A stretch of 28,826 nucleotides of DNA, taken from positions 1 to 28,826 of the forward strand of contig WGAK01000275.1 of NCBI GenBank assembly GCA_015494815.1, read 5' to 3'. Shown here one piece after another: positions 1 through 28,826 of this stretch (its first letter is position 1; each line of letters begins with the position of its first letter). This DNA is from Anaerolineales bacterium (GTDB lineage Bacteria > Chloroflexota > Anaerolineae > Anaerolineales > DRMV01). Below the pieces are notes generated by a model. That model was not told the origin of the DNA. It was given only the letters and a program-made list of their open reading frames with translations, and ran no database searches. Position numbers and translations under genes: made by a program.

Positions 1-462
1 GAGCCCGCGGACCGCCTGGATGCGTTGCACGACCAATCCCTGGCCGCAGTGGATCGGCAATTCGCGACCTGTCTGGGGCTGTATGTGCTGCGGGAACAAG
101 GCTTGACCCCGCGCGAGATGGTCTTTCAGCCTTCCTGGGTGCAGGTCATTCGGGCCGTCGCCCGGGGGAATGTGCGTTTTGGCCTGCTGTATCAGGATTT
201 CTACGCCGGGCTCAGCGCCTTAAGCCGAGAGCAATTCCGCGTCCTGCACGAGACCCACACCCGCTACGCGACGCACATGCTGCTGCTGCATCCTGAGCGG
301 ACGGCGTGGCGTGAGCCCCTGCGCGCCGTGCTCACCGCGATGCCCGAGGACCCCGAGGGCGCCGCGCTGCTGCGCACGTTGCGCCTGGGGCGCTGGGTGC
401 CCGCGGATGACCTGGGCGCCATTGACCCTATCGTGCAGGTGCCGGTGCCCGGCCGCGTCTGA
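1..462 (+). CDS. 5'-truncated PhnD/phosphonate-binding-like (type 2 periplasmic binding fold) protein
   Basis: Frame is open from base 1 (EPADRLDALHDQ...) to TGA at 460-462. The segments 'SWVQVIRAVARGNVRFGLLY' and 'THMLLLHP...LRAVLTAMPEDPEGAALLRTLRLGRWVP' resemble the C-terminal half of PhnD/SsuA-type binding proteins. Family recognised by eye only. Confidence 0.55.
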   Translation, partial: EPADRLDALHDQSLAAVDRQFATCLGLYVLREQGLTPREMVFQPSWVQVIRAVARGNVRFGLLYQDFYAGLSALSREQFRVLHETHTRYATHMLLLHPERTAWREPLRAVLTAMPEDPEGAALLRTLRLGRWVPADDLGAIDPIVQVPVPGRV

Positions 463-465
463 CCT

Positions 466-1329
466 TCACGCGCCCCAGGCGATGAGCAGCATGGTCAGCA
501 GCATGTAAAGCGACGCGGACTTGAAGAGCAGGAAGTTGCGCTGGGGGGTGGGGCGCAGCGCGTTGGTGAAGGCCAGCAGCGCCAACGCGACCGACAGCAC
601 CACCAGCACGCTCAGCGCGCCGGATGTCAGCCCGATGAGCCCGGCCGCGGCGATGATGGTGCCCGCAGCCAGCACCGCGGCCAGCGCGATGACCGCGTAG
701 GCCACGCGCGAGCCGTAGACGCCGGGCACGGTGGGCACACCGGCTTTGCGGTAGTCGTCGGCATAGCGCAGGGCAAAGGTCACGATGTGGGTGGGAATCC
801 AGAACAGCACGGCCAGGGCCAGCAGCACGCCGATGAGGTCCACTTGCTCCACGGCCAGCGCGCGGCCGGCCAGCACGGGCATGCCGCCCGACAGCCCGCC
901 CCACACGATGGACCACGCGGTGCGGCGTTTGAGCCACAGGGTGTACACCACCACATCCAGGAACCAGCCCGCGAAGACCACCAGCCCATAGAGCGGCGCC
1001 AGGGCCACGGCCAGGCCCACACCCAGCACGGTGAGCAGCAATCCCAGTCGAAGTGCCTCGCGTGGCTGGACCTTGCCTGCGGGCAGCGGCCGCCAGCAGG
1101 TGCGGGCCATACGCGCGTCAATGTCCCGGTCGTACCACATGTTGAGCACCGTGCTGCCCGCGATGGCCAGCCACAGGCTGAGCACCAGGCCCACGGTTTG
1201 GCCCCACGGCCCGCGCGTGCCCGGATGCGCGCTGTAATAGCCGGCCACGCCCGTGGCCAGCAACAGCGCGGTCTGCAAACTCTTGGTCATTTGCCCGTAC
1301 AGGCGCAGGCGAATCCAAAGGTTCCTCAT
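466..1329 (-). CDS. ctaB: Protoheme IX farnesyltransferase (heme O synthase), UbiA family
   Basis: Motifs NMWYDRDIDARMARTCWRPLPAG, YTLWLKRRT..GG..G..P.LAG and FWIPTH...DDYRKAGVP; about 9 hydrophobic segments; RBS AAGGAG upstream. Confidence 0.9.
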   Translation of the reverse strand: MRNLWIRLRLYGQMTKSLQTALLLATGVAGYYSAHPGTRGPWGQTVGLVLSLWLAIAGSTVLNMWYDRDIDARMARTCWRPLPAGKVQPREALRLGLLLTVLGVGLAVALAPLYGLVVFAGWFLDVVVYTLWLKRRTAWSIVWGGLSGGMPVLAGRALAVEQVDLIGVLLALAVLFWIPTHIVTFALRYADDYRKAGVPTVPGVYGSRVAYAVIALAAVLAAGTIIAAAGLIGLTSGALSVLVVLSVALALLAFTNALRPTPQRNFLLFKSASLYMLLTMLLIAWGA

Positions 1330-1360
1330 CGCGCTTCTCCTTCACCGCCGCGCGCGGTCA

Positions 1361-1391
1361 GCGCCGGGGCCGGGCTGCCCGGCCCCGGCGC
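1361..1391. other. Perfect 14-bp GC inverted repeat (intercistronic hairpin) between the FGE-domain gene and ctaB
   Basis: GCGCCGGGGCCGGG-ctg-CCCGGCCCCGGCGC read directly. There is no U-tract, so it is probably an mRNA stability or processing element rather than an intrinsic terminator. Confidence 0.75.
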
Positions 1392-1402
1392 GAATGGAGG
1401 CT

Positions 1403-2320
1403 TCAGGGTGCTTCGCGAACGCAGCGCGCGCCCACCGTGGGCCCGGCGAAATCGGGCGGCGCGAAGTTGCGCCAGGTCGCGCGGGCGTCAATTTCGTAGT
1501 CGGTGAAACTGCCGCCTTTCAGGATGCGCTGGTGGGTTTCTTCGATGTCGTCGGCCACCCATTCCCACACATTGCCGGCCATGTCATACACGCCATACGG
1601 GCTGGCCGCGTCTTCGGTCTGAAAGCCCAGGTAAGTGCCGCCGTTGTAGAAACCCACGGGCGTGGTTTCGCCCAGGCCGCCCCAATACGCTTCGAAGGGG
1701 TCGCGGCTCTTGTAGTAATTGGCGTGCGCCCGGGTGATTTCCCAGCCCCAGGGGTAGGGGCGGCCGTCGGTGCCTCGGGCGGCCTTTTCCCATTCGGCCT
1801 CGAAGGGCAAACGCCCGCCCACCGCGCGGCAGTAGGCCCACGCGCCGAACCAGGTCACATAGGTGGCCGGGTGGTTCTCGAAACCGGCCCGCACGGTGAA
1901 CCGGCCGTCGGTGTAGACCACCTTGGCCCCCACCGCGTCGCGCGGATAGGCCAGATACGCGCCCGGCCCGATTTCTTCTTCGTGTTTGCCGCCCTGGAAG
2001 GGCTCGCCGGGATACTGCACCCAGACGCCGGTGTCGTCCAGGGTCAGGGTGCCGTCGGCCAGACCCTGGTTGAGAAACGCGGCCCATTGCGCATTGGTCA
2101 CGGGGGTGACCATGATTTCGTAGGCCTGCTCCAGCACCACGCGCTCGTTGTGCAGGCCGAACAAGAAGGCCCCGGCCGGAATGCGCACCCACGCGTCGGG
2201 GTCAACGCCGGTGTCCACTGTGGGGACGGAAGTGGGGGGCTGCAGATTGGCGCGGCAGGCCGCGGTCCACACGGCCAGGCCGACCAGCAGCAGCCCGACG
2301 AGGAACCGCTGCGGCTTCAT
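1403..2320 (-). CDS. FGE-sulfatase (SUMF1/NirV-like) domain lipoprotein, 305 aa
   Basis: Start at ATG 2320 overlaps the upstream stop (ATGA). Signal peptide MKPQRFLVGLLLVGLAVWTAAC with lipobox. FGE-domain motifs: WVRIPAGAFLFG, TPVTNAQW, PATYVTWFGAWAYC, GRLPFEAEWEKAARG, YPWG, YGVYDMAGNVWEW, KGGSF, GARC. Confidence 0.82.
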   Translation of the reverse strand: MKPQRFLVGLLLVGLAVWTAACRANLQPPTSVPTVDTGVDPDAWVRIPAGAFLFGLHNERVVLEQAYEIMVTPVTNAQWAAFLNQGLADGTLTLDDTGVWVQYPGEPFQGGKHEEEIGPGAYLAYPRDAVGAKVVYTDGRFTVRAGFENHPATYVTWFGAWAYCRAVGGRLPFEAEWEKAARGTDGRPYPWGWEITRAHANYYKSRDPFEAYWGGLGETTPVGFYNGGTYLGFQTEDAASPYGVYDMAGNVWEWVADDIEETHQRILKGGSFTDYEIDARATWRNFAPPDFAGPTVGARCVREAP

Positions 2321-3813
2321 GGCGTGTCCTCCTCGTACAGGGGCGGGAAGGCCGGTTGTTGCCATTCCGCGTACCAACGCCCTTGCGGCTTGAACAGGTC
2401 CACCAACCGCCAAATCAGGAACGCGGCCAGGGCGACCAGGAACAGCGACAGCGCGATGTCCATGACGATGAGGGTGCGGGCGACCAAAGGCTGTTCCAGG
2501 ATTTCGGGCACGAACACCCGCTTGAGCACCAGCACATTGGCGGCCAAGGTCGCGGTCATGGCGCCCAAGATGACAATCCAGCCCAGCCATTGGCGGGCCT
2601 TCCCCTGCACGCCGGCCAGGTGGAGGTAGTACAGCAGCAAGATGGACGCGATGATGAAGGCCAGGATGTGCCAGTGCCCCACCAGGCCGATTTTCTCCTC
2701 ACGCAGCAGCCAGCGCCGGAACATGTCCAGTTTGATGGCCATGTACACGCCCGGCGCGGTGACCACGATGTTCATGAACAGCATCAACCAGGTCGCACCC
2801 CAGGGCAAGGGGTCGTGCAGCATGGCCTTGAGTTTGGCGCCCAACCCGGCCAGGCGCGGCTCGCGGCCCTGGCGGGCCAGCCCGACCTGGATTTGCCGTC
2901 GCCATACATAGATGGCCAGGAACACCGAGGCAATCATGAGGAAGCCTGCGCCCACGTTGATGACCTTGTGCGCGATGTCGCGGAAAGGCACCACCATCCA
3001 CGCGCCCACGCTGATGATGACCGTGCCGATGATGTTCAGGGGCATGGCCCATTTTTGCGGCCAGCCTTTGAAGTCCACCCAGCGGCTGACGATGAACACC
3101 GCGGCCACCGCGATGTCCACCAGCATGATGTGCAGGTGGCCGACGATGGCCAGTTCCAGCGGGGTGTGGTAGGGGATGCGGATGATGTCTTCGGACAGGA
3201 AGACCTCGAAGCCGTGGCCGTAGAACGAGCCGGGCACCGCGCCGTACACGGCCGAAATCAGCGTGGCCACGGCCATGATGAACACGGCCAACCGTTCACC
3301 ATCCACCCCGCCTTTGAGCCGCCAGTAGGGCGTGTCGGCCGGTAGACGAAAGGCCTTGTCCCAGGGCCACAGGGCCGCGGCCAACACCAGTCCTCCGGCA
3401 AAGATGAGGGATTGCCCGAAGAGGAACAGGCCGTGGAACACCCAGTTGTGGCCCCAATACGCGAAGGCCAGACCGAAAATCATGGCCGACAGATAGCCCA
3501 CGGTGATGAGGATGTGAATCACCAGGCGCAAATTTTCCCGCATGCGATACAGCCCGGTGAGCATGTAGACTTCCACGGCAATGACGGCCATCGCGAACGC
3601 GTGGTACAGGAAAATCAGCCGCCCTTCCCGTTCCGCGGGGTCGAGGTCCATGCCCCACAGACGAATCCAGAAGTCCCGCACGCCCCACTCGGCCATGGGC
3701 CCTGAGAGCATGCCCATGAACGCGGCGGTCAAGGCGATGAGGGCCACGGTGCCCAGCACCAGGCCCCGGGAGGAACCGAAGAGATAGCGCAAACGAGCCG
3801 ATACGCCCTTCAT
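2317..3813 (-). CDS. 12-TM His-rich integral membrane protein (498 aa); heme-copper oxidase/NOR subunit I-like His arrangement; function unknown
   Basis: ATG 3813 with GGAGG RBS. Twelve hydrophobic segments in three 4-helix repeats. His motifs LYHAFAM (H71), GHLHIM (H226/H228), IAHKV (H282), GHWHIL (H380/H382). The CDS is confident; the fold assignment is inference. Confidence 0.8.
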   Translation of the reverse strand: MKGVSARLRYLFGSSRGLVLGTVALIALTAAFMGMLSGPMAEWGVRDFWIRLWGMDLDPAEREGRLIFLYHAFAMAVIAVEVYMLTGLYRMRENLRLVIHILITVGYLSAMIFGLAFAYWGHNWVFHGLFLFGQSLIFAGGLVLAAALWPWDKAFRLPADTPYWRLKGGVDGERLAVFIMAVATLISAVYGAVPGSFYGHGFEVFLSEDIIRIPYHTPLELAIVGHLHIMLVDIAVAAVFIVSRWVDFKGWPQKWAMPLNIIGTVIISVGAWMVVPFRDIAHKVINVGAGFLMIASVFLAIYVWRRQIQVGLARQGREPRLAGLGAKLKAMLHDPLPWGATWLMLFMNIVVTAPGVYMAIKLDMFRRWLLREEKIGLVGHWHILAFIIASILLLYYLHLAGVQGKARQWLGWIVILGAMTATLAANVLVLKRVFVPEILEQPLVARTLIVMDIALSLFLVALAAFLIWRLVDLFKPQGRWYAEWQQPAFPPLYEEDTP

Positions 3814-3834
3814 GGATGACCTCCGCAGGGGAGC

Positions 3835-3869
3835 GGGGCCCGGCTCGGCATGCACGCGGGCCGGGCCCC
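3835..3869. other. GC-rich intercistronic hairpin between the 7-TM and 12-TM genes
   Basis: GGGGCCCGGC (3835-3844) ... GCCGGGCCCC (3860-3869), a 10-bp perfect stem extendable with a G-U pair. Confidence 0.6.
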
Positions 3870-3877
3870 CGAGGTTC

Positions 3878-4504
3878 TCATTTGGCCATCAGGTGCTTGA
3901 CGAAGCCCCAGGCGTAGGCCAGGGTCATCAGCAGCAGCAAGGGGGCCAGGATGGTCAGCACCACGGGCTGGCTGAAGAACAGGAACTGTTTGCCGGCCTT
4001 GAGGAAGGACAGCGCGATGCCGCCCAGGCCGATGAGCACGCCGCCCACGGCCACCAGGGCGAACCCGGCCGGCGCGGCGCTCTGGCTCACGGCCAGCAGC
4101 GGCAGCACGATGATGGTCAGACCGGCGATGCCGTGCACGAAGGGCATGACGAATTTGCCGTAGGTCGCGCCCATGCCGCCCAGGTACACCGCGGCTACGA
4201 GCAGAAAGCCCACCACCGCATAGAGCAGATAGGCTTTGGCCCACTGGGGCTTCAGGTCATACACCAGCCCCGTGGCCAGCCCCAAGGGGATGAGGGTGGT
4301 CACCACCACCACCCACGGCGACCCCAGCAGGTCGTAGCCGAAGGCGATGAGCAACACGCCGGCGACCAGCAGCACGAGGAAGGACAGCATGTAGGCCAGG
4401 TAGGCCGTGCGGGGGGTCTTGTTGTAGGCCTGATAGAGGCGGGCCAGGGCATACAGGGCCACCAGCCCGGTCAGCAAGAGAAGAACGCGGTCCAGCCAGT
4501 TCAT
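3878..4504 (-). CDS. Hypothetical 7-TM membrane protein (208 aa) with a single intramembrane His
   Basis: Strong RBS AAGGAGGT. Seven hydrophobic segments; PFVHGIAG in TM5. Directly downstream of nirS. Confidence 0.8.
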   Translation of the reverse strand: MNWLDRVLLLLTGLVALYALARLYQAYNKTPRTAYLAYMLSFLVLLVAGVLLIAFGYDLLGSPWVVVVTTLIPLGLATGLVYDLKPQWAKAYLLYAVVGFLLVAAVYLGGMGATYGKFVMPFVHGIAGLTIIVLPLLAVSQSAAPAGFALVAVGGVLIGLGGIALSFLKAGKQFLFFSQPVVLTILAPLLLLMTLAYAWGFVKHLMAK

Positions 4505-4547
4505 CTTACACCTCCTTCAGTGGGACAAGCGCGACCGGCGAGGGACG

Positions 4548-4581
4548 AAAAACGAACCAGGGCCCCGTGCGGGGCCCTGGT
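4548..4581 (-). terminator. Intrinsic terminator/attenuator-like hairpin immediately after nirS
   Basis: Minus strand: ACCAGGGCCCC-GCAC-GGGGCCCTGGT (11-bp perfect stem, 4556-4581) followed by TCGTTTTT. Confidence 0.7.
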
Positions 4582-4588
4582 CGGCATT

Positions 4589-6361
4589 TTAGTAGATGTC
4601 GTTCATGGTGTTGTAGACATTGAACTTGCCGGTGGCGGTGGGGAGATTGGGGATGCGGGCGATTTCTTCGAGGGTCGTGGCGTCGTAGACCACCACCTCG
4701 CCCTGCTGCCCTTCGGGGGCGTCAATCTTGCCCCACACGCTCACCCACACCTCGGTGCCGTCCTGGTTGAACTCGAAGTGCACGGCCCGGCCGTAGTCCG
4801 CGACCTCCCAGCACTTCTCGACTTCCAGGGTCTCTTTGTTGATGGCGCACACGCTGCGTTGCTGAGTCTCGTCGTTGCTCAGCGGCGAATCCACGAAGAG
4901 GTAGGGGCTGTTGGGGTGGGTCTTGATGAACAGGTTGCCGGCAGCGGGCAGTTCGACCCGGGCGACCTCCTTCCAGGCATAGTCGGGGTGGCCTTCGGGG
5001 TCAACGCCGATGATGGAGATGAAGTTATCGCCCAGGTGCCCCGTGGCCCACACCGGGCCATACTCCGGATGCACCCAGTTGGCGCCCCGGCCGGGGTGCG
5101 GCTTGGTGCCCACGGGCACGATGGCTTCGATTTTCTCTTCCTCGGTGTTGACCACCACAATCTTGTTACGCATGTTGGCCGCCACCAGGAAGTACGGGCT
5201 CAGGCCCACGCGCTCGGTGCCGTCCCACTCCATGGCCCAACCGCCGTCGTGCAAGAAGCGCTCGGCTTCGAGCATGCGGATGGTGGGGTTGTTGGGGTCG
5301 CTGTAGTCCACCAGCCAGACCTGGCCGGTTTCCTTCACATTGACCACCCACTGCGGCCGGGCATGCGAGGCCACGATGCTGGCCACCCGCGGCTCGGGGT
5401 GATATTCCTCGGTGTCATAGGTGTAACTGCGGGTGCTGACGACCTTGAAGGGCTCCAGGGTCTGCCCGTCGAGGATGACGAAGTGCGGCGGCCAGTAGCA
5501 GCCCACGATGGCGTACTTGTCCTCGTAGCCCGCGTATTTGCTGGTGTCCACCGAGCGGGCGTCGTAGCACACCTTGACCTTGGCCACCAGGTCGGGCGTT
5601 TCCATCCACAAGTCAATCAGGCCCACTTTGCCGTCCCGGCCGATGGTGTACACATAGCGGCCGCTCTTGGACATGCGCACGATGTGGGTGGCGTAGCCGC
5701 TCTCGACGATGTTGACCACCTCTTTGGTGTCGCCGTCAATGATGGCCACTTTGCCCGCGTCCCGCAGGATGACCACGAAGAAGTTCTGCCAGTTGCGGTC
5801 ATGCTGGGGCTCGGTGGGCCGTTCCTCGGGCGGCACCAGCACTTCCCAGGACTCCTTCATCTGTTCCAGGGACATCTCCGGCGGCATGGGCGGGTCCATC
5901 TGGATGTACTTGGCCATGAGTTCGGTCTCGGCCTCGGTCAACACACCCTGCTTGCCCCAGTCGGGCATGCCGCGCGAAGTGCCGTTGAAGATGATGGAGG
6001 CCAGGTTGGTGGTGCCCAGGCGGCGGGTGTTCTCCGGCTCCAGGCTGGGGCCGGTGGCGCCCTTGCGCAGCACGCCGTGGCAGCCCGCGCAGCGGTCGAA
6101 GTAGATTTGCTTGGCCTTGGCGAACTCTTCGTCGCTCAGCGTGATTTCGTCCGTAGCCGCGGCCTCGGTGGCCTCGGGCGTGGCTTCGGCTTCGGGCGTG
6201 GCCTCCACCGTCACCACCACCGTCTTGACGACTTCCACCGTCTTGACCACTTCGCGTACCTCGGGCGTGGCCGCGGCCTGCCCGCCGCAGGCCGTGAGCA
6301 CCGCGCCCGCCAGCGCAGCAACCAACAACACGAGCATCCAACGCAACGATGATTTGTGCAT
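4589..6361 (-). CDS. nirS: Cytochrome cd1 nitrite reductase, lipoprotein-anchored (590 aa)
   Basis: Heme c site RCAGCHGVLRKGATG, Met ligand GMPDWG, d1 proximal His GYATHIVRMSKSGRY, distal His FLHDGGW and KPHPGRGAN, ARSV, and C-terminal TGKFNVYNT..DIY. Start placed at ATG 6361 (RBS AAGGAG), giving signal peptide MHKSSLRWMLVLLVAALAGAVLTAC. Confidence 0.95.
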   Translation of the reverse strand: MHKSSLRWMLVLLVAALAGAVLTACGGQAAATPEVREVVKTVEVVKTVVVTVEATPEAEATPEATEAAATDEITLSDEEFAKAKQIYFDRCAGCHGVLRKGATGPSLEPENTRRLGTTNLASIIFNGTSRGMPDWGKQGVLTEAETELMAKYIQMDPPMPPEMSLEQMKESWEVLVPPEERPTEPQHDRNWQNFFVVILRDAGKVAIIDGDTKEVVNIVESGYATHIVRMSKSGRYVYTIGRDGKVGLIDLWMETPDLVAKVKVCYDARSVDTSKYAGYEDKYAIVGCYWPPHFVILDGQTLEPFKVVSTRSYTYDTEEYHPEPRVASIVASHARPQWVVNVKETGQVWLVDYSDPNNPTIRMLEAERFLHDGGWAMEWDGTERVGLSPYFLVAANMRNKIVVVNTEEEKIEAIVPVGTKPHPGRGANWVHPEYGPVWATGHLGDNFISIIGVDPEGHPDYAWKEVARVELPAAGNLFIKTHPNSPYLFVDSPLSNDETQQRSVCAINKETLEVEKCWEVADYGRAVHFEFNQDGTEVWVSVWGKIDAPEGQQGEVVVYDATTLEEIARIPNLPTATGKFNVYNTMNDIY

Positions 6362-6405
6362 GGTCTCGTCTCCTTGCACTGTGGAATGAGAAAGTAGGTG
6401 CTTTC

Positions 6406-6448
6406 AGTGTAACGCGAGGTTGTGAGGCGTTCTGTGACGCGTGTCACA
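6406..6448 (-). promoter_or_regulatory. Class II CRP-family-activated promoter of the nirS operon
   Basis: Perfect palindromic box TGTGA-CGCGTG-TCACA at 6433-6448 and minus-strand -10 TACACT at 6406-6411. If +1 is about 6399, the box centre (6440.5) lies at -41.5. Confidence 0.8.
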
Positions 6449-6454
6449 TAAAAA

Positions 6455-6470
6455 AGTGACGGATGTCATG
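6455..6470. promoter_or_regulatory. Second, imperfect CRP-type box 22 bp upstream of the first
   Basis: AGTGA-CGGATG-TCATG keeps the GTGA-N6-TCA core and overlaps the regulator stop codon. Confidence 0.4.
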
Positions 6471-7119
6471 CTTCGGCCGTGGCCGTGGCGTGCAGACGCT
6501 GCCGCAACCCGTCCGGGTCCAACAGCACCACCCGCCCGCGGCCCGAACGCACCAGGCCGGCGCGGCGCAGCGCGGCCAATTCGCGGCTCACGGTCTCGCG
6601 GCTGGTGCCAATCCATTGCGCCAGTTCCTGGTGGGTGGCGCGCACCACCCATTGCCCCTGGTCGTCCTGGCGAGCGTGTTCCAGCAGGGCCCAAATCAGC
6701 CGTTCCCGCGCGTCGTGGAACATGGAGGTCTGCATACGGGTCACGATGTTGCGGACATGGCGAAAGCATTTGTGGTGCAGCCAGCCCAACAATTCGGGGT
6801 GCTGATTGCACATGGTCTGGAACTCGTCCTTGGGCGCCCAGAGCAAAGTCGTGGGCGTGATGGCGCGGGCAGTGCCCACTTGCGGCCCCTGGTCCAGCAC
6901 CGCCAGAGGGCAGAAGCAGTCGCCTTTGCCGTGACGGCACAGCAGGGTTTGGTGACCGTCGAAGTCCACCCGCTCCAGGTGCACCCGGCCGTCCAGCACC
7001 AGGTAGATGTGCTCCGCGGGGTCACCCTGGTGGAAAATCACCTCGCCGGCCGGCACATGCCGGATGCGAAAGATGGCTTCCATCTGTTCTCGTAGCGTGG
7101 GAGGCAGATTGTGCAGCAT
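6466..7119 (-). CDS. Crp/Fnr family transcriptional regulator (Dnr-like role, CRP-type recognition helix)
   Basis: cNMP-binding-like beta-roll (GEVIFHQGDPAEHIYLVLDGRV) plus HTH THQELAQWIGTSRETVSREL; RBS AGGAG. Confidence 0.92.
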   Translation of the reverse strand: MLHNLPPTLREQMEAIFRIRHVPAGEVIFHQGDPAEHIYLVLDGRVHLERVDFDGHQTLLCRHGKGDCFCPLAVLDQGPQVGTARAITPTTLLWAPKDEFQTMCNQHPELLGWLHHKCFRHVRNIVTRMQTSMFHDARERLIWALLEHARQDDQGQWVVRATHQELAQWIGTSRETVSRELAALRRAGLVRSGRGRVVLLDPDGLRQRLHATATAEA

Positions 7120-7152
7120 GCGCGCGTTCTCCTGGTCGCCAAGGGTATCTTC

Positions 7153-7181
7153 AGTGTACTGGAGGTTGAGGCCGAAATCAA
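7153..7181 (-). promoter_or_regulatory. Sigma70-type promoter of the Crp/Fnr regulator
   Basis: Minus strand TTGATT (7176-7181) - 17 bp - TACACT (7153-7158). Confidence 0.65.
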
Positions 7182-7209
7182 TGCCGTGCCGGGCGGCTTT
7201 TTGGCGCGG

Positions 7210-8754
<1,545 letters not shown>

Positions 8755-8777
8755 AGGCATCCTCCTCGAGGGCGTGG

Positions 8778-10109
8778 TCAGGTCGCGTCCGGCGGCGGTA
8801 TCTTCTCCAGACGCAGGCGGTCAATGCGCAGGCCGTCCATGCGCTCCACGGTCAGGCGCACGCCGTCCCAGGTCACCTGGTCGCCCTCGCGGGGGATGCG
8901 CCCCAGACGGCCCAGGACGAACCCGGCCACGGTGTCGTAGTGCGGGTCGTGCAGGTGGATGCCCAGGGCTTCGTTGACATCGTCCATGAGGGCCATGCCA
9001 TCCACCAGCCACGACCCATCGGGTTGGGGCTGCACATCGGGACGTTCCTGGTCGAAGGGGTCGCTGACCTCGCCCACCAGTTCTTCCAGCACATCTTCCA
9101 GGGTCACCAGCCCCGCGGTGCCGCCGTATTCGTCCACCACCACCGCGATGTGCTGCCGTTTTTCGCGGAAGAGGCGCAACAGTTCGCGAATGGGCAGGCT
9201 TTCGGGTACGAACAGGGCTTCGTCGGCCACTTCGCGGGCCGGGGTGCCGTTGACTTGCCCTTCGGCCAGGCGCGGCAGGATGGACTTCAAGTGCACGATG
9301 CCCACGATGTGGTCCAGGTCGCCCTGGTAGAGGGGGATTTTGGTGACGCCGTGCTTGGCGGCCAGCCGCACCGCGTCGGCCAGGGGCGCGTCCGCGGGCG
9401 CGGCCACGATGTCGGTGCGGGGTACCATGACCTGACGCACCAGCACTTGCGAGAAGTCCAGCACCGCGTGGATGATTTCGCCCTCTTCTTCGGGCAAGAG
9501 CCCCTCGGCCTCCGACTCCTGCACCAGGTACTTGAGTTCTTCCAGGCTCAGGCTGCCGTGGGCCTGGGCCTGGAGCCCAAACCAGCCCAGGATGGTGCGC
9601 GTTATCCAGTCGAGCAGGTCAATGAACCAGCGAAAGACCACCAGGAAGACCTGCATCAACGGCGCCAGGGCCGCGGCGGTGACTTCGGGGTGGCGCAACG
9701 CGGCCACTTTGGGCACCTGCTCGCCCAGCACCACGTGCAGGCTGGTGACGATGACCAGCGAGAGGGCCAGGGGCAAAGCCGGCAGCACGGCCTGCAACAG
9801 GCTCAGCCAGGCCGGAAGTTGGGCTTCCCCCAGCAGCCCGTGCAGCAGCGCCTCGAAGGTGCTTTCGCCCACCGCGCCTAAGGCCAGGCTGACGATGGTC
9901 ACGCCCAGTTGCGCGGCGGCGACCAGCCGGTCGCGGCTTTGGGGGCTCTCGAGCCATTGCAGCACCAGGCGCGCGCCCCGGTGGCCCTGCTCGGCCAGGG
10001 CCATGAGTCGCGGCTTGCGGCTGACCACCACCGCAAATTCAACGGTTACGAAGAAGGCGTTGAGCGCGATGAGCAGCGCGATGAGGGCGAAGTCGAGAAG
10101 CAAAATCAT
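8778..10109 (-). CDS. Hemolysin family / CNNM-CBS-CorC domain protein (putative Mg2+/Co2+ efflux)
   Basis: N-terminal DUF21 TM segment (NAFFVTVEFAVV; QLGVTIVSLALG; GEQVPK), tandem CBS (VMVPRTDIV; VVDEYGGTAGLVTLEDVLEELVGE), CorC_HlyC tail (YDTVAGFVLGRLGRIP). Confidence 0.9.
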   Translation of the reverse strand: MILLLDFALIALLIALNAFFVTVEFAVVVSRKPRLMALAEQGHRGARLVLQWLESPQSRDRLVAAAQLGVTIVSLALGAVGESTFEALLHGLLGEAQLPAWLSLLQAVLPALPLALSLVIVTSLHVVLGEQVPKVAALRHPEVTAAALAPLMQVFLVVFRWFIDLLDWITRTILGWFGLQAQAHGSLSLEELKYLVQESEAEGLLPEEEGEIIHAVLDFSQVLVRQVMVPRTDIVAAPADAPLADAVRLAAKHGVTKIPLYQGDLDHIVGIVHLKSILPRLAEGQVNGTPAREVADEALFVPESLPIRELLRLFREKRQHIAVVVDEYGGTAGLVTLEDVLEELVGEVSDPFDQERPDVQPQPDGSWLVDGMALMDDVNEALGIHLHDPHYDTVAGFVLGRLGRIPREGDQVTWDGVRLTVERMDGLRIDRLRLEKIPPPDAT

Positions 10110-10145
10110 AGGGCGGGTGAATACCTCCGTTCGCGTGGGGGTATT

Positions 10146-10997
10146 CTATCGCAAAATCGCCACCGCGGCATAGCCGACCACGGCCTCATAATCGCCGGTG
10201 ACATCGCCCGAGGTGGCATAATGCAGCAGTTTGGCCTGCTGCGCGCCCCAATCGCGCGCGGCCCACAGCATGGCCGCCAAGGCCGCCCGGCCACAAGCCT
10301 GGGCCATGCCTTGCTCTTCGGCCAACAGCACGCCCAGGGGGTCCAGCGCGAGCACCCGTCGCAGCATCTCCCGGTCCAGCCGCTGCGCCACGGCCTGGGG
10401 GAAGTAGTGCGACAGGTCGCTGCTGGCCACGATGAGGTCGCGGGCCGGGTCCAGCAACGCGGCCAGCGCGTGCCCCACGGCTTCGAGCACCGCGGGCTCC
10501 ACGGTGCGGAACATGAGGGGAAGGATGCGGAAGCCGGGGGCCAGGGCCCGTTGCAAGAAGGGCAACTCCATCTCTAAGGAATGCTCGGGGTCTTGGGCCA
10601 CGGGGGTGAGCCCCAGGCCCAAGGCGTCCATCAGGGCCTGGTTCAGCGCGGCCAGCATGTCGGTCGCCACGGGCACCACGCCCAAGGGCGTTTCGTAAGC
10701 CTGGTGCGCGGTGGTCAATATGGGGGGACGGTAGACATAGTGCATGGGCCCGAGCAAGGCCACATGACGCACCGCGCGGCCGCGTACCGCGGCGAAGGCT
10801 GTGCCGGCCACCGGGCCCGAGTAGCGAATGCCCGCGTGGGGCGCGACCAGGGCCAGGGGTGGACCGGGCAGGTCGGGCAGGCGGGCCGCACCTTGCTCCA
10901 GCAGCCGGTCCACCTGCGCGGCCAAAACCGCCGCGTCGTTGGGATACCACTGCCCGCGCAGCGGCGACGGTCGGATGGTCGGTAGTGTCTGGAACAT
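10146..10997 (-). CDS. AmmeMemoRadiSam system protein B (MEMO1 family)
   Basis: GQWYP, APHAGIRYSG, GPMH, EHSLEMELPFLQ, SSDLSHY, ACG, YATSGDVTG..VVGY motifs. Confidence 0.9.
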   Translation of the reverse strand: MFQTLPTIRPSPLRGQWYPNDAAVLAAQVDRLLEQGAARLPDLPGPPLALVAPHAGIRYSGPVAGTAFAAVRGRAVRHVALLGPMHYVYRPPILTTAHQAYETPLGVVPVATDMLAALNQALMDALGLGLTPVAQDPEHSLEMELPFLQRALAPGFRILPLMFRTVEPAVLEAVGHALAALLDPARDLIVASSDLSHYFPQAVAQRLDREMLRRVLALDPLGVLLAEEQGMAQACGRAALAAMLWAARDWGAQQAKLLHYATSGDVTGDYEAVVGYAAVAILR

Positions 10998-11050
10998 GGC
11001 CCCCTCCGGGTTACGCGCGGCGCTCGGCCGCGCGGGATGGGCGCCGGACC

Positions 11051-11527
11051 TCAGGGGGCAATCTGGATGTTGAGGGTGTAGGTCGTGCAGCGCACCGCGC
11101 TGTCAATGCACACATCCACATCGCCCTGATAGAGGCCCGGCTGTTGGGCGCGTAGCACCAGGCGCACCGGCAGCGAGCCCGCAGGCGGGATGGGTGCCTC
11201 GAAGTAATAGGAGGTGAAGCCCGCGCCGGGCACGATGTCGGTGGTGCGCGGACGGGTCTCCATCACCTTCAGGCCGTTCAGCAGGCTGTCGTCCAGGTCA
11301 ATGCTGTCCAGCACCCGCGAGCGGTTGGCCTGATTGTGGATGACGATGTTCACGACGATGTCCTCACCCACCTGGCCGTGGGTGGGGGCCTGCACCTCCA
11401 GGGCGACTTGTTCGGGCTCGCGGGTCGCCAACAGGACCCCGCCCACGCCCGTGACGAAGCAGACGCCGCAACCCACCAACAAGAGCACAAGCACGCCGAC
11501 AATTATCCACAAAGTGCGTTTGGACAT
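11051..11527 (-). CDS. Hypothetical membrane-anchored protein with a beta-sandwich (Ig/DUF11-like) extracytoplasmic domain
   Basis: N-terminal hydrophobic helix followed by an alternating beta-strand pattern (VGEDIVVNIVIHN...PAGSLPVRLVLRAQQPGLYQGDVDVC); RBS AGGAG. Confidence 0.7.
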   Translation of the reverse strand: MSKRTLWIIVGVLVLLLVGCGVCFVTGVGGVLLATREPEQVALEVQAPTHGQVGEDIVVNIVIHNQANRSRVLDSIDLDDSLLNGLKVMETRPRTTDIVPGAGFTSYYFEAPIPPAGSLPVRLVLRAQQPGLYQGDVDVCIDSAVRCTTYTLNIQIAP

Positions 11528-11591
11528 GGTGCCCTCCTGAAGTGGGGAAGATTGTATGGAGAATCGGCGGGGTAGCCGCTATCTATGCTGC

Positions 11592-11620
11592 ATTATAGCG
11601 AAGGAAAAGGGGCTTGTATA
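11592..11620 (-). promoter_or_regulatory. Probable sigma70 promoter for the 158-aa gene and downstream genes
   Basis: Minus strand TATACA - 17 bp - TATAAT in an AT-rich intergenic patch. Confidence 0.45.
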
Positions 11621-11642
11621 GTGACACGCGGCGGGCGCGGGC

Positions 11643-13391
11643 TCAGGCCGTGGCCGATGAAGACCGCTGATTTTGGGCCTGACGCCAGAGGGCCTGCGCG
11701 GCCGCGCGGTTGGTGGGGGTGTCGCCGCCCAACATGCCGGCCAGTTCGGCCAGGCGGCTTTCGGGGTCGGTCAGGGGGCGCACCAGGGTGCGGGTGCGTT
11801 GGCCGTCCACCACTTTTTCCACCCGCAAATGCTGGTCGCCAAAGGCCGCCAGTTGAGGCAGGTGGGTGACGCACAACACCTGGTGATGGCGGGCCAGTTC
11901 CCAGAGCATGGCGCCCACCACCGCGCCGACCCGTCCGCCGATGCCCTGGTCGATTTCGTCGAAAATCAGGGTGGGCACCGGGTCGGCCTGGGCCAGCGCG
12001 GCCTTGAGGGCCAGCATCAGGCGCGAAGTCTCGCCGCCCGACGCGATTTTGGCCAGGGGCTTGAAGCCTTCGCCGGGGTTGGGCGCGATGAGGAATTCCA
12101 CCTGGTCGATGCCGTGCGCGTCGTAGGCCACGGTCTCGCCGTTGGGCAGGGGCAGGCCGTGAGGGTCTGCGCGAGTGGCCAGGTGGACGCGGAAGCGCGC
12201 CGCGGCCATGCGCAGCCGCTGCAGCCCTTGCTCCACCTGTTGGGCCAGCCGGTCCGCGGCCGCGTGGCGGGCCTGCGACAGTTCCCAGGCCCGTTGGCCG
12301 GCCTCGCGGCGCAGCGCGTCCCGGCGGGCCTCCAGCGCCGCGATACGGTCGCCGGCCGTTTCGATGGCGTCCAGTTCGGCCTGGGCCTTTTGGGCAAAAG
12401 CCAGCACATCGTCCAAAGTGGGCCCATATTTGCGCTTCAGGTCGTCGAGCAGGGCCAGGCGGCTCTCGACTTCGTCCAGGCGGCGGGGGTTGAACTCCAG
12501 TTGCTCCGCGTAGTCGCGCAAGGCACGGGCCAGGTCGCTCAGCCCTTCGAGATGGGTCTGGGCCTGCGCGGCCAGGTCGGCCTGCGACGCGTCCACCGCG
12601 GCCAGGTGCTCCAGCGCATCCACCACCTGTCCCAGCGCGTCGGTGACCGCGGGGGCGTCGGGCAGGCCTTCGTCGAGCACCAGCAAAGCCTGCTGCACCA
12701 GCGAGGCCAGTTGTTCCGCGTGGGCCAGGCGGGTGCGCTCGGCCCGCAGGGCGGCTTCCTCCGCGGGGTCGGGCCGGGCCGCCGTGATTTCTTCGATTTG
12801 ATAGCGCAGCAAATCGGCCTGGCGGGCTGCGTCCCGCTCCAGCGCCCGCAGGCGTTCCAGTTCGGCGTCCACCTCGCGCAGTTGGTGGTAGGTTGCGCGG
12901 TAGGCCTGGAGCAAGGGCTCGGCCCGCGCGAAGCGGTCCAACAAAGCCCGGTGGGCCGGCACCCGCAGCAGCGAAAGGTGCGCGGCCTGACCGTGGATGT
13001 CCACCAGCGCCGCACCCACCTTGCGCAACAGGGCCACGCTCACGCTGCGGCCGTTGAGCCGGGCGATGTGACGCCCTTGGCGGCGCACTTCGCGGGCCAG
13101 AATGACCCGGTCGGGCGCGTCGGGGTCCAGCAGGTCTTCGGCGGCCAGCCATTCGCGCACCTGCGCGCCCGCGGTGCCCGTCAGGGTGAAGATGCCCTCG
13201 ACATAGGCCCGGTCCGCGCCTTCGCGGATGAGCAGGGTGTCGGCGCGCGCGCCCAGCAGCAGTTGCACCGCGTCGAGCAAGATGGACTTGCCCGCGCCGG
13301 TCTCACCGGTGAGCACCGTGAGGCCGGGGCCCAGGGTGAGGTGCACGCGCTCGATGATGGCCAGGTTTTGCACGCGCAATTCGGTGAGCAT
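11643..13391 (-). CDS. recN: DNA repair protein RecN (582 aa)
   Basis: True start [14 protein letters not shown] at 13391; Walker [15 protein letters not shown], coiled coil, [34 protein letters not shown]. Confidence 0.95.
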
Positions 13392-13427
13392 GAGCCTTCG
13401 TCTCCGGGGCGCAGGTGGCCCCTGGGC

Positions 13428-13454
13428 ATTATACCGCGGCCCTTGGGGTATAAT
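13428..13454. promoter_or_regulatory. Back-to-back divergent -10 boxes for recN and the DUF389 operon
   Basis: ATTATA at 13428-13433 (TATAAT on minus) and TATAAT at 13449-13454 (plus); both read GGTATAAT. Confidence 0.6.
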
Positions 13455-13470
13455 CGCGGCCGGAGAGCGT

Positions 13471-14835
13471 ATGATGGACGAATCACGGCCTGCGGCCGGG
13501 GCCGCCGAGCCCGAGCCGCAATCCCCCGACGACGAGTCGCCCGCGGCCGAGGAGCCTGCCGAGCCCCCCGCGGCCGAAGCCGCGCGCGCGGCGCCCGCGC
13601 CGGGCGAGCCGGACCCGGCGGCGGACGCGCGGCCCGCGCGCCCGCGTCGCGGTGCCGCGCGGCGCTCACCCTTTGCCCCGCTGGACGCGCACGAGCAGGC
13701 CCGCTTGCGGCGCTTCTTGTTGCGCTGGACCCGGCCGGGTTGTGGGCTGGCCGTGACTTTTGGGCTGACGCTGGCAGTGTGGGCCTGGGCTGCGGTGCAT
13801 CCGCATCCCGTGTTGTGGCTGCTGGGCGCGCTGCTCACGCCCTGGGTCACACCGGTGGTGGGCGGCGCGCTGGGCCTGGTGTTGGGCCTGCGGCCGGTGT
13901 TGCGGCGGGCCGCGGGGCTCACCCTGGGCCTGGGGCTGGCCGCGTGGGTTGTGGGCTACGCGGTGGGCCGCTGGGCCGCCCCCGCGGGCGCGGCCTGGGC
14001 GCTGGACGCGCAGACCTGGGTCGGCCCCGACATGACCACCTTCGTGGTCACGCTGGTCGCCGCGGCCTGGGGGACGGTGTTGCTGGCCCGGCGTCGTGCC
14101 GCGGCGTTGCTGCCCGGCGCGGCCCTGACCTGGGCGCTGGCGCTGCCGCTGTTTTGGGCCGGCGTGTTCGTGGCCCGGCACGACCTGCCCGCCGCGCAGG
14201 ACGCGCTGGTGGCCTTCGCCACCCATTGGTTTTGGTCGTGGGTGCTGGCCGGGGTGACCCTGGTCTTCCTGGGGCTGTACCCTACTTCCTGGACCGGCTA
14301 TGGTTTGCTGGTGCTCTTCTTCGTGCTGGGCCTGGGTTCCTTCCTTTTCTATGCCGAAGCCGATTTGCAGCGACGGCTGCCCACGGCCGAGGCGCCGGTC
14401 GTGGCGACCGCGACCGCGGCCCCTGCGCCCTCCGCGCGGCCGAGCCCCGCGCCTTCGGCCACGCCCACCGCGACCCCGACGCCCACGCCGTCGCCGTTGC
14501 CCAGCCCCACGCCCACCGCGGCCGGCGCGGTGGCGACTTACACCGTGGTGTGGCCCACGGCCACCCCTTCCCCCACGGCCACGCCCATGTATGCGGTGGT
14601 GCGGGCGTCGGCCCGCTACACCGGCATCTATGTGCGCGAGGGCCCCGGCTTCGATTACCCGGCCTTCACCGGCTTGCTCAACGGCACCCAGGTTGTCGTG
14701 CTGCCCGAACAGGCCGAAGCCGACGGTTTGCAATGGGTCAAGGTGCGTTTCGAGGAATTCGGCCGCGTCAAAGAGGGCTGGGTGCTGTATCATCTGCTGC
14801 TGTTCGTCACGCCAACCCCGACGCCCCTGGATTGA
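13471..14835 (+). CDS. DUF389-like membrane protein with Pro/Thr linker and C-terminal SH3b-like domain
   Basis: Start MMDES after GGAG. The TM region includes [23 protein letters not shown] (DUF389-like), then an (A/P/T)-rich linker and [26 protein letters not shown]...[10 protein letters not shown]...EGWV (SH3_3-like). Confidence 0.65.
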
Positions 14836-14870
14836 GGGGCCGGGCTTACATCCGACCCAAGGAGGTCTCT

Positions 14871-16310
14871 ATGCCCCGCAAGGACATCCGCTTCGGCACC
14901 GATGGCTGGCGCGGCACCATCGCCGAGGATTACACCTTCGCCAATGTGCGCCGCGCCGCGCAGGGGTTCGCCCGCTATCTGTTGGACCAGGGCCACCGGG
15001 GCGCGTGGGTGGTGGTGGGGTATGACAAGCGTTTCCACTCCGAGAATTTCGCCGCGGCCGCGGCCGAGGTGCTGGCCGCCCACGACCTGCGGGTGTACCT
15101 CACCCAGGAGGCCACGCCCACGCCCGTGATTTCCTACGCGGTGGTGGACAAGGGCGCGGTGGCGGCCATCAACATCACCGCGTCGCACAACCCGCCCGGC
15201 GACAACGGCTTCAAAGTGCGCGACCAGCACGGCGGCGCGCTGCCCCCGGCCGCGCTGCGGGCCGTCGAGACGCACATCCCCGCGACCGAGGACGCGGTGG
15301 TGCGCGTGCCCCTGGCCGAAGCCCAGGCCCAGGGCCGGGTGGTGCTCTTCGACCCCAAGCCCGCCTACATCGCCCACCTGCGCGAGTTGGTGGACCTGGA
15401 GCGCATTCGCGACGCCGGCCTCAAGGTGCTGGTGGACCCCATGTGGGGCAACGGCGCGGGGTGGTTCCCCCGGCTCATCGGCGGCGGGCGCACGGTGGTG
15501 GAAGAAATCCACAATGTGCGCAATCCCATCTTCCCCGAGATGAAGCGGCCCGAGCCCATTCCGCCCAATGTGGATGTGGGCCTGGCCGAGACGGTGTGTC
15601 GCGGCGCGGATGTGCTCATCATCAACGACGGCGACGCCGACCGCCTGGGCCTGGGCGACGAGCACGGCCGCTTCGTGGATCAACTCAAGGTCTACGGCCT
15701 GCTGGCTTACTACTTCCTGGAAGTGCGGGGCGAGCGCGGGCCCATCGTCAAGACCATCTCGACCACCGCGCTGCTCAACAAGATGGGCCGGCAATACGGC
15801 GTGCCCGTATACGAGACGGGCGTGGGCTTCAAGTATGTGGCGCCCAAGATGCTGGAAGTGAACGCCCTGCTGGGCGGGGAAGAGTCGGGGGGCTACGCGT
15901 TCCGCAACCACGTGCCCGAGCGGGACGGCATCCTGGCCGGGCTGTATGTGCTGGACATGATGGTGCGGCTGAACAAGAAGCCGTCGGAGTTGGTGGACCT
16001 GCTCTTCCGCGAAGTGGGCCCCACCCACTACAAGCGCATTGATGTGCCCTTCCAGGGCGACCGGGGCCCCATCGAGGCCCGGGTGCGCGCGGCCCGACCC
16101 GCGACCATCGGCGGGCTCAAGGTGGTGGGCTTTCGGGACATTGACGGCTACCAGTTCTTGCTGGAAGACGGCGGCTGGCTGCTCATTCGCTTCTCGGGCA
16201 CCGAGCCCTTGCTGCGGGTGTATTGCGAGACCACGGACCCGGCCCGCCTGGACGCGATTCTGCACGACGGCCTGCGCATCGCGGGCGTAACCCCACCCGC
16301 GGAGGCTTGA
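14871..16310 (+). CDS. Phosphoglucomutase/phosphomannomutase family protein
   Basis: FGTDGWRG, catalytic TASHNP, metal loop DGDADR, sugar loop [20 protein letters not shown]; RBS AAGGAGGT. Confidence 0.95.
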
Positions 16311-16314
16311 GGCC

Positions 16315-17121
16315 ATGTGGGTGGACACCCACACGCACCTGCACCTGGACGCGTTCGACCCCGACCGGGACGCGGTGGTGCAACGGGCCCGCGCCGCGGG
16401 CGTGACCCGCTGGGTGGACCCCGCCCTGGATGTGCCCTCGGCCCGCCGCGCGCTGGCCCTGGCCGAGCAGTGCGGCGAGGGTTACTTCGTGGCCGTGGGC
16501 GTGCACCCCAACAGCGTGGCCCAGGCCTGGCGCGGTCGCCGCACCCTCGAGGCGCTGCGCGAGTTGGCAGAGCATCCGCGCGTGGTGGCCATCGGCGAGA
16601 TTGGCCTGGACTACTACCGGGACTACACCCCGCCCGCGCAGCAGCGGGCCGCACTGGAGGCGCAACTGGCCCTGGCCGCGGAGGTGGGCCTGCCCGTCAT
16701 TCTGCACCAGCGCGCGTCGGTGGACGACCTGCTGGATATGCTGGCCGACTGGGTCGCGGATTTGCGCGCCCAGGGGCATCCGTTGGCCGCGCGGCCGGGC
16801 GTGCTGCATTCCTTCTCGGGCACGGCGGAACAGGCCTTGCGGGCCGTGGCCTTGGGCTTCTTCATCGGCATCACGGGCCCGGTGACCTTCAAGAACGGCG
16901 CGACCATGCGGGCCGTGGCCCAGGCCGTACCCGCGGCGCGGCTGCTGGTGGAAACCGACGCGCCGTTCATGGCGCCGCATCCGCAGCGGGGCAAGCGCAA
17001 CGAGCCCGCGTGGGTCGTGTGGGTGGGGCGCAAGGTGGCCGAAGTGCGGGGTGTGCCGGAAGAAGAGATGGCGTTTGTCACAACGCGTAACGCCGAGACA
17101 TTGTTTCATTTCGTTACATAA
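16315..17121 (+). CDS. tatD: TatD family hydrolase (DNase)
   Basis: DTHTH, AVGVHP, AIGEIGLDYY, PVILH, VLHSF, LLVETDAPF, RNEP motifs. Confidence 0.92.
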   Translation: MWVDTHTHLHLDAFDPDRDAVVQRARAAGVTRWVDPALDVPSARRALALAEQCGEGYFVAVGVHPNSVAQAWRGRRTLEALRELAEHPRVVAIGEIGLDYYRDYTPPAQQRAALEAQLALAAEVGLPVILHQRASVDDLLDMLADWVADLRAQGHPLAARPGVLHSFSGTAEQALRAVALGFFIGITGPVTFKNGATMRAVAQAVPAARLLVETDAPFMAPHPQRGKRNEPAWVVWVGRKVAEVRGVPEEEMAFVTTRNAETLFHFVT

Positions 17122-17134
17122 TGCTTTAGCAGCG

Positions 17135-17163
17135 TTGACAGGCTGGGGCCTTTATGCTATAGT
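17135..17163 (+). promoter_or_regulatory. Near-consensus sigma70 promoter of the ABC transporter operon
   Basis: TTGACA (17135-17140) - 17 bp - TATAGT (17158-17163) with an extended -10 TG; RBS AGGAGG before ATG 17212. Confidence 0.85.
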
Positions 17164-17211
17164 TTAGTTTGCCCTATTCGTAAAAGCCCACTCTCTCGGA
17201 AGGAGGAGTAT

Positions 17212-19839
17212 ATGTGGCGTAATCGCAAACTTTGGCTGGTGTTCGCTTTGGTAGCGATGCTGGCCCTCGCGTTGGCGGCTTGTGGTCAGGAGCAGGCTCC
17301 GGCCACCGAGGCTCCGGCCACCGAAGCGCCGATGACCGAAGAGGCGCAGCCGACCGAGGCCCCGCAGCCTACCGAAGAGGCGAAGCCGACCGAAGAGCCC
17401 AAGCCGGCGCACACCGGTGCCTGGGTGGACGAGGTGACCTTCATCACCGAGACCGACAGCCAGGCCGCGGTCACCCGGCTGCAAGAAGGGCTCATTGATG
17501 TTTATGCCTTCACCATCGGTAACCCCGACCTGTACAAGACGGCCAAAGAGGACCCCAACATCAAAGTTGTCGAGTTCTTCGGCGTCTACAACGAACTGAC
17601 CATCAACCCCTACGGCGTGGAAGCCGAGGATGGCGTCGTCACCGAGCGGGATGGCACCAAGGTCAAGCCCGAATTCGACAACGGCGCGATGAACCCCTTC
17701 GCCGACCCCAAGGTGCGCGAGGCCATGAACTGGCTGGTGGACCGGAACTACATCGCCCAGGAAATCATGGGCGGTCTGGCCACCCCCAAGTATCTGCCCA
17801 TCACCAGCGCCTTCCCCGACTATGCCCGCTACATTGACACCGTGCGGGAAGTCGAGGCCAAGTACGCCTACAACTTCGAGAAGGCCAAGGAAGTCATCAC
17901 CGCCGAAATGGAAGCCATGGGCGCGGAGATGGGTGAGGACGGCATTTGGACCTACAACGGCCAACCCGTCACCATCATCATCCTCATCCGTGTTGAAGAC
18001 GAGCGCAAGGAAATCGGCGACTATGTCGCCAACCAGTTGGAAGAACTGGGCTTCAAGGTCGAGCGCCGCTACGGTACCTTCTCCGACCTGGGCGCTTACT
18101 GGATTCGCGGCAACCCCGCGGACGGTGAGTGGCACATCTACACCGGCGGCTGGATTACCACCGCGGTGAGCCGCGACCAGGGCGGCAACTTCGAGTTCTT
18201 CTACACCCCGCGCGGGTTGGGCATTGCCCTGTGGCAGGCCTATCGCAACTCGCCCGACTTCGACACCGCGGCCGAGAAGTTGGCCAACAACGACTTCGCG
18301 GACATGGCCGAGCGCGACGAACTGTTCCGCACCGCGTTGAGCCTGGCCAACGAAGAGGCCGTGCGCATCTGGCTGGTGGACCAGAAGTCCTTCTCCGTGG
18401 TCCGCAGCGACATCCATGTGGCCTATGACCTGGCCGGCGGTATCTCCGGTGCGGTCTTGTGGCCCTACACCCTGCGCGTGGGCGACGAGCCCGGCGGCAG
18501 CGTGACCTGGGTGAACGCGGACATCCTGTCCGATGTGTGGAACCCGGTGGCCGGTTCCGACGCCATCTACGACATGCAGGCCATTCGGGCCACGGGCGAC
18601 TGGGGCGTCGTCAGCGACCCCTACACCGGCCTGGCCTGGCCGCAGCGCATCGAGAAGGCCGAGGTCTTCGCGGTGAAGGGCACCCCCATCACCAAGACCC
18701 TGGATTGGGTGAGCCTCGAGTTCGTGGATGAAATCCAGGTGCCCGACGACGCCTGGGTGGACTGGGACGCGGAAGCCCAGAAGTTCATCACCGCGGGCGA
18801 GAAGGGCGAGCCCATGACCGCTCGGGTCAAGAGCGTGGTGTACTATCCGGAAGACCTGTACGACAAGGTCACCTGGCACGACGGCAGCCCCTTCGATGTG
18901 GCCGACATCGTCATGAGCCTCATCATGACCTTCGACCGGGGCAAGGAAGCCAGCGCCATCTTCGACGAGTCCTACCAGCCTGACTTCGAGTCCTTCCTGA
19001 GCGTGTTCAAGGGCGTGCGCATCGTTTCCGAGCAACCGCTGGTCATCGAGTACTACACCGACTCCTTCCAGTTGGATGCGGAACTGAATGTGTCCACCCT
19101 GTGGCCGCAGTACGGCTACGGCGAGGGCGCCTGGCACACCGTGGCCCTGGGCGTGCTGGCCGAGCAGAACCAGGAACTGGCCTTCAGCGCGGACAAGGCC
19201 GACGCGCTGGAAATCGAGTGGATGAACTTCGTGGCCGGCCCGAGCCTGGAAATCCTGGCCAAGTACCTGGATCAGGCCATGGCCGACAACTACATCCCCT
19301 ACGCCAACACCATGAGCGCCTATGTGACCGAGGATGAGGCCAAGGCCCGCTGGGAGAACCTGAAGGCCTGGTACGACGCCAAGGGTCACTTCTGGGTCGG
19401 CACCGGTCCCTTCTACCTGGACGGCGTCTTCCCGCTGGAGAAGACCGTGGTGCTGAAGCGCTACGAGGCCTATCCGGACCCGTCGGACAAGTGGCTGGGC
19501 TTCGGTGAGCCCAAACTGGCCACCGTGTCCATCGAAGGGCCGGCCCGGGTCTCCACGAGCGCGGGCGAGGCGGTCTTCGATGTGTATGTGACCTTCCAGG
19601 ACGCGCCTTACCCCGCGGATGAAATCAGCGGCGTCAAGTACCTGCTGTTCGACTCCCAGGGTACGGTCGTGGCTTCGGGTTCCGCCGACCTGGTGGAAGA
19701 CGGACACTATCAGGTTACCCTGAGCGGTGATGTCCTCGGCCAACTGGGCGTGGGCGCCAACCGCCTGGAAGTGGCCGTCACCTCCATCCGGGTCTCGGTG
19801 CCCGCGCTGGAGAGCATCGAGTTCCTCTCCATCCCGTAA
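17212..19839 (+). CDS. ABC transporter substrate-binding lipoprotein, peptide/nickel (SBP family 5), 875 aa
   Basis: Lipobox LAAC, PTE linker, NPFADPKVREAMNWLVDRNYIAQEIMGG (family 5), WHDGSPFDVADIV, GTGPFYL; heads an oppBCDF-like set. Confidence 0.88.
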   Translation: MWRNRKLWLVFALVAMLALALAACGQEQAPATEAPATEAPMTEEAQPTEAPQPTEEAKPTEEPKPAHTGAWVDEVTFITETDSQAAVTRLQEGLIDVYAFTIGNPDLYKTAKEDPNIKVVEFFGVYNELTINPYGVEAEDGVVTERDGTKVKPEFDNGAMNPFADPKVREAMNWLVDRNYIAQEIMGGLATPKYLPITSAFPDYARYIDTVREVEAKYAYNFEKAKEVITAEMEAMGAEMGEDGIWTYNGQPVTIIILIRVEDERKEIGDYVANQLEELGFKVERRYGTFSDLGAYWIRGNPADGEWHIYTGGWITTAVSRDQGGNFEFFYTPRGLGIALWQAYRNSPDFDTAAEKLANNDFADMAERDELFRTALSLANEEAVRIWLVDQKSFSVVRSDIHVAYDLAGGISGAVLWPYTLRVGDEPGGSVTWVNADILSDVWNPVAGSDAIYDMQAIRATGDWGVVSDPYTGLAWPQRIEKAEVFAVKGTPITKTLDWVSLEFVDEIQVPDDAWVDWDAEAQKFITAGEKGEPMTARVKSVVYYPEDLYDKVTWHDGSPFDVADIVMSLIMTFDRGKEASAIFDESYQPDFESFLSVFKGVRIVSEQPLVIEYYTDSFQLDAELNVSTLWPQYGYGEGAWHTVALGVLAEQNQELAFSADKADALEIEWMNFVAGPSLEILAKYLDQAMADNYIPYANTMSAYVTEDEAKARWENLKAWYDAKGHFWVGTGPFYLDGVFPLEKTVVLKRYEAYPDPSDKWLGFGEPKLATVSIEGPARVSTSAGEAVFDVYVTFQDAPYPADEISGVKYLLFDSQGTVVASGSADLVEDGHYQVTLSGDVLGQLGVGANRLEVAVTSIRVSVPALESIEFLSIP
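17295..17400 (+). repeat. Coding tandem repeat in the SBP linker (APATE/PTEE)
   Basis: GGCTCCGGCCACCGA twice, exact (17295-17324), followed by degenerate CCGACCGA(A/G)G units. Confidence 0.7.
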
Positions 19840-19878
19840 CCATGCGGCGAGACGCACGCATGTAGGGATACGCACAAC

Positions 19879-19915
19879 AAACAGGGGGCGGGCCATCCAC
19901 GCCCGCCCCTTGTTT
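19879..19915 (+). terminator. Intercistronic stem-loop/terminator after the SBP gene
   Basis: AAACAGGGGGCGGG-ccatccacg-CCCGCCCCTTGTTT (14 pairs including one G-U) ending in TTGTTTT; a smaller CATGCG...CGCATG hairpin lies just upstream. Confidence 0.7.
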
Positions 19916-19965
19916 TCCCCACCCCTCTGGGGGCAATCCCATCCCACTTGGACGAAGGTGGTGAT

Positions 19966-21108
19966 ATGGCCGAACAAGTTGGTGGCCCTGCGCCGCAAGG
20001 CGAGCAGCGAGGGACCGGGGCCCGTGGCGCCCCCAGCACCTGGAAGCGCTTGTTGCGCTACACCCTGACCCGCCTGGTGGCCTTGTTCATTACCGTGGTC
20101 ATCGGCGTGTACCTGACCATCCTCATCGCCAACATGGGCGGGTATGTGGATGAGATTCGGCGCTCTCAAATCCGCGAGCAAATCGCGGTCAAGTTCCAGA
20201 ACGACCCGGCTTTTCGGGCCCTGCCCCCCGAGGAGCGCCAAAAGCGCATTGACGCCGAGGTCGCGGTCGAAGAAAAGCGCCTGGGCCTGGACAAGCCTTT
20301 CCTGGTGCGCAGTTTCAATTACCTCAAGCATGCCTTGACCCTGGACCTGGGCCGCTCGGAGAACATGACCAGCGACTCGGGCTCGCGGCAGGTGCGCCTC
20401 ATCATCCTGGAGCGGCTGCCCGCGACCCTGGTGCTGTTCGGCACTTCCCAGATTGTGCTCTTCGCCATCGCCCTCTACATCGCGCTGTATCTGTCGCGAC
20501 ACTACGGCAGTTGGCTGGACCGCTTCTTCGTGGCCCTGTCGCCCCTGTCGTCGGCTCCGGGGTGGTTCTACGGCATCTTCCTCATCTTGATTTTCGCGGC
20601 CTGGCTGAAATGGCTGCCCTTCGGCGGCATGGTCTCGGTGCCGCCGCCGGAGAGCCCGGTGCGCTACGCCCTGGATGTGGCCTATCACATGATTCTGCCC
20701 ATTATGGCCCTGACGCTGAGTTCCATCTTCATCAGCGTGTATGGCTGGCGCACTTTCTTCTTGATTTTCTCCAGTGAAGATTATGTGGAAATGGCGCGGG
20801 CCAAGGGTGTGCACCCGCGGGCCATCGAGCGCCGGTACATTTTGCGGCCCACCCTGCCCACCATCATCACCAGTTTCGCCCTGGGGGTGATTGGCGTGTG
20901 GATGGGCGCGCCCATTTTCGAGACCATCTTCAACTGGCCGGGCCTGGGGCGGGTGCTCTTCCACGCGGTGCAGTTGTTTGATACCCCCGTCATCGTGGGC
21001 TCGAATGTGATTTTCGCCTACTTGCTGGCCCTGACCGTCTTCCTGCTGGACATCATCTACGCCATCGTAGACCCGCGGGTGACGGTAGGCGGTGGGCGCC
21101 AATCCTGA
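19966..21108 (+). CDS. Peptide ABC transporter permease (OppB/DppB-like)
   Basis: LGLDKPFLVR...LDLGRS, ILERLPATLVL, EAA loop EDYVEMARAKG, ETIFNWPGLG. Start placed at ATG 19966 after GGTGGTGA. Confidence 0.9.
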   Translation: MAEQVGGPAPQGEQRGTGARGAPSTWKRLLRYTLTRLVALFITVVIGVYLTILIANMGGYVDEIRRSQIREQIAVKFQNDPAFRALPPEERQKRIDAEVAVEEKRLGLDKPFLVRSFNYLKHALTLDLGRSENMTSDSGSRQVRLIILERLPATLVLFGTSQIVLFAIALYIALYLSRHYGSWLDRFFVALSPLSSAPGWFYGIFLILIFAAWLKWLPFGGMVSVPPPESPVRYALDVAYHMILPIMALTLSSIFISVYGWRTFFLIFSSEDYVEMARAKGVHPRAIERRYILRPTLPTIITSFALGVIGVWMGAPIFETIFNWPGLGRVLFHAVQLFDTPVIVGSNVIFAYLLALTVFLLDIIYAIVDPRVTVGGGRQS

Positions 21109-21142
21109 CCGATAGGACCTCGCGCAAGGAGGACAGTGCCCA

Positions 21143-22498
21143 ATGTTACGGGGTGCCTTCAAAGAACTTGTACGCTACCCTTCGGCTTTGGCCGGTCTGG
21201 TGGTCATCATCTTTTTGGTGGCGGTGTCCATTTACACGGTCATCACCATCCCTTACGAGGAGGCCATTCGGCTTTGGCGGGGCGGTGAGGAAATTTGGGG
21301 CGATGTGCCCAAACTGGCCGCGCCGGCGTGGTTCAACAACTTCACGGCCAAGAAGCGCCCGCTGACCATCAAGATGACCTCGGACGACGAAGCGGGCGTC
21401 GAGCGCAAGCAGGCCCAGGTCAGCGACGCTTTGTGGACCGACGATGTGGTCTACTCCTTCGACTACCCGTACGACGACTTCCCGCAAGAGATTGCCGTCA
21501 CCCTGCTCGCGCAGGTGCGTGAGAAGGCGCCGTATGTCTCCCTGATTTGGGTCAAGCCCGACGGCACGGAAGTGCGACTGGCCGACATGGCGGTGGAAGG
21601 CGGCAAGCGGGTCTATCGGGTGTCGCAGGACGAGAAACTGGGCCGCAAGTTGAAACTGCCCGAGAATGTCAACCCCGTGGTCGGCCTGTTTGCCGAAGAC
21701 CCCACGGCCGCGGAGCCCGTTCCGATGAAGGGCACTTATCAGGTGCGCCTGGAAGGCACGCTGTTCGAGCCCGAGGACACCCTGCAGAGCAAGTTGGTGG
21801 TCTATGGCACCGTCTACGGTTGGGCGGGCACCGACCATCTGCGCCGGGACCTGGGCATCGCGCTGCTCTGGGGTACGCCCGTGGCGCTGTCCTTCGGCCT
21901 GCTGGCGGCCATGGGCACCACGGTGCTCACCATGCTCATCGCGGCCATCGGCGTGTGGTACGGCGGCTGGGTGGACGCGCTGATTCAGCGCATCACCGAG
22001 GTCAACCTGGTGCTGCCCGTCTTGCCCATCTTGATTATGATTGGCGTGTTCTACACCCGCAGCCTGTGGGCCATGCTGGGCGTCATCATCCTGCTGAGCA
22101 TCTTCGGCGCGGGCATCAAGACCAACCGGGCCATCTTCTTGCAGGTCAAGGCCCAGCCCTACATCGAAGCCGCCAAAGCCTATGGGGCCAGCGACTGGCG
22201 CATCATTTTCTTCTACATGGTGCCCCGCATCATCCCCACCATCATCCCGTCGCTGGTTACCCTCATCCCCTCGTTCGTGTTCTTGGAGGCTTCGCTGGCC
22301 GTGTTGGGCCTGGGCGACCCGGTGCTGCCCACCTGGGGCAAGGTCATTGACGACGCGCGCGCCAACGGCGCCCTCTACCAGGGCCTGTATTACTGGGTGC
22401 TGGAGCCTTCGTTCTTGCTGATGATTACGGGCATTGGCTTCGCCATGCTGGGCTTCTCGCTGGATCGGGTGTTCAACCCGCGGCTGCGCGAACTGTAG
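21143..22498 (+). CDS. Peptide ABC transporter permease (OppC/DppC-like) with a large extracytoplasmic insertion
   Basis: GTDHLRRDL, EAA loop PYIEAAKAYGASDWRII, LEASLAVLGLGDP..PTWG. About 190 soluble residues sit between TM1 and the GTD motif. Confidence 0.9.
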   Translation: MLRGAFKELVRYPSALAGLVVIIFLVAVSIYTVITIPYEEAIRLWRGGEEIWGDVPKLAAPAWFNNFTAKKRPLTIKMTSDDEAGVERKQAQVSDALWTDDVVYSFDYPYDDFPQEIAVTLLAQVREKAPYVSLIWVKPDGTEVRLADMAVEGGKRVYRVSQDEKLGRKLKLPENVNPVVGLFAEDPTAAEPVPMKGTYQVRLEGTLFEPEDTLQSKLVVYGTVYGWAGTDHLRRDLGIALLWGTPVALSFGLLAAMGTTVLTMLIAAIGVWYGGWVDALIQRITEVNLVLPVLPILIMIGVFYTRSLWAMLGVIILLSIFGAGIKTNRAIFLQVKAQPYIEAAKAYGASDWRIIFFYMVPRIIPTIIPSLVTLIPSFVFLEASLAVLGLGDPVLPTWGKVIDDARANGALYQGLYYWVLEPSFLLMITGIGFAMLGFSLDRVFNPRLREL

Positions 22499-22533
22499 CC
22501 CACCGCATCCCCCTATGGAGTGAGAGTGGACCG

Positions 22534-23562
22534 ATGAGTGGTCAACCTTCTACCTCGGCGCAACCGGTGCTCAAGACCGAAGACCTGGTGCTGTACTTCC
22601 GCACGACCAAGGGCGTGGTGCAGGCCGTGGACCATGTGGACTTCGAACTGGATGAGGGGCGCGCGGTGGTGGTCATCGGCGAATCGGGGTGCGGCAAGAC
22701 CTCGTTCGCCAAGGCCGTGCTGCGGCTGCTACCGCGCAATGTCCATACCTACACCGGCCGGGTGTATCTGGACGGCCAGGACATCATGGCGCTGGACGAT
22801 GAAGACTTTCGGCTGCACATCCGCTGGGCCAAGATGTCCCTGGTGCCGCAAGCGGCCATGAACGCGCTCAACCCCGTGTTGCGGGTGAGCGACCAGGTCG
22901 CGGAGCCGCTGCTCATCCACGAAAAGGATGTCTCGCGCGAAGAGGCCCTGGAGCGGGCCCGCGAGATGTTCCGCTTCGTGGGGGTGCCCGAATCGTTCCT
23001 CAGTCGCTACCCCTTCGAATTGAGCGGCGGCATGCGGCAGCGGGTGGCCATCGCCATGGCCCTCATCACCCGGCCGCGGCTCATCATTCTGGACGAACCG
23101 ACCTCGGCCCTGGATGTGCTGACCCAGGCCAACATCATGAATGTGCTCAAGAAAATCAAGTGGGAGACCGGCACCAGTTACATGCTCATCACCCACGATG
23201 TGGCCACTTCCAGCGAGTTGGCCGACGATGTGGCCGTGATGTACGCGGGGCAAATGGTGGAGAACGCGGACGCGGAATCGTTCTTCAAGGAGCCGCTGCA
23301 TCCTTACGCCCGCATGCTCATGGCCGCGGTGCCCAAACTGCGTGGCGACGAAGACCTGGAGTTCATCCCCGGTCAGCCGCCCAGTTTGCTCGACCCGCCC
23401 ACGGGCTGCCGTTTCGCGGACCGGTGTCCCTTCCGCTTCGACAAGTGCGACCAAGACCCGCCCATGTTCCTGGTGGACGGGCGCAAGGTCAAGTGCTGGC
23501 TGTTCGAGAAAGACGCCCAGGGTGTGTACGGCACCCAGCCCGCGGTCGCCACGGGCGACTGA
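22534..23562 (+). CDS. Peptide ABC transporter ATP-binding protein (OppD/DppD-like)
   Basis: GESGCGKT, ELSGGMRQR, DEPTSALD, HPY, C-terminal Cys cluster GCRFADRCP...C...C. Confidence 0.93.
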   Translation: MSGQPSTSAQPVLKTEDLVLYFRTTKGVVQAVDHVDFELDEGRAVVVIGESGCGKTSFAKAVLRLLPRNVHTYTGRVYLDGQDIMALDDEDFRLHIRWAKMSLVPQAAMNALNPVLRVSDQVAEPLLIHEKDVSREEALERAREMFRFVGVPESFLSRYPFELSGGMRQRVAIAMALITRPRLIILDEPTSALDVLTQANIMNVLKKIKWETGTSYMLITHDVATSSELADDVAVMYAGQMVENADAESFFKEPLHPYARMLMAAVPKLRGDEDLEFIPGQPPSLLDPPTGCRFADRCPFRFDKCDQDPPMFLVDGRKVKCWLFEKDAQGVYGTQPAVATGD

Positions 23563-23587
23563 ACCTGCCGGTTAGGGAGGCTTCCGC

Positions 23588-24664
23588 ATGACCACGATGA
23601 CGCAAACTGCCCCGCAAGCGGCCCCCGCGAGCGAGCGACCGGTTCTGCTTTCGGTGCGCCATCTCAAGGTGTGGTACGAACTGCGCAAATGGGGCTTCGG
23701 CCTGGCCGGATATGTCAAGGCCGTGGACGATGTGTCGTTCGACCTGCACGAGGGCGAGGCCATCGCCATCGTGGGCGAGAGCGGCTGCGGCAAATCCAGC
23801 CTGATGAAGGCCATCCTGGGCCTGGTGCCCCCGCACGACGGCCAGATTCTGTACCAGGGCCAGGACATCTTCGCCGGCGGCCGGGCCGGCCTGCGCTGGT
23901 ATCGCTCGCAGGTGGGCTACGTGCAGCAAGACCCCTTCGGCGCGCTGCCGCCTTTCATGAGCGTGCGCCGCATCCTCGAAGAGCCGCTCATCCTGGTCGG
24001 CGTCAAAGACCGCGACGAGCGCCTGGCCCGCATTCGCGCGGTCATGGAAGAGGTCAAACTCAGCCCGCCCGAGGACTTCCTCAACAAATTCCCCCACATG
24101 CTCAGCGGCGGGCAGCAGCAGCGGGTGGTCATCGCTCGGGCCATGATTCGCAACCCCAAACTCATGGTCGCGGACGAGCCCGTCTCCATGCTCGACGCGT
24201 CGGTGCGCGTTGAAATCCTCAAACTGCTGCGGCAGATTCAAGAAGAACACAACCTGGCCGTCATCTACATTACCCACGACCTTTCGACGGTGCGCTACTT
24301 CTCCGAACGCATCTTCGTGATGTACGCGGGCAAGGTCATCGAAAAGGCCAGCACCGACGAATTGCTGTGGCATCCGCAGCACCCCTATACCCTGGCGCTG
24401 CTCAACGCCATCTCGGACCCCGACGCGGCCAACGCGCGCAAACTGCGGGAGGTGCCGCCGGGTGAGCCGCCCAGCCTGGTCACGCCGCCGCCCGGCTGTC
24501 GTTTCCACCCCCGCTGCAAGTACGCCATCGAGGGCGAGTGCGATGTGAATGTGCCGCCCGAGTTCCCCACGCGGCCGCAACACCTGACCGCGTGCTGGCT
24601 GTACGATGAGCGCTACGCGCAGCAGCGGCAGGCGTTGGAGGCCGACCTGGGCGACTTGGCCTGA
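23588..24664 (+). CDS. Peptide ABC transporter ATP-binding protein (OppF/DppF-like)
   Basis: [40 protein letters not shown]...C...C. Confidence 0.93.
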
Positions 24665-24697
24665 GCCGCGGCCGCGCGGGGCGGCGAGGAGAACGCC

Positions 24698-24910
24698 ATG
24701 ATTGTCAGCCGCTGGCCTCCCCGGCGTTTGCTCATCCTGGCCGCGGCCCTGTTGTTCCTGGGCGCGGGCTTGCCCTTCTTGATGGTGGTCAAGGTGTTGG
24801 AGGCCACCTTCTTGCTGGCCTTCATCAGTTACGGGGCCACGCTGTCGGGGGCCTTTTTGGGCTATTTGGGCATTTTGCACTATGTGCGGCCGCCGGGCCG
24901 CGGGTTGTGA
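24698..24910 (+). CDS. Small two-TM membrane protein (70 aa)
   Basis: Good RBS GAGGAG; two hydrophobic helices; fills the gap between oppF and the kinase. Confidence 0.65.
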   Translation: MIVSRWPPRRLLILAAALLFLGAGLPFLMVVKVLEATFLLAFISYGATLSGAFLGYLGILHYVRPPGRGL

Positions 24911-24952
24911 CGGCCTTCGCGGGCCGCCCCTGGCCGGACCTTCGCATACACC

Positions 24953-25879
24953 ATGACGGCACCCACCCTGTTCATCTTCAACCCCACGGCCAACAACGGC
25001 CAGGCCGCGCGCCTGGCGCCTCTGCTGCAAGAAGCCTTGCGCCAGAGTGCGGCCCCCTGGGAGTGGGCCGAAACCCAGGGGCGGGCCCACGCGGTGGGCC
25101 TGGCCCAGGAAGCCGCGCAGCGCGGCTTTAAGCGCGTGGTGGCCTTGGGCGGCGACGGCACCGTGCACGAGGTGCTCAACGGCCTCATGCAGGTGCCCGC
25201 GGCGCAGCGCCCCGCGCTCGCGGTGGTGCCCATTGGCACCGGCAACGACTTTGCCCACGCGGTCGGCGCGCCGCGCGACCCGCGCGCGGCCGTGCGCTGG
25301 GCCCTGCAGGCCCCCACTCGCGCCCTGGATGTGGGCCGGGTGCGCGACAACAACGGCCGGGTGGAATATTGGGGCAATACCTTCGGTGTCGGCTTCGACG
25401 CGGTGGTCACCATCCGCTCGCGGCGGCTGGCCTTGCGGGGCTTCTTGCGCTACCTGGTGGCCGTGCTGCAAACCATCTGGCACGACCATCGGCCCTGGTC
25501 GGGCCATCTGCGCGTGGACGACCAGGAACTCACGGCCGAGTTTCTGATGCTGGTGCTGTGCAACGGCCCGCGCGAGGGCGGCGGGTTCCACATTGCGCCC
25601 CATGCCCGGCCCGACGACGGCCTGTTCCACTACCTGCTGGTCCCCGGCGTGTCGCGGGGCACCATGTTGCGCCTGCTACCCGAATTCCTGCGCGGCACGC
25701 AATGGCGTTTCGACTACATCCGCGGGGGCGCGTTCCGGCGCCTGCACCTGCGCACCGACCGCCCCATGCCCATCCACCTGGACGGCGAAATCTTCGCCGG
25801 GCCGCAGGACGATGTGCAGCAGGTCACCGTCGAGTTGCTTCCCGCGGCCCTGCAAGTGGCCTACACCCCGGCGGATTGA
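24953..25879 (+). CDS. Diacylglycerol/lipid kinase family protein (YegS/DagK-like)
   Basis: FNPTAN, GGDGTVHEVLNG, GTGNDFA, GVGFDA, NGPREGGG, P..RPDDG.F, LDGE. Confidence 0.92.
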   Translation: MTAPTLFIFNPTANNGQAARLAPLLQEALRQSAAPWEWAETQGRAHAVGLAQEAAQRGFKRVVALGGDGTVHEVLNGLMQVPAAQRPALAVVPIGTGNDFAHAVGAPRDPRAAVRWALQAPTRALDVGRVRDNNGRVEYWGNTFGVGFDAVVTIRSRRLALRGFLRYLVAVLQTIWHDHRPWSGHLRVDDQELTAEFLMLVLCNGPREGGGFHIAPHARPDDGLFHYLLVPGVSRGTMLRLLPEFLRGTQWRFDYIRGGAFRRLHLRTDRPMPIHLDGEIFAGPQDDVQQVTVELLPAALQVAYTPAD

Positions 25880-25882
25880 ACC

Positions 25883-27538
25883 ATGCTCACGCTGCGGGCC
25901 CGCCTGCAAGCCGAAGACCACGACTTCTGGCGCATGGTGGCCGAGGCCTGGGGCCTGCACCTGCCGCGGTTGCAGGTGGACGACCTGGCAGCGGCCCTGC
26001 TGGATGTAGACCGGGTGGAGGCGGTCTGGCGGCAACTGCCCGGCGAGGCGCAGGCCGCCCTGGCCGCGCTGCACCGTCATGGGGGAACCATGCCTTGGGC
26101 CGTGTTCGTGCGGCGCTACGGCTCGCTGCGGGAACTCGCCCCGGCCGAACGCCGCGCGGCCCAGCCCCACCGCCAGCCCCAATCGCCCACCGAATGGCTC
26201 TGGTATCGGGCCCTGGTGGGCCGCGCCTTCCTCGAGACCCCCCAGGGGCTGGTCGAGCACGCGTACATCCCCACCGACCTGGCCCTGCTGTTGCCCCTGA
26301 GCGGCGACCCGGGGGATGAGGACACCCCTTGGGGCCGGCCTGCGACCGCGGCCCAGGCCGCTCACCCGCGACCGGCTCAACCGCGCCACACGCTGCAGGT
26401 GTGGACGCGCGCGCTGGCCTGGGTGCGCGGCGGCCGCCCCTGGCGCGCGGTCCCGCTGCCGCCGGTCTGGCAAGTGGCCGCATCCTGGCTGCGGGCCCTG
26501 CTGCAGGCTTTGGGCCTGGTGGACCCGGCCGGGCGGGTGCGAAGCGCGGCCGTCGGTGACTGGCTCACCGCGCCGTGCGCGGAGGCCTGGGCTCAGGTCT
26601 ACCGGGCCTGGCGTGATGCCCCCCAGGTCAACGATTTGCGGGCCTTGCCGCACTTGCGCTTCGAGGGCCCCTGGGAGAACGACCCCGTGCAGGCCCGGCA
26701 GCGTTTGCTGGCCTGGCTTGACCCGCTGCCCGTGGGCCGCTGGTGGGACCTGGAGGCCTTCGTGGCCGCGGTGCGCCAGTTCGAGCCGCACTTCCAGCGG
26801 CCCGCGCCCGAGGACTTCCATTCCTGGTACATTCGGCGGGCCGACGACGAAGACGGCCCTTATCTGCAAGGGCCGGAACACTGGGACGCGGTGGACGGCG
26901 CGCTGGTGCGTTTTTGGCTGCACGGCCCGCTGCACTGGCTGGGCATGGTGGACCTGGCGGCCGCGACGCCCGCGGGCCCGCCCACGGCTTTCCGCCTCAC
27001 GCCCGCGGGCCGGGCTTTGCTGGACACGGCCGCGCCGCCCGCGGACGCGTGTCCCCCTGGGCAGGCGCGGCCGCGTTGGTTGGGGCGGGGCCGCCTGCAC
27101 GTGCCCTGGGATGTGCCCCGTGCCGTGCACTATCACATCGCCCGGCTGGCCGAACCCGGTCCGGCGGCCGCGCAGGGGCTGGCATACCGCTTGACCGCGG
27201 CCAGCCTGCGGGCCGCGCGCAGCCAGGGGTTGCGGGGCAATCGGGTAAGCCGTTGGCTGGCCGCCCAGGTGGATGCGTGGCCTCCGGAGGCCACCCAGGC
27301 CGTGGCTCGGGTCTTTTACGGCGGGCGTCCGGCCCGCTTGCAAGCGTTGTGGGTGTTGCGCCTGCCCGAACCGCAGGCCCTGGCCGTGCTCCAGCGTTCC
27401 CCCGCGCGGAAGTTTTTGGTGGAAGTGCTGACGCCCACGCTGGTGGCCGTGGCACCCCAGGGCCGCGCGGCCGTGCTGGATGCGCTGTGGGCCGCGGGTT
27501 ACCTGGCCGAGGGCGATGTCGAGGATGAGCCCGACTAA
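25883..27538 (+). CDS. Helicase-associated domain protein (XPB/Ssl2-associated Helicase_C_3-like)
   Basis: C-terminal segment RLHVP..VPRAVHYHIARLAE...YRLTAASLRAARSQG resembles the Helicase_C_3 domain; no Walker A/B or helicase motifs. Confidence 0.7.
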   Translation: MLTLRARLQAEDHDFWRMVAEAWGLHLPRLQVDDLAAALLDVDRVEAVWRQLPGEAQAALAALHRHGGTMPWAVFVRRYGSLRELAPAERRAAQPHRQPQSPTEWLWYRALVGRAFLETPQGLVEHAYIPTDLALLLPLSGDPGDEDTPWGRPATAAQAAHPRPAQPRHTLQVWTRALAWVRGGRPWRAVPLPPVWQVAASWLRALLQALGLVDPAGRVRSAAVGDWLTAPCAEAWAQVYRAWRDAPQVNDLRALPHLRFEGPWENDPVQARQRLLAWLDPLPVGRWWDLEAFVAAVRQFEPHFQRPAPEDFHSWYIRRADDEDGPYLQGPEHWDAVDGALVRFWLHGPLHWLGMVDLAAATPAGPPTAFRLTPAGRALLDTAAPPADACPPGQARPRWLGRGRLHVPWDVPRAVHYHIARLAEPGPAAAQGLAYRLTAASLRAARSQGLRGNRVSRWLAAQVDAWPPEATQAVARVFYGGRPARLQALWVLRLPEPQALAVLQRSPARKFLVEVLTPTLVAVAPQGRAAVLDALWAAGYLAEGDVEDEPD

Positions 27539-28826
27539 GGCGCAACGGCATAAGGGTTGAAGCACGGGTCGTAGTCGGGCCCCAGCAGCACGACGAACAT
27601 GGCCTCGCTGCCGGGGTCCGGCGCGGCCCGGTAGGCCGTGGTGGGCAGGCCCAGCGTCTGGGCCAAAGCCTGCCCCTGCACGGGGTCGGGCGTGGCGCGC
27701 GTGTCCACCACCACCGTGGCCTCCAGAGGAGCGTCCAAAGTTTGCACCCGGCTCACGGTGTAACCGGCCACTTGCAGCCGCAGCGCGGCCAGGTCCCCCC
27801 AGCCGTCGCGGCCCGAACCGTCGCGGATGGCCACGGTAATGCCCAGGCGTTGCGTGCGTTCGGGCGGCGCGGGCCCCAGGGCTTCGGTCAGAAAGTCGGC
27901 CAGGTAGCCTTTGCGGGGCAGCAGCACCGCGCTGCCGCCGGGCGTGCGCCAGTGGCGCACCAGATTGGGGCCGATGCGATAGAAGCGCACCTGGGCCGGG
28001 TCCAGGCTGCGGGCCCAGGGCAGCAGCCGCGCCACCACATCCCAGTCAATGTTGGTTTCCACCGTCTCTTGCCAGATGCGATACAGCGCGGGGATTTTGG
28101 GCAGTACGCCGGGGCTGAGCAACTTGGCCTGCAGCGCGCGCAGGATTTCTTGCTGGCGGCGGCCCCGGTCGAAGTCGGTGCTGTGTTTGCGGGCGCGGGC
28201 GTACCACAGCGCCATTTCGCCGTTCATGAACACCCGGCCGGGCTCTACCGTGTACAGGGCCCAGTTGTCGGGGTCTTCGGGGTCCAACTCAGGGCTCTTG
28301 AGCCGCCAGTCGGTGTAGGGGCAGGCCACCAGCACTTCCAGGCCGCCCAACGCGTCCACCAGGCGCACGAAGCCTTCGAAGTCGGCCAGGGCCACATAGT
28401 CCAGGCGGATGCCGAAGTTGTACATGAAGGTGTCGGCCACCAGGCCCGGCCCGCCGCCGGGGTAGCCGCTGTACTCACCCCGGTAGTAGGCCGCGTTGAG
28501 CCGGTTCATGGTCCACCCGGGGATGTATACGAACAGGTCTCGGGGGAAGGAGATGACGCTAACGCTGTGCTCCGCGGGGCGCAGCACCACCAGCAAGATG
28601 GCATCGGTGCGAAAGGAGCCGCTGCCGCGGCGGTCGGCGCCCAGCAGCAAGAAGGTCAGCATGTTGCCGTCGGTGATTTCGTCCACGGGTTCGGGGGGCA
28701 GCAAAGGCATTTTGCCCGGCGGGGTGGCCGGAGGCGGGTAGGTGCCACCCGCGCCCTGGATGGGCGGCTCGTAGACGAGGGGCAGCCAACTGAGAGTGGC
28801 CGTCGCCGTGGGCGCGGGGGTGAGGG
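27535..28826 (-). CDS. LCP (LytR-CpsA-Psr) family wall-polymer transferase with LytR_C domain, 5'-truncated by the window edge
   Basis: LLLGADRR, RTDAILLV, SFPRDLFV, RLNAAY, YARARK..DFDRGRRQQ, C-terminal V.IRDGSGRDGWG...VLLGPDY. The frame stays open through a Pro/Thr linker to the window end. Its stop overlaps the convergent gene's stop. Confidence 0.9.
   Translation of the reverse strand, partial: LTPAPTATATLSWLPLVYEPPIQGAGGTYPPPATPPGKMPLLPPEPVDEITDGNMLTFLLLGADRRGSGSFRTDAILLVVLRPAEHSVSVISFPRDLFVYIPGWTMNRLNAAYYRGEYSGYPGGGPGLVADTFMYNFGIRLDYVALADFEGFVRLVDALGGLEVLVACPYTDWRLKSPELDPEDPDNWALYTVEPGRVFMNGEMALWYARARKHSTDFDRGRRQQEILRALQAKLLSPGVLPKIPALYRIWQETVETNIDWDVVARLLPWARSLDPAQVRFYRIGPNLVRHWRTPGGSAVLLPRKGYLADFLTEALGPAPPERTQRLGITVAIRDGSGRDGWGDLAALRLQVAGYTVSRVQTLDAPLEATVVVDTRATPDPVQGQALAQTLGLPTTAYRAAPDPGSEAMFVVLLGPDYDPCFNPYAVAP

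Follow-up and report, generated by a model that had tools for sequence, protein, structure and literature searches.

A set of genes lying next to nirS in an Anaerolineales genome is a conserved, autonomous module with its own CRP-box promoter, centred on a twelve-helix membrane protein (12TM) whose predicted structure has the fold of heme-copper oxidoreductase (HCO) subunit I. We give even chances to the reading that the module encodes a new heme-O-dependent enzyme resembling NO reductases (NORs), most likely reducing or otherwise removing NO. The original prediction had described the locus as a nirS operon; this framing turned out to be wrong, nirS being a lineage-specific addition to the module. 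A broader proposition, namely, that 12TM represents a new NO reductase branch with an FGE-fold outer subunit and its own heme O synthase, and that the cd1 NirS of this class works without any of the known heme d1 biosynthesis, relying on salvage, on an unknown pathway, or on a different cofactor, is put forward more tentatively, at somewhat less than an even chance.

The window, i.e., the whole analysed stretch of 28,826 nt, belongs to a hydrothermal-vent metagenome-assembled genome (MAG) that is 89.8% complete. All five genes are encoded on the minus strand in the predicted order: nirS (4589..6361), for a predicted lipoprotein-anchored cytochrome cd1-type nitrite reductase (Cytochrom_D1, 416 bits, and a cytochrome c domain); the gene for a seven-helix membrane protein (7TM; 3878..4504); the 12TM gene (2317..3813); the gene for an FGE-sulfatase-fold lipoprotein with a lipobox (1403..2320; Pfam FGE-sulfatase PF03781, 140 bits), originally labelled ‘NirV-like’; and ctaB (466..1329), for a heme O synthase paralog. 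The nirS reading frame extends back to a GTG at 6379, the likely start being the ATG at 6361, with a lipoprotein signal; in a 32.5-kb version of the contig that reaches further left (L007), nirS is called as 590 aa. As had been claimed, the genes have their own ribosome-binding sites or are coupled: the 12TM stop and FGE-like start codons overlap as ATGA, and RBS-like GGAG motifs precede the others. The left side is indeed closed by a convergent gene, encoded on the plus strand, for a phosphonate-binding protein (1..462; ORF and domain match), which ends 3 nt from the ctaB stop codon.

At the other end, a perfect CRP-type box, TGTGACGCGTGTCACA (6433..6448; pattern TGTGA-N6-TCACA), is centred ~80 nt ahead of the ATG of nirS; it is the single perfect copy in the window, and at least one copy arises in 27 of 100 shuffles. 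Beyond it lies a minus-strand gene for a CRP/FNR-family regulator (6466..7119; Pfam cNMP_binding and HTH_Crp_2) with the recognition helix RETVSR. Because inspection of its sequence revealed no FNR-type N-terminal Cys cluster, this regulator is CRP-like rather than a classical FNR. That a single promoter drives all five genes is insecure, since nirS is followed by an intrinsic-terminator-like hairpin and U-run (4555..4582, minus strand; 12 bp, 9 of them GC), and the 101-nt spacer between nirS and the 7TM gene has a minimum free energy of -39.4 kcal/mol (z -2.4).

Within a sample of 301 genomes of the class, the module was found in 31, from many families, and 33 loci with at least 49% identity were compared. 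The 12TM, FGE-like, and ctaB genes occur together in 31 of the 33 loci, the exceptions being L059 (no FGE match) and L072 (no ctaB match); the linkage is thus kept among these genes themselves rather than with nirS. The conserved unit consists of the CRP-box promoter, 7TM, 12TM, the FGE-like lipoprotein, and ctaB, often with two more membrane proteins. Among relatives without nirS at this position, 8 loci have the same perfect box 74–118 nt ahead of the first module gene, and near-perfect or more distant CRP boxes are found in 4 additional ones; a homologous CRP/FNR regulator is encoded upstream of the module in many relatives. By contrast, only two lineages, represented by the window and by G143 (locus L046), have nirS attached to the module, one at either end, and in a closed genome it lies 10 kb from the module. 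In the window lineage, nirS would have been inserted into the module directly behind the promoter box. NirS or NirK is encoded by 15 of the 31 module genomes versus 34 of the 270 others, a comparison in which kin are not independent; the remaining 16 module genomes have neither.

NirS itself is closely related to the solved Pseudomonas/Paracoccus cd1 enzymes (596 bits, ~60% identity). It carries both cd1 domains, cytochrome c and the d1 propeller, and, in line with the original description of an intact d1 pocket, the heme c CxxCH, the Met, the d1 His, and both distal His are all conserved. The reported lack of heme d1 genes also extends beyond the window: profile searches detected none in the left-extended 32.5-kb contig or in the 89.8%-complete MAG, in which NirE, NirDLGH, NirJ, NirF, and NirN were not found, with a single Cytochrom_D1 match, no AsnC_trans_reg2, and no SUMT above cut-off. 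A NirJ-like match in this genome proved to be a member of the TIGR04053 family adjoining hemA. Nor was a heme d1 pathway found in five near-complete NirS genomes, of which one is closed, and the NirS genomes sampled in the class generally lack NirF/N and NirDLGH, mostly lack SUMT, and are also devoid of siroheme decarboxylase and NirJ. The lack of the pathway is real and class-wide, and the module does not account for it. It had been suggested that the accessory genes might make the catalytic heme of NirS, or insert it, by an alternative route, a reading that the class-wide gap and the physical joining of nirS to the module in two lineages would favour. However, this route is disfavoured because the module and NirS often occur apart: the 12TM gene is missing from 13 of the 27 NirS genomes, and NirS from 20 of the 31 module genomes. 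Nor is any other gene conserved across NirS neighbourhoods of the class, no module protein except CtaB resembles a tetrapyrrole-modifying enzyme, and farnesylation is foreign to heme d1 chemistry. We consider such a role highly improbable. How, or whether, NirS hosts without d1 genes acquire heme d1 becomes a testable question, which bears on the use of nirS as a functional marker.

The other option of the original prediction, an NO-reducing complex using a prenylated heme, fits the 12TM fold, the fused and predicted FGE-like partner, and the dedicated ctaB, and would have heme O as its cofactor. The 12TM model (pLDDT 90, pTM 0.91) matches CcoN, aa3, ba3, and NorB structures, covering C-, A-, and B-family oxidases as well as cNOR, with VIA Z scores of 19–21.5 over 377–421 residues and qNOR with Z of 14–15; Foldseek assigns the match to HCO subunit I a probability of 1.0 at a TM score of ~0.53, and the AFDB cluster closest to it carries the automatic name ‘Cytochrome oxidase subunit I profile’. 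At the sequence level, the COX1 profile PF00115 matches neither the window protein at E ≤ 0.01 nor any of 28 family members at E ≤ 1, hhalign comparisons of the family with the relatives' COX1 alignment and with a single COX1 returned nothing, and the same was true of a PDB-profile search. Structural modelling thus suggests that 12TM, a sequence orphan with the subunit I fold, either belongs to the HCO superfamily or is an analogue of it.

A partial resemblance in shape raises a different reading, in which 12TM would be an NnrS-like heme or metal protein acting against nitrosative damage but not reducing NO in respiration, and the FGE-like protein would correspond to NirV. An Atlas shape search did match NnrS clusters (TM 0.56–0.62 by model, 0.60–0.74 by match, over 333–395 residues), the module appears to be under control of a CRP-family regulator, and in alphaproteobacteria NnrS and NirV share the NnrR regulon. 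NnrR regulons are treated elsewhere (PMC1274295, PMC6710368). Yet the Pfam NnrS profile (PF05940) misses all 28 family members at E ≤ 1, an hhalign comparison with an NnrS-like protein from Chloroflexota came back empty, solved HCO subunit I structures match better and span all 12 helices, and a need for heme O is not known for NnrS. This possibility accordingly seems unlikely.

Within the 12TM family, seven His and one Glu (H71, H127, E208, H226xH228, H282, and H380-W-H382) are kept down to 25% identity (alignment A1), and all of the His lie in the outer membrane half, as judged from the FGE interface loops in the models. H71 (TM2), H226 (TM6), and H380-x-H382 (TM10) fit the HCO ligand pattern by helix index and depth only; the HCO-type HH motif in TM7 is absent from the alignment, and H228, H282, and H127 are additional to the canonical set. 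One TM10 His, together with the TM2 His, may ligate a low-spin heme, and the second TM10 His a high-spin heme O; the HxH of TM6 and the His of TM8, perhaps joined by a conserved Glu, may hold a non-heme metal. TM6 and TM7 contain no conserved Tyr, as in NORs. This feature bears on whether the module might instead be an O2-scavenging heme-O oxidase of the mostly anaerobic Anaerolineae under O2-responsive CRP/FNR control, with nirS adjacency reflecting shared low-oxygen regulation. The HCO fold and the dedicated heme O synthase are compatible with such an oxidase, as are the presence of the module in seven genomes without any other HCO and the lack of NirS and NirK from half of the module genomes. 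However, there is no Tyr for the His-Tyr cross-link, the metal site is remodelled, NirS/NirK genomes are enriched among module genomes, and the regulator lacks the FNR Cys cluster, leaving an oxidase quite unlikely. For the NOR-like reading, in turn, the lack of a sequence link to HCO or NnrS, the missing TM7 HH, and the 16 of 31 genomes without NirS or NirK are points on the opposing side.

The FGE-like lipoprotein is likely, judging from structure prediction, the extracytoplasmic subunit of 12TM. The two proteins are naturally fused in one relative (P0126), and their predicted complex attains an ipSAE of 0.73, compared with 0.00 for the best control; 58 of 80 solved complexes reach this mark, as against 2 of 110 mismatched pairs. 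NO reductases of the cNOR/qNOR type have a Glu close to the non-heme metal; the nearly invariant E208 of 12TM sits, in the model, in an outer loop touching the FGE-like protein. True FGEs have a catalytic Cys pair motif; no CxxxxC is found upstream of the terminal GxRC in the FGE-like protein, whose only conserved Cys in alignment A3, besides that of the N-terminal lipobox, are C143 and C279. Nor was an obvious redox cofactor site found in this subunit, which counts against the NOR-like reading. We propose that the lipoprotein would cap the outer face of 12TM, replacing a cupredoxin or cytochrome c subunit.

The window ctaB scores 215.2 bits against the TIGR01473 equivalog cut-off of 210.3, a narrow margin, and synthase activity is predicted. 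It is only 36% identical to the ctaA-linked ctaB elsewhere in the same genome (contig C243) versus 52–65% to the module ctaBs of other genomes; on these comparisons it is a module-dedicated paralog, the second copy in the genome. Canonical COX1 is missing from 7 of the 31 module genomes, and in four genomes (G102, G072, G178, and G293) without a canonical oxidase the module ctaB is the sole heme O synthase gene. The window's genome encodes a second, divergent canonical HCO (contig C7, 309 bits), which could already act as a NOR there, an observation that counts against the NOR-like reading. The usual partner of ctaB being ctaA, the module could alternatively handle or modify heme O, as a heme A synthase analogue or as a heme insertion or trafficking factor for other enzymes. 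The abundance of His in 12TM and the location of distant family members (L078 and L083) directly 3′ of a canonical COX1 gene would agree with this, but the core module also occurs in genomes without a canonical HCO client, the fold of 12TM is that of a catalytic subunit and not of CtaA, and the window's genome has a separate ctaA-ctaB pair. We regard such a role as very unlikely. Under the preferred NOR-like reading, the dedicated CtaB would supply heme O to 12TM.

The 7TM protein belongs to a Chloroflexota-centred orphan family with no Pfam or NCBIfam match, a single invariant His (H124, in VHGxAG), and a GGxLIGLGG motif. Its model (pLDDT 93.6) comprises seven helices, and fold searches retrieved generic 7TM bundles only. 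In many loci a 7TM gene lies 5′ of the module and/or a paralog 3′ of it (alignment A2 takes in both), and an additional membrane protein of 225–250 aa is encoded 3′ in 22 of the 33 loci. With its invariant His, 7TM might take part in electron delivery. The putative enzyme would also act on NO released by NirS or NirK, and the neighbouring CRP-type regulator would control it.

Should the module indeed reduce NO, it would be wholly invisible to current gene-based surveys of denitrification and N2O sources, since 12TM is not detected by any Pfam or NCBIfam model. About one in ten of the Anaerolineae genomes sampled carries the module, and the class is abundant in wastewater, sediments, and vents. 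If the proposal is true, the HCO superfamily would also gain an unseen subunit composition, in which an FGE-fold protein forms the cap, 7TM proteins act as partners, and subunit II is lacking.

Several known systems invite comparison. From the nirMCFDLGHJEN operons of cd1 enzymes, to which the window NirS is related with all cofactor ligands kept, the locus differs in that its genome and most sampled NirS genomes of the class lack NirF/N, NirDLGH, NirJ, and NirE. The alphaproteobacterial NnrR regulon, which includes NnrS and NirV, similarly combines a His-rich 12TM protein, an FGE-sulfatase-fold protein, and a CRP/FNR-family regulator in a nitrite/NO context, and the predicted shape of NnrS overlaps 12TM in part (TM ~0.6–0.7). 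However, NnrS has no sequence match to 12TM, NirV shares only the Pfam domain with the FGE-like protein, and the window 12TM and FGE-like genes show translational coupling, have a fused counterpart in one relative, and are followed by ctaB. With HCO subunit I (CcoN 3mk7, NorB 3o0r, ba3 1ehk, aa3 3dtu, and qNOR 3ayf), 12TM shares a collinear 12-helix fold over ~380–420 residues and, judged by helix index, may share a TM2 His, a TM6 His, and a TM10 HxH at outer-leaflet cofactor depth; with NORs it shares the lack of a conserved cross-link Tyr. It differs from HCOs in its ~10% identity, with no Pfam COX1 match or profile-profile signal, in having, instead of the TM7 HH, a TM6 HxH and a His where TM4 and TM8 each begin, in lacking a gene for a subunit II of either the cupredoxin or the cytochrome c kind, and in having an FGE-fold lipoprotein as partner. 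Recently described NOR families include eNOR, sNOR, gNOR, and nNOR (PMC11214002, which also treats the heme in eNOR), and a gene for heme O synthase is common in eNOR operons (bioRxiv 10.64898/2026.01.22.701106), a precedent for the module. At five further nirS loci of Anaerolineae, the position of the module is taken by canonical COX1 and COX2 genes. Whereas these families have a recognisable B-family-related COX1 with CuA-type subunit II homologs, neither of which is found in the 12TM family, the eNOR-type families resemble the module in that the gene for an HCO-fold catalytic subunit adjoins a dedicated heme O synthase gene and, in some cases, nirS.

The window spans the entire contig C275 of a MAG of 2.04 Mb (298 contigs, 89.8% complete), and the DNA of this contig is also present in hydrothermal vent metagenomes. 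On the minus strand, a CRP-family regulator recognised by Pfam search (6466-7119) is followed by nirS (4589-6379, likely ATG at 6361), genes for the membrane proteins 7TM (3878-4504) and 12TM (2317-3813), neither of which falls into a Pfam or NCBIfam family, a lipoprotein of the FGE-sulfatase fold (1403-2320), the ATG of which overlaps the 12TM stop as ATGA, and the heme O synthase gene ctaB (466-1329; TIGR01473, 215 bits at a cut-off of 210). A phosphonate-binding gene converges with ctaB, with 3 nt between its end and the ctaB stop, and a perfect TGTGA-N6-TCACA box lies at 6433-6448. Gene order, ATGA coupling, convergent left neighbour and CRP-type box are all seen in the window sequence, in agreement with the original prediction. 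The notion that one promoter serves all five genes is weakened by a 12-bp GC-rich hairpin with a U-run directly 3′ of nirS (4582-4555), which, judged from sequence, would count against it. A long, GC-rich hairpin lacking a U-run is also present in each of the 7TM/12TM (3814-3877) and FGE/ctaB (1330-1402) spacers, possibly as a repeat element or to stabilise the transcript between cistrons. Lipoprotein signals open both NirS (6283-6361, lipobox LTAC) and the FGE-like protein (2255-2320, TAAC), and both proteins would thus be anchored on the outside of the cytoplasmic membrane.

The NirS protein matches the Pseudomonas and Paracoccus cd1 enzymes with 596 bits at ~60% identity and retains the CxxCH motif and Met ligand. 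The d1 pocket, claimed to be intact, indeed conserves the d1 His (GYATHIVRMS) and both distal His (FLHDGGW, PHPGRGAN) of the solved cd1 enzymes. The reported lack of a heme d1 pathway likewise extends to the whole MAG: the window NirS is its only Cytochrom_D1 protein, so that neither NirF nor NirN is encoded, the profile search of this 89.8% complete genome returned neither a siroheme decarboxylase domain nor any SUMT scoring above cut-off, and a 32.5 kb copy of the contig carries only housekeeping genes to the left of the window. A radical SAM protein on contig C114, considered as a NirJ candidate, belongs instead to the heme b synthase-related TIGR04053 family, is encoded beside hemA and serves ordinary heme synthesis. 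In a survey of 301 genomes sampled from the class Anaerolineae, 27 encode a full-length or nearly full-length Cytochrom_D1 protein; none of these 27 has a second one (NirF/NirN), and a siroheme decarboxylase is present in only one of them and SUMT in only six. Neither SUMT nor NirJ scores above cut-off in five near-complete NirS genomes, including a closed one. The absence of d1 genes is thus not explained by a gap in the assembly of this MAG alone. When the surroundings of nirS at 20 Anaerolineae loci were searched for genes of an unknown d1 route, none besides nirS was common to more than five loci, and the five loci that do share further genes carry canonical COX1, COX2-like and Cu-ATPase genes. 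Our literature search found no paper on NirS-bearing Anaerolineae without a known d1 pathway; Chloroflexi nirS neighbourhoods devoid of other denitrification genes have been described, with no more said on the matter (PMC8756737). NirS-bearing Anaerolineae without any known d1 pathway are an observation separate from the module, and an unexplained one. That the genes accompanying nirS might provide an alternative route to the catalytic heme, one of the two options originally offered, is unlikely, because in the class survey NirS and the module each occur without the other in many genomes.

The accessory genes are a module of their own, to which nirS was most likely recruited secondarily. 12TM has more than 2,600 close relatives, none of which is named and most of which carry the label Chloroflexota or Anaerolineae; at 50% identity, the 12TM family comprises only 246 cluster representatives. 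Three long contigs with 12TM homologs 52-54% identical to that of the window display the succession CRP regulator-12TM-FGE-UbiA-227-236 aa protein without nirS. Within the class, 52 of the 301 genomes encode a 12TM homolog, 31 of them belonging to the core group (~49% identity or more), and the order 12TM-FGE-ctaB is kept in 31 of 33 loci at core identity, the exceptions being L059 (no FGE match) and L072 (no ctaB match). In L072 (G190:C18:50800-52232), the 12TM homolog is split over two frames and FGE is not followed by ctaB, possibly representing a decaying copy. At the 33 core loci, a 7TM gene often precedes 12TM and a 7TM paralog often follows ctaB, and in 22 of them a multi-pass membrane protein of 225-250 aa is encoded after ctaB or the second 7TM gene (e.g., L046:2769-3575 and L011:13345-14028, plus 20 further loci). 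No Pfam family matches this protein, and a search of the window's genome did not find it; the 227-aa protein that relatives encode after ctaB is not homologous to 7TM. A more distant 12TM clade (36-42% identity) is without FGE and ctaB neighbours, except for ctaB in L075. A canonical but divergent COX1 (~220 bits) lies upstream in L078 (7403-9043) and L083 (9516-11144), the only two upstream neighbours scanned, and a single COX1 match as strong as these (E about 1e-63 to 1e-66) is found in most genomes of this clade.

The CRP-type box belongs to the module promoter, since it is kept in relatives lacking nirS at this position: eight of these have a perfect box 74-118 nt upstream of the first module gene, and near-perfect or more distant boxes precede the module in four more relatives. 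The neighbouring CRP-type protein would regulate the module. In the window lineage, nirS sits between box and module; in genome G143, it comes after the final module gene, in the same orientation; and in the closed genome G119, it is found 10 kb from the module. At the latter locus (L071, G119:C1:1479900-1499800), the 9 kb between module and nirS contain three CRP-family regulator genes in tandem, a NapH/NosH-like Fer4_5 membrane protein and, ahead of minus-strand genes, several perfect TGTGA-N6-TCACA boxes; this interval looks like a CRP-box regulon island. The proposed "nirS operon" does not hold as a unit, given that the 12TM-FGE-ctaB module mostly occurs without nirS and, in eight relatives without nirS at this position, is itself preceded by a perfect box.

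As counts rather than tests, because kin are not independent, NirS is present in 11 of the 31 core-module genomes versus 16 of 270 others, and NirS or NirK in 15 of 31 versus 34 of 270. The remaining 16 module genomes have neither, indicating that the module is not tied to endogenous NO production. At five other nirS loci of the class, canonical COX1 and COX2-like genes occupy the equivalent position. L121, L123, L127, L130 and L131 all carry canonical COX1 (~229 bits), and subsets of these loci have in common a short COX2-like protein, a copper P-type ATPase and a cytochrome b/4Fe-4S protein; the cluster next to nirS is probably of the canonical NOR type. The MAG and its congeners encode a second, divergent canonical subunit I of heme-copper oxidoreductases (HCOs; L085, G000:C7:7607-8965), which scores ~309 bits to COX1 but only 98 bits to CtaD and may belong to the B-family-related NORs that have been reported for Chloroflexi (PMC8756737).

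The FGE-like protein is fused to 12TM in one relative (P0126, 785 aa), and the predicted 12TM/FGE complex reaches an ipSAE of 0.73, versus 0.00 for the best of three controls. Of 80 solved complexes, 58 attained this mark, as did 2 of 110 mismatched pairs, counts that apply only roughly here since the prediction used our own alignments. True FGEs carry a Cys pair motif. Neither the FGE-like protein nor its alignment contains such a pair, so that this protein probably acts as a cap, structural or for substrate channelling, and not as a copper enzyme. The 7TM family has one invariant His, and its model matches only generic 7TM bundles (rhodopsins, GPCRs), which is uninformative as to function. 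The module ctaB is a second copy, 36% identical to that of a ctaA-ctaB pair on contig C243, whereas it shares 52-65% identity with module CtaBs from other genera. Canonical COX1 is missing from 7 of the 31 core-module genomes, and in four of five such genomes rechecked, one of them 96% complete with two module copies, the heme O synthase genes are exclusively those of the module. In these genomes, 12TM is the only evident client for heme O. Known eNOR operons, too, commonly encode a heme O synthase (bioRxiv 10.64898/2026.01.22.701106; PMC11214002).

An AlphaFold model of 12TM, built on 28 diverse family members (pLDDT 90, pTM 0.91), finds its best solved matches exclusively in HCO subunit I, namely cbb3 CcoN, aa3, ba3, cNOR NorB and qNOR (Foldseek probability 1.0). 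With VIA, Z scores to HCO subunit I are 19-21.5 over 377-421 residues (14-15 for qNOR), and the next unrelated helical matches score at most 13.6 and cover only ~130 residues. Among AlphaFold DB clusters, the nearest (TM 0.71-0.75) shares 21% identity and bears the automatic name [quoted passage not shown] NnrS clusters are matched as well in the Atlas shape search (TM 0.56-0.62 by model, 0.60-0.74 by match). By sequence, no method connects the 12TM family with either COX1 or NnrS. The PDB profile search gave no match, and hhalign was negative against a COX1 alignment built from relatives and against a single COX1 and a single NnrS-like protein. We consider it most likely, at roughly even odds, that the module encodes a new heme-O-dependent membrane enzyme of the HCO fold that reduces or removes NO; rival readings are an O2-scavenging oxidase, a protective protein like NnrS and a factor that handles heme O. 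For the originally suggested NO-reducing or electron-delivery complex with a prenylated heme, the modelled fold, FGE partner and ctaB paralog fit; NO removal itself carries the same even odds.

Down to 25% identity, H127, H226, H228, H282 and H380 are invariant in the 12TM family alignment, and H71, H382, E208, Y70, Y119 and W381 nearly so. The conserved His map to TM2 (H71), TM4 (H127), TM6 (HxH), the start of TM8 (H282) and TM10 (HxH), and all lie in the outer half of the membrane, the outer face being set by the loops touching the predicted lipoprotein partner; this is where the hemes and second metal of HCOs sit. The TM7 HH motif of HCOs is missing, implying a remodelled metal site. Similar to NORs, 12TM has no conserved Tyr in TM6/TM7, and, if ligands are assigned by helix index and depth in the model, it would share with HCOs the heme-ligand pattern of a TM2 His and a TM10 HxH.

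What the first reader, a model, noticed from the sequence alone, without database searches (positions are those of the whole stretch)
2317..3813. 12-TM protein with heme-copper oxidase/NO reductase subunit I-like His geometry but a remodelled active site
Seen: twelve TM segments in three 4-helix repeats, with His in TM2 (LYHAFAM, H71), TM6 (GHLHIM, H226/H228) and TM10 (GHWHIL, H380/H382), plus H282 after TM7, H122/H127 around TM3-4, and intramembrane acids E81 and D233. By the positive-inside rule these His all sit near the outer face, the same side as lipoprotein NirS. Established: COX1 has the same pseudo-threefold fold with H61 (AHAFVM), H240, H290/H291 and H376/H378 (HFH). Spacings here are 155/56/98 versus 179/50/86. 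Differences: the CuB/FeB His-His pair is His-Lys (AHK), there is no HPEVY Tyr or NOR HLWVE Glu, and TM6 carries an extra HxH. Inference: a very divergent HCO-superfamily member, which could be a new NO reductase or NO-handling family, a multi-heme quinol-to-NirS electron conduit, or a heme-modifying enzyme.
Basis: partly seen in the sequence, partly recalled or inferred. Interest (0 to 1): 0.86.

Follow-up and report, generated by a model that had tools for sequence, protein, structure and literature searches.

The report
Orphan oxidase-like heme-O membrane enzyme
This gene encodes a 12-helix membrane protein shaped like the catalytic subunit of respiratory oxidases and nitric oxide reductases, which no family database recognises; it always travels with its own heme O synthase and probably defines an undescribed respiratory or detoxifying enzyme of Chloroflexota.

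Summary
Observation confirmed. The gene lies on the minus strand (2317-3813, 498 aa), not the plus strand.

- **Fold.** It has 12 long helices and an N-in topology. The model (pLDDT 83.7) matches only heme-copper oxidase (HCO) subunit I folds: cbb3 Z 22.4, NorB 20.9, ba3 about 20, and the next unrelated chain 11.5.
- **Sequence.** Pfam COX1, NCBIfam, PDB sequences and a local HCO profile all fail to detect it.
- **Histidines.** Seven are conserved down to 20-38% identity: H71, H127, H226, H228, H282, H380, H382. H122, D233 and K283 are not conserved. E81 is conserved only in the close subfamily.
- **Internal repeat.** TM3-6 aligns with TM7-10 at E 1.3e-7, pairing H127 with H282 and H226/228 with H380/382.
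- **Cassette.** The conserved set is a 7-TM protein, this gene, an FGE-like lipoprotein and heme O synthase. A CRP-type box often precedes it. One lineage fuses the FGE-like domain to this protein.
- **Heme O.** Three near-complete genomes have the cassette but no canonical HCO and no heme A synthase, so heme O must serve this protein.
- **NirS.** It is adjacent only in the window's own family, and congeners also carry a canonical NorB.

Best reading: a new HCO-like, heme-O-dependent reductase complex, with NO as the likeliest substrate and O2 second. His geometry could not be measured. An earlier report of this scan found a distant relative on other DNA.

The parts
2317..3813 (-). 12-TM HCO-fold protein (498 aa), the finding itself. 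Conserved His: H71, H127, H226, H228, H282, H380, H382.
   Evidence: ORF and translation. Model and fold matches. Conservation. Internal repeats.
3878..4504 (-). 7-TM membrane protein (208 aa, 'mem208'), a conserved partner encoded just upstream. It has a single invariant His (H124).
   Evidence: Translation. Upstream position in the Chloroflexota loci. In a 27%-identity relative's locus the upstream protein is 36% identical, E 3e-17. Alignment. Model pLDDT 95. AFDB cluster named 'DUF981 domain-containing', 33% identity, TM 0.82-0.88. No Pfam hit.
1403..2320 (-). FGE-sulfatase-fold lipoprotein (305 aa, lipobox Cys22). It lacks the CxxxxC catalytic pair of true formylglycine-generating enzymes. 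Its ATG overlaps the stop codon of the 12-TM gene (ATGA).
   Evidence: Pfam PF03781, 1.3e-40. Sequence. Conserved residues. Present in 19 of 20 loci. Natural fusion to the 12-TM protein in P0126.
466..1329 (-). Dedicated heme O synthase (CtaB/CyoE family), the second copy in this genome.
   Evidence: TIGR01473 215.2 bits against a cut-off of 210.3. Housekeeping ctaA-ctaB on contig C243. A UbiA-family gene sits next to relatives at 38% and 27% identity.
4589..6361 (-). Cytochrome cd1 nitrite reductase NirS, a lipoprotein and the first gene of the operon in this lineage only.
   Evidence: Pfam Cytochrom_D1 1.2e-124 plus a cytochrome c domain. Lipobox. Adjacency only in family f1.
6433..6448 (.). 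Perfect CRP/FNR-type palindrome TGTGA-N6-TCACA, 72 nt upstream of the nirS start.
   Evidence: In the window alone, 27 of 100 shuffles reach one match. The same box lies 75-120 nt upstream of the first gene of the cassette operon in 10 other loci.
6466..7119 (-). CRP/FNR-family transcription factor without the FNR N-terminal Cys cluster.
   Evidence: Pfam cNMP_binding plus HTH_Crp_2. Sequence. Homologs lie beside the cassette in L026, L031, L042 and L053.

Best explanation
**What it is.** The gene encodes the catalytic 12-helix subunit of an undescribed membrane enzyme complex. The protein has the architecture of heme-copper oxidase/NO reductase subunit I, but its sequence has diverged beyond recognition. 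I put the odds of this architecture-plus-heme-O layer at about 0.8; the confidence given below covers the whole statement, including NO as substrate.

**Shown**
- The protein has the HCO fold.
- Seven histidines are conserved, all within the outer third of the membrane.
- It is built from three sequence-related 4-helix units.
- It is encoded with a 7-TM partner and a dedicated heme O synthase over deep divergence.
- In the Chloroflexota subfamily an outer-face FGE-like lipoprotein joins the set. One lineage fuses that domain to the 12-TM protein.
- In genomes with no other HCO and no heme A synthase, the cassette's heme O synthase has no other plausible client.

**Inferred mechanism**
- H71 (TM2) and H382 (TM10) bind a low-spin heme.
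- H380 is the proximal ligand of a high-spin heme O.
- One TM6 His plus H282 form a reduced, two-His distal metal site, or a purely protein distal site, in place of the canonical 1+2 His CuB/FeB site.
- The symmetry-related pair, the other TM6 His plus H127, holds a further cofactor or metal in the pore that is empty in canonical HCOs.
- Electrons probably come from menaquinol, because no cytochrome c or copper subunit is encoded in the cassette.
- Protons probably come from the outer face, where all conserved charged motifs lie: ERExR before TM2, ED..R before TM6 and FR..REE before TM10.
- The substrate is a small diatomic gas. NO is the most likely one, reduced or detoxified at the outer face. 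This rests on the lack of a cross-linkable Tyr in TM6/TM7, on CRP/FNR-type control, and on adjacency to nirS here and to an atypical HCO elsewhere.
For: **Fold**
- VIA-align: the top ten chains are all HCO subunit I, with Z 15.4-22.4 over 384-425 residues. The next unrelated chain scores 11.5.
- Foldseek against PDB gives probability 1.00 and TM about 0.6 to ba3, aa3 and NorB.
- The top AFDB cluster hit is named 'Cytochrome oxidase subunit I profile domain-containing protein' (23% identity, E 9e-14, TM about 0.7).

**Histidines and alignment to HCOs**
- His conservation.
- In-register profile alignments put GHWHI on the HCO TM10 GHFH heme ligands. For TM7-10 alone this gives E 0.0022, the best of four repeat combinations.
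- Internal repeat with controls.

**Cassette**
- The cassette is conserved in 19 of 20 Chloroflexota loci.
- A UbiA/CtaB gene sits next to the homolog at 38% and 27% identity, and a mem208 homolog is present at 27%.
- The FGE fusion protein has 8 members, all of 785 aa, on at least 14 contigs.

**Heme O**
- G142, G187 and G238 (98-100% complete) have no COX1 and no CtaA, and their only heme O synthase above the cut-off is the cassette copy.
- The window's own genome has a separate housekeeping ctaA-ctaB pair.

**Link to denitrification and regulation**
- There is no Tyr in TM6 or TM7. According to PMC11214002, HCO families that lack the active-site Tyr are not O2 reductases.
- A CRP box lies upstream of nirS in the window and upstream of the cassette operon in 10 other loci.
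- nirS is adjacent in four further genomes of the window's own family.
- In the phylum sample, 10 of 15 NirS genomes carry the family, against 24 of 401 genomes overall.
Against: - No coordinates were available, so convergence of the histidines on two heme sites is untested.
- A global profile alignment to A-family HCOs prefers a register shifted by one 4-helix repeat (E 0.0099). Residue equivalences are therefore ambiguous.
- Sequence homology to HCOs is not significant.
- H226 and H228 are at i and i+2 on a helix, so they cannot both face one metal.
- Canonical NorB (HLWVE motif) coexists with the family in congeners G002 and G003. An atypical HCO sits next to the cassette in L026. A further NO reductase is therefore not obviously needed.
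- 14 of 24 cassette genomes lack NirS, and within family f6 the overlap (9 of 10 against a 16 of 24 base rate) is barely above expectation.
- In cNOR and qNOR the hemes are heme b, and heme O/A is best known from O2 reductases. The exception is eNOR, which binds heme As (PMC11214002).
- The FGE-like subunit has no recognisable redox motif.
Confidence: 0.45

Rival explanations
1. It is a terminal or O2-scavenging oxygen reductase. A very divergent heme-O-containing oxidase would let nominally anaerobic Chloroflexota consume traces of O2 and protect O2-sensitive enzymes such as the denitrification apparatus.
For: - Heme O/A is the hallmark cofactor of HCO oxygen reductases. Heme O synthase genes sit at the end of oxidase operons such as cyoABCDE (established knowledge).
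- The cassette carries its own CtaB over deep divergence.
- It occurs in genomes with no other HCO.
- The cassette is preceded by a CRP/FNR-type box. In other bacteria high-affinity oxidases are typically under FNR-family regulators (established knowledge).
- Two Tyr (Y70, Y119) are nearly invariant in distant relatives and might replace the canonical Tyr, as happened by helix switching in the C family (references 7 and 8 in PMC11214002).
Against: - There is no Tyr in TM6 or TM7.
- Only one His follows TM7 instead of the HH pair, so a three-His CuB site is not evident.
- No conserved inner-side proton channel residues were recognised.
- No copper chaperone or CuA subunit is encoded in the cassette.
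Confidence: 0.22
2. It is an NnrS-like NO-stress protein. This would be a heme- and metal-binding membrane protein that senses, binds or buffers NO without respiratory turnover, paired with a NirV-like (FGE-fold) partner. That parallels the nirK-nirV and nnrS genes of proteobacterial NnrR regulons.
For: - An ESM Atlas cluster in which 33% of members carry Pfam NnrS matches the model at TM 0.63-0.68 over 402 residues.
- The partner has the FGE-sulfatase fold, which is also the fold of NirV (my own knowledge, not tested here).
- CRP/FNR-family control and nirS adjacency.
Against: - Pfam NnrS matches none of 20 family members, even at E 10.
- A profile comparison with two Chloroflexota NnrS proteins gives E 0.63.
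- NnrS is not known to need heme O, whereas this family is tied to a heme O synthase.
- Solved HCO structures match clearly, with the best Z at 22.4 against 11.5 for the first unrelated chain. The Foldseek TM to ba3/aa3/NorB (about 0.6) is no higher than the TM to the NnrS-containing cluster.
Confidence: 0.1
3. It is a heme-modifying or heme-handling enzyme. It would take heme O from the adjacent synthase and convert or deliver it, for example as an alternative heme A-type synthase or an insertion factor, with the FGE-like ('formyl-generating' family) protein taking part.
For: - Gene linkage to the heme O synthase is strict.
- Internally repeated 4-helix bundles with paired His recall heme A synthase architecture (my own knowledge).
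- The partner belongs to the FGE-sulfatase family.
- In L026 the cassette follows an HCO that could be a client.
Against: - In G142, G187 and G238 no HCO exists that could receive a modified heme.
- The FGE-like protein lacks the catalytic Cys pair and sits outside the membrane, away from heme synthesis.
- No heme A synthase structure appears among the fold matches.
- The window's own genome already has ctaA.
Confidence: 0.08
4. It is a multi-heme quinol dehydrogenase that passes electrons laterally to outer-face acceptors such as NirS.
For: - Two symmetry-related His triads plus H71 could hold three hemes.
- No cytochrome c or copper donor subunit is encoded in the cassette.
- The gene is co-transcribed with lipoprotein NirS in this lineage.
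Against: - NirS is not adjacent in 20 of 20 loci from other families.
- NirS was not found in 14 of 24 cassette genomes.
- Heme O is not known from pure electron-transfer hemes.
- The three genomes without HCO or NirS would have no evident acceptor.
Confidence: 0.05

Closest known systems
C-type branch of the heme-copper oxidoreductase superfamily: cbb3 oxidase CcoN (PDB 3mk7) and cNOR NorB (3o0r, 4xyd)
   Same: - It has a 12-TM core with pseudo-threefold 4-helix units. These are the best structural matches: Z 22.4 and 20.9, about 400 and 384 aligned residues.
- A His lies in TM2 and an HxH in TM10, at similar depth and spacing.
- Like NorB, it has no Tyr in TM6.
- The conserved charged residues lie on the outer face.
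   Different: - Identity is 7-9%, and neither the COX1 profile nor a local HCO HMM detects it.
- It has no HH pair at the end of TM7. A single His sits at the start of TM8 instead.
- TM6 has HxH instead of a single His.
- There is an extra invariant His at the start of TM4.
- It has no HLWVE-type Glu residues.
- No cytochrome c subunit (NorC, CcoO/P) is encoded with it.
- It is linked to heme O synthase, whereas cNOR and cbb3 use heme b.
B-family oxygen reductases and the B-related NOR families (eNOR, sNOR, gNOR, nNOR; PMC11214002)
   Same: - The fold matches (ba3 Z about 20, Foldseek TM 0.57-0.61).
- It depends on a farnesylated heme (eNOR binds heme As).
- Its active site lacks the cross-linked Tyr and departs from the canonical His set. 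gNOR is the published precedent for replacing an active-site His.
   Different: [quoted passage not shown]
- This family has neither. It has FGE-like and 7-TM partners instead.
- Its His pattern is 1 + 2 + 1 + 2 plus one extra, against the canonical 1 + 1 + 2 + 2.
NnrS (Pfam PF05940), a heme- and copper-containing 12-TM protein of NO-responsive regulons
   Same: - A predicted-structure cluster that contains NnrS members matches at TM 0.63-0.68.
- The context is linked to denitrification, and the partner has an FGE/NirV-like fold.
   Different: - No sequence or profile similarity was found.
- NnrS has no known link to heme O synthase.
- NnrS was found in only 2 of 151 Chloroflexota genomes sampled, and in none of the cassette genomes listed individually in that output.

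Membership tests
Heme-copper oxidoreductase superfamily, subunit I | 12-TM core fold with three 4-helix arcs | tested here: met
   VIA-align Z 15.4-22.4 to ten HCO subunit I chains, with the next unrelated chain at 11.5. Foldseek probability 1.00.
Heme-copper oxidoreductase superfamily, subunit I | Recognised by the family sequence profile (Pfam PF00115 COX1) | tested here: not met
   No hit for the protein, nor for 20 diverse members at E up to 10. A local HCO HMM finds none of 152 family proteins. hhalign gives probability 1.6-13%.
Heme-copper oxidoreductase superfamily, subunit I | Six canonical His: TM2 H, TM6 H, TM7 HH, TM10 HxH | tested here: not met
   The TM2 H, a TM6 H and the TM10 HxH are present and conserved. 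The HH pair is absent: a single His (H282) lies at the start of TM8 and the next residue is variable.
Heme-copper oxidoreductase superfamily, subunit I | The histidines converge on a low-spin heme and a high-spin heme/metal centre | not testable with these tools
   No model coordinates are returned, and the heme docking job was not folded.
HCO oxygen reductases (A, B, C families) | Cross-linked active-site Tyr (TM6 HPEVY, or TM7 in the C family) | tested here: not met
   There is no Tyr in TM6 (218-245) or TM7 (251-272). The only nearly invariant Tyr residues are Y70 and Y119.
HCO oxygen reductases (A, B families) | Heme O/A cofactor supplied by a linked heme O synthase | tested here: met
   CtaB lies in the cassette. 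It is the only heme O synthase in three genomes that lack any COX1 or CtaA. The cofactor itself was not measured.
cNOR/qNOR | TM6 HLWVE and further active-site Glu residues; NorC or a quinol-binding N-terminal domain | tested here: not met
   TM6 reads GHLHIML. No NorC-like gene is in the cassette. A true NorB with HLWVE exists in a congener for comparison.
eNOR/sNOR/gNOR/nNOR (PMC11214002) | Close relation to the B family and a cupredoxin-type subunit II | tested here: not met
   There is no COX1 profile match and no cupredoxin gene in the cassette. The partners are FGE-like and 7-TM proteins.
NnrS (PF05940) | Match to the NnrS profile | tested here: not met
   No hit in 20 members at E up to 10. 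hhalign against two NnrS proteins gives E 0.63. Only fold-level resemblance was found.
Formylglycine-generating enzyme (for the partner at 1403-2320) | Catalytic Cys pair (CxxxxC) that binds Cu(I) | tested here: not met
   The PF03781 fold is present. The only conserved Cys are the lipobox Cys22 and the C164/C300 pair, and no CxxxxC is present.

The most novel reading that the evidence does not exclude
The family may be a surviving deep sister lineage of the heme-copper oxidoreductases that keeps the triplicated 4-helix heme-binding unit in a more symmetric state. Two of its three pores carry equivalent His triads, so it could bind three redox cofactors rather than two. It uses heme O and works with an FGE-fold outer subunit instead of a cupredoxin or cytochrome c. 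If so, this is a new class of respiratory gas reductase in Chloroflexota regarded as anaerobes, and a direct handle on how the HCO scaffold arose.
Probability: 0.2. Interest if true: 0.92.

Novelty: new variant of a known kind. Interest (0 to 1): 0.78.

Why it matters
**Scale.** All known HCO-fold enzymes reduce O2 or NO, and they set much of the global O2 and N2O budgets. This family has more than 2,600 sequences at E 1e-3 or better among 5.8 billion. Every named member is labelled 'hypothetical' and none carries a Pfam domain. Gene-based surveys of aerobic respiration and denitrification therefore cannot see it.

**Physiology.** In three near-complete genomes it is the only HCO-like protein and the only reason to make heme O. 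Those organisms may have an unrecognised capacity to consume NO or O2.

**A published puzzle.** PMC8756737 noted that most Chloroflexi with NirS lack a recognisable nor gene. In my sample, 10 of 15 NirS genomes carry this family.

**Evolution.** An HCO-fold protein with a strong internal repeat signal and a different distribution of metal ligands bears on how the superfamily arose and on what constrains its chemistry.

Tried and rejected
- **Heme docking.** Complex prediction with two hemes and Fe was counted but not folded, so it gives no evidence either way.
- **Sequence searches.** None gave a useful hit: Pfam and NCBIfam on the protein, Pfam on 20 diverse members at E up to 10, PDB sequences with the single protein and with a profile, and a local HCO HMM against 152 family proteins.
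- **Profile-profile against HCO groups.** The local in-register alignment is weak (E 0.03 and 0.0022). Global mode against the NorB/C-type and B-type groups is meaningless. Against the A family it gives a register shifted by one repeat (E 0.0099). I do not use it to assign residues.
- **NnrS.** There is no sequence relation.
- **ESM Atlas by features.** The best named cluster scores 0.79, below the level at which the tool's own notes allow trust.
- **NirS dependence.** Rejected as a general property.
- **'The missing NOR of this genus'.** Weakened, because G001, G002 and G003 have a canonical NorB. No NorB was found in the window's own genome, which is only 89.8% complete.
- **Expression.** Only DNA runs from hydrothermal vent metagenomes hold the stretch. 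No listed RNA run holds it, so no reads were laid.
- **Literature.** Three searches found no description of this family.
- **mem208 fold.** It gives only generic 7-TM matches in the PDB.
Full report
**1. The observation**

The finding's coordinates are right, but the gene is on the minus strand. The plus-strand frame is full of stops. The minus-strand ORF runs from 3855 to 2317, with the likely start at ATG 3813 preceded by GGAGG. The product has 498 residues. Third-position GC is 0.87, like the neighbouring genes.

An AlphaFold2 model built on 37 homologs has mean pLDDT 83.7 and pTM 0.88. It shows twelve long helices.

Loops assigned to the inside hold 16 Lys+Arg and those assigned to the outside hold 6. 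The N-terminus is therefore cytoplasmic, as in heme-copper oxidases. All the histidines in question lie within 3-12 residues of the outer ends of their helices.

**2. Conservation**

The protein belongs to a large family. More than 2,652 proteins match at E 1e-3 or better. Every named one is 'hypothetical', none has a Pfam domain, and most labelled ones are Chloroflexota/Anaerolineae.

| Set | Invariant or nearly invariant |
|---|---|
| 37 homologs at 51-88% identity | H71, H127, H226, H228, H282, H380, H382 invariant |
| 20 sequences, 16 of them relatives at 20-38% identity taken from an exhaustive search of 1.84 billion representatives | H71, H127, H226, H380, H382 invariant; H228 and H282 at least 90% conserved |

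- H122, D233 and the Lys of 'AHK' vary.
- E81 is fixed only in the close subfamily.

**3. Fold**

An exhaustive structural comparison with 48,161 PDB chains puts ten HCO subunit I chains on top. They are cbb3 CcoN (Z 22.4), NorB (20.9), several A/B-type oxidases (18.8-20.1) and qNOR (about 15.5), each over 384-425 aligned residues. The first unrelated chain scores 11.5.

Foldseek agrees, with probability 1.00 and TM about 0.6. The best AlphaFold DB cluster is a 474-aa protein named 'Cytochrome oxidase subunit I profile domain-containing protein' (23% identity, E 9e-14).

Sequence methods see nothing:
- Pfam COX1, NCBIfam, PDB sequences and a local HCO HMM all fail.
- Profile-profile alignments are weak (E 0.03 to 0.002). 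They are in register, however, and place GHWHI on the TM10 GHFH heme ligands.
- A global alignment to A-family sequences prefers a register shifted by one 4-helix unit. I therefore treat residue equivalences as provisional.

**4. Internal symmetry**

With the diverse alignment, residues 90-250 (TM3-6) align to 246-402 (TM7-10) at Prob 94%, E 1.3e-7. The alignment pairs H127 with H282 and H226/H228 with H380/H382.

TM11-12 align to TM7-8 at E 5.6e-6, with the His lost. TM1-2 align only weakly to TM9-10, pairing H71 with H382.

Reversed, column-shuffled and unrelated-TM controls give E 0.04-0.46.

The same test on canonical HCOs from related genomes also gives a signal (E 4.2e-5). The triplicated unit is thus a shared trait, and it is stronger here.

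The family carries two equivalent His triads plus H71. Canonical HCOs carry 1+1+2+2.

**5. Context in the window**

All of the following lie on the minus strand:
- a CRP/FNR-family regulator (6466-7119);
- a perfect TGTGA-N6-TCACA box (6433-6448);
- lipoprotein NirS (4589-6361);
- a 7-TM protein (3878-4504);
- the 12-TM gene;
- an FGE-sulfatase-fold lipoprotein whose ATG overlaps the preceding stop (1403-2320);
- a heme O synthase (466-1329).

These rest.

**6. Context elsewhere**

*Distribution.* In a sample of 401 Chloroflexota genomes the family occurs in 24, of which 16 belong to one family of the window's order.

*Cassette.* In 19 of 20 fetched loci the 12-TM gene is followed by the FGE-like gene, and in 17 of these by CtaB as well. 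A 7-TM protein gene lies upstream in 14 loci and a second paralog downstream in 15. NirS is never adjacent in these loci.

*NirS.* It is adjacent only in the window's own family: four further genomes across two genera.

*More distant relatives.*

| Relative | Identity to the query | Gene order |
|---|---|---|
| P0130 | 38% | CRP, 12-TM, UbiA-type prenyltransferase |
| P0165 | 27% | 7-TM homolog, 12-TM, UbiA-type prenyltransferase; no FGE gene |
| P0168 | 28% | stands alone |

*Fusion.* One lineage encodes a 785-aa fusion of the 12-TM protein, a thirteenth helix and the FGE-like domain. It has eight members, all of 785 aa, on at least 14 contigs. The FGE-like domain is therefore a physical outer-face partner.

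*Regulatory box.* The CRP-type box lies 75-120 nt upstream of the first gene of the cassette operon in ten loci.

**7. The heme O argument**

The window's genome has a housekeeping ctaA-ctaB pair elsewhere. The cassette copy is therefore a dedicated second synthase.

Three cassette genomes of 98-100% completeness have no COX1 match even at E 0.01 and no heme A synthase. Their only heme O synthase above the curated cut-off is the cassette copy. In those organisms the 12-TM protein is the only plausible user of heme O.

This is the strongest functional evidence. It ties the family to the one cofactor known so far only from HCO-type enzymes.

**8. Which substrate?**

*For NO*
- No Tyr is available in TM6 or TM7.
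- PMC11214002 argues that HCO families without the active-site Tyr do not reduce O2, and that several active-site designs support NO reduction.
- The cassette is under CRP/FNR-type control.
- It sits next to nirS here.
- In L026 it sits next to an atypical HCO. That protein has Asn in the TM6 His column, with Asp two residues earlier, and its cupredoxin subunit has the CuA Cys residues replaced by Ser. This resembles the published description of gNOR.
- 10 of 15 NirS genomes in the sample carry the family.
- PMC8756737 reports that most Chloroflexi with NirS lack a recognisable nor gene.

*Against NO*
- Congeners G002 and G003 carry both the cassette and a canonical NorB with the HLWVE motif.
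- 14 of 24 cassette genomes lack NirS.
- The NirS overlap is largely phylogenetic.
- Heme O is typical of oxygen reductases.

I therefore rank NO reduction or detoxification first (0.45 for the whole statement) and O2 reduction second (0.22). An NnrS-like role, heme modification and a NirS conduit come below these.

**9. Partners**

The 7-TM protein folds with pLDDT 95 and has one invariant His. It matches an AFDB cluster named 'DUF981 domain-containing'. PDB matches are generic 7-TM bundles.

The FGE-like lipoprotein keeps the fold's signature motifs and two conserved His, but lacks the Cu-binding Cys pair of true FGE. Neither partner has a recognisable cytochrome c or cupredoxin motif. Quinol is thus the likely electron donor; this is inferred.

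**10. Relation to earlier notes of this scan**

One note (e1-967375) reports a distant relative on other DNA, with the same fold assignment and the same closest structures. I reproduced the fold result independently on this protein.

Another (e1-5298475) describes the same operon. My data add that only the last four genes form the conserved unit and that NirS is a lineage-specific addition.

**11. Verdict**

The family is not a member of any defined HCO family or of NnrS by their defining sequence features. It is best described as a new variant of the HCO kind, dependent on heme O and with novel subunits.

The His geometry, the cofactor content and the substrate remain untested.

Noticed in passing
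window 6433-6448; L026-L042 upstream of the cassettes: A perfect CRP-type palindrome TGTGA-N6-TCACA lies 72 nt upstream of nirS. The same box lies 75-120 nt upstream of the first gene of the cassette operon in ten other Chloroflexota loci. Further copies precede neighbouring operons in L030, L032, L036 and L040, which suggests a regulon.
   Followed up: partly
window 2317-2320: The stop codon of the 12-TM gene and the start codon of the FGE-like lipoprotein gene overlap as ATGA. This implies translational coupling.
   Followed up: yes
window 4589-6361 and genome-wide: NirS is a lipoprotein with a long Thr/Glu/Ala/Val-rich linker before its cytochrome c domain. Every Chloroflexota genome with NirS in the samples shows only one Cytochrom_D1-domain gene, so no NirF or NirN paralog was found. 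How heme d1 is made there is unclear.
   Followed up: partly
L026:3041-5202: Directly upstream of the cassette in genome G037 lies an atypical HCO operon. Its 169-aa cupredoxin-like subunit has the CuA Cys residues replaced by Ser. Its COX1 protein (208 bits) has Asn in the TM6 CuB-His column, with Asp two residues before. This resembles the published description of gNOR.
   Followed up: partly
L003:1040-1932 (own genome, contig C141); L058 and L059: Two tandem ORFs of about 150 aa, apparently 4-TM, show weak similarity to the N-terminal part of COX1 (18.8 bits). Weak COX1 N-terminal matches of the same kind occur in several congeners. Next to NnrS in two other Chloroflexota genomes lie 383-aa ORFs that carry a similar His-containing motif three times. 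These may be free-standing or triplicated HCO-like repeat units.
   Followed up: no
L020 (genome G001), also G002:C65 and G003:C184: Three genomes of the window's genus carry NorB-type matches of 484-494 aa. The one read in full (L020, G001) has the motifs HLWVE, GHHYFW and HGHLAF. No NorB was found in the window's own genome, which is 89.8% complete.
   Followed up: yes
L027-L043, downstream of ctaB: Most cassettes outside the window's own family carry a second paralog of the 7-TM protein after ctaB. Each paralog has the single invariant His, and the window's cassette has only the upstream copy. A heterodimer that shares one heme is conceivable.
   Followed up: partly
local HCO alignment (loci L001-L025): Canonical HCO subunit I sequences also show a profile-level internal repeat. 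TM3-6 against TM7-10 gives E 4.2e-5, aligning the TM6 CuB His with the first His of the TM10 HxH.
   Followed up: partly
window:466-6448: The stretch is held almost only by hydrothermal vent metagenomes from several studies, with up to 0.89 of the sampled words. No listed RNA run holds it.
   Followed up: no
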